The position numbers were made by a program, and so were the translations under genes. Shown one piece after another: positions 1 to 64,000 of a stretch of DNA of 64,000 bases. The notes under the pieces were generated by a model that was given only the letters and a program-made list of their open reading frames with translations, searched no databases and was not told where the DNA came from. Source of the stretch: Gemmatimonas sp. (lineage in GTDB: Bacteria; Gemmatimonadota; Gemmatimonadetes; Gemmatimonadales; Gemmatimonadaceae); NCBI GenBank assembly GCA_965279375.1, contig OZ257156.1:3360001-3424000 (forward strand), read 5' to 3'. The stretch's first letter is position 1. Each line of letters begins with the position of its first letter.

Positions 1-1
1 T

Positions 2-454
2 CAGGGGCGACTGGGCATCGCCGCGCAAGCCATTGGCATCGCACGCGCGGCACTCGAAGCGGCGGCCAAGTACGCGGTTGAACGCAAGCAGTTCGGCAAG
101 CCGATCGCCGAATTCCAGGCCATCCAGTTCAAGCTCGCCGATATGGCGACACAGATCACCGCGGCACGCACGCTGCTTCATGCGGCGGCCTCGGCGAAGG
201 AGCGTGGTGAACAGATCACCCGCTTCAGCTCCATGGCGAAACTCGTCGCCTCAGAAACCGCCATGTCCGTGACCACGCAGGCCGTCCAGATCCTCGGCGG
301 CTACGGCTACGTCACCGACTATCCCGTCGAACGCTTCTTTCGTGACGCCAAGGTCACCGAAATCTACGAGGGTACCTCGGAGATTCAGCGCATGGTGATT
401 GCGCGTGAAGTCTTGGCAGCCATCGCGGCTGACGACGGGAATCTTCCGGACTAA
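2..454 (+). CDS. Acyl-CoA dehydrogenase, C-terminal part (5' truncated by window edge)
   Basis: Frame open from window start; '[19 protein letters not shown]', '[32 protein letters not shown]' ACAD signature. Confidence 0.95.
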
Positions 455-461
455 CGCACCA

Positions 462-1538
462 ATGCAATTCTTCGATACACTCGCTGACATGGGCCATGAG
501 CAGGTCGTCATGTGCCACGACAAGGCGTCAGGCTATCGCGGCGTGATCGCGATTCACGATACGACACTCGGTCCCGCGCTCGGCGGCTGCCGCTTCTGGA
601 ACTACGCGACCGACGAAGAGGCGATCATCGACGCCCTGCGCCTGTCGCGCGGCATGACCTACAAGAACGCAGTCGCCGGACTCAATCTGGGCGGCGGCAA
701 GTCGGTCATCATCGGCGACAACAAGACCGCCAGCCGCGAGATGATCTTCCGCGCGCACGGGCGTTTTGTGGACTCGCTCGGTGGCCGCTACGTGACCGCG
801 GAAGACGTGGGCACGACCGTGGAAGACATGGACTTCGTGCACATGGAGACGAAGTACGTGACCGGCATCGGCTCCAAGTCCGGTGATCCGTCCTCCGTCA
901 CGGCGCACGGTGTCTTTCGTGCCATCGAGGCGTCGGCCAACAGCCGCTGGGGCAGCGATTCGCTGGAAGGGCGCACCGTCGCCATTCAGGGACTCGGCCA
1001 TGTCGGCTTCCATCTCGCGATGGAACTCCACAAGGCGGGCGCCAAGTTGATCGTCACTGATATCGATACCACGCGCATTGCGCGCGTCGTTGAAGCGACC
1101 GGTGCCAAGGCCGTCAGCCTCGCGGAGATCTACGGCGTGAAGGCGGACATTTTCACGCCGTGCGCACTGGGCGGCATCATCAACGACGACACCATTCCGC
1201 AGCTTCAGGTGGAAATCGTCGCGGGTGCGGCCAACAACCAGCTGCTCGAGCCGCGTCATGGCGACGAGCTGCAGACCCGCGGCATTCTGTACGCGCCGGA
1301 CTACGTCGCCAACGCTGGCGGCGTCATCAATGTGTACAGCGAACTCACCGGCTGGAGCCGCGAGCGCTCCCTGCGCAAGGCCGATGAGATCTACCACACG
1401 GTCTTGAGCGTCTTCCGGCTGGCCAGCGACACGGGAATCCCCACCTACAAAGCTGCGGACCGTGTCGCCGAGCAGCGAATTCACGCCGTCCGTGGCATGA
1501 TTCAGACTTGGCCCCAGTTCCCAAACCGCGAGACCTGA
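462..1538 (+). CDS. Glu/Leu/Phe/Val dehydrogenase (leucine/valine dehydrogenase-like)
   Basis: 'GPALGGCR', 'LGGGKSVI', 'TAEDVGT', 'QGLGHVG', 'GAANNQL', 'PDYVANAGG'; ATG at 462. Confidence 0.95.
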   Translation: MQFFDTLADMGHEQVVMCHDKASGYRGVIAIHDTTLGPALGGCRFWNYATDEEAIIDALRLSRGMTYKNAVAGLNLGGGKSVIIGDNKTASREMIFRAHGRFVDSLGGRYVTAEDVGTTVEDMDFVHMETKYVTGIGSKSGDPSSVTAHGVFRAIEASANSRWGSDSLEGRTVAIQGLGHVGFHLAMELHKAGAKLIVTDIDTTRIARVVEATGAKAVSLAEIYGVKADIFTPCALGGIINDDTIPQLQVEIVAGAANNQLLEPRHGDELQTRGILYAPDYVANAGGVINVYSELTGWSRERSLRKADEIYHTVLSVFRLASDTGIPTYKAADRVAEQRIHAVRGMIQTWPQFPNRET

Positions 1539-1540
1539 CC

Positions 1541-2023
1541 ATGGTGAACGTCGCACACCCCGGCGAGCGCATCCCGATCGCCTCCGATCATGCCGGCTTC
1601 GAACTCAAGGAGCGACTGCGCGTGTCGCTCGCGGAGATGGGTTTCTCCGTCGAAGACATCGGGACGCACAGCACTGCCAGCACCGACTACGCGGACTACG
1701 CGCATCCGTTGGCGCAGGAGGTCTCCGAGGGTGTTTCCGAGCGTGGCATCCTGATGTGCGGGACGGGTCTGGGCATGTCATATGTCGCGAACCGCTATCC
1801 GGGCGTGCGCGCGGCCGTCGCGTGGACGCCGGAAATCGCAGCGCTGGCGCGTAAGCACAACGATGCGAACATTTTGGTGCTCCCCGCGCGTTTCGTTTCT
1901 GACGAAGACGCGCTGGAGATTCTGCGCGCGTGGTTGAACACCGAATTCGAAGGCGGGCGCCACACGCGCCGCGTCGAGAAGATTGAACGAGATGGCGCCG
2001 AGGGCGCCGGGAGCGACGCGTGA
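1541..2023 (+). CDS. rpiB: Ribose-5-phosphate isomerase B
   Basis: '[10 protein letters not shown]', 'CGTGLGMS', 'HNDANIL', '[10 protein letters not shown]'. Confidence 0.95.
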
Positions 2024-3330
2024 GCGACGGAACGACGACGGCGGCCAGCACGGCCTGGCATCTCTGGGATCGCTGCCCACCGGGCGAAGCACTGTTGCGC
2101 GCCGATCCGGCCATCGCGCATCTGATCGAAGAGGAAACGCAGCGCCAGAACGAAGGGATCGAGCTCATCGCGAGTGAGAACTTCGTCTCGCCCGCCGTCA
2201 TGGAGGCGATGGGCTCGCCGCTCACCAACAAGTACGCCGAAGGCCTGCCCGGCAAGCGCTACTACGGTGGCTGTGAAGTGGTGGACAAGGTCGAGCAGTT
2301 GGCGATCGATCGCGTCAAGCAGCTGTTCGGCGCCGACCACGCCAACGTGCAGGCGCACAGCGGTGCGTCGGCGAATGCAGCCGTCTTCCTCGCGTTCCTC
2401 AAGCCGGGCGACACGTTCGTCGGCATGGACCTCTCGCAGGGCGGACATCTCACGCACGGTTCGCCGGTCAACTTCTCCGGGTTGCTGTACCACGCGGTGT
2501 CGTACGGCGTGACCGAAGACGGCATCATCGACTACGAGCAGATGCGGGCGCAGGCTCGTGCGCATCGCCCGAAGATGATCATCGCTGGCTACAGCGCGTA
2601 CTCACGGACCATCGACTGGCAGGCCTTTGCCGACGTGGCCAAGGAAGTCGGCGCGCTGTTCATGGTGGACATGGCGCACTTCGCTGGACTCGCCGCGACG
2701 GGCGTGTACCCATCCCCGGTTCCGTTCGCGGATGTCGTCACCAGCACCACGCACAAGACGCTGCGTGGTCCACGCGGCGGCATCATTCTCTGCAAGGCCG
2801 AGCACGCGAAGGCGATCGACAAGGCGACGTTCCCTGGAATGCAGGGAGGACCGCTCGAGCATGTGATCGCGGCCAAGGCGGTCGCATTTCACGAGGCGCT
2901 GCAGCCGTCGTTCACGCAGTACTGTCAGCAGGTGGTGAAGAACGCGCAGACGCTGGCCGCCGCGCTCGTGTCACGCGACTACCAGATCGTCTCCGGTGGT
3001 ACCGACAACCACCTGATGCTCGTCGATTTGCGCAACAAGGGGCTGACGGGCAAGGTCGCGGAGAAGGTGCTCGACCAGGCCGGCATTACGGTCAACAAGA
3101 ACACCGTGCCCAAGGAGACGCAGTCGCCGTTCATCACGAGCGGCATTCGCATCGGCACGCCGGCCGTGACCACGCGCGGCATGGGCGCGGACGCGATGCT
3201 TCAGATCGCGTCGCTGATCGATCGTGTGCTGCTCGCGCCGGAAGATCCCGCGGTGATCGCGGCGGTTCGCGCTGACGTGAAAGCACTCGCAGATTCGTAC
3301 CCGTTGTACGGAGCAGGCGCTCGCGTCTGA
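2020..3330 (+). CDS. glyA: Serine hydroxymethyltransferase
   Basis: 'ELIASENF', '[16 protein letters not shown]', '[12 protein letters not shown]' PLP-lysine motif; GTGA overlap with rpiB. Confidence 0.97.
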
Positions 3331-3568
3331 GCGCGCGCGATATGGGTGGTGGCACACGGATGCGTGCCACCGCCCGGTGCGGATTGGGAGTGTGAGCCAC
3401 AGCGCGCGCAAGGCATTGTGGCGCCGTTGGCGGGCCTGCATCATTTAATCCGTTCCGAGTTGTTGGGAGCAGGCGTTGCGGCGCGACTCGCCTGCGCGTC
3501 TACTCCGGTGCCACCAACGCAGTCGCGGCGTGCACCGCTGCGCTGCTCACGTACGAGGGAGTTGGGCC

Positions 3569-3952
3569 GTGTCCGAGTTGGCGTTCCGCGACGGCATCAT
3601 GGAGCAGATTCGACTGCGCGAACCGCGGTTCGAGGAGCGCGCCTATCTGTTTGTGCTCGCCGCGCTCGAGCACTGCCAGAAGAATCTGCTGGAACGTCGC
3701 CACATCACCGGGCCGGAGTTGGCGCATGCGTGCCGAGAACTGGCGCTGCAGCGTTTTGGCGTGACCGCTCGTCTCGTGCTCGAGCACTGGGGCCTCCGCG
3801 GAACGCGTGACATCGGCGACATCGTGTTCACGCTGGTGGATATGGGATTGCTCGTCAGCCAGCCGCAGGATTCGCGCGACGACTTCCTCGGTGTTTTCGA
3901 ATTCGAAGACGCCTTCGAGCGCGAGTATCCCTGGAGCACCGCGCACGTCTGA
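3569..3952 (+). CDS. Conserved hypothetical protein (Minf_1886-like family)
   Basis: GTG at 3569 after GAGGGAG; 'RFEERAYLFVLAAL', 'HITGPEL', 'VLEHWGLRGTRDIGDIVFTLVD' match my recollection of this family. Confidence 0.75.
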   Translation: MSELAFRDGIMEQIRLREPRFEERAYLFVLAALEHCQKNLLERRHITGPELAHACRELALQRFGVTARLVLEHWGLRGTRDIGDIVFTLVDMGLLVSQPQDSRDDFLGVFEFEDAFEREYPWSTAHV

Positions 3953-3956
3953 TTCC

Positions 3957-5594
3957 GTGCGGCGATCCCGAGCGCGGATAGCCACAGCGGCAGAAGCTAC
4001 GGCGCGCGATCACGCCGCCATCGCAGACGGCACCCCCTCGTTCACGCTGATGTTGCAGGCCGCCACACAGGCGGCGTCTGTCATTCTGCGCGAGTTCCCG
4101 CACCGCCTCGCGTATGGCGTTGCCGTGCACGCGGGCAGCGGCAACAATGGTGGCGATGCCTACATCGTTGCGGCACAGCTCGCACGGGCGGGCATCGCCG
4201 TTCGCCTGCATGCCGTTGATTCGCCGCGCACGGCGGACGCGCAACGAGCTGCAGCACTCGCTGCGCCCAGACTTGTGCACGGTGCGCCAACCGGTCGCGA
4301 GCTGCTGGTTGTCGACGGAATTCTCGGCACCGGTCATCGCGGTGCCCTGCGCGATGGCGTGAGCCGTGCCTGTGCGCAACTGCGCGACGCTCGCGACCGC
4401 GGGGCGACCATCGTCGCGCTCGATCTGCCATCGGGACTCGATGCCACCACCGGCGACATCGCGGATGGCAGTACGCCCGCGGATCTGACCATCTCATTCG
4501 GGACGTTCAAACGCGGTACCCTCGTCGCGCGCTCGCACTGCGGACGGATCGTGCTGGTGGATATCGGCCTCGATGTGCATGCGCAGCGAGCGGACGACGC
4601 GTGGTTGCTCGCCGACGCGCCCACGCTGGCGCAGCTGCTGCCCCGCACCGCGTGGAACGCACACAAGGGCACCCGTGGTCAGCTCGCGCTGGTGGGCGGG
4701 GCCCACGGCATGGTCGGCGCGATTGTGCTCGCGAGCCGCGCCGCACTTGGCGCGGGCGTAGGACTCGTGCGCAGTTGGGTACACGCGGATGGTATCGCCG
4801 CGTTGCAGACAAACGTGCCGCAGGCGATTGCGCGTACATGGCCCGCCGTGTCGTCGGCACCGCACGCCGATGGCGCCCAGACGTCGAGCGCGTGGGGCAC
4901 GGCATTGGCGATCGGTCCGGGACTCGGTCGCGACGACGCGGCGTGGTCGCTGTTGATCACGGCACTGCGCGAGAACGCCGGCCTGCCCGTGCTGCTCGAC
5001 GCGGACGCGCTCACACTGGTTTCGATGCGCGCGAATGGCGACGCAGCGGAGCTGTTGCGCGACGTCACTGGCGGTGCTTCGAGCGTGGTCTGCACGCCGC
5101 ATCCACGCGAGTTCGCTCGCCTGTTGGGCATCACTGCACGTGCGTCCTCAGGTGATGCGAAGGGCAACGAGTCCACGCTACCTGCGTCGCTCGACGAACG
5201 CGCGGTGCGGTTGCGCGAGTTTGCACAGCGGGCAAAGGCCACCGTGTTGCTCAAGGGGACGCCGACGCTGATCGCCACACCGGACGCGATGCCGCTGCGC
5301 GTGGTGGCGCGTGGTACGGCGCTGCTCGCCACCGGTGGCAGCGGCGACGTGCTTACCGGTCTCATCGGCGCGTTGCTGGCACAAGGCATCCCCGCCGCAG
5401 ACGCTGCACTGCTCGGCGCCACCGCACACGGCATCGCCGCTGAATGTGCTGCTTCGGCTGCTCAAGGAATCCGCGGACTCACGCTGGACGATCTGTTGCG
5501 CGCACTGCCCGATGCGTGGCGCGCCATCTCCGCGCCGGCGCCCATGCCGCCACACGTGATCGCGGAGTTACCCGCGCCGGACGACCGGTGGTAG
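3957..5594 (+). CDS. nnr: Bifunctional NAD(P)H-hydrate epimerase/dehydratase
   Basis: 'GSGNNGGDA', 'DLPSGLD', 'HKGTRG', 'IGPGLG', 'LLDADAL', 'TPHPREF', 'ATGGSGDVLTG'; start uncertain. Confidence 0.92.
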   Translation: MRRSRARIATAAEATARDHAAIADGTPSFTLMLQAATQAASVILREFPHRLAYGVAVHAGSGNNGGDAYIVAAQLARAGIAVRLHAVDSPRTADAQRAAALAAPRLVHGAPTGRELLVVDGILGTGHRGALRDGVSRACAQLRDARDRGATIVALDLPSGLDATTGDIADGSTPADLTISFGTFKRGTLVARSHCGRIVLVDIGLDVHAQRADDAWLLADAPTLAQLLPRTAWNAHKGTRGQLALVGGAHGMVGAIVLASRAALGAGVGLVRSWVHADGIAALQTNVPQAIARTWPAVSSAPHADGAQTSSAWGTALAIGPGLGRDDAAWSLLITALRENAGLPVLLDADALTLVSMRANGDAAELLRDVTGGASSVVCTPHPREFARLLGITARASSGDAKGNESTLPASLDERAVRLREFAQRAKATVLLKGTPTLIATPDAMPLRVVARGTALLATGGSGDVLTGLIGALLAQGIPAADAALLGATAHGIAAECAASAAQGIRGLTLDDLLRALPDAWRAISAPAPMPPHVIAELPAPDDRW

Positions 5595-7288
5595 CACGCG
5601 ACGCGCGCACCGTGTTGGCGCTGCGCGTTCGACGCATGGCCGCTGTCGGCGTGGCATGCCTGTCCTTCGTGCACTGCGCATCGAGCGGCAGCAGCAGCGG
5701 CGATCCGCGCGACCTTTCTTCGGCTGGGAGTCGCGCCGACGATTTTCAGTTCATCGGCAGCTTTGCCGACGTGCGCGCTGTTGCGGTGTCACGTCGCTAC
5801 GTCTTCTCCGCGACCCCGAGCGGCATCGGCATTTACGATCGCCTGTTCAATGCGTGGCAAACGCCGCTCTCTCGCGACAACGGTTTCGTGGGCGATCAGA
5901 TCACGGCGTTCGCGGCCGACCCTGCAGAGGATGCGATCTGGTTTGGTGTGCCCGGCGCGTTGATGTCCTATCGCCCGCAAGTGGAGCAATTGCAGCGCAC
6001 GCTGATCGTCGGGGTGCCAGACATCATTGCGTTCGAGCGCGCGCCGACGGGTGATGTGCTCGTACGCGCATCGGGGAGTTGGACGCGCGTGTCGCGCAGC
6101 GGACTCGCCTCGCCCATGATCGGCGTGCCGAGTGCATCGGCGATCGTGTTGCCACGGACACTCAGCGATGTGTACGCGCAGTTTCCACAGTTGCGTTCGC
6201 AGCAGTCGATGCTCTTTCGTGCGCAGCGTGCCGACCGAGGGCTGCGAACCTATCCCGTGCTGAGCGGCGCGACGACGCCGGAGCGCGTGAGCGAGGTGTG
6301 GCTGGGCACCGCGGGAGATGGGTTGTACAAAGTGGATCCGACATTCCAGCAAGCCACGCCGCTGCGTTTCGGCCCGCTGGAGTCTGCGGTTGGCGCGCTG
6401 GCGTTGGCAGCCGACGGCGTCTGGATGGCGGGGCGCGGCACCAGTGTCACGCGCGCGGGCATCAGCTACGCCAGCAACGACCTGCAGCGCTGGCGCTGGA
6501 TCGATGGCACCATCGCCACGCCCATGCTCGGAGTGCGCGCGCAGGTGATGGCGGTGCGGGGACCGCGCGCGTGGATAGGCACAGATCGCGGCCTCGTGCG
6601 CGTGCAGCTCGATGCCGCCGAATCCACTCGCGCATGGAGTACACTCGACGGCCTGCCGGATGATCGTGTGTACGCGATCGCGGCGACCGATTCGGGTGCG
6701 TGGGCGGGGACCGCCCGCGGTCTCGTGTGGATCAGCGACAGTGCGAGCACGCGTACGCTCGGCGTGAGCAATGCGCTGCTGGCGGGAACCGCGGTGTACG
6801 CGCTGCAGCTCATCGGCGACACGCGCTGGATGGGCACGAGTGCCGGCCTGGTGAGCATGCCGGCGTCTGCGGCCACCTCGCGAGGGTCCGTCGCTACGCT
6901 CGCGCGACCGGCGGGCACCGATCCCGCGCTGCGGCGCCCAGTCACTGCGCTCGCGTGGAGCGACAGCGTGCTGCTGGCCGCCACCGACGACGGTGTCCTG
7001 CAGCTCGCGCTTCGTGGCTCGGCGCCGGTCGATCGCATTGCCGCGTTCGAGGGGCGACCAGTCGGGGCGGTCTCGCGCCTGCAGATGGACGACCGCACGA
7101 TCTGGCTGGTGGGCAGCGAAGGCGTGCGCATGCTATCGCGGCGGAGTGGCGGTGTACAGCAGCTTCGAGTGCCGGCGGACCTGCCCGCGGCCGTCACCGA
7201 TCTCGTGGCCAGCCGCGAGTGGATCTGGATTGGGACCACCGCAGGCATTGTGCGACTGCGACGCACTGGTGATGGTGGAGTACGATGA
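5588..7288 (+). CDS. Secreted/lipoprotein beta-propeller protein (two-component-regulator propeller-like repeats)
   Basis: Repeated 'W-x-G-T-x-x-G-L' units ('WLGTAGDGL', 'WIGTDRGL', 'WAGTARGL', 'WMGTSAGL', 'WIGTTAGI'), 'DGLPDDRV'; N-terminal hydrophobic stretch ending in Cys. Confidence 0.75.
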   Translation: MVARDARTVLALRVRRMAAVGVACLSFVHCASSGSSSGDPRDLSSAGSRADDFQFIGSFADVRAVAVSRRYVFSATPSGIGIYDRLFNAWQTPLSRDNGFVGDQITAFAADPAEDAIWFGVPGALMSYRPQVEQLQRTLIVGVPDIIAFERAPTGDVLVRASGSWTRVSRSGLASPMIGVPSASAIVLPRTLSDVYAQFPQLRSQQSMLFRAQRADRGLRTYPVLSGATTPERVSEVWLGTAGDGLYKVDPTFQQATPLRFGPLESAVGALALAADGVWMAGRGTSVTRAGISYASNDLQRWRWIDGTIATPMLGVRAQVMAVRGPRAWIGTDRGLVRVQLDAAESTRAWSTLDGLPDDRVYAIAATDSGAWAGTARGLVWISDSASTRTLGVSNALLAGTAVYALQLIGDTRWMGTSAGLVSMPASAATSRGSVATLARPAGTDPALRRPVTALAWSDSVLLAATDDGVLQLALRGSAPVDRIAAFEGRPVGAVSRLQMDDRTIWLVGSEGVRMLSRRSGGVQQLRVPADLPAAVTDLVASREWIWIGTTAGIVRLRRTGDGGVR

Positions 7289-7321
7289 CACGCACCCGCT
7301 CCCTGAACCGCGCCCGGCGTC

Positions 7322-8332
7322 ATGAGCGCTGAGCCGTTTCTCGCCCGTCCGCATCAGGCGATGGGCCCCGGTGCTGAATTCGACACAATCCGGCTCCTGA
7401 TGGCCCGCTGGGGCGATCTGGCGGTGGATATCGGGGACGATGCCGCCGTACTTGGTTTGCGCGCCACGCCACCGGCCGGGGAGGGAACGGACGATCGGCG
7501 CCTCGTGGTCTCCACTGATGCCTTCGTCGAGAACGCGCATTTTCGCGCAGGGTGGATCTCGCCGACCGAGATCGGCGCCCGGGCGATCGCGGCAGCGCTG
7601 AGCGACCTGGCGGCCATGGGCGCGCAGGCGGACGCGGTGCTGCTGGCGTTCTCCGTTCCCGACAGCTGGCGCGGGCCGCTGGGGGAGGTCGCCGACGGGG
7701 TCGCTCGCGTGCTTCGACCGACCGGTGCACGAATCGTGGGGGGCAACCTCACGCGCGGGGCGGCGTTCGGGATCACCACCACGGTCATTGGGTCCACCCA
7801 CGCGCCTATTTCGCGAGGTGGCGCCAGACCCGGAGATATCCTGCTGCTCACGGGCACGCTGGGTGGCCCGGGGGCCGCCATCTCCGCGTGGGACGCTGGC
7901 CAGGAGCCGACCGCGTGGGCGCGTAGCCGATTTGCCGGTCCGTTGCCGCGTTTGGCCGAGGGCGCGCACCTGGCGCAGTCGGGAGTCCACGCGATGCTCG
8001 ATATCTCTGACGGGCTGGCGGCGGACGCGCGTCATCTGGCTGCCGCGAGCGGAGTGCGGCTGCGCATCGACGCCGAACGCGTGCCGGTGGGGGAGGGAAT
8101 TCGGCCGGTGGCTGCGCTCGCCAGTGGCGAGGAGTACGAGCTCCTCGCGGCGGCCTCGCCGGAGGTCGCGCGCCGGCTACTTGCCTCGTGGAGTCAATGG
8201 ACAGACGTGCCGCTGACACCGATCGGAGAGGTGCTGGAGGCTGATGTAACAGGTCCGGTCGATATCGCCGGGCTTGCCGCACGCGATCGTATCGTTGAAT
8301 TCGTTCACGGGCACGATCACTTTTCGAGTTAA
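7322..8332 (+). CDS. thiL: Thiamine-monophosphate kinase
   Basis: 'IGDDAA', 'LSDLAAMGA', 'LDISDGL', 'SGEEYELL'. Confidence 0.93.
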   Translation: MSAEPFLARPHQAMGPGAEFDTIRLLMARWGDLAVDIGDDAAVLGLRATPPAGEGTDDRRLVVSTDAFVENAHFRAGWISPTEIGARAIAAALSDLAAMGAQADAVLLAFSVPDSWRGPLGEVADGVARVLRPTGARIVGGNLTRGAAFGITTTVIGSTHAPISRGGARPGDILLLTGTLGGPGAAISAWDAGQEPTAWARSRFAGPLPRLAEGAHLAQSGVHAMLDISDGLAADARHLAAASGVRLRIDAERVPVGEGIRPVAALASGEEYELLAAASPEVARRLLASWSQWTDVPLTPIGEVLEADVTGPVDIAGLAARDRIVEFVHGHDHFSS

Positions 8333-9111
8333 TGCGCACTGCCATCACGTTCCTCGCCCTGCTCGTCGGCACCTTCATCTTCGGAACGACGGTCATTCTC
8401 GCGCAGCTGCTCGGCGTGCCGCATACGCCGGGTGGGGTGTACGAGCGATGCACGCGCAATTGGGCGGCGTGGCTGCTCAAGGCCGCTGGGGTACGGATCG
8501 TTGTGCACGGCGGCGAGGACATCACGCCCAACACGCCGATGGTGTTCATCGCCAACCATGTCAGTTGGTTCGACATTCCCGCGATGATTCAGGCATTGCC
8601 GCACTACGGTTTCGTCGCCAAGCGCGAGCTCGAGAAGATTCCTCTGTTCGGCGCGGCGGCACGCGCGGTCGGCGTGATTTACATCGATCGCGAGAATCGC
8701 AAGGCGGCATTCGGCGCGTACGAAGACGCCGCCAACAAGATCCGCGAAGGACAGCCGGTGCTGGTCTATCCCGAAGGCACACGCGGCGACGAGTACGCGT
8801 TGCGGCCATTCAAGAAGGGCCCGTTCGTGCTGGCCATCGGCTCGGGCGCGCCCATTGTCCCCGTCGTCATTCATGGCACCATTCAGGTGAACCCACGCGG
8901 CTCGTTCCGCGCGACACCGGGTGAGGTGCATGTACATCTGCTGCCGCCCGTTCCCACCGAGGGAATGGCCTACGACGATCGCAATGTGCTCGCAGATCGC
9001 GTGCGCGATCGGATGGCGGAGCTGTTGTGGCGCGAGTACGGCGTGCAGCCCAAGGTGTTTCGGCGCGGTGCGGCCGAAGTAGTCGAGACGTCTGCCGAGT
9101 TGACGGCCTGA
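8332..9111 (+). CDS. plsC: 1-acyl-sn-glycerol-3-phosphate acyltransferase family
   Basis: 'ANHVSWFD' (HX4D), 'YPEGTR', 'PFKKG'. Confidence 0.88.
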   Translation: MRTAITFLALLVGTFIFGTTVILAQLLGVPHTPGGVYERCTRNWAAWLLKAAGVRIVVHGGEDITPNTPMVFIANHVSWFDIPAMIQALPHYGFVAKRELEKIPLFGAAARAVGVIYIDRENRKAAFGAYEDAANKIREGQPVLVYPEGTRGDEYALRPFKKGPFVLAIGSGAPIVPVVIHGTIQVNPRGSFRATPGEVHVHLLPPVPTEGMAYDDRNVLADRVRDRMAELLWREYGVQPKVFRRGAAEVVETSAELTA

Positions 9112-9127
9112 CGTGTCTGTGGTTTAA

Positions 9128-10450
<1,323 letters not shown>

Positions 10451-10501
10451 TTCACAACGCTAATTCATACCGCCGCGCACGTATCACCCCGTCGATCTCG
10501 C

Positions 10502-10885
10502 ATGCGTCCAGCCAAGCCCGCCGTCGATTCGCCGTTCAGCCGCCTGCTGCGCCGCCTGGCGTGGGTAGGGGGAGTGGTGGCTGTGCTCTGGTTCGCGCTG
10601 CAGGGCGGCGAGTACGACACGCTGCAGTTGCTGCGGAGCCGGACGCGCAAGTTGGAGCGCGAGGCGGAGGTGGCTCGTGCGCGTGCGTCGCTGGATTCGC
10701 TGAAGGAGGAGTACAAGAAGGTCACCACCGATCCCGCGCGCCTCGAGCGTCTGGCGCGCGAAGAGTACGGCATGGTGAAGGGTGACAAGGAACTGTTGTA
10801 CTGGGTGAGCGGTGCGACGTCTGACACGGCGATCGCGCCGAAGGACAGCGAGAAAGTCACCTCGGTAAAGCCTCCGCGGGGTTGA
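10502..10885 (+). CDS. ftsB: Septum formation initiator (FtsB/DivIC family)
   Basis: Single TM helix, coiled coil, 'ERLAREEYGMVKGDKE'; eno-ftsB synteny. Confidence 0.8.
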   Translation: MRPAKPAVDSPFSRLLRRLAWVGGVVAVLWFALQGGEYDTLQLLRSRTRKLEREAEVARARASLDSLKEEYKKVTTDPARLERLAREEYGMVKGDKELLYWVSGATSDTAIAPKDSEKVTSVKPPRG

Positions 10886-10909
10886 CTCCTCATGGCGCTC
10901 GGCTAGTTT
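10882..10909 (+). promoter_or_regulatory. Putative sigma70 promoter of the tRNA genes
   Basis: TTGACT (10882) N16 TAGTTT (10904), 11 nt upstream of tRNA-fMet. Confidence 0.5.
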
Positions 10910-10920
10910 CCTCGAACTGC

Positions 10921-10994
<74 letters not shown>

Positions 10995-11024
10995 TAGTTT
11001 GGGAAGAGGTCATGGGTTACGCAT

Positions 11025-11053
11025 CGGCCGGTCCTTACCAGGGCCGGCCGTTT
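11025..11053 (+). terminator. Terminator-like hairpin between the tRNAs
   Basis: CGGCCGGTCCT-TACC-AGGGCCGGCCG followed by TTT. Confidence 0.5.
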
Positions 11054-11071
11054 GCGTGGTGTGAGCAGTGT

Positions 11072-11145
11072 GGCTGGGTAGCTCAGCTGGTTAGAGCACG
11101 GCACTCATAATGCCGGGGTCGCGGGTTCGAGTCCCGCCCCAGCTA
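11072..11145 (+). tRNA. tRNA-Met (CAT), elongator-type (Ile2 not excluded); CCA not encoded
   Basis: GGCTGGG/CCCAGCT acceptor, D arm GCTC..GAGC, CGGCA-CTCATAA-TGCCG, GCGGG-TTCGAGT-CCCGC. Confidence 0.93.
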
Positions 11146-11188
11146 TTTCATTACGCTTCATAACGCCTTCAGTACGAACGATATAACA

Positions 11189-11217
11189 AACGCCTCACCG
11201 GCCGTCGGTGAGGCGTT
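11189..11217. terminator. Intrinsic terminator between the tRNAs and the convergent TIR gene
   Basis: AACGCCTCACCG-GCCGT-CGGTGAGGCGTT perfect 12-bp stem; T-rich tail on the minus strand. Confidence 0.75.
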
Positions 11218-11259
11218 CGTCGTTGCTGGCGTGTCGATCGCTGAGTCGTCGCGCCGCAG

Positions 11260-12807
11260 TCAGCGCCTTGTCAATCGGCTCACGGCCGAATCGACCGCCG
11301 TCTTCAGCATGCCGGGCTGATCGCGGAGCTCCTTGCTCAGAACGCGAAGCGAATCGAGCGCGGAAGCCTGCTCGCCCATCTCCGCGCGAAAGCGCGCGAG
11401 GTAGAAGCGGAACTGCACGGCGCTGCCGCCACCCTGCGCGGTATAGGTGGTGAAGGCCCATTTATACGTTTGCAGATGCTCCGCGGGGGGCAGCACCGCC
11501 AACAGGTCGTCGATGGTTTGGGACGCCTGTCCGTTCAGCGCGAAGAAGTAGATGCTCCACGCGTCGCGTGTCATGCCGGGCGTCAACTGTTCGCGGCGCG
11601 TACGCATGTCCTGAAGCACGCGAATCGTCTCCAGTCGACTGGGGGGAGATCCGTCGTTCTTGAGCGCGGCCATCTGGTACCTGCGCACCTGCTCCACGCT
11701 TCGCCCCGCTTCGACGGCTTTGCGGAAGTGTTCGACGGCGCGCACAAGCGCATCCGGCGTCCGCTCGTACGACAAGATCCAGTGTCCCAACATGACATTG
11801 GCGTACGGATTCTTGGGATCCGCAGCGAGAGCGCGCCGAAACGCGTCGCCTGGCTGCAGCGCACGATCGCCGTCGCGCCAACGCAGGACCATCGCCCACG
11901 CCACATGCGCCAGCAGGTCTCCCTTCCGTTCGCCCGTTGCGAACGGCGCTGCCCGATCGAGGACGGCCAGCGGTTTTGCCATCGCCTGTGTGAACGTCTG
12001 GCCGCCGGTCACGGTGAGATCGCGAATCGCCTGCATGGCGACGTCTTCCTGCAATCGCTTTGCCCGCGTGAGATCCGCGTCGATGCGCACCGCACTGTCC
12101 AGCGTGCTTGCTGCATCAACGAGCTGCAGTCGATCACGCTGTTCGCTTGCCACTGTGATGAGGTCGTCGACGATACGCTGGCGCACCGCCTTTGCGCTGT
12201 CGGCGGCTGCGATGACGCCGCGCGCGCTTGACGCGGCACGCCGTTGCATCGAGATCACGCCAATCACGGCGAGCGCCGTGATTGCGGCACCAGCCAGCAG
12301 AAGCCCACGACTCACGCGCCTTGGAGTCGCCGGTGCGTCGGCCACGGTTCCGAGCAACGGCGCAATCGAGTCGATCAGACGCTGCGTGTCGTCGGTAAAC
12401 TCTTCGTGCTGGATGGAGATGGCCTGTCGCGTAGCGAATGGCGCGAGCGCTGCGGGCAGATCGGACTCCGCGGGCATCGACGCATTCTGCACCAACACCG
12501 GAATCACGCGTGCGTTGCGCACGAGCGCCGCTTCGATCTCACGACGCACGAAGTCATCAGGGTCATCCAGCCGGCGACCGGCGCTGTTGCTGGCAGACAG
12601 CCAACGTCGCCCGATCACCACGAGCACCACGCTCGTCGTGTCGAGCGCTTCCTTGAGGGCGACGACGAAATCCGTACCCGGCTTGATCGTGTCGATGTCC
12701 ATGAAGACACGATCGCCACCGAAACGCTTCACCAAATGATCCGCAAGTCGGCCCGCCTCGCCAGCGGAGTCTTCGCGCCGGTAGCTGATGAAGATGGAGG
12801 CGGCCAT
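11260..12807 (-). CDS. TIR-domain (TIR_2) membrane protein with C-terminal helical/TPR-like region
   Basis: ATG 12807 'MAASIFISYRREDS', 'VFMDIDTIKPG', 'DDFVRREIEAAL', 'VIPVLV'; TM 'GLLLAGAAITALAVIGVI'; 'FRRALAADPKNPYANVMLGH' TPR-like. Confidence 0.88.
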   Translation of the reverse strand: MAASIFISYRREDSAGEAGRLADHLVKRFGGDRVFMDIDTIKPGTDFVVALKEALDTTSVVLVVIGRRWLSASNSAGRRLDDPDDFVRREIEAALVRNARVIPVLVQNASMPAESDLPAALAPFATRQAISIQHEEFTDDTQRLIDSIAPLLGTVADAPATPRRVSRGLLLAGAAITALAVIGVISMQRRAASSARGVIAAADSAKAVRQRIVDDLITVASEQRDRLQLVDAASTLDSAVRIDADLTRAKRLQEDVAMQAIRDLTVTGGQTFTQAMAKPLAVLDRAAPFATGERKGDLLAHVAWAMVLRWRDGDRALQPGDAFRRALAADPKNPYANVMLGHWILSYERTPDALVRAVEHFRKAVEAGRSVEQVRRYQMAALKNDGSPPSRLETIRVLQDMRTRREQLTPGMTRDAWSIYFFALNGQASQTIDDLLAVLPPAEHLQTYKWAFTTYTAQGGGSAVQFRFYLARFRAEMGEQASALDSLRVLSKELRDQPGMLKTAVDSAVSRLTRR

Positions 12808-12975
12808 ATGAGCAATTGTACTGCGCCGACCGTCGTCGTGCGTGGCGCTGTCACGCCCAACTCGGCGTTCGTCACAGCGACACGGAGGGTGCGAGGCGTG
12901 TTGTGACAACGGAGCGACGCGTCTCGTCGATATGGGTTCGCGCTGCCGTGCCACCGCCGCCAAGGACGATTCGAT

Positions 12976-13701
12976 ATGCAACCCGCCGAGAAAGCCGCGA
13001 AGGACATTCTGGCCACGCTGGAGGCGACCTACCAGCCGACGCACCACTACGTCCGCGTCTCGCCGCAGAACTTCCGACACCTCGATCTGGCGTTCTACGA
13101 CAAGACGGCGAAAACGCTCGGCGACAAGGGCTTCCGGACGCTGGCCGACGTCGAGGATACGACCATCACGAACACGCCGGGCGGCGTCCTCATGCCGGTG
13201 ATGGTGCGCAGCATGATTTCTCGCGACGGCACTATCATGGCCTCGCTGTACCACCCGCGCATCCGTACTCTGGGCATTCGCCTGCTGCTCTGGCTATTGC
13301 GCAAGTTGCCAGGCAAGGTGGTGGACATGGAGACCGAGTGCACCGACGGCTCGTTCGTCGTGACGACCAACGCGGCCGGCGCAGCGGCGATCGACATGCC
13401 GGCACTCATCGCCTCGGAGTACCTACCCGCCAGCGCGAACGCTGAAGCCGTTCGTGTGCGCCATGCGGAACGGCTGACCGCGCATCTCGCGGCGCGCCCT
13501 GGAGTCACCGCCAAGGTGATTGCCTCGCACGATGATCTCGTCGCATCGCAGAACCGCATGAATGCGCTCAAGGCAGCATATCGCGGACAGGTCGGCGGCA
13601 TCACGAGAGAAGAACTCGACCGACTCGCGGTGTTCGGGAAGTCGCTCGCGGCCGACGTGCACGCGGCAATCGAACGGGAGCAGTTCAGACGCGCGAGCTG
13701 A
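12976..13701 (+). CDS. Hypothetical protein
   Basis: 241-aa ORF with protein-like composition, divergent from the TIR gene. Confidence 0.7.
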   Translation: MQPAEKAAKDILATLEATYQPTHHYVRVSPQNFRHLDLAFYDKTAKTLGDKGFRTLADVEDTTITNTPGGVLMPVMVRSMISRDGTIMASLYHPRIRTLGIRLLLWLLRKLPGKVVDMETECTDGSFVVTTNAAGAAAIDMPALIASEYLPASANAEAVRVRHAERLTAHLAARPGVTAKVIASHDDLVASQNRMNALKAAYRGQVGGITREELDRLAVFGKSLAADVHAAIEREQFRRAS

Positions 13702-13760
13702 CCCTGCCGCGTCGCGCGATCCGTCGGCCGCCGCGATGATGCATCACGCGGCGGAACGCG

Positions 13761-14135
13761 CTACGCTGCCGCGCACATCTTGCAGCGACCGTACAACACG
13801 ATCTCGTGGTTCTCCAGCTTGAACCCCTTGGGCGTGAGCTTCTTGAAGTCCCCGGGGCAGCCCACCAGCTCGAACACGCGCGAGCACTGACGGCAGCTGA
13901 AATGATGGTGGTGTCCGCGACCCGCGCGCTCATACCGCGGTGACTCGCCCGGAAGCTCCACCACGGTCAGCCATCCGCTCTCCACGAGCGAATTCACCGT
14001 GCGGTACACCGTCGCAATCCCCAAGCCCGCCACATGCCGCTTGGCCTCCTCGAGAATCTCGCCGGGAGCCAGCGGTCGCGGCACGTCCGTGAATACCTGC
14101 CGAATGGCGTCGCGCTGCTTGGTGTTGCGTTCCAT
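13761..14135 (-). CDS. Fur-family transcriptional regulator (Zur/Fur-like)
   Basis: 'RNTKQRDAI', 'GIATVYR', 'HHHHFSCRQC', 'YGRCKMC'; GGAGGAGG upstream. Confidence 0.92.
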   Translation of the reverse strand: MERNTKQRDAIRQVFTDVPRPLAPGEILEEAKRHVAGLGIATVYRTVNSLVESGWLTVVELPGESPRYERAGRGHHHHFSCRQCSRVFELVGCPGDFKKLTPKGFKLENHEIVLYGRCKMCAAA

Positions 14136-14439
14136 GGCGTCGTCTCCCTCCTCCAGATGATCCGCCGCTACCTCGGCGCGCTGCGCGAAAAATAGCGCCT
14201 TCCCCAGCGGACGTCACAGCCGTGGGCGGCGTCACACGCGGTGCGTCGGGCTGGACGTAGGTCGACTTGTTGTCGCTTTTCGCATCGCCAAAACAGCGAG
14301 CCACCACTCTCCCCCCTCGCGCCTGCGACTCATCTTGACACCTCTTGGCGAGGTCGCGCAGCGGCTCGGGCGATACGCCGGTTCGTCGCCGCCGTCGTTC
14401 CGCCGGATGCGCGATCATGCTACCATTCGCGTTCACTCA

Positions 14440-14619
14440 CCGCGCAGGTGCGTACGCGATGACACATCGCGCACGCTGAAAAGGGAACCCGGTGTAACTC
14501 CGGGGCGGCCCCGCCGCTGTAAGGGACGACAATGATGAACGACAACCACTGCGACCTTCGTGTCGTGGGAAGGTGTTCGTCGGCGACTGACTCCCGAGCC
14601 AGAAGACCTGCCCGCGCGG
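14440..14619 (+). promoter_or_regulatory. Cobalamin riboswitch
   Basis: AGGTG..AAAAGGGAACCCGGTGTAACTCCGGGGCGGCCCCGCCGCTGT..CCACTG..GGGAAGG..B12 box GCCAGAAGACCTGCC. Confidence 0.93.
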
Positions 14620-14653
14620 ATCACCGATACACCCTCGTGGGAAGGGTCCGGAC

Positions 14654-14887
14654 ATGCATTCGTCATCACCGCACGGCCACGCGCCTGCGGCACCCTCCGC
14701 TGCTGGCCTGACTCCGCCCACCACGGAGTCTCCCTGCATCAAGGTCTGTCAGCTCGATCTCGAGGATCGCTGTCGCGGCTGCGGCCGCACGCTCGATGAG
14801 ATCCGCGACTGGCGCGACATGACCGCGGCGCAACGCATCGCCATCAACCAGCGACTCGGTTTCGTCTCGCATGAGCACCGGCGATGA
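14654..14887 (+). CDS. DUF1289-like small Cys-rich protein
   Basis: 'SPCIKVCQLDLEDRCRGCGRTLDEIRDW'. Confidence 0.85.
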   Translation: MHSSSPHGHAPAAPSAAGLTPPTTESPCIKVCQLDLEDRCRGCGRTLDEIRDWRDMTAAQRIAINQRLGFVSHEHRR

Positions 14888-15378
14888 ACGCGAGAGCCGA
14901 GCAGGCGCGCCGAGACGATGGACGGTACGTGTATGCGCGCCTGCGCTGGCTGGCGGTCGCCTCAACCATTCTCGCGTTGGTCGCCTGCCGCTCGCCACGA
15001 ACGCAAGTGCAGGTGGGCGCGCGGCCACCGGCCAGTTTACTGGGCACGTTTGAAGACGACTACCGCGAACCGCACGCGATCACGGCCGACAGCTGGCGGC
15101 ATGGCTCCGGCACCACGTATCTCATCACCGACTGGAACCCAGAGTCCCAGTTTCTCGTCGCCCGCAATGCCCCCGACAATGCGTCCGAGCGAAATCGCTG
15201 GACGCGTATCGACTGGGTGCGACTGGAAGGCATGCCCCCGTACGACTGGGCGTTCTGCCTCAGCGTCTATGACGCGCCGACACGTGCGGCCGCGCTGGCC
15301 GCCCCACCCGCCAATCGCGCCGCTCCCCGCACCGGCTGCAACGGGTTCCCGTTCACCCGCATGAAACGCTCGCCGTAG
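14884..15378 (+). CDS. Hypothetical lipoprotein
   Basis: Lipobox-like 'LALVAC'; ATGA overlap with DUF1289; 'WTRIDW', 'WAFC', 'GCNGFPFTRMK'. Confidence 0.75.
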   Translation: MNARAEQARRDDGRYVYARLRWLAVASTILALVACRSPRTQVQVGARPPASLLGTFEDDYREPHAITADSWRHGSGTTYLITDWNPESQFLVARNAPDNASERNRWTRIDWVRLEGMPPYDWAFCLSVYDAPTRAAALAAPPANRAAPRTGCNGFPFTRMKRSP

Positions 15379-15428
15379 ACACGCCCGGTTGTCGGGCTCG
15401 CCGCACCCATGCATTAGTCGATGGGAAT

Positions 15429-15456
15429 ATAAAAATGAGGCTTGCCTAAACTTTAT
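15429..15456. promoter_or_regulatory. Imperfect AT-rich palindrome, candidate metalloregulator operator
   Basis: ATAAAAATGAGGC-TT-GCCTAAACTTTAT, 10/13 arm match, just upstream of the TBDR start. Confidence 0.45.
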
Positions 15457-15461
15457 CAATC

Positions 15462-17747
15462 GTGCACCCTAAGTGCATGATTCGTTTGGTCTGTGCATCC
15501 TGGGTCGCCCAGCTGATCGTCGGCGCCAACACCGCGCTTGGGCTCCAAGCCCCCACGGCTTCTACCGTCGCCGCCCCGCTCCTCACCGGGCGTGTGCTGG
15601 ACGAGGCGGAGCGGCCACTGGTTGGCGTGCGGGTTACCGTCGTCGAACGGTCGCGCGGCGTCGCCACCGACTCCCTCGGACGCTTTGCCTTCAGCGCGCT
15701 GCCGTCAGGCAGCTACACGCTGAGTTTGCAGCGTCTGGGCCTCGTTCCCACGACGCGAGCCGTGGCCATTCAGGGAAGTACCCTGACAGCATTGATCATT
15801 CGTATGCGCCCCTCGCAGGTCGAACTCGCCGCCGTGCAGGTCAGCGCCAGTACGGTGGCCACCACGACCGCCCGTGCCACACAATCCACCGCCGTCCTCG
15901 GCGGCGGTTCGCTGCGCAACAGTCAGAGCGCGTCAGTGGGAGAGACGCTGGCAGACGTACCCGGTATGCGCTCCATGAGCCTGACCACCGGCATCGGCAA
16001 GCCTGTCATTCGCGGGCTCCACTCCACGCGCGTCGTGACCATGGCCGACGGCAATCGCGTCGACGGACAACAATGGGGCACCGACCACGGCCCCAACGTG
16101 GAGACGAGCACGGCAGATCGGATCGAAGTCATCAAGGGCCCCGCGAGTGTGCTCTATGGCGCGGAGGCCATCGGCGGCGTGATCAACATCATTCCGCGCG
16201 CGCTGCCGTGGAGTGGCGACGGCAGTATCGATGGCATCGCACGACAGTTGAGCGTGAGCTACAACAGCAACCTGCGCGCGCCCGATGTCACACTGTCTGC
16301 AGCGTCGGCACACGGGTCGTTCGCGTGGCGCGCGGTGGGCACCGGGCGCAGCGCACAGGACATGCGCACCGCCACGCAGGCACTCTCCAACACCGGAAGT
16401 CGTACCGGCTTTGGTGAGCTTACGCTCGGCGTTCGTCCACAGTGGGGCGAGATACGACTCGTGACCTCTGCGCGAGAGGAGCGCATCGAGATCTACGAAG
16501 ACCCAATCGAAGACCCGCAGTTCACTGGCTTCCAACGTCTCTCCACCAAGCGCGCCACGCTGTATCTGGATCGACCCGTCGCGCAGGGGCAATTCGAACT
16601 GCGCGTCAGCGGCGAGCAGAACTTCCGTCGTGAGTTCGACCGGGTTGGTGCGCCGGTGCCCGCGCTCGGCTTGCTCGCCACCAGCTGGAACTCGCGCGCC
16701 GCATTCACGCACGCACCGATGCTGGGAGGCTGGCGTGGAACAGTCGGCACCGCCGTGTCGAAGGGCACGTTCAGCAAGCGTGGCCTCGAGACGCTGATTC
16801 CGAGCAACGCCACACGCGGGCTCGGCGTGTTTGCCTATGAGCAACGTGAAAGCGGACGGCTCAATCTCTCCGCCGGCGTGCGCGCCGACTGGCAAGCGCT
16901 CGAGGCCGCGGCTGATGACGTGCTCGCATTGCGCGCACAGTCCCGCGCGTTTCGCGCCGTCACCGGAACTGGTGGTGTCGCGTGGCAGCTGTCGGAACAA
17001 GTCGCAATCGCCGCGAACGTGGGACGAGGTTTCCGAGCGCCGGGAGTCCAGGATCTCTTTGCGAACGGCTTTCACGAAGGGAGCCGTGCGTTCGAGCGCG
17101 GCGACAGCACCGCACGCGTCGAGACCTCTCTCAATACCGACATCGCGCTGCGCCTGCACCGCACGCGGCTGCGCGGCGAGTTGACGCTCTTTCGTAACGC
17201 GATCCGCGACTATCTCTACCTGCGCCCATTCGGCACGGGTGGATTTCTCTTCGATTCGCTGCAGGTGGTGCAGGGGAACGCGTTGCTACAGGGCGCCGAG
17301 GCCAGCGCCGAGTGGCGCGTCGGCACGCACGTGGGCATGAATGCGGCGGCCGATTATGTACAGGGAACCAACACGACGACGCGCATACCGTTGCTGTACA
17401 TGCCTCCTCTGCGCGGCACGGCGGGCGTTCGCGTCGATGCACCGCGCTTGAACGGGGGCTCTGGAGGTGCTGCGTGGCGTCGTCTGCAGCGGCCGTACGT
17501 CAGCGCATCGCTCGAAGCCAATCGTCGACAGACGCGGACCGAGACGCGCGATTTCGCACCGCCGGGATCCGTACTGCTCCACGGCGCCGCCGGGGCGGTC
17601 CTCAGCACGGGCTCGCGCGTCGTCACCGTGGACGTCACTGCGCGCAACCTCACGAATGCGCGCTACCGCGACTACATGAGTCGCTACAAGGAGTTTGCAG
17701 ACGCCCTGGGGCGTTCGATCGTGATTCGCGTTTCGAGCAGCTTCTGA
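15462..17747 (+). CDS. TonB-dependent receptor (metal/cobalamin-type)
   Basis: N-terminal carboxypeptidase-regulatory-like domain, 'GIGKPVIRG', plug 'RIEVIKGPASVLYG', C-terminal F. Confidence 0.9.
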   Translation: MHPKCMIRLVCASWVAQLIVGANTALGLQAPTASTVAAPLLTGRVLDEAERPLVGVRVTVVERSRGVATDSLGRFAFSALPSGSYTLSLQRLGLVPTTRAVAIQGSTLTALIIRMRPSQVELAAVQVSASTVATTTARATQSTAVLGGGSLRNSQSASVGETLADVPGMRSMSLTTGIGKPVIRGLHSTRVVTMADGNRVDGQQWGTDHGPNVETSTADRIEVIKGPASVLYGAEAIGGVINIIPRALPWSGDGSIDGIARQLSVSYNSNLRAPDVTLSAASAHGSFAWRAVGTGRSAQDMRTATQALSNTGSRTGFGELTLGVRPQWGEIRLVTSAREERIEIYEDPIEDPQFTGFQRLSTKRATLYLDRPVAQGQFELRVSGEQNFRREFDRVGAPVPALGLLATSWNSRAAFTHAPMLGGWRGTVGTAVSKGTFSKRGLETLIPSNATRGLGVFAYEQRESGRLNLSAGVRADWQALEAAADDVLALRAQSRAFRAVTGTGGVAWQLSEQVAIAANVGRGFRAPGVQDLFANGFHEGSRAFERGDSTARVETSLNTDIALRLHRTRLRGELTLFRNAIRDYLYLRPFGTGGFLFDSLQVVQGNALLQGAEASAEWRVGTHVGMNAAADYVQGTNTTTRIPLLYMPPLRGTAGVRVDAPRLNGGSGGAAWRRLQRPYVSASLEANRRQTRTETRDFAPPGSVLLHGAAGAVLSTGSRVVTVDVTARNLTNARYRDYMSRYKEFADALGRSIVIRVSSSF

Positions 17748-17816
17748 TCGCGCGGGAGTGACGGGGGACGGTTCGCCGCTGCCCAGGCGCCGAACGACCG
17801 CCATATTCCGTCGATC

Positions 17817-18815
17817 ATGATGCCGCTCGTTCTGCTGGTTGGATTCCTCGGCACCGGAAAGACGCGCTTTCTCACCACGCTTATTCCCGCCCTGCACACG
17901 CATGGCCTGCGTGTGCGTGTGCTGCTCAACGACTTCGAGAACGCGAAGATCGACGCGGCGCGGCTGAACGAACTCGATGCGCTGGTCACTCCGCTCGACG
18001 GTGAGTGCGTCTGCTGCAGCTCGTTGCGTGAGCTGATGGAAGCGCTGCAAGCCACGACGGCCGATCCCAACACGGTGATGCTGATCGAGGCCAATGGGGC
18101 GACCGCGGCGGACGAACTGCTCGGCTACCTGACGCTCGATCGTCGCCTCGCCCAGTACACGTTGCCCGTGCAGCTCACCGTCATCGATGCCGGACGCTGG
18201 CAGAAGCGTTGGTGGCACAACACGCTCGAGGCGTCGCAGGCGACGACGGCGACACACCTGCACCTCAACTGGACGGAACGACTGCGCGCCGATCGCCTCG
18301 CCGCCGTCACGCACAGCGTTCGGCAGATCAACCCACGCGCCGCGTTGACCGAGCCGGTGCAGTTCGCCGCCGAGTTGGCCGCGCTTGCCGAGCGTGCGCG
18401 TGGTCAGACGTCACGTCGCCCGACTTTGCCCATCGCCATGCACGAAGGGCACGAACAGCACGAGCCGGCACCAGGAGTGCATGCGCCGCACGATCATGCG
18501 CCGCACGTGCATATACCGCATGTGCATCCCTTTGCCAGCGCCACACTGCCGCTTCCGGATGTCGTCGATCGTGCGGCGTTTCTTGCCGTCGTTGCCGGAC
18601 TGCCGCCCGCCGTGGTACGCGCGAAGGGGATGGTCCGCTTTCGCGACAAGCCCGACGAAATGTTCGTCTGGAATCGCATCGGTGGACGAAAGGGTGTGCA
18701 GCTCGACAAGTCTGCGCCGCACGCGGGCGCACAGTCGGTGGCGTTGTTCATCGGCGTGGAACTTCCGCTCGAGGATTTGACGCAGCGATTCGCGGCGCTT
18801 GGCGCAGTGGCGTGA
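17817..18815 (+). CDS. COG0523/CobW-family metallochaperone GTPase
   Basis: 'GFLGTGKT', 'ECVCC' (CxCC), 'IEANG', His-rich linker, CobW_C 'VVRAKG'. Confidence 0.9.
   Translation: MMPLVLLVGFLGTGKTRFLTTLIPALHTHGLRVRVLLNDFENAKIDAARLNELDALVTPLDGECVCCSSLRELMEALQATTADPNTVMLIEANGATAADELLGYLTLDRRLAQYTLPVQLTVIDAGRWQKRWWHNTLEASQATTATHLHLNWTERLRADRLAAVTHSVRQINPRAALTEPVQFAAELAALAERARGQTSRRPTLPIAMHEGHEQHEPAPGVHAPHDHAPHVHIPHVHPFASATLPLPDVVDRAAFLAVVAGLPPAVVRAKGMVRFRDKPDEMFVWNRIGGRKGVQLDKSAPHAGAQSVALFIGVELPLEDLTQRFAALGAVA
18477..18530 (+). repeat. 15-nt tandem repeat encoding the His-rich linker
   Basis: GTGCATGCGCCGCAC GATCATGCGCCGCAC GTGCATATACCGCAT GTGCATCCC. Confidence 0.75.
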
Positions 18816-19975
18816 TGCGCTCGATGCCACGCATGCGCGCTGTCCCGATCGCACTACTCGCACATCTCGCGCTGGCGAGCTGCACGCCATGGTCCCACAA
18901 GACGCCCAACCGTTCGGCGTCACCTCCGGACAGCGAACCACGCGTCGTCGATCTCGACGTGCGGGGGCGCGGCGCCCCGGTGTTCCGTATTCCTGCGCTC
19001 GCCGTGACCAACGCGGGTACACTGCTGGCCGCGTACGATGCGCGCCCCACGATGGCTGATGTGCCCAGTCACATCGCCGTGGTAATGCGCCGCAGTACCG
19101 ACGGCGGTACCACGTGGAGTGATCGCCGAGTCATACGCGCGGACACGGCGCCGCTTGGCTTCGGGGATCCATCGTTGCTCGTCGATCGTCAGACCGGGCG
19201 GATCTTCCTGTTCCACGCGGCATCCGTGCGCCAGGGATATTTCGGCTCCAGCACGGGCAATCGCGACGACGATCCAAACGTCCTGCACGCGGACCTGAGT
19301 TGGTCGGATGACGACGGGCAGCAATGGCAGCATCGTCGCCTGACCGCGATGGTGAAGGACGCTGCGTGGGGTGGCCTCTTCGCGTCGTCGGGGCGGGGGA
19401 TTCAGCTCGAGTTCGGCCCGTACACGGGGCGCCTGCTGCAGCAGTTCGTCATCCGGCGTAACGGTGCGAACTACGGCGCCACGCTCTACAGCGACGATCA
19501 TGGTACGACTTGGCGCATGGGCGCGCTTGTCGGGCCGGGGCTCGACGAGAACAAGACTGTGCAGCTGCGCGACGGCACCGTCGTGCTGAACTCGCGCGCC
19601 AAACCCTATCGCCTGATCGCCGAGTCGCGGGACGGCGGCGTGACCTACGGTGCACCGCGCGCCGAGACACGCCTGATCGACCCGGCCAACAACGGCGCGG
19701 TCATTCGCCTCGCGGCCTCGCGCGTCGCGCGTAAGCGGGAGCTGATGGTGTTCAGCAACACGGCGGACTCACTCGCGCGCAGGCGACTGACGCTGCGCCT
19801 GTCGTGCGACGGCGGACGAAACTGGCCGGCAGCACGTGTGCTGGTGGACGGACCCGCTGCGTACTCCACCCTGGTCGAGCTGCGCAATGGCGAGATCGGC
19901 GTGCTCTTCGAGCGCGGCGACTACGAGGCGATCAGCTTCGCGCGCGTGACGCCTAGTTGGATCGGTCGCTGTTGA
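18815..19975 (+). CDS. Sialidase-family (GH33) lipoprotein
   Basis: 'FRIP', Asp boxes 'STDGGTTW', 'SDDDGQQW', 'SDDHGTTW', 'SRDGGVTY', 'SCDGGRNW', 'AAYS'; lipobox-like 'LALASC'. Confidence 0.88.
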   Translation: MRSMPRMRAVPIALLAHLALASCTPWSHKTPNRSASPPDSEPRVVDLDVRGRGAPVFRIPALAVTNAGTLLAAYDARPTMADVPSHIAVVMRRSTDGGTTWSDRRVIRADTAPLGFGDPSLLVDRQTGRIFLFHAASVRQGYFGSSTGNRDDDPNVLHADLSWSDDDGQQWQHRRLTAMVKDAAWGGLFASSGRGIQLEFGPYTGRLLQQFVIRRNGANYGATLYSDDHGTTWRMGALVGPGLDENKTVQLRDGTVVLNSRAKPYRLIAESRDGGVTYGAPRAETRLIDPANNGAVIRLAASRVARKRELMVFSNTADSLARRRLTLRLSCDGGRNWPAARVLVDGPAAYSTLVELRNGEIGVLFERGDYEAISFARVTPSWIGRC

Positions 19976-19998
19976 TCGCCGTGCAGGCTGAATCCGTT

Positions 19999-20895
19999 CT
20001 ACGGACGAAGCCACGCTCGCCACAGGGCGACGGCGCCTGACGAATCGGCCCCGACATGGCGCGCGCGCATCGCGACGTAACGCGCGTAGACCGGCGCCGC
20101 GGCCGCGCGAAGCGCCCGATCGCCATCACTGTCCGCTGCGCCCTTTGGCACCGCGTATACGAAGGACGAGTTCAACGGCGGCCCACCCTGCCGCTCGGGA
20201 TACTTGGTGAACGTGTCGATGCGTCGGAAGTCGCGAGGTACCAGCGCCTTCGTGCTGTCGCCGACGATCCCAGCGCGCACGAAAAAGTCGACCGCGTCGT
20301 CGGGATAGCCGAACAGGTAGCCATAGCCGCGCCAGCGCGCATCGCGCGGCGCATTCTCGACCGCGCCGACCACGTCACGCGGATCCGCGCTAGGCGTGAT
20401 GCCCAGCGTGGCGAAGAAGGCCGCGTGTCGCGCGATTGCCTGAGCTAGTGCGCGGCGATGGTAGAGCACCATCGAACTGCTCCGCGCCGTCGAGCTGTCG
20501 CGCCCGGTGAATGTCGCCGTGAAGACCTGCACGAAGACACCGATCTCCCCGCAGCTGAGTGCAGGCGCGATCCTGCGGAGTCGTTCGAGCTCAGCCAGGC
20601 GAACCGTGTCGAGCGTCGGCGCGATGCGGAGTTGCAGATCGCGCACATCGCTGGAGATCGGCTTCAGCCCGTCAGCGAGCGTGTAGAGCCCCTCCCGGTC
20701 GGAGAACTCCAGCAGCACCCGCTCCGCCAACGCGCGGTCGGCCGCGGGGAGCGCCTCGACGGCAAAGCACGGGTCGGACGCGACAATGCCGTCGCGTGTC
20801 CGAGGCGACGCACGCCCCGCGCTGGCCGTCGTGCGGTTCGCGGCGAGTACGCAGAGAAGGACGGTTAGCGTTCGAGCGGCGTGTGTGTCGCGCAT
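19999..20895 (-). CDS. Hypothetical secreted protein
   Basis: ATG 20895, signal-like N-terminus; 'EGLYTLADGLKPISS', 'RWRGYGYLFGYPDDAVDFFV', 'FVYAVPK'. Confidence 0.75.
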   Translation of the reverse strand: MRDTHAARTLTVLLCVLAANRTTASAGRASPRTRDGIVASDPCFAVEALPAADRALAERVLLEFSDREGLYTLADGLKPISSDVRDLQLRIAPTLDTVRLAELERLRRIAPALSCGEIGVFVQVFTATFTGRDSSTARSSSMVLYHRRALAQAIARHAAFFATLGITPSADPRDVVGAVENAPRDARWRGYGYLFGYPDDAVDFFVRAGIVGDSTKALVPRDFRRIDTFTKYPERQGGPPLNSSFVYAVPKGAADSDGDRALRAAAAPVYARYVAMRARHVGADSSGAVALWRAWLRP

Positions 20896-21407
20896 GAGTG
20901 CTTGGCGTTGCGTGCGCGATGACGGCAACGCCGTTCCTCGCGCCAGTTGCGGGCATGAGCCGTGATGATCGAGCCGGCACCGACGAGGACGAGAAGCGGT
21001 TCGACCGCCTGCACGGACTCTCCGGCCACCCGCGTCAGAATCAACACCGTCGCGCCGCCGACAAACAGTCGTACGGCGCCGCGATCGCCGTGGCAGCGCT
21101 GTCCGCGCCCCAGCGCGGCGCCCCCGAGCAGCAGGGAAGCGCCGAGGAAGCCCCACTCCAACCACGCGGGCATGCGGTTGCCGAGGCCGAGCAGGGCGAG
21201 TGCGGCGATGAAGATGCCACTGGCCGCGCAGTGGATGGCGCAGAGCACCGAGACCGTGATGCCGGCGAGGTCGAGCCACCCGCTCCGATGGCCCGTCTCG
21301 TCGGCGGGGGAGGGCGAGATCGGCCTCGGACAAGCGGACGAACTGGAGCGGTCCGTCGCCGCGCCGATGTCCAGGGCGGTGGGCGAGAGTGGGTTCGATG
21401 CTGTCAT
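20865..21407 (-). CDS. MerC-domain membrane protein
   Basis: 'LDLAGITVSVLCAIHC', four TM segments, 'AHARNWR'. Confidence 0.82.
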   Translation of the reverse strand: MTASNPLSPTALDIGAATDRSSSSACPRPISPSPADETGHRSGWLDLAGITVSVLCAIHCAASGIFIAALALLGLGNRMPAWLEWGFLGASLLLGGAALGRGQRCHGDRGAVRLFVGGATVLILTRVAGESVQAVEPLLVLVGAGSIITAHARNWREERRCRHRARNAKHSCATHTPLER

Positions 21408-21432
21408 TGATAAACGATACTCGCTTATCAAT
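21406..21432. promoter_or_regulatory. 27-bp palindromic operator between divergent merC-like and TBDR genes
   Basis: ATTGATAAACGA-TAC-TCGCTTATCAAT, 11/12 arm match, AT-rich patch. Confidence 0.65.
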
Positions 21433-21467
21433 ATTAATCAACTCTCCCTTCACCCTTTCCCTGCACC

Positions 21468-23798
21468 ATGACTTCAACGCCTCGTCTTCGTCGTGCGCCG
21501 TCGCTCGGCCGGCGGCTCTCAACTCCGATGTCCTGCGCCGCGCTGCTGGCGGTCGGCATGACGTTCGATGCCCGCGTCGTAACTGCGCAGTCCCGCGCGG
21601 TCGACGCCACGGCTCCCGCCGCGGCGGGCACGCTTCGCGGTAGCGTGACCGACTCCACAGGGCGCGCCATTGCGCAGGCGCTGGTGCGTGCCGCCGACGC
21701 CAACGGGCGTTCGCAGAGCGCGCGCAGCGACGCCGAAGGACGCTTCGTGCTGCCGCTGCCGGGAGCCGGTCGCTATCAGCTGGAGATTCGGGCCGTCGGT
21801 TACGTCTCGGAGAATCGGGAGGTGAGCTGGCGAGGTGCTGCGAGTGCACCGCTCACCGTGGCGCTGCGTGCCTCGCGTGCGCTGGCACCGGTGCAGGTGA
21901 TCGGCACCGCCGTCACGACGGCCTCGCTCCATCCTGCGGCGAGCGACCTCGCCGGATCGGTGTCGGTTCTCGGCGGTGAACAGATCGCGCGGGAACAGGT
22001 AGGCTTCGCTCAGGAACTGCTGCGCAAGGTGCCGGGCGTCTATCGCAGCGAGTACAACCAGGGGATCGTCGCCGGCGACATCGGTGTGCGCGGTTTCAAC
22101 ACCGAGAGCGAGATCCCCAGCACGAAGCTTCTCGTCGACGGCATCCCGTTGAACCTGAACAGCGGCGTGAGCGAGATGAATGCGCTGTTCCCGCTGGAGA
22201 TCGAGCGGATGGACGTCGTTCGCGGCACGAACGATCCCCGCTTCGGTCTCTTCAATCTTGCCGGCAACGTTTCAGTCAGCACGCGTCAGGGAGGCAACTA
22301 CCTCACCTCACGGCTGCAGTCAGGCAGTTTCGGCACGACGGATGCGCAGCTGCTCGGCAGCATCGAGCGCGCCGGCTTCTCGCAGACACTCTTTGGTGGG
22401 ATCCGTCGCAGCGATGGGTATCGCGACAACGCCAACCTCGACAAGTGGACGGCGTCGGGGAAGTGGTTCTACTCGACGCCTGCCCAGCGCGTGCGCGTCG
22501 GCGTGATCGCACGAACGCATCGGCTGGACACCAAGGCGCCCGGCTATCTCTCCCTCGCGGAGTCGCGCAACACGCCGACGTTCTCTCCGGAATACTCTCT
22601 GTCGGATGGCGGCACGGTGGAGTCGGATCATGGCAGCGTGCATCTCGACGTGCGCCAGACGTCGACGCTCGCCTGGTCAGTCAAGGGCTATAGCCAGCGA
22701 TTCGAACGCGTGCGCTACGTGCGATTCACCGCCGCGGGTGCGCAGCAGGAGCGTATTGAGGATGAGCGGCAGACGGGTGCGATCGCCACGGTGACCTGGA
22801 AGCCGGCCACGCTCGCCGAATACGGGGTGGTGATGACCGGCGGTGCGGACGTGCAGCAGCAGGACAATGTGCAGCAGCGCTTTCGCACGGCGAACCGAGT
22901 GCGCCAAGCCACGCTGCGCGACTACGACTTCTCGCTCGACAATACTGGCGGGTTCATTCAGCTCGCGGGCTCGCCGATCGATCGTCTGCAACTGACCGCG
23001 GGCGTGCGCGCTGATCGGTTCAGCGGCGACTTCACGAACGTCGTCAGCAAGAGCACGTTGCCGATCTTCTCGTACGGGACGATCACGCAGCCCAAGGTGA
23101 GTGCCACGTTGCGCGTGCATGACCGGCTCAGCAGCTATGCGAACTACGGTCGCGCGTTTCAGATCGGCGCCGGCGTCGCGACGTATGGACGCACGCCGCT
23201 CAAACCATCGGTCAACGATGGATACGAAGTCGGTGTCGTGAGCGCACCGACGGATCTGCTCGCAGTGCGCGCAGGATTCTGGCGGCAAAAGGCGAGCGAT
23301 GAGGTCCGCCTCAAGTTCGACAACTCCGGCGACTCCGAAAACATCGGGCGCACGCGCCGCGGTGGATTGGATATCGAGTCGACGCTGCGCTTGCCGCGCA
23401 ACGTCAGTCTGTGGGCCGCGGGAACCTCCCAGCGCGCGATCCTCGTCGAACCCGGGCTGACCAATCCCACGGCTCGGGGAAAGCGACTCGACCACGTGCC
23501 GTCCTGGACGGTGAAGTATGGCGCGGATTGGTCGCCCACGGTGGGCGCACATCTGTCCTTCTGGAGCTACTCGCAGGGGAAGTACGAGCTCACCACGCAA
23601 AACAATCGCGGCACGTGGGGCGACATTCGTACGGTCAACGCTGACGTGTCATGGCGGTGGCGTGCGGCCGCGCTCGGCGTTGGTGTGACCAACCTGTTCG
23701 ACCGATACAGCGAGTACGTCTGGTTTGACGGTGCGCAGACGCTGCACTCCCCCGCGGCCTCGCGTGCACTGTTCCTCACCCTCACGCTGGACCGATGA
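21468..23798 (+). CDS. TonB-dependent receptor
   Basis: Carboxypeptidase-regulatory-like N-terminus, 'LLRKVPGV', 'VRGF', 'IERMDVVRGTNDPRFG', 'NLFDRY'. Confidence 0.9.
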   Translation: MTSTPRLRRAPSLGRRLSTPMSCAALLAVGMTFDARVVTAQSRAVDATAPAAAGTLRGSVTDSTGRAIAQALVRAADANGRSQSARSDAEGRFVLPLPGAGRYQLEIRAVGYVSENREVSWRGAASAPLTVALRASRALAPVQVIGTAVTTASLHPAASDLAGSVSVLGGEQIAREQVGFAQELLRKVPGVYRSEYNQGIVAGDIGVRGFNTESEIPSTKLLVDGIPLNLNSGVSEMNALFPLEIERMDVVRGTNDPRFGLFNLAGNVSVSTRQGGNYLTSRLQSGSFGTTDAQLLGSIERAGFSQTLFGGIRRSDGYRDNANLDKWTASGKWFYSTPAQRVRVGVIARTHRLDTKAPGYLSLAESRNTPTFSPEYSLSDGGTVESDHGSVHLDVRQTSTLAWSVKGYSQRFERVRYVRFTAAGAQQERIEDERQTGAIATVTWKPATLAEYGVVMTGGADVQQQDNVQQRFRTANRVRQATLRDYDFSLDNTGGFIQLAGSPIDRLQLTAGVRADRFSGDFTNVVSKSTLPIFSYGTITQPKVSATLRVHDRLSSYANYGRAFQIGAGVATYGRTPLKPSVNDGYEVGVVSAPTDLLAVRAGFWRQKASDEVRLKFDNSGDSENIGRTRRGGLDIESTLRLPRNVSLWAAGTSQRAILVEPGLTNPTARGKRLDHVPSWTVKYGADWSPTVGAHLSFWSYSQGKYELTTQNNRGTWGDIRTVNADVSWRWRAAALGVGVTNLFDRYSEYVWFDGAQTLHSPAASRALFLTLTLDR

Positions 23799-24979
23799 CG
23801 CAGATGCGCTCGCGCGTCGAGGGTATCGACGCGCTGCGGGGACTGGTGATCGTGTTCATGGTGATGGACCACGCACGCGAGTACAGCGCAGGCACCGGGC
23901 GCGTGAGTGACCCGATGCAGCTGGACGCAGTCACGCCGCTTCTCTTCTGGATGCGATGGCTGGCGCACTTCTGTGCGCCAGTGTTCACGCTGCTCGCCGG
24001 TGTGTCGGCCGGTCTGGAGGGTATGCGACTGTCCGCGCCCGAGCTGTCGCGTTACCTCGTGACACGCGGCCTCGTGCTCATCGTCCTCGAGTTCACGGTC
24101 GTTCACCCATCGTGGACCTTCTCATTCGTCTGGCCGATGCTGTACGCGCAGGTGATCTGGGGGATTGGCCTGAGCATGGTGGTCGCTGGGCTACTCCAAC
24201 ACGCGCCGGTCGCAGCGCGCGCGGCGATCGGGGTGCTCTGCGTGGTTGGCCACAACGCACTCGATAGTTGGCATCCGACGTCGCCTGCGCCGTTGCACTG
24301 GGCGTGGGCGATTCTCCACGATCGCCAGGTGATGCCGCTGTGGGAGGGACTCTCGGTGCGGACGTCCTATCCAGTGTTACCAATGATTGGTGTGCTCCTG
24401 CTCGGCGAAGTTGTTGGGCGGTGGTACGTGCGCACGCCCGATGCTGTTCAGCGCGCACGTCTGCTTCGTCTCGCAGGTGCGACGATGCTCGTGGCGTTCG
24501 TGGTGCTGCGGTCGACCAATTGGTACGGCGATCCGCACGACGCGGTGTACGACGGCCCGTCGGCGGCATCCTTCATGTCGATGTTGAACGTCACCAAGTA
24601 CCCGATGTCGCTTGCCTTTCTCCTGATGACGGTTGGCCCGGCGCTGCTGCTGTTGGCGTCATGGGAGCGCGCCATGCCCGCGTGGTCTGCTCCAATCACG
24701 TCGCGCCTGATCGTGATGGGGCAGGTGCCGATGTTCCTGTACATCGCGCACCTTTACCTGCTGCACGCGCTGGCGATGCTCTGGGCGCTGGTCGACGGAT
24801 ATCCGTGGTCTACGTTTGACTTCCACACACAGATCGGCGGGATGCCCAAGGGTTTCGGTTTCCCCCTCTGGGTGACGATTCCATTTTCACTCTGCACGAT
24901 CGTCTTGCTCTGGCCCGCCGCGCAGTGGTATGCGCGATTGCGTGCCAGCAAACGCTACGCGATCACACGATTCGTGTAG
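23795..24979 (+). CDS. DUF1624 / HGSNAT-like multi-pass membrane protein
   Basis: 'IDALRGLVIVFMVMDH', 'AHFCAPVF', 'KYPMSL', 'GQVPMFLYIAH'. Confidence 0.85.
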   Translation: MTQMRSRVEGIDALRGLVIVFMVMDHAREYSAGTGRVSDPMQLDAVTPLLFWMRWLAHFCAPVFTLLAGVSAGLEGMRLSAPELSRYLVTRGLVLIVLEFTVVHPSWTFSFVWPMLYAQVIWGIGLSMVVAGLLQHAPVAARAAIGVLCVVGHNALDSWHPTSPAPLHWAWAILHDRQVMPLWEGLSVRTSYPVLPMIGVLLLGEVVGRWYVRTPDAVQRARLLRLAGATMLVAFVVLRSTNWYGDPHDAVYDGPSAASFMSMLNVTKYPMSLAFLLMTVGPALLLLASWERAMPAWSAPITSRLIVMGQVPMFLYIAHLYLLHALAMLWALVDGYPWSTFDFHTQIGGMPKGFGFPLWVTIPFSLCTIVLLWPAAQWYARLRASKRYAITRFV

Positions 24980-25051
24980 CGAGATTCGGCAACGCCGTCG
25001 GCAACGCAATTCGGCAACTGGCGCGCTGGCGCGCTGGCGCAGGCGTACGAC

Positions 25052-26017
25052 CTAGTGCGGTACGTCGCCGCGCATGATCTGCGCGAGCTTGCCGCTGTCG
25101 ATGTTGCCGCCGGACACGACGCATACCACGCGCCCACTCCCCGCTTTTCCCGATAGCGCGGCAGCAACCGATGCCGCGCCTGCGCCTTCCGCGATCACTC
25201 GATGTCGCTCGGCGAGCAGTCGAATCGCCTGCGCGATCTCCGTGCGTGAGACCACGATGGACCGCGGCAGGAGCTCCTGTGCAAGTGGCCACATCTCCTC
25301 CAGCACACTCTTGCCGCCGATCCCATCCACGAAACTCGCCTCGTAGGGCACGGCTTGTGGAGCGCCAGCGTCAAGCGATGGGGCAAGCGGTGCCGCGCTA
25401 TCCACTTCGCACGCATACACCGGCACGGTGGGTGCGACCGCGCGCAGGGCGGAGGCGATGCCGCACGAGAGTCCGCCGCCGCCGTACGGCGCGATCACCG
25501 CATCGACATCCGGCAAGTCGTCGATGATCTCCAGTCCGATCGTGCCGTTGCCGGCCATCACCGCGGGCGCGGAGACGGGGTGAATGAAGTAGCCCGTCAT
25601 CCCGGGATACTCATGTGTGAGGATGATATGCCACCAGGTATCGAAAGGCACTTTGATGATGCGACCGCCAAGACGTTCGATGGCAGCCAGCTTGGTGGCT
25701 GGCGCGTGGTCCGGAACGATCACGGTGCAGGGTATGCCAAGTCGACGCGCACTCCACGCGACGCCTTGCGCCATGTTGCCGGCGCTGGCGGTGTACACGC
25801 CCTCCGCGAGTTGCGCCGGCGTTGCGAGCGCCATGGCGTTGGCGGCACCGCGCAGCTTGAACGAACCGATCGGCTGGAGATTCTCGAGCTTGAGATAGAT
25901 CTCCGCTGGCGCGTCTTCGATGTTGAGGCGAATGAGCGGTGTGCTCAGAATCACACCGCGCAAACGGTCGCGAGCCGCTTCGATATCGGCGAGCGGGATC
26001 GGGGTGCGCGCCTGCAT
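25052..26017 (-). CDS. PLP-dependent threonine/serine dehydratase family protein
   Basis: 'KLENLQPIGSFKLRGA', 'SAGNMAQG', 'GGGGL', 'SGGNID'. Confidence 0.9.
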   Translation of the reverse strand: MQARTPIPLADIEAARDRLRGVILSTPLIRLNIEDAPAEIYLKLENLQPIGSFKLRGAANAMALATPAQLAEGVYTASAGNMAQGVAWSARRLGIPCTVIVPDHAPATKLAAIERLGGRIIKVPFDTWWHIILTHEYPGMTGYFIHPVSAPAVMAGNGTIGLEIIDDLPDVDAVIAPYGGGGLSCGIASALRAVAPTVPVYACEVDSAAPLAPSLDAGAPQAVPYEASFVDGIGGKSVLEEMWPLAQELLPRSIVVSRTEIAQAIRLLAERHRVIAEGAGAASVAAALSGKAGSGRVVCVVSGGNIDSGKLAQIMRGDVPH

Positions 26018-26113
26018 TAACAGGGATCCGTCGGCAGCGTCAGAGCAAGTGAGGGCAGCAGTCGCTGCCGCCCGTCGTCTGACTTGTGGTCTGACCTGTG
26101 ATTGGAGGTTCTC

Positions 26114-26455
26114 ATGCGTCGCATGGCTTCACTACTCGCGTCGTTGTCAGCTTCACTGCGTCTCGTCGCCGCACTGACGATGTTGACGTTCTCCACTGCC
26201 TGCATGGCGACGGCGCAGCCGCGCGGCGTGGTCTATGTGCGGCAAGGGCCGCCGCGTGCGCTCGTGGAGGTCGTTGGCGTGGCACCATCGCGCGGACACG
26301 TCTGGATTCCCGGCTACTACTCGTGGCGGGGCGGCGCGTACGTGTGGGTGGCGGGCCGCTACGATGTCCTTCGCCCGGGCTTTCGTCGTTACGAGCCGGG
26401 ACGTTGGCGTCACGCACGCGCCGGATGGTACTGGACCGACGGTCGCTGGCGCTGA
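26114..26455 (+). CDS. YXWGXW-repeat small protein (probable lipoprotein)
   Basis: GGAGG RBS; 'STAC', 'VWIPGYYSW', 'YVWVAGRY', 'WYWTDGRWR'. Confidence 0.85.
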   Translation: MRRMASLLASLSASLRLVAALTMLTFSTACMATAQPRGVVYVRQGPPRALVEVVGVAPSRGHVWIPGYYSWRGGAYVWVAGRYDVLRPGFRRYEPGRWRHARAGWYWTDGRWR

Positions 26456-26497
26456 TTCGCCAGCAACCGCCGGTCAACGGCGAGTGCTGCAACGACA

Positions 26498-28336
26498 CTA
26501 CATGCGCGGGCGCGTCTTGCGCGGCACCTTGCCGCAGTTGGACGGCCAGTTCGCCGGCCACGTGCCCGGCGACCGATCGCGCTTGATGAACTCCGGATCT
26601 TCCGACGCGAGGTAGACCATCAGCGCGGCCAGCGTCGCGTTGTGCTTGAGATCGTCGAACACGACCTTGTCGTACGTGTCGCGATTGGTGTGCCACGTGT
26701 ACGTGCTGTAGTTCCAACCCACCGCGCCCATGCCGAACGACGGCGTGCCGAAGCACGCGAACACAGCGCCGTCTGTTCCGCCCGGGTTGCCGGTGGGAAT
26801 GTCGTTGAAGCTCCACGACACGACGTTAGGGCTCAAGCTGTCGGTGTAGAAACTCGGGAGCATGCTGTACCAGCTCTTGAGATGGCGCCCGATGTCCGTC
26901 AGTCCCGAGGACGAGAGCGACTGCACACGCCCGGTGCCGTTGTCCTGATTGAAGAGCGCCTGCAGCCCCTTCATGACTTCCGGGTGATCTTCCGTGTACG
27001 CCGTGGAGCCGTTGAGCCCCTGTTCCTCGCTGGCCCAGTGCCCGACGATGATCGTGCGCTTGGGCTTGGGATACGCGGCCTTGAGGATGCGCATCGCTTC
27101 CATCGCCATCAGCGTGCCGGTGCCGTTGTCCGTCGCGCCCGATGAACCGTCCCACGAATCGAAGTGCGCCGAGAGCATCACGTACTCGTCGGGCTTCTCG
27201 GTGCCCTTGATCGTCGCGATCGTGTTGAACGCCGGCTGCTCACCCAGGAGCTGTGCATCCAGCGTCAGGTTAACCACCGGCTTCTGGTTGTTCTCCGCGA
27301 GGCGGAAGAGCAGACCGTAGTCTTCGCAGGTCAGCGCGACTGCCGGTGCGATCGTGTTGTACGTCTCGAAGATTTCGATGACGCCCCAGCCGCCAGCTCC
27401 CGCGCTCGGATTCTGGAAGCCGCCACGACCCGCGGCGGCCGCGGCAAGACTCGACGCCGGCCCACCACCACGCGCGCTCGCGCCGCCACCCGCGCGTCCG
27501 CCTGCGCCACCAGCACCGCCTGCTCCACGTCCACCGCCCACCGGGAAGTTGCCGCCCGGCGGCGCGAACGGGTTCGTGAAGCCACTCAGCTTGTTGCGCG
27601 ATGTGATCATGCCGGCCACGCCCGCCTTCTCGAGGCGCAACCCCAGCGTGCCCGTGCCGAGCGAGAGTGAGTAGCCGGTGCCGCGATACATCTTGCTGCT
27701 GTCAGGGCGAAGGTCAGGGCCGGTCATCACCGACCAGTCGCGCTGTGTTTCGGCGATCAGCGTGTCCATGCGCGCCTTCGACTCCGGCGTCGCAAAGCGC
27801 AGCCAGTCTTCCGACGGACGGCAGGTGGGAAAGGCGGGCGACAGCATCACGACCTTTCCTTTGGCCTTCGGCAACCACGCCACGAATTCCGTGCTGTCCT
27901 TGAACTTCGGCAGCACGATCACCTCACCGCGCACCGGCTTGCCGCCGGTGCCCGGGCTCCACGCCAGCATGGTTCCCTCGAGCGAACGCACGCGCGGCGC
28001 CACGAGATCGATGTGCGAGATGCCGCGACGCCAGCCGCGCCACGTGCCGTAGTTCTCGCGCCTGGCCTCCACGCCCCACGATCCATACTGGGCGATGGCC
28101 CAGTCGCTCGCGGCTTTCATTCCCGGGCTACCGGTCAGTCGCGGGCCCACCGAGTCGAGCAGTGCCTGCCCAAGCCGTTGTACGTGCGAGCTATCCATAC
28201 CAAGGCGCCAGATACGCTGGACTGTGGCGTCGGAGGTCGGAAACTGCGTCTGCTGTGCCGCCGCGGTCGCGGCTGGCAGCATCGCGGCCAGCGCCAACGA
28301 TGCGCCGGCAACAGAGAGAGGTCGGAGCGTGGTCAT
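26498..28336 (-). CDS. M28-family secreted metallopeptidase
   Basis: Signal peptide, 'GPRLTGSP', 'SAHFDSW', 'GATDNGTG', 'SEEQGLNGS', 'WHTNRDTYD'. Confidence 0.9.
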   Translation of the reverse strand: MTTLRPLSVAGASLALAAMLPAATAAAQQTQFPTSDATVQRIWRLGMDSSHVQRLGQALLDSVGPRLTGSPGMKAASDWAIAQYGSWGVEARRENYGTWRGWRRGISHIDLVAPRVRSLEGTMLAWSPGTGGKPVRGEVIVLPKFKDSTEFVAWLPKAKGKVVMLSPAFPTCRPSEDWLRFATPESKARMDTLIAETQRDWSVMTGPDLRPDSSKMYRGTGYSLSLGTGTLGLRLEKAGVAGMITSRNKLSGFTNPFAPPGGNFPVGGGRGAGGAGGAGGRAGGGASARGGGPASSLAAAAAGRGGFQNPSAGAGGWGVIEIFETYNTIAPAVALTCEDYGLLFRLAENNQKPVVNLTLDAQLLGEQPAFNTIATIKGTEKPDEYVMLSAHFDSWDGSSGATDNGTGTLMAMEAMRILKAAYPKPKRTIIVGHWASEEQGLNGSTAYTEDHPEVMKGLQALFNQDNGTGRVQSLSSSGLTDIGRHLKSWYSMLPSFYTDSLSPNVVSWSFNDIPTGNPGGTDGAVFACFGTPSFGMGAVGWNYSTYTWHTNRDTYDKVVFDDLKHNATLAALMVYLASEDPEFIKRDRSPGTWPANWPSNCGKVPRKTRPRM

Positions 28337-28423
28337 GAGGCTAACGTCTGAAAGTGAAGCGCGTTCGGCAGGCGGGCCGCAACGCGTACGGCAACCACAA
28401 AGCGAAAAACGAATAGCGAACGG

Positions 28424-29269
28424 CTAGGAGCTCGCGCGAGCCGAGGTGAAGTCAAGCGACGATGGCGCCGTCGCTGATGCAAGGCCGATCGCGCGATCCA
28501 ACGCCTCGATCAGCCCACCCTCGTCCACATGACCCACGGTGTAGGTCGCGATCTCGTGCAACGACTCCTCGGCGTTGGCCATCGCGACGGGATGACCGAC
28601 GATGCGCATCGCGGGCGCATCGTTGCCTCCGTCGCCGACAAACATCACCTGCGCCAGCGTGATGCCGTACGACAACGCAATAGCCCGCACCGCCGTTGCC
28701 TTCGTCACGCCGGTTGGGGTCATGTTGAGAAACGTCGTGTCCGGCATGATGGGTGAGGTCGAGGGCGCGATCTCGAGCCCCGGATGCGGCTCTGCCAGCG
28801 TCTCCGCGGCTTCCTCGTGCGACAGTAGCCACTGCGCGCGCACGTACGGCTCGGGCAATGCCACAAACGGCCGCGGCGCATAGGGCACCCCAAGCAGCGC
28901 GGCGTGTGCGACCACGCGCGGCGACTCGGCTTCCACGACGTAGTCGTCGTCGGTGTAGAACTCGAGGACTCTGCCGGTGGCGCGGGCGCGTTCCTTGAGC
29001 CGGACAACAACCTCCGACGGCAGCCGCACCGACCGCGACTCCCCGGTGCCGACGTGCAGCACACTCGCGCCATTCTGAAAGCTGTGCCATCCGTCGGCAT
29101 CGAGTCGCACGGCATACTCGCGTGCGAGACCGAACGCGGGCCGCCCACTGCAGATCGCCAGTCGCAGTCCGGCGGCACGCGCACGCTCGGCGGCCGACCA
29201 CACTCCCGGGTGCACCGCGCCACCCGAGCCCACCAGCGTCCCGTCCACATCAATGCAGACGAGACGCAC
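28424..29269 (-). CDS. Cof-type HAD-IIB hydrolase
   Basis: 'DVDGTL', 'SGR', 'K', 'VGDGGND', 'AMANA'. Confidence 0.9.
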   Translation of the reverse strand: MRLVCIDVDGTLVGSGGAVHPGVWSAAERARAAGLRLAICSGRPAFGLAREYAVRLDADGWHSFQNGASVLHVGTGESRSVRLPSEVVVRLKERARATGRVLEFYTDDDYVVEAESPRVVAHAALLGVPYAPRPFVALPEPYVRAQWLLSHEEAAETLAEPHPGLEIAPSTSPIMPDTTFLNMTPTGVTKATAVRAIALSYGITLAQVMFVGDGGNDAPAMRIVGHPVAMANAEESLHEIATYTVGHVDEGGLIEALDRAIGLASATAPSSLDFTSARASS

Positions 29270-29289
29270 CGGTGCCTGAGAGGACGCGA

Positions 29290-29727
29290 TTATTTGTCCG
29301 CCTTCAGATCGCCACAGGCCACGTACTTGCCCATGTTCGCCATCGATTCATGCACGTTGACGTTGTAGCTGCCCGTGTCCGGCAGCGCGATCGGCAGGAT
29401 CGCCTTGAGTTCGACGGCGCCCTTGTCGTCGCTGGCGACGGTCGTGTACGACTTGCCCCCACCCAGGATCCCGCCGCCCTTCGCGCAGCTGCCGGTGTGG
29501 ACGTGCCACGGACGCGCCGTGCCGGGCGTGTCGCCCGTGTACTTGAGCACCACCTCGGTGGTGTTCGCATCCTTACCGGCCTTCATCGTGACGGTGCCGT
29601 GGACCTTGGACTCGCCGAGGCCCATGACCATGCCGGACCAGCCGCCGTGACGCAGGACGAGGCCGTACGCGACCGAGGAGGACGCCGCGACGAGCAGCGC
29701 CGCGACTGCAACCGATGAACGCTTCAT
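29290..29727 (-). CDS. Small secreted protein, Cu/Zn-SOD-like or CHRD-like fold
   Basis: Signal peptide; 'PWHVHTGSC', 'VNVHES', 'VACGDL'. Confidence 0.7.
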   Translation of the reverse strand: MKRSSVAVAALLVAASSSVAYGLVLRHGGWSGMVMGLGESKVHGTVTMKAGKDANTTEVVLKYTGDTPGTARPWHVHTGSCAKGGGILGGGKSYTTVASDDKGAVELKAILPIALPDTGSYNVNVHESMANMGKYVACGDLKADK

Positions 29728-29899
29728 GAGAGACTCCGGTAGTGGATGGAAAGAGCTTCGCTCGCAATCGGACCCAGCGCAACGTTACGTCGGCCGAGCA
29801 CCGCCGGATTGCAGTCGCCGCAGCTCTGGTGAGAAGTCGGGCCGAGACGGTATAGTGGGAACAGACCTCGCCCCTCGTCCCGTCACCGAACCTGCTGAG

Positions 29900-31225
29900 A
29901 TGCTCATGCGCCTTCGTCGACTGCTTCCGGCGTTCGTCGTGCTCGCAGCCACACGACTCCCCGCGCAAACGATCACGTCCGACGCGCGGCTCAGTGCTGA
30001 AATCGATCGGCGGACTGCGGCCATCATCGACAAGGTCGTCGCGTGGCGCCACGACATTCACCAACATCCCGAGCTCGGCTACGCGGAGAAGCGCACGGCA
30101 GCGCTTGTGGCGGCGCACCTCAAATCACTCGGGCTCGAGGTGCAGGAGAACGTGGGCGGCATTCCCGGCGTCGTTGGCATTCTCAAGGGAGGCAAGCCTG
30201 GGCCCACGGTAGCGCTGCGCGCAGACATGGACGCCCTCCCGGTCACCGAGCAGGTCGACCTTCCGTTCAAGTCCACTGTGCGCGCCGTGTATCAGGGGCA
30301 GGATGTCGGCGTGATGCACGCCTGCGGCCACGACACGCACGTGGCCATGCTGATGGGGACGGCGGAGGTGCTCACGGGCATGAAGGCCGAGATTCCGGGA
30401 ACGGTCAAGTTCATCTTCCAGCCGGCCGAAGAAGTCCCGCCGCGCGGCGGTGCGGCGGCGCTGATCGACGCGGGGGTGCTGGAGGGCGTGGACGTAATAT
30501 TTGGGCTGCACGTCGGGCCCGGCCCCATCGGCTCGATCGGCTATCGTGCGGGCCCCATTCAGGCGAGCGCCGACAACTTCCGCATCGTGATTCACGGCCG
30601 ACAGGGCCACGGCGCGATGCCCTCCAACACGGTCGATCCGATCGTCGTGGGCGCGCAGGTGGTGGGTGCACTGCAGACCATCGTGTCGCGTCAGATCGAC
30701 CTGACCGTCGCACCGGCGGTCGTGACGGTGGGTGCGTTTCACGGCGGTGTGCGTGAGAACATCATCCCCGACAGCGCGTACATGATCGGCACCATCCGCA
30801 CCTTCGATCCGCGCATTCGCACCACGATTCATTCGCGCATGAAGCGCATCGCCGAGAACATCGCCGAAGCGAGCGGCGCGACGGCGACCGTGAGTATCGA
30901 GTTGGGCTATCCCGTCACCGCCAATGATCCAGCAACCGTCGCGCGTTTCATCCCCACGCTCAAGCGCGTGGCAGGCGCTGCCGGCGCGTCGGAGCGTGGC
31001 CTGACCATGCCTTCCGAGGACTTCTCGCGTTACGCGGAAAAGGTGCCCGGCTTCTTCTTCAATCTCGGCGTCACCCCCGCCGATCAGGACTACAAGACTG
31101 CGCCGAGCAATCACTCGCCGCTCTTCCAGGCCGACGACAAGGCGCTGCCGTACGGCGTGCGCGCGCTCAGCAATGTCGCGCTCGACTATCTGCGTGGCGG
31201 CAAGCCGCAGGCGATCGTGCCGTGA
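29900..31225 (+). CDS. M20-family amidohydrolase
   Basis: 'HQHPELG', 'RADMDALP', 'MHACGHD', 'FQPAEE', 'SEDF', 'NHSP'. Confidence 0.92.
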   Translation: MLMRLRRLLPAFVVLAATRLPAQTITSDARLSAEIDRRTAAIIDKVVAWRHDIHQHPELGYAEKRTAALVAAHLKSLGLEVQENVGGIPGVVGILKGGKPGPTVALRADMDALPVTEQVDLPFKSTVRAVYQGQDVGVMHACGHDTHVAMLMGTAEVLTGMKAEIPGTVKFIFQPAEEVPPRGGAAALIDAGVLEGVDVIFGLHVGPGPIGSIGYRAGPIQASADNFRIVIHGRQGHGAMPSNTVDPIVVGAQVVGALQTIVSRQIDLTVAPAVVTVGAFHGGVRENIIPDSAYMIGTIRTFDPRIRTTIHSRMKRIAENIAEASGATATVSIELGYPVTANDPATVARFIPTLKRVAGAAGASERGLTMPSEDFSRYAEKVPGFFFNLGVTPADQDYKTAPSNHSPLFQADDKALPYGVRALSNVALDYLRGGKPQAIVP

Positions 31226-31234
31226 TGGCTCCGC

Positions 31235-31263
31235 TTGACCGGACAATCGTGTCGGGTTAGCGT
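31235..31263 (+). promoter_or_regulatory. Putative sigma70 promoter of the leader-MATE unit
   Basis: TTGACC (31235) N17 TAGCGT (31258). Confidence 0.55.
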
Positions 31264-31297
31264 CCTTGCTCTGTCCACTTCTTCTTTTGGTGCTCTG

Positions 31298-31414
31298 ATG
31301 CGTCAGCCCAGCCTGACCACCCTCGTCATCTCCGTGCCGGTCACCCGGCACCGCGCCGCGATTGTCGCGGGCTGGATGCGCGTGTGTGGCATCGAAGCAG
31401 GGCAGATCGGGTAG
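31298..31414 (+). CDS. Putative 38-aa leader peptide (uORF) MRQPSLTTLVISVPVTRHRAAIVAGWMRVCGIEAGQIG
   Basis: ATG 31298 to TAG 31414, read by hand; lies between the promoter and terminator; its 3' end holds the antiterminator strand. Confidence 0.6.
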   Translation: MRQPSLTTLVISVPVTRHRAAIVAGWMRVCGIEAGQIG

Positions 31415-31447
31415 CAGCCGCGAATTTCTCGCCGCTCCCCGCGGATC

Positions 31448-31490
31448 AACGCCCCTCCTGCTTCGACAACTCTGCAGGACGGGCGTTTTT
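31448..31490 (+). terminator. Attenuator terminator upstream of the MATE gene
   Basis: AACGCCC-C-TCCTGC [12-nt loop] GCAGGA-C-GGGCGTT-TTT, 23 nt before the MATE ATG. Confidence 0.75.
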
Positions 31491-31513
31491 CATTGTGATC
31501 CGTTGAGGTCTGC

Positions 31514-32950
31514 ATGACGAGTTCGACCGAAAGCGCAACATCGACCAGCGCTGCAGCACCAATGAAAACCTCGTGGTGGCGCGAGCTGCGCGACGCCGCG
31601 CGCGGTGGTAAGCACGACTACACACAGGGACCGATCGGCCGCGCGATTTTTCTGCTCGCCGTGCCAATGGTGCTCGAGATGGTGATGGAAAGTCTCTTCG
31701 CTGTCTCTGACGTGTTCTTCGTTTCTCGTCTGGGGCCGGCCGCCGTTGCCACCGTCGGCCTGACCGAGTCGATGATGATCGTCGTCTACACGCTGGCGAT
31801 GGGACTCGCGATCGCTGCGGCCGCCGTCATCGCGCGACGAATCGGCGAGCAGGAACCTGAACAGGCAGCGGTTGCTGCCGTGCAGGCTATCATCCTCTCG
31901 GTCGTGATTTCGGGCGCGATCGCAGCCGTGGGGGCCACCTTTGCTCCCGAGCTTCTGCGGATGATGGGCGCAGATGACGCGGTCCTGGCCACTGGCGTGC
32001 CATTCACGCGTGTGATGCTCGGCGGAAGCTGCACCGCGTTTCTGCTGTTCGTCATCAACTCCGCACTGCGTGGCGCAGGTGATGCGGCCGTCGCAATGCG
32101 TGTGCTCACGCTGGCCAACGGCATCAACATCGTGCTCGGGCCACTCCTGATCTTCGGTGTGGGACCGCTCCCTGAGTTGGGGGTGACGGGCGCCGCGGTG
32201 GCCACCACGATCGGTCGTGGCGTGGGCGTGCTGTTCGCACTGAGCCGATTGTTGCGGGGGACTGGGCAGCTCGCGGTGGGAGCGCGTCATCTACGCATCG
32301 ATTGGCCGGTCATCACGCGGCTCGTTCGCATGTCTCGTAACGGCACGTTTCAGGTGCTGGTGGGCTCGCTCAACTGGATCGTGCTGGTGCGTTTGATGTC
32401 CACGTTCGGCAGCGTGGCAATGGCGGGTTACACCATCGCGATCCGTCTGGTGATCTTTGGCCTGCTGCCCGCGTGGGGACTGAGCAACGCCGCTGCCACC
32501 ATGGTGGGTCAGTCACTCGGTGCGTCCAATCCCGATCGCGCCGAGCAATCGGTGTGGGTGGCCGCGCGCTACAACGTTGTGTTCCTTGGCGCGATGGCCG
32601 TGCTGTTCCTGGTCGGAGCGCCCTGGATCATTCAGGCCTTCACCAGCGATCCGGCCGTCAGCAGCGTGGCGATCTTCGGCCTGCGCAGCATTGCCCTGGG
32701 ATTCCCCGCGTTCGCGTTCGGTATGGTGCTCACGCAGTCATTCAACGGGGCAGGCGACACGGTGACGCCAACCTGGATCAACATCGGTGTCTTCTGGCTG
32801 TTCGAGACGCCGGTCGCGTGGTTGCTCAGCGAGCATTCACCACTTGGCTGGCGCGCGATCTTTCTGTCGGTGCTGGCGGCCTACACCGTGCTGGCGGCGG
32901 TGAGCGTCGTGCTCTTCCGTCGAGGGAAGTGGCGTACCCGAACCGTCTGA
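31514..32950 (+). CDS. MATE-family efflux transporter
   Basis: 'LLAVPMVLEM', 'LRGAGD', 'LGVTGAAVAT', 'TMVGQSLGA', about 12 TM segments. Confidence 0.93.
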   Translation: MTSSTESATSTSAAAPMKTSWWRELRDAARGGKHDYTQGPIGRAIFLLAVPMVLEMVMESLFAVSDVFFVSRLGPAAVATVGLTESMMIVVYTLAMGLAIAAAAVIARRIGEQEPEQAAVAAVQAIILSVVISGAIAAVGATFAPELLRMMGADDAVLATGVPFTRVMLGGSCTAFLLFVINSALRGAGDAAVAMRVLTLANGINIVLGPLLIFGVGPLPELGVTGAAVATTIGRGVGVLFALSRLLRGTGQLAVGARHLRIDWPVITRLVRMSRNGTFQVLVGSLNWIVLVRLMSTFGSVAMAGYTIAIRLVIFGLLPAWGLSNAAATMVGQSLGASNPDRAEQSVWVAARYNVVFLGAMAVLFLVGAPWIIQAFTSDPAVSSVAIFGLRSIALGFPAFAFGMVLTQSFNGAGDTVTPTWINIGVFWLFETPVAWLLSEHSPLGWRAIFLSVLAAYTVLAAVSVVLFRRGKWRTRTV

Positions 32951-33093
32951 CGGTGTAGCGCGTCGCCGGTACCGCCCGGCGTCGCACACGAGCGCGACTC
33001 GCTGACCGGCTCCTCCCTCCACGGCTGGTTCGCTAGCTTTGGAGGGCAGGGCGCTCGCGCCCCAACAACGTCTCTCCAGCCTGGTATCCGACC

Positions 33094-33540
33094 ATGAAGT
33101 CTTTCACGTCGCTGCTGCTCGTCCTGTTCGTCAGCCTCTTCGCGTTTTCCAACGTTGCGCAGGCGCAGTCGGTTGCTGGCGAGTGGGATGGCCTGATGAA
33201 CACGCCGGGCGGCGCTCGTCCGATGAAGATCGTCTTCAAGCAGGAAGGCGAAAAGCTCACCGGCGTGGTGAAGCGTGAAGCCGGCGATGCGCCGCTCACC
33301 GGCACGATCAAGGGCAACAAGGTCGAGTTCAGCTACACGGTCAACTACGGCGGCAACGCGCTCGTCCTCACGATGACCACCACGGTCACCGGCAACGAGA
33401 TGAAGGGCACCGTGAGCTTTGGCGGACAGGCGGAGGAAGAGTTCACGGCCAAGCGCGCCGCCGCACCCTCGGGAGCGTCAGTCGAGTCTTCTAACGCCGT
33501 GTCGCTGCAGCCGGTAACGCAGCCGATGGTGTTGCGCTGA
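33094..33540 (+). CDS. Hypothetical secreted beta-rich protein
   Basis: Signal 'AQAQ', 'VAGEWDG', 'GEKLTG', 'MKGTV'. Confidence 0.75.
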   Translation: MKSFTSLLLVLFVSLFAFSNVAQAQSVAGEWDGLMNTPGGARPMKIVFKQEGEKLTGVVKREAGDAPLTGTIKGNKVEFSYTVNYGGNALVLTMTTTVTGNEMKGTVSFGGQAEEEFTAKRAAAPSGASVESSNAVSLQPVTQPMVLR

Positions 33541-35038
33541 CGCTGTCCGACTGAGGCGCGGGCGCGAGAAACTCGCGGAGCTCCTCCGCGAGCGCGCTTG
33601 AGAGCGCATCGAGAGACGTGAGCTTGCTCGGCGTGGGCCGATCCAGCACGCGGTTCCACACGGCAAAACCGTCGCTCGTATTCACCAGCCGGAGCGTCAC
33701 GCGCATCTGATCCCCGTCGCGCAGCACGGTCCCTTCCACAAAGCGACCAACCCGCAGCGCGCGACCGATCTCCTCGGGGCCGCCGCCGTTGCTCAGCACC
33801 TCGAGCGCCGCCGTGCGCGACGCCACACGCACACCCGGAAGGCGCGACAGCGCTGTCGAGAGCCCATCGGTGAGGACGGCCGCCAGACGCGTGTCCGTGG
33901 AGTCGTCGCTCAGGCTCACAAACGGCAGCACCACGACATCGCCGAGTGATGGAGCGGCCTGCGCAGGCGCGCTCACCGCGCCTGACGATGCTGAAGGCAC
34001 CACCGAAGAGCTGTCTGTGCCGATGCGCGCCGCCTCGCTCGTCGCCGTGCGACCTCGCAGCCAGAACGCCGCCGCGACCAGGAGCACGCCGGCTCCGAGG
34101 AGCGCCGCTCCCGCTCCGCGGCGACGCGGACGCCGAATCGACGCAAGCTGCGCCGTTGCGAAGGCACCGCTCATCACATCCGGATCGTCGAGACGCTGCA
34201 CCAACTCCGTTGCTGACTGGGGGCGGTCTCCCGGATCCTTCTGCAGGCAGCTCATCACCAGCGATTCCAGCGCCATCGTGATGCCGCTGCGTTTCGACCG
34301 GAGCGACGGCGGCTCCGCGATCAGATGCGCGCGCAACAATTCGCTCGGGGCTCCGCTGAACGGCGTTTCGCCCGTCAGCATCTCGTAGGCCGTAACGCCG
34401 AACGCGTAGATGTCCGCGCGATGATCGGTGTTGGGGTCGCCGGAGATCTGTTCCGGGGCCATGTACGCCGGCGTGCCGAGCGAAAAGCCCTGATGTGTGA
34501 TCGTGCCCTTAGAAAGCTGCGTGGAGTCGTCGTGTACGCGGGCGGACGTAATCGCCTTGGCCACGCCAAAGTCGGCCACGACCGCGGATCCACTCGCCAG
34601 CAGAATGTTGTCTGGCTTGATGTCCCGATGCACTACACCTTGCGCATGCGCGTAGACGAGCGCACGGGCGACATCGCGCAGCACGCTGACGGTTTGCGCC
34701 ATAGGCAGCGGACCATGCGACTCCAGCCGATGACGCACCGATTCTCCATCGACGAATGGCATGATGAAGTAGGGCACGCCCGCCAGCTCGCCTGTGCGCA
34801 ACACGGGTACGATGTGCGGATGCTGGAGCGCGGCGGAGAGCGCGATCTCACGCCGAAAGCGCTCCAGCGACACCGTGGCGGCCAGCTCGTCGGTCAGCAG
34901 CTTGATCACCACCCGCCGGCCGAGGGCCACGTCTCTCGCCACGAACGTGCGCGACATGCCGCCGCCGCCGAGTTCGCGCTCCAGCACGAATTCGGCGGCA
35001 AGTGCTTCCTGCAAGCGGGCGGAGAGTCCAGAAGTCAC
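33491..35038 (-). CDS. Hanks-type Ser/Thr kinase with TM helix and TolB-N/FlgO-like domain
   Basis: 'LGGGGMS', 'HRDIKPDN', 'DFGVAK', 'GTPAYMAPEQ'; 'VVVLPFVSL..GVRVASRT'; start estimated at GTG 35038. Confidence 0.92.
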   Translation of the reverse strand: MTSGLSARLQEALAAEFVLERELGGGGMSRTFVARDVALGRRVVIKLLTDELAATVSLERFRREIALSAALQHPHIVPVLRTGELAGVPYFIMPFVDGESVRHRLESHGPLPMAQTVSVLRDVARALVYAHAQGVVHRDIKPDNILLASGSAVVADFGVAKAITSARVHDDSTQLSKGTITHQGFSLGTPAYMAPEQISGDPNTDHRADIYAFGVTAYEMLTGETPFSGAPSELLRAHLIAEPPSLRSKRSGITMALESLVMSCLQKDPGDRPQSATELVQRLDDPDVMSGAFATAQLASIRRPRRRGAGAALLGAGVLLVAAAFWLRGRTATSEAARIGTDSSSVVPSASSGAVSAPAQAAPSLGDVVVLPFVSLSDDSTDTRLAAVLTDGLSTALSRLPGVRVASRTAALEVLSNGGGPEEIGRALRVGRFVEGTVLRDGDQMRVTLRLVNTSDGFAVWNRVLDRPTPSKLTSLDALSSALAEELREFLAPAPQSDSVSATPSAALPAAATRR

Positions 35039-35131
35039 ATGAGGATGAGTAGGCGTGTCACCTCTGTTTGACAATTGGACCGAGCGAAGCGTTTGGATCG
35101 AAATTCCCAAACGCGCACCACCGTCGGCGCT

Positions 35132-38100
35132 CTAGTTGCGGCTCATCGAGAAGCTGGTGCCCTGTGGCGACGCATCGATCGAGTAACGCGCATGGTCGCG
35201 ACGCAACGACGATGGGTCCTCGGTCAGCAGGTTCCGAATGAATCGCGGCACGATCGAGAGTTGCACGGGTGTGAGTACCGCCTTGGCGAGCGCACCAGTC
35301 TCGTAGGTGATGTCCCACGCCAGCGAGTCAGTGCGCGCCGCTCGCTTCTGCGCATCCTTGGCGTCGTAGCGATCCGGTAGCGCCGCCAGATGCTCCACCA
35401 ACGGCTTGAATACCTCCGCCAGCTGCGCACGGTAGCGCATTTCGCGCGACGTGAGCGAGTCCAGCTGCGCGGGCGTCAGCAGCAGCGTGTCCGAGTACGC
35501 CTGCAACGAGACGAAGAGACTCGGCATCGCGCGCTGGTAGCGCGCCATCAGGGTATCCGTGGTCAAGCGCGCCCGGCGATCTCCGCCGCGCCCCGGACGC
35601 AGCTGTCGCCGCAGTTGCTGTACTTCGTCGCGCTCCGAAAAGTTGATCCGCACGTCGATGGTCGCACCGTACGGCTCCAGCGGTCGCGCTGTGCGCGAGG
35701 GGCGCGTCTCTCCGAAGCGCGGGTTCACGTCATAGGTGAAGGCGTTGCTCGCGCTCGTGAACCCGCGGGGAACGAGCAGCACGTTGTCCGGCGCTGCCGC
35801 CGTTCCCCACCCACGCAGCTCGTTGCTCCCGTGCAGCGCGCGATCGAGTGCGCCGAGCGGATTAACGAACTGCACCGCGACACGAGCGCGATCCGGCAGT
35901 TTGAGGCGCGCGCCGGCCAGATCCAGCCGGAGCTGCATCGACTGCGTCCACGGCCCTTCGCAGCTGTTCATCGCCGCGATCGTGCCGCGCTGTGCACGCA
36001 GGCAGCGCGCGACGCTCTTCGGTGCCGATGCCAACAACACGTCGAAGGGGGTGAAGCTGGACGAGAGCAGGCTGCTGCTCATCGGCACGAACGCGCGGTC
36101 GTTCGCTCGGCCGTCGCCATTGATATCGCTCGCCACCATTGGGGTGAACGGACGTCCGCTTTCGAGGCGAAGGAACATCGACAGGCCGACTCCAGGCGCC
36201 ACGTATTTCGCGAACTGTGCCATGATCTGGTGGCGCACGTCGAACGGGCTGCGTCCCCACTCCACACGTCGGGGGTCGCCGGCCGCGCCGGCGTCGAAGC
36301 CGCGCGCCTGCGTGCGCGCGCTGGCGTACGTGTAGTTGAAGTTGACGTAGTCTCCACCAAAGCTGCGCCCCAAGCCGCTCAAGTCAGGCGTCAACGAGAG
36401 CGTGAGCTGGCCCGCGCGACCGCGTAGATCACTCATCCTTTCGGATACGGCGCCAAACGCACTGCTACGACGCGAGCCCAGGGCAGACACTGCTCCCGTG
36501 CGCGCGTCCACATCGGTGGGGCGGAAGTACACGGCGCGCCCTGCCTCCGCCGGCAGCGTGGCCGACTGTACTCCACTGAAGTTCAGATCCTGCACACTCG
36601 GCTGATTCAGATTGAGCGCGTACGTTGCGTCGGCGCGGTAGTCGATGATCCACCAGCGCGACGTCCACCCCACGTTGCCTCGCCAGCTCCGCGGCGGCGT
36701 GTAGTTGCGTGTAAAGGTGCTGATCGGCGTACCCGCGTCCGTCAGCGATGGCGCGCCGGGCGCACAGCTCGTCGCGGAGCTGTTCATGCTCGACCAATCG
36801 GGTAGCGGCACCGCGCTGCCAACGCACGTCAGTCGGCGCAGCGCATCGCTCGCGCCGGTGGCGCCGTCCGCATCAGCGAGCGCGTTCGCGCGATAGAGTC
36901 CACGAAACTCGCCAACACCCGCGCGCAGCATGCCGACAGGCAACGTGGACCGAATCGCATAGTCGTTCGCATTCGTCATGAAACCGCCCGCGCGTTCCTT
37001 CACCAGATACCACGTCATGCCCAATCGTGGACTGATTCCGATCGACGATGGCACGCGATTGGTTGCCACGCCGAGCGCGGAGAGGAGGGCTGGATTGGCC
37101 GCGGGCGTGCCGACATATCGGTTCGCTTCCGCGCGAGCGCCCCACAGCAGCTGGAAGACGCGAGACGGTGCCCAACGGTGCGCGAAGGCAGCGGCGCTGT
37201 TCCATGCTGCACCGGAGCGTGCGGGCTGCGACACGGTGCGCGTGTAGCTCGCCGGTCGATTGGCCTGCAGGTCCGCGAGGGTGTTGTAGCTGTAAGTCCC
37301 CAGCGGATTGCTCACGGTCTCGTCGGCGGTCGCATCCACACGCGTCCACGCGTGCAGCTTGAACAAGTGTCGCCGGCCACCGTGCAGCCAAGTCACGTCG
37401 TCCGCCGCCTCCCAGGAGACCGTGCGCGAATCACCGCGCGCCCCCGCGTCGCCGCCAAACCGAATCGTCGGGACGGCACCCGTGGCGTTCAGGTCATCCG
37501 CACTGGCATCGACCGTCACGTCGGGTGCACGCACGACGCCTGCAGGGAGCAAGAGAGTGGGCGTGCGCGATGAGAACTGCCCCGACAGCGACGTACGGAA
37601 ATCGTTGAGCACCGGGAGCGTTCCGCCGGACAACGACACCTGGCCCACTTGAATCGCCGAGCGGACATCCTGCGTGCGATACCCGGCGCTGGTGAGCGTG
37701 CTCGCGCTGATGCCCGCGCCGCTCGTGCGCGATGCGTCCAGCAGCCCGGTCACGCGTAGCGCGCGCCGTCCGCGCGGCGTGCGATCGAGCTGTGCCACGA
37801 GGTTCACCGATTCGTTGACTTCGTTCGGCGTCGCGAGGCCGAACGGGACCTTGGCCGCACCAAAGCCCGACTGCAATTGCGCGAGTGCGTTCGCGCCGAT
37901 GCCCTGCAAGCGCAGCAACTCCGAGGGAGCGGTGAACAGCGAACTTTGACCAGCACTCCGGCGCACTGCCTGCGCCGCCGCGGTATAGAAGACGCGATCG
38001 TCCACGAGCATTCCTGAGCGGCCCATCGACGCCTGCAGCGATGTGGGCTGCATCCCATACGCTCGTGCCAACGCATCGTCGTTGCGCAGCGCGGGGGCAT

Positions 38101-38926
38101 CCAGCGTGAACGATCCGCTCTTGCGCGTATTCATGCTGCCCGGATCGAGCTCCTGCGCGACCAGCGCGCCACTGAAGCCACCCACCGACGGATCGAAGCT
38201 GCTGAGCGATCCACGCGTCCGCGTGGCCGCTTCGCGCGGGAGACGTGCCCCCGATGCCAGTCCGTTGAGCGTCGTCAGCGACTGATCGCCACCGGCGCCC
38301 AGCGCGGAAACACCATTGGCGCCGACATTCAACCCGGGAATCGTGCCAGCCGCGGCCATCGGGTCTCCGGCGGCTCCGGGAGACACTGCCGCATAGACGC
38401 CCTCCACGACGCGCTCATTGCTGCCGACCGTTGGCTCGGCGCTGGTGCGATTGGGTGGCTCGGGCTTGGGTGCATTGGCGCGCACGCGCACCGCTGCCAA
38501 CTGCGAGGGGCCAGTCTTCTGCAGCACGGCGTCGGCCACGATGCGCTGTGCCGCATTCGATCGCGTGAGGCGCTTTCGGTACGGCTGCGCATCCGGCGCG
38601 CTGATGAATACGAGGTAGTCGCCCGTGCCCGGCGTGAACACCAACTGCCAGCGCCCATCGGCGTCGGTCGTGTCCTGCTGCACCAATCGGTCGGGGCCCC
38701 GCGTGACGAAGACTGTCGCGCCCGACACCGGTGCGCCGCCCGCACTCGAGGTCACACGGCCGACGATCGTATCACTGGCCGACGGCGTGGGGGAGGCGGC
38801 ACTGGCGGGAGCACCCTGCGCGCGCGCGGTCGAAGTACTCCAGTGCGTCGCGGCCAGCGCAATGGCCGACCATACGAGGGTACGCCGCAACATCCGGCGT
38901 GTGGTGGAGCGGGGAGTGTCGAACAA
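35132..38926 (-). CDS. Large outer-membrane protein (CarboxypepD_reg N-terminus, Oar/TBDR-like barrel)
   Basis: Signal peptide, 'IVGRVTS', 'ISPRLG', 'GRPFTP..DINGDG', 'YDVNPRFG'. Confidence 0.75.
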   Translation of the reverse strand: MFDTPRSTTRRMLRRTLVWSAIALAATHWSTSTARAQGAPASAASPTPSASDTIVGRVTSSAGGAPVSGATVFVTRGPDRLVQQDTTDADGRWQLVFTPGTGDYLVFISAPDAQPYRKRLTRSNAAQRIVADAVLQKTGPSQLAAVRVRANAPKPEPPNRTSAEPTVGSNERVVEGVYAAVSPGAAGDPMAAAGTIPGLNVGANGVSALGAGGDQSLTTLNGLASGARLPREAATRTRGSLSSFDPSVGGFSGALVAQELDPGSMNTRKSGSFTLDAPALRNDDALARAYGMQPTSLQASMGRSGMLVDDRVFYTAAAQAVRRSAGQSSLFTAPSELLRLQGIGANALAQLQSGFGAAKVPFGLATPNEVNESVNLVAQLDRTPRGRRALRVTGLLDASRTSGAGISASTLTSAGYRTQDVRSAIQVGQVSLSGGTLPVLNDFRTSLSGQFSSRTPTLLLPAGVVRAPDVTVDASADDLNATGAVPTIRFGGDAGARGDSRTVSWEAADDVTWLHGGRRHLFKLHAWTRVDATADETVSNPLGTYSYNTLADLQANRPASYTRTVSQPARSGAAWNSAAAFAHRWAPSRVFQLLWGARAEANRYVGTPAANPALLSALGVATNRVPSSIGISPRLGMTWYLVKERAGGFMTNANDYAIRSTLPVGMLRAGVGEFRGLYRANALADADGATGASDALRRLTCVGSAVPLPDWSSMNSSATSCAPGAPSLTDAGTPISTFTRNYTPPRSWRGNVGWTSRWWIIDYRADATYALNLNQPSVQDLNFSGVQSATLPAEAGRAVYFRPTDVDARTGAVSALGSRRSSAFGAVSERMSDLRGRAGQLTLSLTPDLSGLGRSFGGDYVNFNYTYASARTQARGFDAGAAGDPRRVEWGRSPFDVRHQIMAQFAKYVAPGVGLSMFLRLESGRPFTPMVASDINGDGRANDRAFVPMSSSLLSSSFTPFDVLLASAPKSVARCLRAQRGTIAAMNSCEGPWTQSMQLRLDLAGARLKLPDRARVAVQFVNPLGALDRALHGSNELRGWGTAAAPDNVLLVPRGFTSASNAFTYDVNPRFGETRPSRTARPLEPYGATIDVRINFSERDEVQQLRRQLRPGRGGDRRARLTTDTLMARYQRAMPSLFVSLQAYSDTLLLTPAQLDSLTSREMRYRAQLAEVFKPLVEHLAALPDRYDAKDAQKRAARTDSLAWDITYETGALAKAVLTPVQLSIVPRFIRNLLTEDPSSLRRDHARYSIDASPQGTSFSMSRN

Positions 38927-39083
38927 GCAGACCTCGAAGAGGGCAGGGGCGATAACCGTTGGGTCGTGTCGCGCGCGAAAGGAATCGCGACATTCGACAA
39001 CGAATCGTACTCAACGGTTTACGCGCCCCGACGCTCCTCGGGTTTCGACGATCTTCTGCCCAGTTCGTCCTTGTGTGCGTCCG

Positions 39084-39260
39084 CTAGCGACGCCAGGAGT
39101 TGAAGCGGCGATTCTGCACCAAGCTCATTCCTGCGCCGATCGCCAGCATCAATGCAGCCATGCCGCCGATGTAGGCACTCGGCACGCCGAACAGGTATAG
39201 CGCCCACACCACTCCGACGAAGAGCAGGAGGAAGCGCTCGAGATAGATCCCAGTCGTCAT
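39084..39260 (-). CDS. Small two-TM membrane protein (58 aa)
   Basis: AAGGAG RBS before ATG 39260; 'MTTGIYLERFLLLFVGVVWALYLFG..'; basic tail. Confidence 0.6.
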   Translation of the reverse strand: MTTGIYLERFLLLFVGVVWALYLFGVPSAYIGGMAALMLAIGAGMSLVQNRRFNSWRR

Positions 39261-39492
39261 GTGGCTGCTCCTTGGAGACAGAGACGTGTCGGTGACCTGT
39301 ACGGTGCGCGCATCCGGTTGTGGGCGCGCTCGATCACAACATCTGACACCCAACATGTGTGCAAGTTCGGGTCCCGCCGTGGCACGCGTCACAGGACCCG
39401 TTGGGGTCGCCAGGAGAATCGCGAGATTCGTGATCCACGTTCCACGAGACGGCGCGCTCGTGCGCTGTCAGAGCGCGCACTATGTTGGTCGC

Positions 39493-40401
39493 ATGCCCTC
39501 AGCGCCGACGCCGGATCCCGCCCTCGAAGCACTCGCCGCCACGCTCGACGCGAGCAGCGACTATCGCGTCGTGCGACGCCTGCGCTCACCGGCGCGCTAT
39601 GCGATCGGCGAGCCGGTCGGTGAACTGAAGCAGGGGCTGCTGCTCGATCTCGAGACGACCGGTCTCGACACGGCACGCGACCTCATCATCGAGTTCGGCG
39701 CGGTGCCGTTTCTGTTCGACTCGGCGGGGCAGGTGTTCGACGTGCTCGCACCGATCAGCTACTTCGAGGATCCGGGGCGGCCCATTCCGCCCGAGGTGCA
39801 GTCGCTGACGGGCATCACCGACGACATGGTGCGCGGACAACGCATCGACGATGCGCGCGTCGAAGCTGTCGTGAATGCATCCGTGCTGGTCGTTGCGCAC
39901 AACGCGGGTTTCGATCGTCGTGTCGCCGAGCGGCGCTTTCCGATCTTCGCCAGCAAGCACTGGGGGTGTTCGCGCGACGATGTACCGTGGAGCGCAGGCT
40001 TCGGCATCAGCAGCCACAAGCTTGACTATCTGCTCTACGAGACCTGTCGCGTCTTTCACGACGGCCACCGCGCCGCCGACGATTGTCTGGCCACACTGCA
40101 CTTGCTGGCGCACCCGAAGGATGCTGCGGGCAAGACGCCAATGGCCCATCTGCTCGAGAGCGCGCGAAGAAAGACCTCGCGTGTCTTCGCGCGCAAATCG
40201 CCATTCGAGACGAAGGACGCGCTCAAGGGACGCGGCTACCGCTGGAACGATGCGCAGAAGACCTGGTTCATCGACAAGACAGCGACCGATCTGGACGCGG
40301 AGCTGCAATGGCTCCGCGAGAACGTGTACGGCGGCACCGCGGCGCCACCGGCCGAAGTTGTCACCTTTACCGCGAAAGAGCGCTACTCCGACCGCGGCTG
40401 A
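39493..40401 (+). CDS. DEDDh 3'-5' exonuclease (DnaQ-like)
   Basis: 'LDLETTG', 'AHNAGFD', 'HRAADDC'; C-terminal 'PFETKDALKGRGYRWN'. Confidence 0.92.
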   Translation: MPSAPTPDPALEALAATLDASSDYRVVRRLRSPARYAIGEPVGELKQGLLLDLETTGLDTARDLIIEFGAVPFLFDSAGQVFDVLAPISYFEDPGRPIPPEVQSLTGITDDMVRGQRIDDARVEAVVNASVLVVAHNAGFDRRVAERRFPIFASKHWGCSRDDVPWSAGFGISSHKLDYLLYETCRVFHDGHRAADDCLATLHLLAHPKDAAGKTPMAHLLESARRKTSRVFARKSPFETKDALKGRGYRWNDAQKTWFIDKTATDLDAELQWLRENVYGGTAAPPAEVVTFTAKERYSDRG

Positions 40402-40408
40402 CCTGCTG

Positions 40409-41278
40409 TCAGGGGCACTTGGCCGGCTTGGGCACCGGGCACGACGATCCTGCTTTCGCGCACGTCGCAGCCTGTACCACGAGTCGGTCGCCCAAGCGGG
40501 TGACGGGAAACTGGTTCTGGCCGGGCGTCGTGACGGTGGGCCACGCTTCGACCAGCTGGTCCATGATGCGCGCCGACTCGCGCGCGGACGCGATCGCCGG
40601 ACTCTTGGCCGACGTCCGAAGCTGGGAGAGATCGTAGAGCACCCAGACGTTCTCTGCCGTCACGGCGCCCACGGCATGGTCGCTCGCGTCCTTCTCGTCG
40701 CCTTCGTGCAGCCGGACAGCGATCTGTAGCGCGCTGTTGAGCGTCGCCAGCGCGGCGGACTCATGACCACCGGCGCGCTCGACGGCGGCCATTCCCTGCA
40801 GAAAGGTGACGCTCTCGCGGGTGATTTGACGTCCGACGGCGGGCGTGTCCTCGTATGCCTTCACCAGCACGCTACGAGCACCGGTCGCGTCGCCGCGTGA
40901 GGCCAGGAGCCGCACCAGCGCATCGGCCGCGCTCCGATCGCCCACTGCCGAGGCCGCGACGGCATCGCGGAGCAGTCGGAGAGCGCTGTCGCCGCAGGCC
41001 CGGTGCACGAGATACACGTCGGCGAGGCCGCGCGCGGCCGCTGAGGCCATGGCGCGGTCACCGCTTTGGGTGGCAGCGGCCGCGGCGCGACGGTAGGCCG
41101 CGATGGCGGAATCCGGCTGGGATTCGAGGGCGAGGCGTCGGCCCTCCTGGAACGCGGCCAGCGCTGCAGGATCCTGCGCGAGCAGCGGGCGTCCTGCGGC
41201 CGTCAGGCCAAGGAGCGCCAGCGCACCGGTCAGGGTGCACCGGCGCGCATTTACGAATCGAGGGGGGAGCACGGTCAT
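40409..41278 (-). CDS. Hypothetical secreted helical (TPR-like) protein
   Basis: Signal peptide, helical repeats, Cys-rich C-terminus; GGAG upstream. Confidence 0.65.
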   Translation of the reverse strand: MTVLPPRFVNARRCTLTGALALLGLTAAGRPLLAQDPAALAAFQEGRRLALESQPDSAIAAYRRAAAAATQSGDRAMASAAARGLADVYLVHRACGDSALRLLRDAVAASAVGDRSAADALVRLLASRGDATGARSVLVKAYEDTPAVGRQITRESVTFLQGMAAVERAGGHESAALATLNSALQIAVRLHEGDEKDASDHAVGAVTAENVWVLYDLSQLRTSAKSPAIASARESARIMDQLVEAWPTVTTPGQNQFPVTRLGDRLVVQAATCAKAGSSCPVPKPAKCP

Positions 41279-41328
41279 GCGTTCACTCCGTCGGGGTCAG
41301 TACGAGGTCACCCCGAACTGTACCCCGC

Positions 41329-41748
41329 TCAGACCAGACCGACCAGTTGGGCTGGAGTTTCCAGCGCTTCCTGCGCGGCATTGAGGACAGCTTGGGGCAG
41401 CGGAGAGGACCCGCTGCGGCGCGCGGCCTCGATTACCAGCAGGAGCGCGCGCGCTTGAGCTGCGTACGCAGCAAGCAGTGCGCCACCTGCACCGGGTGTG
41501 GCGGCGATGTCCTGCGCCAGCGACTCGAGTTGCCGCGCCAGCGCGCTCGGGGTGCCTGGCGGCAGCGTAGGCGCGGCTACCGCACCGGTTGGGCGTCGGT
41601 TGGCCGGCAGATCGGCGTACGGTACAGGGGGCTGCACCCCGAAGAGACCCGGAAACGACGTGGGCGCCAACGCTTCCTTCACCCGCTCATTCGTCGCGGC
41701 GATCGCCGCGAGACGCCGACGTGCGGCGCGTGATGACTCAAATCCCAC
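41329..41748 (-). CDS. Hypothetical protein
   Basis: GGAGAA upstream of GTG 41748; Ala-rich helical 139-aa ORF. Confidence 0.6.
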   Translation of the reverse strand: MGFESSRAARRRLAAIAATNERVKEALAPTSFPGLFGVQPPVPYADLPANRRPTGAVAAPTLPPGTPSALARQLESLAQDIAATPGAGGALLAAYAAQARALLLVIEAARRSGSSPLPQAVLNAAQEALETPAQLVGLV

Positions 41749-41770
41749 CTGCTATTCTCCGGATACGCGA

Positions 41771-41809
41771 CTGTCAGACCTTGACAGACGCTGGTCTGTT
41801 ACATAAATG
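41771..41809 (+). promoter_or_regulatory. Palindromic operator overlapping a TTGACA -35
   Basis: CTGTCA-GACCT-TGACAG (41771-41787); TTGACA 41781, TAAATG 17 bp later. Confidence 0.55.
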
Positions 41810-42016
41810 CGACTGTAATGCACGTGGCTGCGGATGCGGACTTAACCGCATGGTGTAGCTTGGTTTCCAGCTGTCGGATCAGCAGGACCTGGTACTGAGG
41901 CCGAAGGTCGCCCTGTGCGATCGTCGCTCTCGGTCGCCACGGAGAAGTTCTGCGCGCGGCCAACTCGGGTTGCGCCCGGAACGGAAGGGTACGAGCCCTC
42001 TTGAGGAGGCGGCTGT

Positions 42017-42958
42017 ATGCACGTCCTCACCCCGGTCGCTGAACGGGACATCGCCGCTCGTGAACTCGCGCTGCTCGCGAGGGCCACGCTCGACGAGCAT
42101 TGGGCGGTCTCCGCGATTCCCGCTGAACGTCGCGCGCTTCTCCTCGAGCGCGCTGACGCGGCTTCGCTCAGCCCAGGCGATGGCCTGGGTGAACCGATCG
42201 CTGATGGCCTCGCCCTCCTCGGTACCGCCTACGAGTTGGCGGCGCTCGGCCAGCTCGAGGCTGCGGTACAGCCGGTGCCCAATGCTGGTCGCGATCTCGC
42301 GCAGGCGGTCCTGGCGCTCGGTGCGGCTCGCGCCTTCCGATGTACCGCGGCGCTCCGCCCCCCCCTCGATGACCGTGAGTCGGCCGTAAAGTGGGCGCTC
42401 CGACTGGGCGCGCTGGCCGTGGTCTCCCGCCAAACCGAGAGCTACCTCAGATGGTGGGAGGTACGCACCGGTGTATCGGACGCGGTTCACCAAGCGGCGC
42501 AGGCGCTCGATGACCAACCCTGGGAACCCTACGCTCGAGGCACGCTCTGGATGGCTTGGCTTGGCCTGATCGGCGCGCCCGTGGGTGGGCTGGCCGATCA
42601 TGCCAACGACGACCTCGCGACGCTCACGGCGACGCGCAGTCGGCTCGCCGCCTTTCGCGAACGACGTAGCGACCACGAGGTGCCCGGGGATGGGCCCGTA
42701 CTCAATGCCGCGGCGCTGCGTGCCCGGATGACCGAGTTCGCGATCCGCCATCTCGCCGACGCCACGGAGCTCCTCACGGTCGCCGTGTTGCGGCGCACGC
42801 TCCCCGATGTCTCGGCCGAGTTCAAACTGCATCTGAGCGCGGCGCGCTCCGCCCTTGCTGGCGATCACGGACAGGATCTCCTCCTGGCGTGGTTACAGGC
42901 GGCGGGCGTTACGCTGGCCGGCGGCGTGACCGCGCAGCTCGAACTCCCAGGATTCTAG
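42017..42958 (+). CDS. Hypothetical all-alpha protein ending in QLELPGF
   Basis: GAGGAGG RBS, 313 aa; see finding. Confidence 0.8.
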   Translation: MHVLTPVAERDIAARELALLARATLDEHWAVSAIPAERRALLLERADAASLSPGDGLGEPIADGLALLGTAYELAALGQLEAAVQPVPNAGRDLAQAVLALGAARAFRCTAALRPPLDDRESAVKWALRLGALAVVSRQTESYLRWWEVRTGVSDAVHQAAQALDDQPWEPYARGTLWMAWLGLIGAPVGGLADHANDDLATLTATRSRLAAFRERRSDHEVPGDGPVLNAAALRARMTEFAIRHLADATELLTVAVLRRTLPDVSAEFKLHLSAARSALAGDHGQDLLLAWLQAAGVTLAGGVTAQLELPGF

Positions 42959-43301
42959 TCCGACCTGTCCGGTCGGCACCGTTGGCCCGCCACACCCGAA
43001 ACACCGTGCGTCCGGTGCTTCCTACCGGGAAGGGCACACGCCCACCCCCGATCGGCGTGATCCCCGACAGCCTCTCCCCCATGGCGCGACGCTCGGCTTC
43101 GTCGAAGACGGACTCGGTCGCGGGCGACTCGAAACGCCACCACGACGCCGACTCCGCCTGCCCGACGCGCACTACATAAGAGTCGTCCGCGGCCCAAAAC
43201 GCCGAGATGCACGAATCCACATCGCCGAATGCCATCGGCAAAGATGTGAGGGGCGCTGGCTCGAGTGAGCCGATCGGTGCTGCGCAGGGGACCGCATTCA
43301 T
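42909..43301 (-). CDS. Possible hypothetical protein
   Basis: 130-aa ORF filling the gap; start and reality uncertain. Confidence 0.35.
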   Translation of the reverse strand: MNAVPCAAPIGSLEPAPLTSLPMAFGDVDSCISAFWAADDSYVVRVGQAESASWWRFESPATESVFDEAERRAMGERLSGITPIGGGRVPFPVGSTGRTVFRVWRANGADRTGRTRILGVRAARSRRRPA

Positions 43302-43419
43302 GGCGAAAAGACGGCGGAGGAAACCTGAATCGTACAGAGAGCCGTTACGTGGCGGGCGGTGATGTTATGACGATCCGAGCGTCCACGCAATACGAGTGAA
43401 CTCGTCTAAGTTGTTGACA

Positions 43420-43564
43420 GCATTGTGGATATGCGTTGGAAATGATGTGGAAAAGCAGGTAAGCCGTGTTCCCGCCGCAGCCTGCGGGCTGCTTGGCTGT
43501 GGAAAAGCAGGTCCGTGACGCCCCCTCGTTTAGGGTCCGGACGGCTGGAATTGTCCACAATGCA
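43420..43564. promoter_or_regulatory. Cluster of DnaA-box-like 9-mers
   Basis: TGTGGATAT 43424, TGTGGAAAA 43446 and 43498, TTGTCCACA 43551. Confidence 0.6.
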
Positions 43565-43736
43565 CCCAATCACAAAAATGCTCTATGCAGGTTTGCAAAC
43601 ACGACCTGCGGCTCGCCGCGAGGTGCGCGCGATGTAACGGGAGGCGACCGCAGCGCGCCAGAATTGCCCATGGCGGCAGGCGCGGCGATTCATCATTGTC
43701 TGTCCAGCACGAACGCCCCCTTTTCTGGAGCCGAGA

Positions 43737-44663
43737 TTGTCGATCGAACCACGCATCGGATTGCTCGTAGGCCGGGAATGGTCCTTCCCGCCTGCCTTTC
43801 TGGATGCGGTCGCACGCCGTCAGTCCGGCGTCGTGGCCGACTACATCAAACTCGACGCAACGCGTATGGCGCAGCCGGTGCCGTACACGCTGATCATTGA
43901 CCGCATTTCACACGAAGTCGGGTTCTATCGGACGTTCCTGAAGCACGCCACGCGCATGGGCGTCACGGTCGTCAACAACCCCTTCATGTGGTCGGCGGAC
44001 GACAAGTTCTACGATGCGACCATGGCGACGCAGCAGGGCGTCGCGCACCCGAAGACGATGGTGCTCCCCAACAAGGACTACATCCCGGGCATCTCGCACT
44101 CGGAGTCGTTGCGCAACCTCGCCTACCCGCTCGACTGGCAGAGTGTCGCTGAGCACATCGGATTCCCGTGCGTGCTCAAGGACGCGCACGGCGGCGGCTG
44201 GCGCGACGTGTACGTCTGCCACTCGATGGAAGAACTGCTCAAGCACTACAACACGAGCGGCCTGCTGACGATGGTCGTGCAGGAGTTCATCAAGTGGGAT
44301 CAGTATGTGCGCTGCATGGTGTTGGGGCGCGATCAGGTGCTGCCCATGCCGTACGATCCGGGGCAGCGTCGCTACATCCCTGACCCGGGCTACCTCTCCA
44401 AGGAGGTCGAGGCGCGGTGCATCAAGGACTCGCTGACACTGTGCCGCAACCTCGGCTACGACATGAACACCGTGGAGTTCGCGGTGAAGGATGGCATTCC
44501 CTACGCCATCGATTTCATGAACCCGGCGCCGGACATGGATATCAACTCGCTCACGCCGGCCTACTTCGAGTGGGTGGTGGAGCACATGGCTGATCTGGCG
44601 ATCAAGCTCGCCACCGCGCCGCGTCCGGCCGCGCCGGACGGGCCTGTGATCGGCCCGCTCTAA
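43737..44663 (+). CDS. RimK/GshB-like ATP-grasp amide ligase
   Basis: 'IIDRISH', 'NNPF', 'FPCVLKDAHGGGW', 'VQEFI', 'YDMNTVEFA', 'AIDFMNPAPD'; TTG start after GGAG. Confidence 0.85.
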   Translation: MSIEPRIGLLVGREWSFPPAFLDAVARRQSGVVADYIKLDATRMAQPVPYTLIIDRISHEVGFYRTFLKHATRMGVTVVNNPFMWSADDKFYDATMATQQGVAHPKTMVLPNKDYIPGISHSESLRNLAYPLDWQSVAEHIGFPCVLKDAHGGGWRDVYVCHSMEELLKHYNTSGLLTMVVQEFIKWDQYVRCMVLGRDQVLPMPYDPGQRRYIPDPGYLSKEVEARCIKDSLTLCRNLGYDMNTVEFAVKDGIPYAIDFMNPAPDMDINSLTPAYFEWVVEHMADLAIKLATAPRPAAPDGPVIGPL

Positions 44664-44676
44664 GGGGTTCGAGGAG

Positions 44677-46029
44677 ATGCTTTCGGGCGCCATCGAGCGC
44701 TACCACCACGGGCTGGAGCAGCCGGATATCGCGGCGGCCTCCGCTGAAGTCATGGAGCGGCAGCTTCGCAGTCAGGGGCTGTTCTTTGGCGACCGCGCGC
44801 TCTGTAGCGTGCTGCGACCGCGCTTCCTGTCGCACGGCGAATACCGCCACATTGCGCGCGCCTGCGCGCTGGTCGGCTCGGCGTTCGAATCAGTGCGCGT
44901 GGCCGCGATGCGCGACAGCGCTCTACGCGCCCAGTTCGGCCTGACCGACTGGGAGGAGCGCCTCATCCATGCCGATCCCGGTTTCGCCGCCGCCAGTCCG
45001 ACCTCTCGACTCGACGCGTTTTTCGCCCCCGGCGCAGATGGGCTCAAGTTCACGGAGTACAACGCGGAAACGCCCGCGGGTGGCGCCTACAACGACGCCC
45101 TGAGTCGCGCGTTCCTTGCGCTGCCGGCGATGCACGCGTTCTCGCGCACCCACGCCGTCTTCCCGATTCCAGCCGCACCGTCGATCGTCCACACGCTCCT
45201 CAACGCGTTCTATCAGTGGCGCGGAGTGCGAGAGGCGCCTTCGATTTGCATCCTCGACTGGGCCGAAGTCCCGACCCGCAGCGAATTCGTGCTCTTCGAG
45301 CAGGAATTCCACGCCCTCGGTATCGATGCCTTCATCGGCGATCCGCGCGACGCCACCTACGAGGGCGGTGTGCTGCGCGTAGGCGGAGAGCCGGTCACGT
45401 TGATCTACAAGCGAGTGCTCATCGACGAGCTGGTGACGCGCGCCGGACTGGATTCGCCTGTGGTGCGCGCCGTGCAGGACGGCGCCGTGTGCATGGTCAA
45501 CCCGTTCCGCTGCAAGCTGTTGCACAAGAAGGCCTCGCTCGCGGTGGTCAGCGACGAGCGACAGGCGCACCTGCTCTCCGATGCGGAGCGCCGCGCAGTT
45601 GCCGCGCATGTCCCGTGGACTCGTCTGGTCGAGGAACGCGAGACCGAGCGAGACGAAGAGTCGGTGGACTTGGTGCCGTGGATCGCGGCCAACCGCGAAC
45701 GCCTGGTGCTCAAGCCGAACGACGAGTACGGCGGGAAGGGGATCGTGCTGGGGTGGACGGTGGACGACAGCACGTGGCAGGCGGCCATCCAGACTGCGTT
45801 GGCTGAACCGCACATCGTGCAGGAACGGGTCGTCGTGCCGAGCGAGCTGTGGCCGGCGTTCGCGGACGGGGCATTGCATCTGGGTGAGCGCATGCTGGAC
45901 ACGGCACCGTTCCTTGTGGACGGTGTTACGGTGACCGGTGTGCTTACGCGGATTGCGACCGATCCTCTACTGAACGTGACCGCCGGTGGCGGTTCGAACG
46001 TGCCGACCTTTCTCGTGGAGGAGCGCTGA
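44677..46029 (+). CDS. Circularly permuted ATP-grasp protein
   Basis: 'SRLDAF', 'EYNAETPAG', 'IYKR', 'LVLKPNDEYGGKG', 'VQERV', 'NVTAGGG'. Confidence 0.88.
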   Translation: MLSGAIERYHHGLEQPDIAAASAEVMERQLRSQGLFFGDRALCSVLRPRFLSHGEYRHIARACALVGSAFESVRVAAMRDSALRAQFGLTDWEERLIHADPGFAAASPTSRLDAFFAPGADGLKFTEYNAETPAGGAYNDALSRAFLALPAMHAFSRTHAVFPIPAAPSIVHTLLNAFYQWRGVREAPSICILDWAEVPTRSEFVLFEQEFHALGIDAFIGDPRDATYEGGVLRVGGEPVTLIYKRVLIDELVTRAGLDSPVVRAVQDGAVCMVNPFRCKLLHKKASLAVVSDERQAHLLSDAERRAVAAHVPWTRLVEERETERDEESVDLVPWIAANRERLVLKPNDEYGGKGIVLGWTVDDSTWQAAIQTALAEPHIVQERVVVPSELWPAFADGALHLGERMLDTAPFLVDGVTVTGVLTRIATDPLLNVTAGGGSNVPTFLVEER

Positions 46030-46814
46030 TGTCTGCGCTACGACGCCCGGTCATCGGGCTGACAACACAAACGCTGCATTCCATCGATGGCATTCCCCCC
46101 GGGCTCCCATCGTCGTGGGTGATGAACCAGCGCTACTTCCTTGCGGCCACCATGGTGGGCGCTGTGCCGTGGATGATTCCGTTGCTCGATGACGATATCC
46201 ACACGCTGCGCGAAATCTACGAGCGGCTGGACGGCATCCTGATTCCGGGCGGCGTGGACATCAGTCCACGCGAGTACGGCGAGGAGATCCGACCGGAATG
46301 TGGAAATCTTGATCCCGCACGAGATCGTGTTGAGCTACAGCTCGTTCGCTGGGCCATCGAGGACGGCAAGCCCGTACTTGGGCTGTGCCGCGGTTTGCAG
46401 GTCATCAACGTCGCGTCGGGTGGATCGCTCTGGCAGGATCTCGCCTCACAAAACGGCTCATTCCACAAGCACGACTACTTCCCAACGGCCGGGTACGAGC
46501 GCGATCATCTGGCGCATGAGGTCGAGCTCGTGCGCGGCACGCGTCTGGCAGAGTTGATGGAGTCGGCAAGTGTGCCCGTGAACAGCATGCATCACCAAGG
46601 GGTGAAGCAGCTTGGACGCGAGTTGGTGGTGTCGGCCACTGCGCCTGATGGGCTGATCGAGGCGTTGGAAGGCGCGGACCACAGCTTCCTGGTGGGCGTC
46701 CAGTGGCATCCTGAGGTGTTCGAAATGGCGGACCCGCATGCGCGGCACCTCTTCGGCAGCTTCATTCGTGCGGCAAGCGAATGGCGTGCGTCCGAGGAGT
46801 CCGGGCGGGTCTAG
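46029..46814 (+). CDS. PuuD-like gamma-glutamyl hydrolase (peptidase C26, class I GATase)
   Basis: 'PGGVD', 'GLCRGLQVIN', 'VNSMHHQ', 'VQWHPE'. Confidence 0.92.
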   Translation: MSALRRPVIGLTTQTLHSIDGIPPGLPSSWVMNQRYFLAATMVGAVPWMIPLLDDDIHTLREIYERLDGILIPGGVDISPREYGEEIRPECGNLDPARDRVELQLVRWAIEDGKPVLGLCRGLQVINVASGGSLWQDLASQNGSFHKHDYFPTAGYERDHLAHEVELVRGTRLAELMESASVPVNSMHHQGVKQLGRELVVSATAPDGLIEALEGADHSFLVGVQWHPEVFEMADPHARHLFGSFIRAASEWRASEESGRV

Positions 46815-46858
46815 GATCGCGCGGTGATCGGTTCGGCCCGATGGGGCCGGGAGGGGTG

Positions 46859-48085
46859 ATGCGGGGGCCGAGCCTGACAGTGGGAATCGAGGAGGAGTAT
46901 CAGATCATCGATCCGGTGACGCGTGATCTCACGCCCGGGTTTGATGCACTGATGTCCAGTGACGCGGCCGTGTTGGCCGACGCCAAGGCGGAGCTGCACC
47001 AGTGTCAGGTGGAGATCGGCACCAAGGTGTGCGGGTCGATCGCCGAGCTACGCACCGAGCTGACCAAGCTTCGTGGCCTCGTCATCAAGGCGGCCTCTCA
47101 GCACGGGCTGACGATCGCGTCGGCGGGGACGCATCCGTTTTCCAACTGGATGAACCAGGAGATGACGCCCAAGGAGCGGTACTTGGGTGTGAAGGCGGAG
47201 CTGCAGGATCTCGCGCATCGGCTGCTGATTTTCGGCACGCACGTGCACGTCGGCATCGAGGATCCGGAGTTTCGCATCGACTGTCTGAACGCCTGTCGAT
47301 ACCTGCTGCCTCACGTTTTGTGTTTGTCCACAAGCTCGCCGTTCTGGTTTGGACGCAACACCGGGCTGCACTCCTACCGCAGCATCGTCTTCAAGAATTT
47401 CCCCCGCACCGGTGTGCCGCGCATCCTGAACGGGTGGAGTGATTTCGCCGAGCTGACGGACACGTTGGTCAAGACGAAGAGCATTCCGGACGGATCGAAG
47501 ATCTGGTGGGATGTGCGCCCGCATCATTTGTATCCGACGCTCGAGTTCCGCATTTGCGACGTGAACACGCGCGTGGACGAGGCGATCTGCGTGGCGGCGT
47601 TGCTGCAGGCCGTGGTGGCCAAGATGTGGAAGCTGCGTCGAGACAACATGAGCTATCGCGTGTACGCCTCCGATCTCATCGAAGAGAACAAGTGGCGTGC
47701 TGTTCGATGGGGGCTGGGCGGCAAGCTGATCGACTTCGGCAAGAAGGAAGAGATGCCCGCGCCGGTGCTCATTCGCGAGCTGATCGAGTGGTTCCTCGAT
47801 GACGTGCTGGACGAGCTGGGCACGCGCAAGGAAGTGGAGTACGCGTTTCACATCATGGAGCACGGCTCGAGCGCGCAGCGTCAGCTGGCCACCTATGCGC
47901 GAACGGGCGATCTGCGCGCGGTGGTCGATCAGCTGATTCGCGAGACAGCGGAAGGGGTCTGTGAGCCCACGCTCGGACCGGCGCTCAACCTCGTGGATTC
48001 GCCGCTGCTGGCGGGCGCGGAAGGGACGATCTCCGTGCCCTCCAATCGTCCGACTGGCGCCGTTCGAGGACAATCAGTGCCCTGA
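46859..48085 (+). CDS. GCS2/YbdK-family carboxylate-amine ligase
   Basis: 'VGIEEEY', 'FGTHVHVG', 'SSPFW', 'IWWDVRP', 'TLEFRICD', 'ENKWRAVRWG'. Confidence 0.93.
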   Translation: MRGPSLTVGIEEEYQIIDPVTRDLTPGFDALMSSDAAVLADAKAELHQCQVEIGTKVCGSIAELRTELTKLRGLVIKAASQHGLTIASAGTHPFSNWMNQEMTPKERYLGVKAELQDLAHRLLIFGTHVHVGIEDPEFRIDCLNACRYLLPHVLCLSTSSPFWFGRNTGLHSYRSIVFKNFPRTGVPRILNGWSDFAELTDTLVKTKSIPDGSKIWWDVRPHHLYPTLEFRICDVNTRVDEAICVAALLQAVVAKMWKLRRDNMSYRVYASDLIEENKWRAVRWGLGGKLIDFGKKEEMPAPVLIRELIEWFLDDVLDELGTRKEVEYAFHIMEHGSSAQRQLATYARTGDLRAVVDQLIRETAEGVCEPTLGPALNLVDSPLLAGAEGTISVPSNRPTGAVRGQSVP

Positions 48086-48228
48086 GGGCCCGGTCCGAGA
48101 AGAAGTGCGGAGGGGTACTAGGGAGAAGTACCAATGCAGTCGTGGTGAGACGAGGACTAGCCTGCACGTGCGTTCGATCCCGAGCGCCAATGCATGCTGG
48201 TCCTTTTCGTTTCCCCGTCTTCCCGCTC

Positions 48229-49320
48229 ATGTCCGTGTCTTCGCGTTTCTCTGGCCGCGCGCGCTTCGCGCTGTCGCTCTCCCTGTTTGCGTTTGGTGCC
48301 GTTGCCTGCTCTGAAGGGCAAGCTGATCCCACGGGTCCGACCACCGGAACCCCGGAAGCCGCGATCAATCAGGTGGTCACGTTTGGTCCGCTGAACGCCA
48401 GCAGCACTGATACGCTGGTCTACTTCAGCTTTGCCATTGGCGGCCTCGTCGCACGTAGCGGCGATTGGGACCTTGCGTTTCGTCGCTACGAGCTGCGCCT
48501 GAACAGCCCCGCGATCGGCGGTGCGACAAGCAAAAACGTGCTGGGCTACGCACTCGACAACAACAAAGCGGCGACGGACGCGCAGGTGTTGGCCTTCACG
48601 CCGGCGAACACGTTGGCGCCGTTCGACAGCCTGCGCGCTGCGCGCGTTCCCGCCGACACCCTGTTCCAGACCGATCGATTGGCGGTGAATCCGCAGGCGC
48701 ACCTCAACCTTGGCGGGTTCCCGACGGCGAACGCGGCGAATTATTGGAAAGTGCGTCGCGCGGACGGCGGGTATGCCGTGGTTCGGACGACCGCGATTTC
48801 CTTCACGCAGCAGCGGGCGGTTCAGTCGATCACATTCGAGATCCGCGCACAGGTTGGCGCGACCCTTGGTGCACCGCAGACGCTCGTGCTGACTCCGGCG
48901 GGACAGACGACGTCGTTCTCTCTGAGCACGGCCAGCGTGGTGGCATCACCGGCCGGATGCAACTGGGATTTGCGCTTCGATCCAAATCCGACAGTGCTCG
49001 GCGTCGAGGTGAACAGTGGCTGCTCGGCGGGGACTTACCCGGGGCCCGCGTCGCCAACGTTCGCGAACGCCACCGTGGCGAACGATGCGCCGCAGTATGC
49101 GAGCTATCTGTCGCAGCTGGTCGGCCCGATCCCCAACTCGGTCGTCGACAAGAGTGCTCCGTTCCGCTACAACCTGACGGGGACGGATCGGTTGCACCCG
49201 GCATTCAACACCTATCTCGTGAAGAGCGGTACGAAGGTGTTCAAGGTGCAGGTGACGGACTATTACAGCAACACCGGCGCGCCCGGCTTCCCGACGATTC
49301 GCTACGCGCGCATTCGGTGA
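48229..49320 (+). CDS. hmuY: HmuY-family lipoprotein
   Basis: 'GAVAC' lipobox, 'WDLAFRRYELRLNS', 'KVQVTDYY..G.PTIRY'. Confidence 0.82.
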   Translation: MSVSSRFSGRARFALSLSLFAFGAVACSEGQADPTGPTTGTPEAAINQVVTFGPLNASSTDTLVYFSFAIGGLVARSGDWDLAFRRYELRLNSPAIGGATSKNVLGYALDNNKAATDAQVLAFTPANTLAPFDSLRAARVPADTLFQTDRLAVNPQAHLNLGGFPTANAANYWKVRRADGGYAVVRTTAISFTQQRAVQSITFEIRAQVGATLGAPQTLVLTPAGQTTSFSLSTASVVASPAGCNWDLRFDPNPTVLGVEVNSGCSAGTYPGPASPTFANATVANDAPQYASYLSQLVGPIPNSVVDKSAPFRYNLTGTDRLHPAFNTYLVKSGTKVFKVQVTDYYSNTGAPGFPTIRYARIR

Positions 49321-49330
49321 GGCGGCTTTG

Positions 49331-51547
49331 ATGAAAGCGGCAAAGGGTCCGCTGGTGGCTCGTGCTCGTCGCTCGCTGGCGCTGCTGTTCTGGGCGCCGG
49401 CGTTTGTCGTTGGCGCCACTCGCACACAGGCGCAGTCGGCGCAGTCAACAATCGCTGCGTCGAATGCTGCGGCTTTCACGGTGGAGGGGCGCGTGACGGG
49501 GCGAAGCGATGCGGCGCCAGTGCTGGCCGCAGTGGTGCGCGTGTCTGGACTCGATTCGCGTACACGCAGCGATGAGACGGGAACGTTTCGCATCGTCGCA
49601 CGACTGGGCGACACGGTGCATGTGAGTGCCCTGGGCTTTCACGAATTGCGCACTGTCGTGCGCGGCGCGCGAATGGAAGTGCGGCTGGAGGCATTGCCGA
49701 CCGTACTGCCCGTGTTCACCACCACGATGGGGCAGCGCGTCATTCGCGCCAGTGAATCGCCACGCAGCGTGACGGTGCTCGACCGCCGCGAGATCGATGC
49801 GACAGCGGCAATCTCGGCGAATCAGTTGCTGCGTCAGGTGCCCGGCCTGCAGGAGCTTCCATCGCCGCCTTCCAAGACCTCGATCTCGATTCGTGGGTTC
49901 GATGACTCGCGCGTGCTCGTGCTGGTGGATGGCGAGCCTGTGTCGGGGGCGCTGATCGAGAGCCGAGATATCGGACGGTTGTCGACGATCGCGACAGAGC
50001 GCATCGAAGTGACGAAGGGTCCGTCGAGCGTGGAGTTCGGCAGCGATGCGTTGGGCGGGGTGATCAACATCGTGCAGGCCGCGCCGACATCGCGGCTCAC
50101 GGTGGACGGGATGGCGCGCGCCGGTGGATTGGGGCGGCAGGAGTCCACGCTGGGCGTGAGTCAGACGGTGGGTGCATTCGGCTTTCGGCTGAATGGTGGG
50201 TGGCGACAGTCGGACCGCGTGACCGGCTATAACGCCGCCGGCTCGACGTTCAACCGCATCTACGATCTCCGCGGCGACTTCCGCTATCGGATTTCGTCGC
50301 GGCTCTCTCTGCGGATGGATCTGCAGGGTTCGCAGGAGCGGCAGCGCTTTCCAGTGGACGCGCAGTTCAACGGCTTCATCGACAATCGCGGTGGGCAAGG
50401 GTTTGTGGAGGCGCAGGCTTCGGTGCTGGGCGGCAGTCTGCGCGCGCGCGCGTTCGAGCAGCGCTTCACCTACGAGTATCGTCAGTCGCGAGGGCTTCTG
50501 CCCATTCGAGGATCCGCGGATTCGCTCGAGCAGCGTGAACGGCAGGGGCGGTACCTGCTCGCGTTCACTCGCGTGTTGGGTGGCCACGCGATCGATCTGG
50601 GGGTGCAGCGCTCCGAGCGAACACTCGTGGCGCCCAAGAAAGTGGATGGCGACAGCGCCCGCGATCACGTCACGGAAGTGTTCGCCCGAGATGCTTGGAC
50701 CGCGGGCCCCGTGCAGTTCACCGTGGGTGCACGCCATAGTGCCAGCGCGTTGTGGGGAAGCAGCACGAACCCGTCGGTGGGGTTGGCGTGGCAGCTATCG
50801 CCCGCATGGCGCCTGCGCAGCAACGTGGCGCGAGGCTTCCGCGCGCCGGGCTTCAAGGAGATCCGCTACACCTTCTTCAATCCGGCGGGAGGATACACGC
50901 TGGTGGGTAACGCCGCGTTGCTTCCGGAATCGTCGGTGAGCGGAACCCTTGGCGCGACGTGGGCACCGTCAGCCTCGCTGTCGATCGATGTGGAAGGGTA
51001 TCGCAACGACGTGGACGACTTGATCGACTGGCGTTTCCAGGGCAACAACCCGGCGGGCTATCAGGTCTACAAGAATGTGAACGTTGCGCGCGCACGCACG
51101 CAGGGGATCGAGAGCAACGTGCACGTTGTCCGGGGGGCCACGGAGCTGTCGCTGGGCTACGACTTCCTGCGCGCGCGCGATCTTGGCACGGGCGTGCCGC
51201 TAAGCCGCCGGGCGACGCATACGGCGCGCGCGCGTGTGGCACGCGAGTGGGCGGTGCGGAGCGGAATGACCACCGACCTCTCGGCGCGCTATACCGGCAA
51301 CGCGCCGCTAGTCGGCATCCCCAGTGGCGCCCCGATCACCGGCGCCTTTTCCACCGAGTCGGGCGTGATCGGCCGGCAGGGGGCGTTGCTGTCCGTAGAC
51401 GCGCAGTGGCGCCTGGCGTTGATCAATGGCGCGGAGTTGTCGGCCGGTGTGAACAATCTGCTCGATCAGCGCCCGGCGCTGTGGACGCCGGCGTTCGCGC
51501 GTCAGTTCTACGCGGGAGTGCGGTTGCGCTGGGCGGGGCGGCAGTAG
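49331..51547 (+). CDS. TonB-dependent receptor (HmuR-like, probable heme/iron uptake)
   Basis: 'RIEVTKGPSSVEFG', 'RGFRAPGF', 'NNLLD'; directly follows hmuY. Confidence 0.88.
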   Translation: MKAAKGPLVARARRSLALLFWAPAFVVGATRTQAQSAQSTIAASNAAAFTVEGRVTGRSDAAPVLAAVVRVSGLDSRTRSDETGTFRIVARLGDTVHVSALGFHELRTVVRGARMEVRLEALPTVLPVFTTTMGQRVIRASESPRSVTVLDRREIDATAAISANQLLRQVPGLQELPSPPSKTSISIRGFDDSRVLVLVDGEPVSGALIESRDIGRLSTIATERIEVTKGPSSVEFGSDALGGVINIVQAAPTSRLTVDGMARAGGLGRQESTLGVSQTVGAFGFRLNGGWRQSDRVTGYNAAGSTFNRIYDLRGDFRYRISSRLSLRMDLQGSQERQRFPVDAQFNGFIDNRGGQGFVEAQASVLGGSLRARAFEQRFTYEYRQSRGLLPIRGSADSLEQRERQGRYLLAFTRVLGGHAIDLGVQRSERTLVAPKKVDGDSARDHVTEVFARDAWTAGPVQFTVGARHSASALWGSSTNPSVGLAWQLSPAWRLRSNVARGFRAPGFKEIRYTFFNPAGGYTLVGNAALLPESSVSGTLGATWAPSASLSIDVEGYRNDVDDLIDWRFQGNNPAGYQVYKNVNVARARTQGIESNVHVVRGATELSLGYDFLRARDLGTGVPLSRRATHTARARVAREWAVRSGMTTDLSARYTGNAPLVGIPSGAPITGAFSTESGVIGRQGALLSVDAQWRLALINGAELSAGVNNLLDQRPALWTPAFARQFYAGVRLRWAGRQ

Positions 51548-51705
51548 ATCGGTTCCGGGTCGCGGGTCGTGGGTTCGTTACAGATAACAATGCGACGCGA
51601 CCGCAACGGTGGTGCGCGCTTGAGGGCGTGATGCAGATTTCCGAGTGAACGCTCTCATGCCTCGAGCATCGACATCACTTTCGACCCAACGAAGAGACCT
51701 GCCCG

Positions 51706-52302
51706 ATGAAGCTCGCCCAAATGCTCCGCGACAAGCATCTCGATGTCTGGGAAGCCTTTGCACTCGAAATTGGCGGGACCTGGAATAGCCCCGGACTGGG
51801 CGATACACCGCGCATCGACGTTGCTCACGCGCGCGGCCCGGTGCGCATTGAAGGCAACGTGACGTTGGTGCTCGTGGGAAAAGTGCTCGTGCCCATGCTG
51901 TCCACCAGCTTCGTTGCGCTCCTGCCTGCCACGCACGAACAGCGATTCTCCGTGTCTCGTGCCTCGTTCGCCTCGGCGGTCGCGGATTGGTTCGGCGCGC
52001 TCGATATCCATGTGGACGACGAGGAATTCGACAAAGCGTTCGTGCTCAAGGGCGAGACGCCGGACATCGTCCGCGAACTCTTCGCCAGCGCGGCGCTCCG
52101 TGAACGGTATCTGCGCGACTTCGAAGGGCAGCTGCATCGTCGCGATGACAAGACGTTGTTCGGCGACCCGACGCCGGACGCGGACCCGTTTGAGCTGTCC
52201 GTTCCGGGCTACGTCGATACGATCGAGCGGATGCGTGCGCTGTGGGCCCTTTTTGTCGAGACGCTCGAACGCTTGCCGGATGGTCCTGCGCGTGCTGCCT
52301 AG
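51706..52302 (+). CDS. Hypothetical protein
   Basis: 198-aa ORF, 'DIHVDDEEFDKAFVLKG'. Confidence 0.7.
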   Translation: MKLAQMLRDKHLDVWEAFALEIGGTWNSPGLGDTPRIDVAHARGPVRIEGNVTLVLVGKVLVPMLSTSFVALLPATHEQRFSVSRASFASAVADWFGALDIHVDDEEFDKAFVLKGETPDIVRELFASAALRERYLRDFEGQLHRRDDKTLFGDPTPDADPFELSVPGYVDTIERMRALWALFVETLERLPDGPARAA

Positions 52303-52837
52303 CACGCGACGTCTCACCTTGCCGTTTCAGGTGACTATCGACCACGAGGTCATCGGCGGCGGTGGCATCACGACGACCGAAGAGCGTCGACACGGCGTGC
52401 TGCGGCTGGAGCGCGACACGCTGGTGGTGCAATGGCGGGTGGAACGAGAGGTCCACCGCGTCGGTCCGGAGATCCGTTCCAACGTGGAACGGGCAGGGAT
52501 GCGAGAGGCCACGATTGCGTTGCACGCGTTGAGCGACGCGCGTGTTCGAGAGCACGGTCGCTGGCGGTGGAAGCGCTGGGACTTCGCGCTGATCGCCGCC
52601 GATCTCGCGGCATTCGATCGCTTGGCCAGCGACGATGGATTCGCGTTCGAGCATCCGGCCGAGTTGGTGCTACCGCTGCGCCGCCAAGACTTGGAGTTGG
52701 CGCACGAGTTTGCGTCGGAGCTCAAGCTCACGCTGGCGGAACGAGCGCTGGTGGACGCGGAGCGGGCGTCGGCGTTGCCACCGACGGACGCACGCATGCT
52801 CCCGTCGACGAAGCCGAACGAGCCGTTGCGCGACTAA
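52280..52837 (+). CDS. Hypothetical protein
   Basis: Protein-like portion of ORF 51914-52837 from ATG 52280. Confidence 0.65.
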   Translation: MVLRVLPSTRRLTLPFQVTIDHEVIGGGGITTTEERRHGVLRLERDTLVVQWRVEREVHRVGPEIRSNVERAGMREATIALHALSDARVREHGRWRWKRWDFALIAADLAAFDRLASDDGFAFEHPAELVLPLRRQDLELAHEFASELKLTLAERALVDAERASALPPTDARMLPSTKPNEPLRD

Positions 52838-52916
52838 CCGATCGCAACGCGCACTGCCTCGAACACCGTTCCCATGCCGACTGCGCTTACCCGATGACGG
52901 CGCGCTACAACGGCAC

Positions 52917-52952
52917 CGGCAGCAGAGACGACGCGGCGTCGTTCCGCTGCCG
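52917..52952. terminator. Hairpin between convergent genes
   Basis: CGGCAGC..GACGACG..CGTCGTT..GCTGCCG. Confidence 0.45.
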
Positions 52953-52969
52953 ATGACCGCGCGCGGGAT

Positions 52970-53944
52970 TTACGCCGCGAGTAGCTCGCGCTCGAGTCGC
53001 GCGTAGCTCGCTTCCATGCCGGTGGTCATGCCCGTGCCCAGGATCATGTCACGCAGCTCCTTGTTGGGGAACGTGGTGACGATGCTCAACAGCGTGCCGC
53101 CATCGACCGGGACGAGGGTGAGTTCGTTGTGCGTGCTGGGACCCGGGGTGCCCAGCATTCGCTCCGAGGTCACGGCGCGATACGGTGCCGCGCGCTCGAG
53201 CAGCTCCCCTTCGAAGCCGAATCGCCGGGACTTGTCCGCGCTTTCCCACTCGTGGCGGTACGATTCGCCGACCTCGCCAGCGAGCTGGCAGACGGGCATC
53301 GTCCAGCCATCGGGGCCGAGCAGCCAACGCTGCATGAGGGAAGCCTCGTTGTGCGCGCGCCAGACCTGTTCGACGCTGCCGCGAATGACGCGACTGACGC
53401 GGATCTGTGTGTCGTTCAGCAACTGCGCCTCGGTCAGGCGATCGCTGGCGAAGCTCTTGAGGTCGAGCAACACGGCGTCGATCTGACCCATCGCCGACTT
53501 CATGCCTTCCATCATGCCCATCTGCACGAGCTGCTCCATCGATTCGACGCTGGAGAAGTGCGTCACGCTCGTGAAACGCGAACCCTGTTCCGTGGTGTCG
53601 AAGCTGAACACCATGCGCATCGTGGGCATCTGCGTGTTCGGATTGCCCGACTCATCGGAGAAGCCATCCTCCACCTCGAAGCGACGAAACGGCTCGATGG
53701 AGAGAAAACGGAACCAGCCACCCGCTTTCGTTCCGTCGGGGCCCGTCATGTAGTAGTGCGAGTAGCCGCCCACAGCCATGTCGTGGCGCGTGAACGTGGC
53801 GGGCCACTGCTCAGGGCCCCAGAAGCGCTCGAGCTGTCGCGGATCGGAGTAGGCGTTCCAGAGTCGCTCGACGGGGACCGGATAGTCGGCCGCGACGGTG
53901 AGGGTGAGCGCGGCGGCGTCGGAGGATACGGAGGTGATCGGCAT
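52970..53944 (-). CDS. Tandem SRPBCC/AHSA1-domain protein
   Basis: Two 'LWNAYSDP..WGP' / 'VWRAHNE..WLLGP' units, 'GM..GM'. Confidence 0.9.
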   Translation of the reverse strand: MPITSVSSDAAALTLTVAADYPVPVERLWNAYSDPRQLERFWGPEQWPATFTRHDMAVGGYSHYYMTGPDGTKAGGWFRFLSIEPFRRFEVEDGFSDESGNPNTQMPTMRMVFSFDTTEQGSRFTSVTHFSSVESMEQLVQMGMMEGMKSAMGQIDAVLLDLKSFASDRLTEAQLLNDTQIRVSRVIRGSVEQVWRAHNEASLMQRWLLGPDGWTMPVCQLAGEVGESYRHEWESADKSRRFGFEGELLERAAPYRAVTSERMLGTPGPSTHNELTLVPVDGGTLLSIVTTFPNKELRDMILGTGMTTGMEASYARLERELLAA

Positions 53945-53946
53945 GG

Positions 53947-54300
53947 CTAGCTCTTGGAAGGACGTGGGGCGGCGAGGATGGCGTCGAGCTGACTGAAGCG
54001 CTCGACCCAGAGGCGTTCGAGGTGAAGCAGGAGCTCGCGGGCACGCGCGAGTTGCTCCGGGTTGCCGCGGACGATTCGCTCGCGGCCCTGCGTGTGTTTG
54101 GACACGAGTCCGGCATCCTCCAAAACGGCGACATGCTTCTGGACGGCAGCGAACGACATGTCGTAGCGCGAGGCGAGTGCGCTGACGGACGCCTGCTCGC
54201 CGGCCATCACCCGTGCGACGATGTCCCGCCGCGTGGTGTCGGCGAGGGCGCGAAAGAGTCGGTCGAGCTCAGGGTCGGTGAGCGGGAAACGTGCAACCAT
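53947..54300 (-). CDS. ArsR/SmtB-family regulator
   Basis: 'FRALADTTRRDI', 'AVQKHVAVLEDAGLV', 'GRER'. Confidence 0.92.
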   Translation of the reverse strand: MVARFPLTDPELDRLFRALADTTRRDIVARVMAGEQASVSALASRYDMSFAAVQKHVAVLEDAGLVSKHTQGRERIVRGNPEQLARARELLLHLERLWVERFSQLDAILAAPRPSKS

Positions 54301-54307
54301 ATGGTTG
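54294..54307. promoter_or_regulatory. Perfect palindrome over the ArsR start codon (autoregulatory operator)
   Basis: CAACCAT-ATGGTTG. Confidence 0.7.
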
Positions 54308-54469
54308 TAGGTTATGGCAGATCGGTCTCGCCGTCAAGAGGGTGTGATCGCCGACATACCTGCACTTGTCAGCGGGCGGCCGTCGGAGAGTTTTGGAGGT
54401 CCGGCGTGCATCGCGCGTCGAATCGCCGACCGGCTGTCCTGATCGACTTCACTCGCCAGACGCAACGCC

Positions 54470-55459
54470 ATGTTTCGCCACCCGCTTGCCCGTCTCCTCT
54501 CCGCCCGTCGCGCAGTTGCTCGCCGTCTCGAGACCCAACGCCCCTCCACGAACCTGTGGAATGCCGCACGTCTGGTGCGCCGGAGCTGGCCCGTGCTGAC
54601 GCTGCTCTCCGCTTGTGCCAGCGTGGCATCGGCGCCGACGTTGCAATCGCTCACGGCAGCGTACAGTGCGGCGCAGTGCTCCAGTTGCGCCGAGTGGAAC
54701 GAGCCGCAGCAGCCGTTTCGTATTGCCGGCAACTCGTACTTTGTCGGCACGCACGGGCTGACCGCGGTGCTGATCACTTCGCCCGACGGACACGTGCTGA
54801 TCGATGGTGCGCTTCCCAATTCGGCGCCGCTCATTCGGGACAACATTCGTGCGTTAGGGTTCGACATCGCGGACGTGAAGCTGATCCTCAACTCGCATGC
54901 GCACTTCGATCATGCGGGAGGCATCGCGGCGCTGCAGCGCTTGTCCGGCGCGCGCGTCATGGCGAGTCCGGCGAGCGCCGTCGCATTCCGGAAGGGCAAC
55001 TCCGAGCCGGGCGACCCGCAGCATGGATCGCTCGTCGACTTCGCGGCCATCGCTTCGGTGGAGGAGCTGGTGGACGGACGGACGATCACGCTGGGTTCGC
55101 TCTCGATCACGCCGCACGTCACGCCGGCGCACATGCCAGGCGGCACCACGTGGTCCTGGCGCTCGTGCGAGGCAGGGAAGTGCACCGACATCGTCTACGC
55201 GGACAGTCAGTCACTGATTTCCGCGAATGGCTTTCGCTTCAGCACCCGCACCGATCTCGCGCAGGTGGAGCGCGGCTTTGCCACGATCGAACAGCTGCCG
55301 TGCGATATCCTGCTCACGCCGCACCCGGCGGCATCATCGATGTGGGAGCGCCGGAGCTCGCCGCAGGGGATGACCGACACGGGCGCGTGCAAGCGCTACG
55401 CGGAGAGCGCTCGTCAAAAGCTGGCGCAGACGCTTACCGCCGAGCGCGCGCGCCAATGA
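54470..55459 (+). CDS. Subclass B3 metallo-beta-lactamase
   Basis: 'WNEPQQPFRIAGNSYFVGT', 'SHAHFDHAGG', 'TPAHMPGGTTW', 'YADS', 'CDILLTPHP', 'CKRYA'; true start may be later. Confidence 0.9.
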   Translation: MFRHPLARLLSARRAVARRLETQRPSTNLWNAARLVRRSWPVLTLLSACASVASAPTLQSLTAAYSAAQCSSCAEWNEPQQPFRIAGNSYFVGTHGLTAVLITSPDGHVLIDGALPNSAPLIRDNIRALGFDIADVKLILNSHAHFDHAGGIAALQRLSGARVMASPASAVAFRKGNSEPGDPQHGSLVDFAAIASVEELVDGRTITLGSLSITPHVTPAHMPGGTTWSWRSCEAGKCTDIVYADSQSLISANGFRFSTRTDLAQVERGFATIEQLPCDILLTPHPAASSMWERRSSPQGMTDTGACKRYAESARQKLAQTLTAERARQ

Positions 55460-55806
55460 GCGATGTCTCGCCCGTCTCTCGCGAAAACGCGGAGCACTAC
55501 GTCTGGGGCGCGCAGTGCGATGGCTGGCATCTCGTGCGCGCATCTGGCCTGAGCGTCATTCAGGAGCAGATGCCGCCCGGCACAGCGGAAGCTCGGCACC
55601 GACACCACGTTGCGCGGCAATTCTTCTTCGTGCTCTCTGGCGAACTGACCATCGAGGTCGAGCAGATGACGCACCGACTGTGCGCACAGGCGGGACTCGA
55701 AATCGCGCCCGGCCGCGCGCATGTCGTTCGCAACGAGTCCTCGGAGCGTGTGGACTTCCTCGTCGTGTCCCAGCCTCCCAGCCACGGTGACCGCGAGCCA
55801 GCGTAA
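55456..55806 (+). CDS. Cupin-domain protein
   Basis: 'HYVWGAQCDGWHL', 'HRHHVARQFFFVLSG', 'PPSHGDR'; ATGA overlap. Confidence 0.88.
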   Translation: MSDVSPVSRENAEHYVWGAQCDGWHLVRASGLSVIQEQMPPGTAEARHRHHVARQFFFVLSGELTIEVEQMTHRLCAQAGLEIAPGRAHVVRNESSERVDFLVVSQPPSHGDREPA

Positions 55807-55832
55807 TCCGGCTCGCGGATATCGCAGAGACT

Positions 55833-56798
55833 CTAACGTGTCGCTGCAGCCACCTGCAGCAGTTCGTCCAGCGCGTCGAACGAGCCGGACCACCCCATCA
55901 TCATGCCCGTTCGTTCGGCGGTGAAGGCCGCCATTTCGTCTGCCGTCACATCGCCCTCCACTGCGAATCGCACGACCACGCGCGAGTGCGCCGGTCCTTC
56001 CGAAAAGAAGTTGACGGTTACGAGGTTGTATTCGGGCCAGTTCGGAGAGCCCGGTTGCCGAGTGAGGTTGCCGTCGGCGTCGGTGAAGGACTGCACGTAG
56101 CTGAGTGCATCCGGGCGACGGACGTCGAGGTAGCGCTGAGCGACGTGCATCTCGAAGTCGGCGTTGTTGAGCGAGAACCGCAGCGCTCCACCGGTGCGGA
56201 TGTCGGCGTGCTGATACGTCATCGTGAAGCCGGCGGGCGGCAGCCATGCGGCCAACTGCGCGGGCGTCGTCCAGGCATCGAAGACCGCTTCGATCGGTGC
56301 GTCGAACGATCGCGCGATGACGAACACTTCCTGCGACGAGACCTGCTTCTCGAGGTACTCGGCCAGACGATCCCACGTCGAGTTGCCATTCGCCGACTTG
56401 ATGAAGACGCGCGACTGCGCGGCCTGTTCGGCAGTGGCGAGTGCCATGCGCATGTCGAGCTCCGTCTTGTCTCCGATCGCTCGGAAGGTGGCCGTCACGC
56501 GAAAGAGCGGCGCGGCGTCTGCGGAAGACGCGCCGTGATCGTAGACGAGGCGCGACTGATGCTCCACTTCGTGGTACGTCGTGAAGTTGGGCCAGTCGGT
56601 GCCGTCGGGGCCGTGCATCGTGTAGTCCCAGGTGCCGCCGGGGCGCAGGTCCTTGCTGTGCGTGGTGATCGTGAAGCCGCGAGGACCCCACCACTGCGCG
56701 ACCTGCTTCAGGTCAGTCCAGGCATCCCACACCAGCGCCAGCGGCGCATCGTAGAGGCGAATGATGCGAATCTCGTTGTCCTTACTTGGTGTGCTCAT
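55833..56798 (-). CDS. Tandem SRPBCC/AHSA1-domain protein
   Basis: 'VWDAWTD..WWGPRGF', 'VFDAWT', 'GWSGSFDAL'. Confidence 0.9.
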   Translation of the reverse strand: MSTPSKDNEIRIIRLYDAPLALVWDAWTDLKQVAQWWGPRGFTITTHSKDLRPGGTWDYTMHGPDGTDWPNFTTYHEVEHQSRLVYDHGASSADAAPLFRVTATFRAIGDKTELDMRMALATAEQAAQSRVFIKSANGNSTWDRLAEYLEKQVSSQEVFVIARSFDAPIEAVFDAWTTPAQLAAWLPPAGFTMTYQHADIRTGGALRFSLNNADFEMHVAQRYLDVRRPDALSYVQSFTDADGNLTRQPGSPNWPEYNLVTVNFFSEGPAHSRVVVRFAVEGDVTADEMAAFTAERTGMMMGWSGSFDALDELLQVAAATR

Positions 56799-57159
56799 TG
56801 GTCGGGTCGGGTGAGGGCGTTGTGGTGCCGGAGGGATGGGTGATGGACTTCAGGTATTCGCCCAGTCGATCAAGGCTTTCTTCCATCTGCTCGCGATACT
56901 CCGCCAGCCATTGGTCCGCGTCCTTGAGCGGTTCCGGGTTGAGCTTGCACGGTCGCCATTGAGCCTCGCGGCCCTTGGTGACCAAGCCCGCCGTCTCCAG
57001 CACCTTGAGGTGCTTGGTGATGCCGGGGAGGGTCATCTGTCCGAGAAACGGCTCGGCGATCTGGCCTACCGTCGCGTCGCCCTGCCGCAGTCGCGCGAGG
57101 ATGGCGCGGCGGGTGGGGTCGGCGAGTGCGGAGAAGGTTCGACTGAGCGTGTCTTGCAT
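56782..57159 (-). CDS. ArsR/SmtB-family regulator
   Basis: 'FSALADPTRRAILARL', 'KHLKVLETAGLV', 'AQWRPC'. Confidence 0.92.
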   Translation of the reverse strand: MQDTLSRTFSALADPTRRAILARLRQGDATVGQIAEPFLGQMTLPGITKHLKVLETAGLVTKGREAQWRPCKLNPEPLKDADQWLAEYREQMEESLDRLGEYLKSITHPSGTTTPSPDPTNEHTK

Positions 57160-57160
57160 G

Positions 57161-57194
57161 TTAAGCCGAGTGGTTAATTAGCTGACTGGTAAAG
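57161..57194. promoter_or_regulatory. Tandem imperfect palindromes upstream of the second ArsR gene
   Basis: TAAGCC-GAGT-GGTTAA followed by TTAGCT-GACT-GGTAAA. Confidence 0.5.
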
Positions 57195-57351
57195 TAAGCG
57201 TCTCAGCGCGGCCGTCAAGCGCGGATTATGGCCTGCCGCCGAACGGACCACCGGACTGGCAGGATTGGTGGACCGGCCGCTCCTTTCCAGCGTTTCGCCC
57301 AGCAGTGCGCATCGCTCCCCTCTGCCTTGTCGCTCCTCTCGCACGCATGCC

Positions 57352-59724
57352 ATGACGTTTCCCTTTCCACCGCGCAGCGCGCGGGCTCGCGCTCTCGGCG
57401 TTGTGCTCGGGGGCCTGCTAGTGTCCGTCGATGCCGCGGCGCAAACGGCGGGATTCGGCATGGCGCTGCTCGACCGCAATGGCGCATGGGTGCGCATCGA
57501 CGCGTACGCGCCGAATGTCGTGCATGTCACCGTAGCCGCCGAAAAAAGTGAGGCGCTCAAGCCAGCGGGCTACGGCATTCTGCGTGAGCATGCTGACGGT
57601 CGTGGATTCGCGCACACGCTCGATGCGACCGGTGATCGTTTCGCGTCGGCGGCGCTCTCGTTGCACGTCGATGCGGCCCCGCCGCCGCATGTGCCATCGC
57701 AGGGGGAGAAGTACTTCGCGCCTTCGCTCGCCCCGGTGGGGCTGCAGGTGAAGAACGCGCGCGGCGAGACCATCCTGACGATGGATGGTTGGGAGATGGC
57801 GCCGCACACGGTGAACGGTGAAGCGACGTACCAAGTGGGAGCGAGCTTTCGTGCGCCGGCCGGCGAGCACTACTACGGCATGGGACAGAATCAGGAATCG
57901 CTTGGTTCGCTCGATCTGCGTGGACGCACCATTGACTGCAAGCACTGGTATGACGCGCCGGCTGGCGAGACGGTGTGCGTGCCGTTCATGGTGTCGTCGA
58001 AGGGATACGGCATCGTTTGGGACAATCCTTCGGCGACGCAGTTCGTCGCGGGGATCAATGGCCGCACCGCGTTTCGATCGCGTGTGGGCGAGCGGGTGAG
58101 TTTCTTCGTGGTCGTTGGCGAGACGCCGGAGGCGATCTACGCGGGGTACGCGACACTCACTGGCAAGACGCCCATTCCGCCCAAGGCAGCGTTCGGGTTG
58201 ATCCAATCCAAGGCGCGCTACGAAAGTCAGGACGAAGTGCTGCGCGTGGCGAATGCCTATCGCCGCAAATCGTATCCGCTCGACATCATGGTGATCGACT
58301 GGTTTCACTGGACGCGCATGGGACAGATGGACATCGACCCGGCGCAGTTCCCCGATCCGGACGCCATGAACGCGCAGCTGCACGCGATGGGGCTCAAGTC
58401 GATCATCTCGATCTGGCCGCGCTATGAGACGTCAGGGCGCTACTTCAATGAGCTGGATGCCAAGGGCTACTTGCTGAAGGACAAGAACGGGAAGACGGTG
58501 GACGGACTACCATTTCGCTCGGACCGTACGGGCGGGTTGCTGGATGCCACCAACCCGGCGGCGCGTACGTGGTTCTGGGAGCACGCGCGCGACAACATCC
58601 TCTCGCATGGCTTTGACTATCCGTGGTTAGACGAAACGGAACCCGATCTCGTGCCGGACGGATTCTTCTACTCGATCGGGTCCGGTGATCGCTTTCACAA
58701 CCTGTACCCGTTGGTGCATGTCGACGGTGTCGCGCAGGGGATGCGTGCGTGGAAGCCCAACACGCGTGCGCTCATTCTCAGTCGGGCGGCGTATCTGGGT
58801 GCGCAGCGCACGGGCGCACTGTTCTGGTCGTCCGATATCGGTCCCACGTGGGAAGCGTTGCAGCGTCAGGTGCCGAGCGGGTTGAACATGACCGCGTCTG
58901 GGATCGCGTATTGGGGCAACGACATCGGCGGATGGCAGTGGCTTCCACAAACCACGAATGCCACGAAGCCGCCGCTGCTCGATCCAGCGGGCGCCGAGGC
59001 GACGATCGGCAAGAACTACGACTATCCCGAGCTGTTCACGCGCTGGTTTCAGTACGGCACGTTCCTGCCGACGCTGCGCATTCACGGTGACCGAAAGCAT
59101 GCGGAGATTTGGGAGTTCGGGGCTGCGGCTGAAGCGGTACTGGCCAAGTTCGATCGGCTGCGCTACCAGCTCGTGCCGTACATCTACAGTCAGGCCAAGC
59201 GCACATACGATACTGGTGCGCCGTTCATGCGTCCGCTGTGGATGGATTTTCCACGTGACACGGCCGTCGCCAGCATTGGCACGCAGTACATGTTTGGATC
59301 GGCGTTTCTCGTTGCGCCGGTGACGGAGCAGGGGCAGACGACGAAGCGTGTATACCTGCCGGCCGGCACGAGTTGGTACAACTACTGGACGAACGTGCGA
59401 CATGCGGGCGGACAGTGGATCGACGTTGCGGCACCGGTCGATCAGATTCCGCTGTTCGTGCGCGCTGGGGCCATTGTGCCGTTCGGCGCGGACGTGCAAT
59501 CCACAGCCACGCGTCAAGCGATCGCCTCGATTCAGATCTACGCTGGTGCCGATGGGGACTTCGCGCTCTACGACGACGACGGCGCGACCTACGACTATGA
59601 GCGCGGCAAGAGTACGACCACTTCGCTCCACTGGGACAATACGACTGGTGTGCTGCGTGCGAGTGGTGGTGACTCGGTGCTCGTACGCGATGTGCAACGA
59701 CTCGTGCGCGTCCTCGGCAAGTAG
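57352..59724 (+). CDS. GH31 glycoside hydrolase (alpha-xylosidase-like), secreted
   Basis: 'IDWFHW', 'WLDETEP', 'WSSD', 'DIGG', 'RWFQYG', 'IPLFVRAG'. Confidence 0.92.
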   Translation: MTFPFPPRSARARALGVVLGGLLVSVDAAAQTAGFGMALLDRNGAWVRIDAYAPNVVHVTVAAEKSEALKPAGYGILREHADGRGFAHTLDATGDRFASAALSLHVDAAPPPHVPSQGEKYFAPSLAPVGLQVKNARGETILTMDGWEMAPHTVNGEATYQVGASFRAPAGEHYYGMGQNQESLGSLDLRGRTIDCKHWYDAPAGETVCVPFMVSSKGYGIVWDNPSATQFVAGINGRTAFRSRVGERVSFFVVVGETPEAIYAGYATLTGKTPIPPKAAFGLIQSKARYESQDEVLRVANAYRRKSYPLDIMVIDWFHWTRMGQMDIDPAQFPDPDAMNAQLHAMGLKSIISIWPRYETSGRYFNELDAKGYLLKDKNGKTVDGLPFRSDRTGGLLDATNPAARTWFWEHARDNILSHGFDYPWLDETEPDLVPDGFFYSIGSGDRFHNLYPLVHVDGVAQGMRAWKPNTRALILSRAAYLGAQRTGALFWSSDIGPTWEALQRQVPSGLNMTASGIAYWGNDIGGWQWLPQTTNATKPPLLDPAGAEATIGKNYDYPELFTRWFQYGTFLPTLRIHGDRKHAEIWEFGAAAEAVLAKFDRLRYQLVPYIYSQAKRTYDTGAPFMRPLWMDFPRDTAVASIGTQYMFGSAFLVAPVTEQGQTTKRVYLPAGTSWYNYWTNVRHAGGQWIDVAAPVDQIPLFVRAGAIVPFGADVQSTATRQAIASIQIYAGADGDFALYDDDGATYDYERGKSTTTSLHWDNTTGVLRASGGDSVLVRDVQRLVRVLGK

Positions 59725-59808
59725 GGAGCGTCGCGCTTGCCGTCCACGCCGGCGCTCGATCAGTTTCAGGCGAGTCGCCCGTCACCTCCGTCCACCCATC
59801 GTCGCTCC

Positions 59809-61035
59809 ATGAAATTCTCGCACGCTCACGTCGACTGGTATCGTCCGCTGGCCGCCGCCATCGTTACAGCACTCTTTGCCGTCAGTGCGTCGGCGCAATC
59901 AGGTGTCGCGTATGATACGGTGACACTGCGCGTTAAACGCACGTTCGCGGAGCAACAGCTGCGCGCGCTGGCCGAGCCGTACGTGGGCATCCGTCTCCCG
60001 ACTGGAATCGTGGGCGGGCTCTTCCCGATTCGCGCGACGGGCGTCTCCACGGCGCCGATCGTCGAGGCCGCGTCGCGCTTCGTGGCGTCGTTGACCTCCG
60101 CGCAGCTGTTGCGGACGCAGTTCGCGGTGGACGACCCGGAGTGGCGTCGCTGGTCCAACATCGACAACGGCCTCTACGTGCGGCAGGGGGTCAGTCTGCG
60201 AGAGATGTCACCCGCGCAGCGCCGCGCAGCGATGGGGATCATGCAAGCCTCGCTCAGTGCGCGCGGATTGGCCAATAGCGCGGCGATCATGAAGACGGAT
60301 CAGACGCTGCGCGAAATCAATCGCGACTCGTTGAGCTATGGCGAGGATCTGTACTTCTTCACGATCATGGGGCGACCGTCGTCAACAGAGCCGTGGGGAT
60401 GGCAGATCGACGGACACCATCTCGTGATCAATTTCTTCGTGCTGGGCGATCAGGTAGTGATGACACCGATCTTCATGGGCGGAGAACCAGCCATCACCAC
60501 CACAGGCAAGTACAAGGGCAATCGGATTCTGCAGGCGGAACAGGATCAGGGGCTCGCGTTCTTTCGGGGCTTGTCGCCGTTGCAGCGCGATGGGGCGGTG
60601 CTGTCGCGCGAGAAGCGCGCGAACGACATCAAGCTGCAGGCAGACAAGGACAACGATGTGCTGGCGTATGCCGGTGTTCCGGCCAGCGCACTTTCCGCGG
60701 CGCAGCAATCGGCGTTGATGGAGCTGGTGGCGCTGTACGTAGGCAATCTCCGGGATGATCAGGCGCGCGTGAAGATGAGCGATGTACGAGCGCATCTGAA
60801 CGAGACGCACTTCGCCTGGACTGGTGGTGCGACCGATACCTCGGTCTTCTACTATCGTATCCATAGTCCGGTGGTGCTGATCGAGTTCGACCATCAGCGG
60901 CCCGTGGGAACGAGAGTCCTCAACGACCCGTCGAAGCCGACGCGGGGCCATATCCATATCGTTGTCCGCACGCCCAACGGGAACGACTACGGGAAAGACC
61001 TGCTCTCACAGCATCTCGCCCGGACCAAGCACTAA
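59809..61035 (+). CDS. DUF3500-domain secreted protein
   Basis: 'WGWQIDGHHL', 'TPIFMG', 'YYRIHSPVVLIEFDHQ', 'HIHIVVRTPNGNDYG'. Confidence 0.88.
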   Translation: MKFSHAHVDWYRPLAAAIVTALFAVSASAQSGVAYDTVTLRVKRTFAEQQLRALAEPYVGIRLPTGIVGGLFPIRATGVSTAPIVEAASRFVASLTSAQLLRTQFAVDDPEWRRWSNIDNGLYVRQGVSLREMSPAQRRAAMGIMQASLSARGLANSAAIMKTDQTLREINRDSLSYGEDLYFFTIMGRPSSTEPWGWQIDGHHLVINFFVLGDQVVMTPIFMGGEPAITTTGKYKGNRILQAEQDQGLAFFRGLSPLQRDGAVLSREKRANDIKLQADKDNDVLAYAGVPASALSAAQQSALMELVALYVGNLRDDQARVKMSDVRAHLNETHFAWTGGATDTSVFYYRIHSPVVLIEFDHQRPVGTRVLNDPSKPTRGHIHIVVRTPNGNDYGKDLLSQHLARTKH

Positions 61036-61078
61036 CAGCGTCGTGTTCACAAGCTGGACTTCGCACTCGCGCATATCT

Positions 61079-63547
61079 ATGCTCGCATTCCTCACTGCTC
61101 GCCCTCGATCCGTGTCGCTTCGATTCGTCCTGCTCCTCTGCCTCGCAATGCCCGCGCTGCTTGCGCTGCCGAGCCGACCCATCGCCGCGCAGACGCCTGC
61201 CGCCGGCGTCACGCTCTTTGGAAAGGTGCAGGACGCGCAGAGCAGGGCGCCGCTGCCGTTCCTGAACCTGCAACTACTCGTGGAGAAGGACAGCGCGTTC
61301 GTGAGCGGTCGACTGACGAACGAATCGGGCGCGTTCACCTTCGCAGGACTCAAGAAGGGCGTGTACGTCCTGGTGGTGCGATCCATCGGCTATCGACCGA
61401 TCAGGCAGCGCGTCCTCGTGGGGGAGCTGAGCGCGTTTCTGGACCTCGGCGCGTTGCTCATGACACGCGAGGCGCAGACGCTCGGCGAAGTGCGCGTGAC
61501 ATCGGCGGCGGACGCGGTGGCCGCGGCCATGGACAGGAAGACGTTCACTGTATCAGACAACATCAGTCAGGCAGGTGGCTCCGTTCTGCAAGCCATGTCC
61601 ACATTGCCCGGCGTGACCGTCGGACAGGACGGCAAGGTGCAGGTGCGTGGCAGCGACAAGGTGGTGGTGCTGATTGACGGCAAGCAGACGGCCCTGACGG
61701 GCTATGGATCGCAGAACGGCCTGGACAATCTGCCCGCCTCCGCGCTCGAACGCATTGAGATCATCAACAATCCGTCGGCCAAGTTCGACGCGAATGCGAG
61801 TGCGGGTATCATCAATCTCGTGTTCAAGAAGCAGGAACAGGAGGGGTTCAACGGCAAGGTTGGGCTGATGGCCGGTGCAGGTGCGTTGTGGGTGAAGAAG
61901 GAGAACTTGCCGACGATCCGTCCGCAGTATCAGGGCACGCCCAAGTTCAATCCGTCACTGGCACTCAACTACCGCAAGGGCGCCACCAACAGCTTCGTGC
62001 AGGGCGATTGGCTGTACTCGCCGACGCTCAATAAGAACGAGTTCTCGACTCGTACCTATGACGACGGTACCGTCATCACGCAGCAAATAAAGCGCAACCG
62101 GCGGACAGACTACGCGACGATCAACGCGGGCGTGGATCACGCGTTCGATGAGCGCAACACTCTCACCGTGTCCGGGCTGTTCAATCGCGAGAAGATTCTC
62201 GACAACGGCGACAATCCCTATTTCTCGGGCACGTTGCAGAATCGCTACCGCCTGTGGCAGTTCCTGGAAGACGAAGTGAAGTACACGGCCTTTGGCACGG
62301 CCGTACTCACGCACAAGTTCGCCGAGCCCGGGCACACACTCGCGGTGACGAGCAACTATTCGTTCCATCGAGAGGACGAGAAGTACTTCTTCACGAATAC
62401 GCTGCCATCGTTCGTCGGCAAGGATGCATTCAAGCTCTTGTCCGACGAGCACGTAGTCGATCTCAACGTCGACTACGTGAAGCCGCTCAGGCAAGGGCGT
62501 GTCGAAGCGGGGTTCAAGGGCCGGTATCGTTCCATTCCGGTGAACATGCAGTTCTTTCCCGGGCAGAATTCACCGATCGACACCGGTGCGGGTGGTTGGG
62601 CCGACTACCGCGAAACGATTCCGGCGTTGTATGGCAACTATGTGTTCGAGAGCCAGCGCGTCGAACTCGAAGGCGGCGTGCGCTTTGAGAGCGTGCGGGT
62701 GGACTACGACGTCAATCCCAATCACAACACCTACAAGAGCGACGGCTATCGCTACTTCCAGCCGTTTCCGAACGTGCGTGCCGCGTACAAGTTCGACGAG
62801 TCCAACAAGCTGTCGCTGTTCTTCAACCGGCGTGTGGACCGCCCGAATGAAGTGGACATTCGCATCTTCCCCAAGTACGACGAGCCAGAGCTGATCAAGG
62901 TCGGTAACCCGGCGCTGCAACCGCAGTACTCGACATCGGCGGAGCTTGGCTACAAGACGAGTTGGGCGAAGGGGAGTCTCTACGCCGCCGCGTTCCACCG
63001 GCTGATCGATGGCACGATCACGCGCATCGCCACGCAGGCGCCGGGCAGTGTGCTGCTCTACAACGTCTTTCAGAACGCAGGGCGCAGCGCGAGCACCGGC
63101 GCGGAACTGGTGTGGCAGCAGACCGTGTCACCCAAGCTGTCGCTCAGTGCGAATGCCGGTGCGTATCGCAAGACGTTCGACGCCTTCTCGGTTGTCAACA
63201 GGTACCCCGTGCCCGTTCGCTACGCGGCGGCCCGACAGGAGCTGACGTCAGGGAATGCGAAGCTCAACGCCGTGGTCCGTTGGCCGAGTGATTGGCAGCT
63301 GCAGCTGTCCAACGTGTACCTCGCCCCCGATCTCTTGCCGCAGGGGCGCATCGAAGGTCGCTACAGCCTGGACATCGGAGCGAAGAAGTCCGTGCAGCGC
63401 GGCAAGGGTGAGATCACGCTTAACGCGACGGATGTATTGAACACGAACCAGGCACAGCGCACCATTCGCGGATCGGACTTCCGCCTGGTGAGCACGGACT
63501 ATCTGGAGACGCAAGTGGTCCGCGTCGGGTACAGCCGCAAGTTCTAG
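61079..63547 (+). CDS. TonB-dependent receptor (outer-membrane beta-barrel family)
   Basis: 'LPGVTV', 'RIEIINNPSAKFDA', 'GNPALQP', C-terminal F. Confidence 0.9.
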   Translation: MLAFLTARPRSVSLRFVLLLCLAMPALLALPSRPIAAQTPAAGVTLFGKVQDAQSRAPLPFLNLQLLVEKDSAFVSGRLTNESGAFTFAGLKKGVYVLVVRSIGYRPIRQRVLVGELSAFLDLGALLMTREAQTLGEVRVTSAADAVAAAMDRKTFTVSDNISQAGGSVLQAMSTLPGVTVGQDGKVQVRGSDKVVVLIDGKQTALTGYGSQNGLDNLPASALERIEIINNPSAKFDANASAGIINLVFKKQEQEGFNGKVGLMAGAGALWVKKENLPTIRPQYQGTPKFNPSLALNYRKGATNSFVQGDWLYSPTLNKNEFSTRTYDDGTVITQQIKRNRRTDYATINAGVDHAFDERNTLTVSGLFNREKILDNGDNPYFSGTLQNRYRLWQFLEDEVKYTAFGTAVLTHKFAEPGHTLAVTSNYSFHREDEKYFFTNTLPSFVGKDAFKLLSDEHVVDLNVDYVKPLRQGRVEAGFKGRYRSIPVNMQFFPGQNSPIDTGAGGWADYRETIPALYGNYVFESQRVELEGGVRFESVRVDYDVNPNHNTYKSDGYRYFQPFPNVRAAYKFDESNKLSLFFNRRVDRPNEVDIRIFPKYDEPELIKVGNPALQPQYSTSAELGYKTSWAKGSLYAAAFHRLIDGTITRIATQAPGSVLLYNVFQNAGRSASTGAELVWQQTVSPKLSLSANAGAYRKTFDAFSVVNRYPVPVRYAAARQELTSGNAKLNAVVRWPSDWQLQLSNVYLAPDLLPQGRIEGRYSLDIGAKKSVQRGKGEITLNATDVLNTNQAQRTIRGSDFRLVSTDYLETQVVRVGYSRKF

Positions 63548-63551
63548 GAAA

Positions 63552-63587
63552 CAAAGCGAGGCGACACGACGTGTGCGCCTCGCTTTG
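63552..63587. terminator. Bidirectional terminator hairpin
   Basis: CAAAGCGAGGCG..CGCCTCGCTTTG 12-bp stem between convergent genes. Confidence 0.75.
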
Positions 63588-63607
63588 CATTGTGAACTAC
63601 TGCACTA

Positions 63608-64000
63608 CTAGACGGAACGCTTGCGCCGCGCTGCGACGAGAACTCCAGCGAGTCCGCCTGCGACCAGCAGATACGTGGACGGCTCGGGAACCACGGTGGT
63701 GAAGAGGCCGCCCTGTATGCTGGTCACGCCATGGTTCGAGGTCGGTGCCTGCAGGTCGACCCTGCCGCTTGCCGTGTAGTTGATGACGGAACTCGCGCCG
63801 GAGGCAACGTTCCACGCGATCGGAAGCGGAGACCAGGACAGGTTCGACGACGTGCCATCGATGCCGCCAATGAGCTGACCAGTGATGACTTGCGTACCAC
63901 CGGGCGTCGGGAGGTTCTGCGTGATCGCCAGATCAAAGGTGACGCCCGCGAATGACTGCTGCCCACTCGTCGAGCCTGAGACGTCGAACTCGCCGAACGA
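63608..64000 (-). CDS. PEP-CTERM sorting-domain protein, C-terminal part (5' end beyond the window)
   Basis: Read by hand: '..TTVVPEPSTYLLVAGGLAGVLVAARRKRSV*'. Confidence 0.88.
   Translation of the reverse strand, partial: SFGEFDVSGSTSGQQSFAGVTFDLAITQNLPTPGGTQVITGQLIGGIDGTSSNLSWSPLPIAWNVASGASSVINYTASGRVDLQAPTSNHGVTSIQGGLFTTVVPEPSTYLLVAGGLAGVLVAARRKRSV

Follow-up and report, generated by a model that had tools for sequence, protein, structure and literature searches.

What do the four adjacent genes at positions 43,737 to 48,085 of the Gemmatimonas sp. window (the whole stretch of DNA analyzed, 64,000 nucleotides) produce? The original prediction described an operon encoding three amide ligases and a gamma-glutamyl hydrolase, forming a self-contained non-ribosomal pathway. 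Examination of the ORF coordinates upheld its layout, as A, B, C and D are all intact, lie on the + strand at the predicted positions and are separated by 13 bp (A/B), -1 bp (B/C) and 44 bp (C/D):

43737-44663, + strand: gene A, RimK/LysX-like ATP-grasp ligase (TTG start, 308 aa, GGAG upstream)
44677-46029, + strand: gene B, circularly permuted ATP-grasp ligase (450 aa, PF14403-like)
46029-46814, + strand: gene C, peptidase C26, predicted gamma-glutamyl hydrolase (261 aa, class I amidotransferase fold)
46859-48085, + strand: gene D, GCS2/YbdK-family carboxylate-amine ligase (GTG start, 408 aa, PRK13515 equivalog)

The stretch was spanned in one piece, with zero differences, by contigs of two public runs from one sample, possibly the source of the same DNA. 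The intergenic gaps leave no room for a precursor peptide gene inside the operon. Scans for sigma-70 promoters and terminators yielded no score exceeding those of shuffled sequences, and an Rfam scan of positions 41000-52000 gave zero matches. Our preferred answer, which we hold at about even confidence, is that the operon directs the tRNA- and ribosome-independent assembly and the turnover of a small gamma-glutamyl peptide.

The enzyme classes originally named for the four genes agreed with profile scores and predicted folds, and alignments showed that catalytic residues are kept. Gene D, the sole GCS2 gene in the genome, scored above the cut-offs of PF04107 (185 bits), NF010039 (522 vs. 371) and TIGR02050; together with the GhExE motif, described in PMC2588565, these scores place it in the GCS2/YbdK carboxylate-amine ligases. 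Residues E11, E13, E45, E52, R107, Y108, H128, H130, R174, E229 and R231 are invariant in D. The ERY motif of YbdK, which binds the carboxylate of the acceptor, is also kept, and an amino acid is therefore favored as the acceptor.

Gene C scored 210.5 bits against PF07722 (peptidase C26; cut-off 20.5), and its C120, H227 and E229 triad was invariant across 19 sequences. Among solved structures, it is most closely related to Lin1909 and to the hydrolase PuuD (E 1e-33 for PuuD). This resemblance is what speaks for a Puu-type catabolism of amines via a gamma-glutamyl intermediate, a reading that we regard as extremely improbable: C remained under the cut-off of the PuuD equivalog NF008471 (131.5 vs. 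266 bits), the operon contains no oxidase or dehydrogenase, the two PF00120 matches in the genome (C1:1695173 and 1802958) are not near it, and two ATP-grasp ligases would be left without explanation. The Puu putrescine pathway (PuuA/PuuD) and the ergothioneine enzymes EgtA/EgtC share with the locus the pairing of a gamma-glutamyl ligase with an amidohydrolase, but here the ligase is of the GCS2 rather than the PuuA type, two ATP-grasp ligases are present, and neither oxidases nor a sulfoxide synthase accompany them.

Gene A gave zero Pfam matches in a profile search and scored under the cut-off of the RimK family TIGR00768 (46.1 vs. 143.4 bits). Its structure model (pLDDT 95.7) showed a RimK/LysX-like fold, with a Z score of 22.8 to RimK (rmsd 2.8, 261 aligned residues), and in a profile alignment K90, K148, Q182/E183, R192, E247, D259 and N262 matched the ATP/Mg residues of RimK. 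By this predicted fold and these residues, A is a member of the ATP-grasp superfamily. Compared with RimK, LysX and ArgX, with which it shares the fold (Z 22) and the ATP/Mg residues, A falls below the family cut-off, lacks the RSN loop in the profile alignment, carries D-x-x-N in place of the E-x-N of RimK, contains a conserved insertion at residues 111-133, and has no S6 or LysW partner in sight. A sequence search of solved structures with A returned weak matches, matches in the ESM Atlas were to unnamed ATP-grasp clusters only, and no plasmid match was found.

As RimK, LysX and ArgX, the closest folds of A, act on proteins, and as PafA, of GCS2 fold, tags proteins (PMC2588565), the enzymes might attach a peptide tag to a protein and take it off again, in the manner of RimK/LysW or alpha-E systems. 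We consider this very unlikely, since the operon has no room for a carrier, no carrier recurred among neighboring ORFs of at least 90 aa, and the single alpha-E gene of the genome lies at C1:4684676, 1.28 Mb away. In line with the original prediction, no alpha-E gene adjoins the operon, which separates the locus from the alpha-E/transglutaminase/Anbu tagging system as described in PMC5666114.

Gene B reached 26.7 bits against PF14403, under the gathering cut-off of 32; nevertheless, precomputed annotation assigns this family to B, and it was annotated in 118 of the 120 listed matches to the gene. The predicted fold resembles YjfC, YgiC, GspS and eukaryotic glutathione synthetase (Z 32.6, rmsd 3.1, 370 aligned residues); comparisons with GSS, GspS and YgiC gave Z scores of 25-33 across 330-424 residues, compared with less than 10 for standard ATP-grasps. 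On this modeled structure, B has a circularly permuted ATP-grasp fold, with R111, D113, E127, N129, K346, Q382, R425 and N433 invariant. A sequence search of solved structures with B alone was uninformative, and the structural relatives of A and B are 12-17% identical to them, with chemistry spanning peptide, polyamine and inositol-phosphate substrates. Structurally, B matches best the Escherichia coli peptide-spermidine ligases YgiC and YjfC as well as GspS (Z 30-33), and it has the R-x-D and E-x-N motifs in common with them. However, they are only 12-15% identical to B, belong to a different operon, and differ at the acidic pair of the GspS DKDIEE loop, which has a role in amine binding and is non-acidic in B.

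Could D and B instead make glutathione, or a thiol resembling homoglutathione, by a non-canonical route, with A extending the product? Neither GshA (PF04262) nor GshB (PF02955) gave any match in the 99.95% complete genome, D is its only GCS2 enzyme, the top Foldseek matches of B are human and plant glutathione synthetases, and full-length GshB was found in 0/36 operon-bearing genomes. Such a route, which we judge quite improbable, is weakened by the scarcity of GshB throughout the sample (4/151), because of which its exclusion from operon genomes says little, by Z scores that place B at least as close to YjfC, YgiC and GspS, and by the lack of any need for A or an esterase in making glutathione. 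Moreover, the genome encodes BshC, which suggests that its thiol buffer is bacillithiol. The locus has in common with glutathione synthesis a GCS2 ligase and a second ligase folded like eukaryotic glutathione synthetase, but D is approximately 30% identical to YbdK and B 12-14% to GSS, and a RimK-fold ligase, a C26 hydrolase and an esterase come in addition. The absence of GshA and GshB matches, and of a PuuA-type ligase or oxidase in the operon, thus indicates neither canonical glutathione synthesis nor the Puu pathway, in keeping with the original prediction. Profiling of the operon against GshB, a check proposed with that prediction, was uninformative at four GshB-bearing genomes in 151.

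The cohesion of the gene set was then assessed across genomes. Of 151 Gemmatimonadota genomes, one set of 36, which are relatives rather than independent events, carries A, a close B, a close D, C (35 full-length and one partial) and an E1-type PF00756 esterase. Among loci reaching at least 5 kb past the start of A, 37 of 50 hold A, B, C and D together, in the order ABCD (23) or ABDC (14). Conservation of the gene set, which the original prediction presupposed, is far beyond chance. Close orthologues of D and C occur without A/B in six and one of the 151 genomes, respectively. Further, A and B can be joined: a stop-free 783-aa protein (P0274, four members) is 45% identical to A and 36% to B. 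Other candidate fusions were discarded, P0276 and the shorter P0189, P0241 and P0246 because they read like frameshift artefacts, and the long A-containing P0273 and P0275 because their additional domains are unrelated.

In 38 of the 39 non-Gemmatimonas loci whose upstream DNA extends far enough, the PF00756 esterase gene lies inside the locus, usually directly upstream; in the Gemmatimonas genome it is unlinked to the operon (C1:949080-949799). A second esterase gene of that genome is at C1:1031107-1031928. Since it co-occurs in all 36 operon genomes, the pathway is not self-contained, contrary to what had been proposed.

Gene A was detected in 36/151 Gemmatimonadota, 30/121 Chloroflexota and 36/121 Planctomycetota genomes sampled, and in a single genome (G276) of the 121 from the phylum of G276. 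Rearranged gene sets were observed in Chloroflexota and Planctomycetota and on Bacteroidota-like contigs. Among the 20 loci retrieved from Chloroflexota, 12 hold A, B and D together and two hold C; in 5/5 genomes whose locus lacked D, the gene was found elsewhere. The 80 Bacteroidota-like loci contain D (66), E2 (62), E1 (39), a GATase (38) and a divergent B (33), the latter (B') matching B weakly (hhalign probability 13%, E 0.002). Their C slot is occupied by a different class-I amidotransferase (PF00117), so that what is conserved is the function and not the particular protein. Across the ORF clusters inspected, transporters, genes of the signal-peptide type and redox genes did not recur, and by eye no M20 peptidase stood out. 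M32 and M17 peptidases were seen near operon relatives at three loci each.

The amidotransferase exchange, the class I amidotransferase triad of C and its frequent position next to D would also suit a glutaminase feeding ammonia to D or another ligase for the amidation of carboxyls, as GatA does for GatB. That role is scarcely probable, given that Lin1909 and PuuD are the closest solved relatives of C and that C is often unlinked in Chloroflexota. The same adjacency bears on another scheme, in which the gamma-glutamyl moiety is a temporary protecting group that D adds and C removes once A and B have built a final product free of it. EgtA/EgtC and butirosin are precedents for this logic, and C or its replacement sits next to D in the ABCD and ABDC orders of Gemmatimonadota as well as in Bacteroidota-like loci. 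We nevertheless find this scheme unlikely, as C is mostly outside the Chloroflexota loci and its adjacency to D suits turnover equally well.

For the preferred reading, in which a small gamma-glutamyl peptide is built and broken down, we infer substrates, order of steps, product and role as follows. D would join the gamma-carboxyl of glutamate to an alpha-amino acid; B, acting like glutathione and glutathionylspermidine synthetases, would activate the new C-terminus and add the next residue; A, in some cases fused to B, may add one or more residues in the manner of RimK/LysX; and C would take off the gamma-glutamyl group. The PF00756 serine hydrolase encoded elsewhere in the genome is probably a fifth obligatory component. 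Counting against this reading are the six genomes with a close D but no A/B and the one with a close C, the presence of C in two of 20 Chloroflexota loci, the weak match of B' to B, the missing RSN loop and the D-x-x-N of A, the 12-17% identity to structural relatives of varied chemistry, and the relatedness of the 36 genomes.

A strongly basic C-terminal tail, in some cases with AT-hook-like repeats, was present in 17 of 97 full-length representatives of the A family. In Bacteroidota-like loci, such tails were found in 19/77 A proteins, a count inflated by the use of a tailed query, compared with 0/59 D, 0/57 E2, 0/39 E1, 2/36 GATase, 0/31 B' and 4/120 other neighbors. The A family tree is a quick, unfinished one and supports only the occurrence of tails in several clades. 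Basic tails of this kind occur in granule- or nucleoid-binding proteins such as PhaF. Together with the title of RimK, the best structural match of A, as a poly-alpha-L-glutamate synthetase, the tails argue for a polymer, a gamma-glutamyl analogue of cyanophycin or poly-glutamate, in which D and B would make the building block, A would polymerize it, and the esterase-fold enzyme and C would degrade it. We deem this distinctly unlikely: the A protein of the window has no basic histone-like tail, the genome already encodes cyanophycin synthetase and glycogen genes, and linkage of storage genes to A is sporadic (glgA 7, glgB 4, cphA 3 and glgC 1 among approximately 255 loci, several of them close kin).

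A more elaborate form of the polymer idea involves the region upstream of A, where an element at 43407-43559, 2.2 Mb from dnaA and shared by 30 of 31 Gemmatimonas-clade loci, contains the following sites, predicted from consensus sequences:

43407-43418, - strand: IHF-like site
43424, - strand: DnaA-box-like 9-mer
43446, - strand: DnaA-box-like 9-mer
43498, - strand: DnaA-box-like 9-mer
43551, + strand: DnaA-box-like 9-mer

Here, gamma-glutamyl peptide units would form a widespread and so far unrecognized storage or stress polymer, a counterpart of cyanophycin; in many lineages, histone-like tails would hold the polymerase A to the nucleoid or to the acidic polymer it makes, and a leader bound by DnaA and IHF would couple the Gemmatimonas operon to the replication cycle. 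We offer this as a long shot. An identification of the leader as oriC was rejected, as the skew has its minimum (1.24 Mb) close to dnaA and dnaN (C1:1.20 Mb) and its maximum (3.77 Mb) close to a dif-like site (3.755 Mb), and shows no turn at 3.40 Mb.

How does the assembly and turnover of a gamma-glutamyl peptide relate to what has been proposed before? Iyer, Abhiman, Burroughs and Aravind reportedly predicted in silico, in 2009 (Mol Biosyst 5:1636; cited in PMC5666114), the neighborhood of the type-2 circularly permuted ATP-grasp (PF14403). From that work and the PF14403 text, the system was presumably predicted before. The shared features are a permuted ATP-grasp, a GCS2 ligase, an alpha/beta hydrolase, an amidotransferase-type hydrolase and a small peptide as the predicted product; at the window locus, the GCS2 ligase and the amidotransferase-type hydrolase are linked to the permuted ATP-grasp. 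In contrast to that neighborhood, the hydrolase gene is unlinked here, C precedes D, a standard ATP-grasp (A) belongs to the core and no M20 peptidase recurs in the ORF clusters inspected. The window operon is one more copy of this presumably predicted system.

Phyla that abound in soil and freshwater commonly carry the gene set, and the literature accessible to our search yielded no paper testing the operon and no product or assay. A heterologous test of the operon needs the unlinked esterase too, and identification of what it makes would bring to light a new polymer or primary-type metabolite, along with three ligases of new specificity.

The four open reading frames of the operon were recovered by an ORF check exactly as the original prediction had described them, with intergenic gaps of 13, -1 and 44 bp:

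window 43737-44663: ORF A, RimK-fold ATP-grasp
window 44677-46029: ORF B, circularly permuted ATP-grasp
window 46029-46814: ORF C, peptidase C26
window 46859-48085: ORF D, GCS2 ligase

The genome is a single contig (5.31 Mb, 99.95% complete), and the closest relatives were Gemmatimonas/Gemmatimonadaceae records (85-94% identity). Directly 3' of the operon (window 48142-51547) lie genes for an HmuY-family protein and a TonB-dependent receptor, found downstream in 18 and 16 loci, respectively, exclusively in the Gemmatimonas clade; they probably constitute a separate haem-uptake unit.

C belongs to peptidase family C26; its Cys-His-Glu triad is invariant, but its score fell below the PuuD cut-off (131 vs. 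266). Both PF00120 genes of the genome are far from the operon, and Puu-type catabolism is scarcely credible as its function; a role of C as ammonia donor is likewise highly improbable. D, the sole GCS2 protein of the genome, is a GCS2/YbdK ligase whose score exceeds the PRK13515 cut-off and which carries the GhExE motif together with the ERY motif of YbdK. B scored slightly below the PF14403 cut-off; its predicted model (pLDDT 94) aligned along its own entire length with YjfC, YgiC, GspS and eukaryotic glutathione synthetases (Z 25-33, 10-16% identity), and its R-x-D and E-x-N motifs were invariant in 38 sequences. An alternative glutathione route seems distinctly unlikely. A genome-wide profile search detected neither GshA nor GshB; BshC is encoded in the genome. 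Four of the 151 genomes encode a full-length GshB, and all four lack the operon; the numbers are too low to carry much weight.

No Pfam family was assigned to A, whose family comprises 1899 clusters at 50% identity (E up to 0.001). The nearest folds to its predicted model (pLDDT 96) were RimK, LysX and ArgX (Z 22, ~16% identity), and the ATP/Mg residues are retained; however, A lacks the RSN loop of RimK and has D-x-x-N where RimK has E-x-N. Protein tagging by these ligases is very unlikely. For A-D, sequence and model results establish enzyme class and intact active sites rather than substrates.

The proposal that the gene set is co-conserved was borne out, as the same 36 of 151 Gemmatimonadota genomes carry A, close B and close D (36/36) and C (35 full-length, one partial), and all 36 also encode an E1-type PF00756 esterase. 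Outside them, close D occurred in six genomes, close C in one and the esterase in three; since the genomes are kin, this co-occurrence is a profile and not a statistical test. Among 80 fetched loci with A, the 50 reaching 5 kb beyond the A start showed the orders ABCD (23), ABDC (14), AB (9), ABD (2), A alone (1) and CA (1). Close D orthologues (55-65%) stand alone in five fetched loci (L084-L088), and three genomes with solitary D carry the tandem ATP-grasp pair described below and esterases at other sites.

Contrary to what had been supposed, the operon is not self-contained: the esterase forms part of 38 of the 39 non-Gemmatimonas loci whose upstream DNA is long enough. It was in 0 of 26 Gemmatimonas-clade loci, and in this genome both esterase types and a tandem ATP-grasp pair, present in 11 of 36 operon genomes, occupy three sites far from the operon:

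G000:C1:3627149-3629641 (this genome's contig; L081:7150-9642 in the fetched locus): tandem ATP-grasp gene pair

In several Gemmatimonadota the operon contains or adjoins orthologues of the pair; in Planctomycetota such orthologues, together with esterases, flank a distant A clade.

Beyond Gemmatimonadota, A was detected in 30/121 Chloroflexota, 36/121 Planctomycetota and 1/121 genomes of another phylum. Among 20 Chloroflexota loci fetched from the 30 matches, 12 have A, B and D together in varied order and two have C-like genes. Where D is absent from the locus, it was located elsewhere (5/5 genomes); all four such Chloroflexota genomes checked carried C26 genes (42-46%), a level that unrelated paralogues also reach. 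A further 80 metagenome loci, labelled Bacteroidota-like by inference as the records give no taxon, between them feature A and D alongside esterases, a PF00117 amidotransferase and a divergent B-like gene. One of seven long A matches was a clean A-B fusion.

Many A homologues (P0146, P0147, P0168, P0173 and others in loci L161-L240) end in Lys/Ala/Pro-rich, histone-H1-like or AT-hook-like tails without counterpart in the operon partners. That the product is a storage polymer is unlikely. The idea draws on the polymerase activity of RimK and on basic histone-like tails, which occur in 17/97 A-family representatives, scattered over several clades of a rapidly built tree. Such tails are carried by 19/77 A proteins vs. 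2/222 partner proteins of the Bacteroidota-like loci; however, the 19/77 count came from a query itself tailed, and the window's own A has no tail. The genome also has cyanophycin synthetase and glycogen genes. In three closely related loci (L166, L169, L170) a cyanophycin synthetase gene lies directly 3' of the operon, with glgB 5' of it in two.

Judging from family chemistry, the parts fit a tRNA-independent route, to which about an even chance is given and in which D would make gamma-Glu-X, B and A would extend it, C would take off gamma-Glu and the esterase-fold enzyme would cleave another bond. That the gamma-Glu acts as a protecting group is fairly unlikely.

The leader 5' of A contains a cluster of putative sites, called with DnaA-box and IHF consensus motifs, the IHF pattern taking in the window's own variant:

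window 43407-43559: four DnaA-box-like 9-mers and an IHF-like site, within 435 bp 5' of A

The sites are conserved in 15 aligned sequences and exceed chance (four DnaA-box-like sites vs. at most two in 3000 simulations), and the cluster is the genome's densest by a strict pattern and second by a relaxed one. At least two DnaA-box-like sites precede A in 30/31 Gemmatimonas-clade loci vs. 1/45, 0/20 and 1/76 elsewhere. An oriC was rejected because the positions of dnaA, the dif-like site and both skew extremes (minimum and maximum) put oriC at about 1.2 Mb and the terminus at about 3.76 Mb. The distance from the leader to dnaA is 2.2 Mb, and the dif-like site follows 350 kb further on; the leader may therefore regulate the operon as a DnaA-controlled promoter or constitute an independent datA/DARS-like site. 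A literature search found no paper on such an element. Of two further clusters of relaxed DnaA-box-like sites (G000:C1:4014949-4015086 and 3754706-3754858), one is inside an ORF and one adjoins the dif-like site. A 654-aa ORF with two tandem Bac_DnaA domains (G000:C1:3511503-3513464) recurs in 4/5 relatives checked; judging from their translations, its neighbours resemble chemotaxis and MglA-type GTPase genes. Upstream of the leader are two conserved genes without Pfam match (window 42909-43301, minus strand; 42017-42958, plus strand), of which the divergent one (130 aa) was found again in 30 Gemmatimonas-clade loci.

The Pfam text of PF14403 predicts small-peptide synthesis for such neighbourhoods, as Iyer et al. 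2009 reportedly did for the PF14403-type neighbourhood. In line with the proposed lack of an adjacent alpha-E gene, the genome's single copy is far from the operon. The alpha-E/Anbu system of Iyer et al. 2009 is covered in the accessible part of PMC5666114, which cites that paper; the operon is not treated in those of PMC2588565, PMC12568646, PMC13674229 and PMC6920838, and a literature search found no experimental test of it. The operon is real and conserved, and adds one more member to a system for which an in silico prediction already exists.
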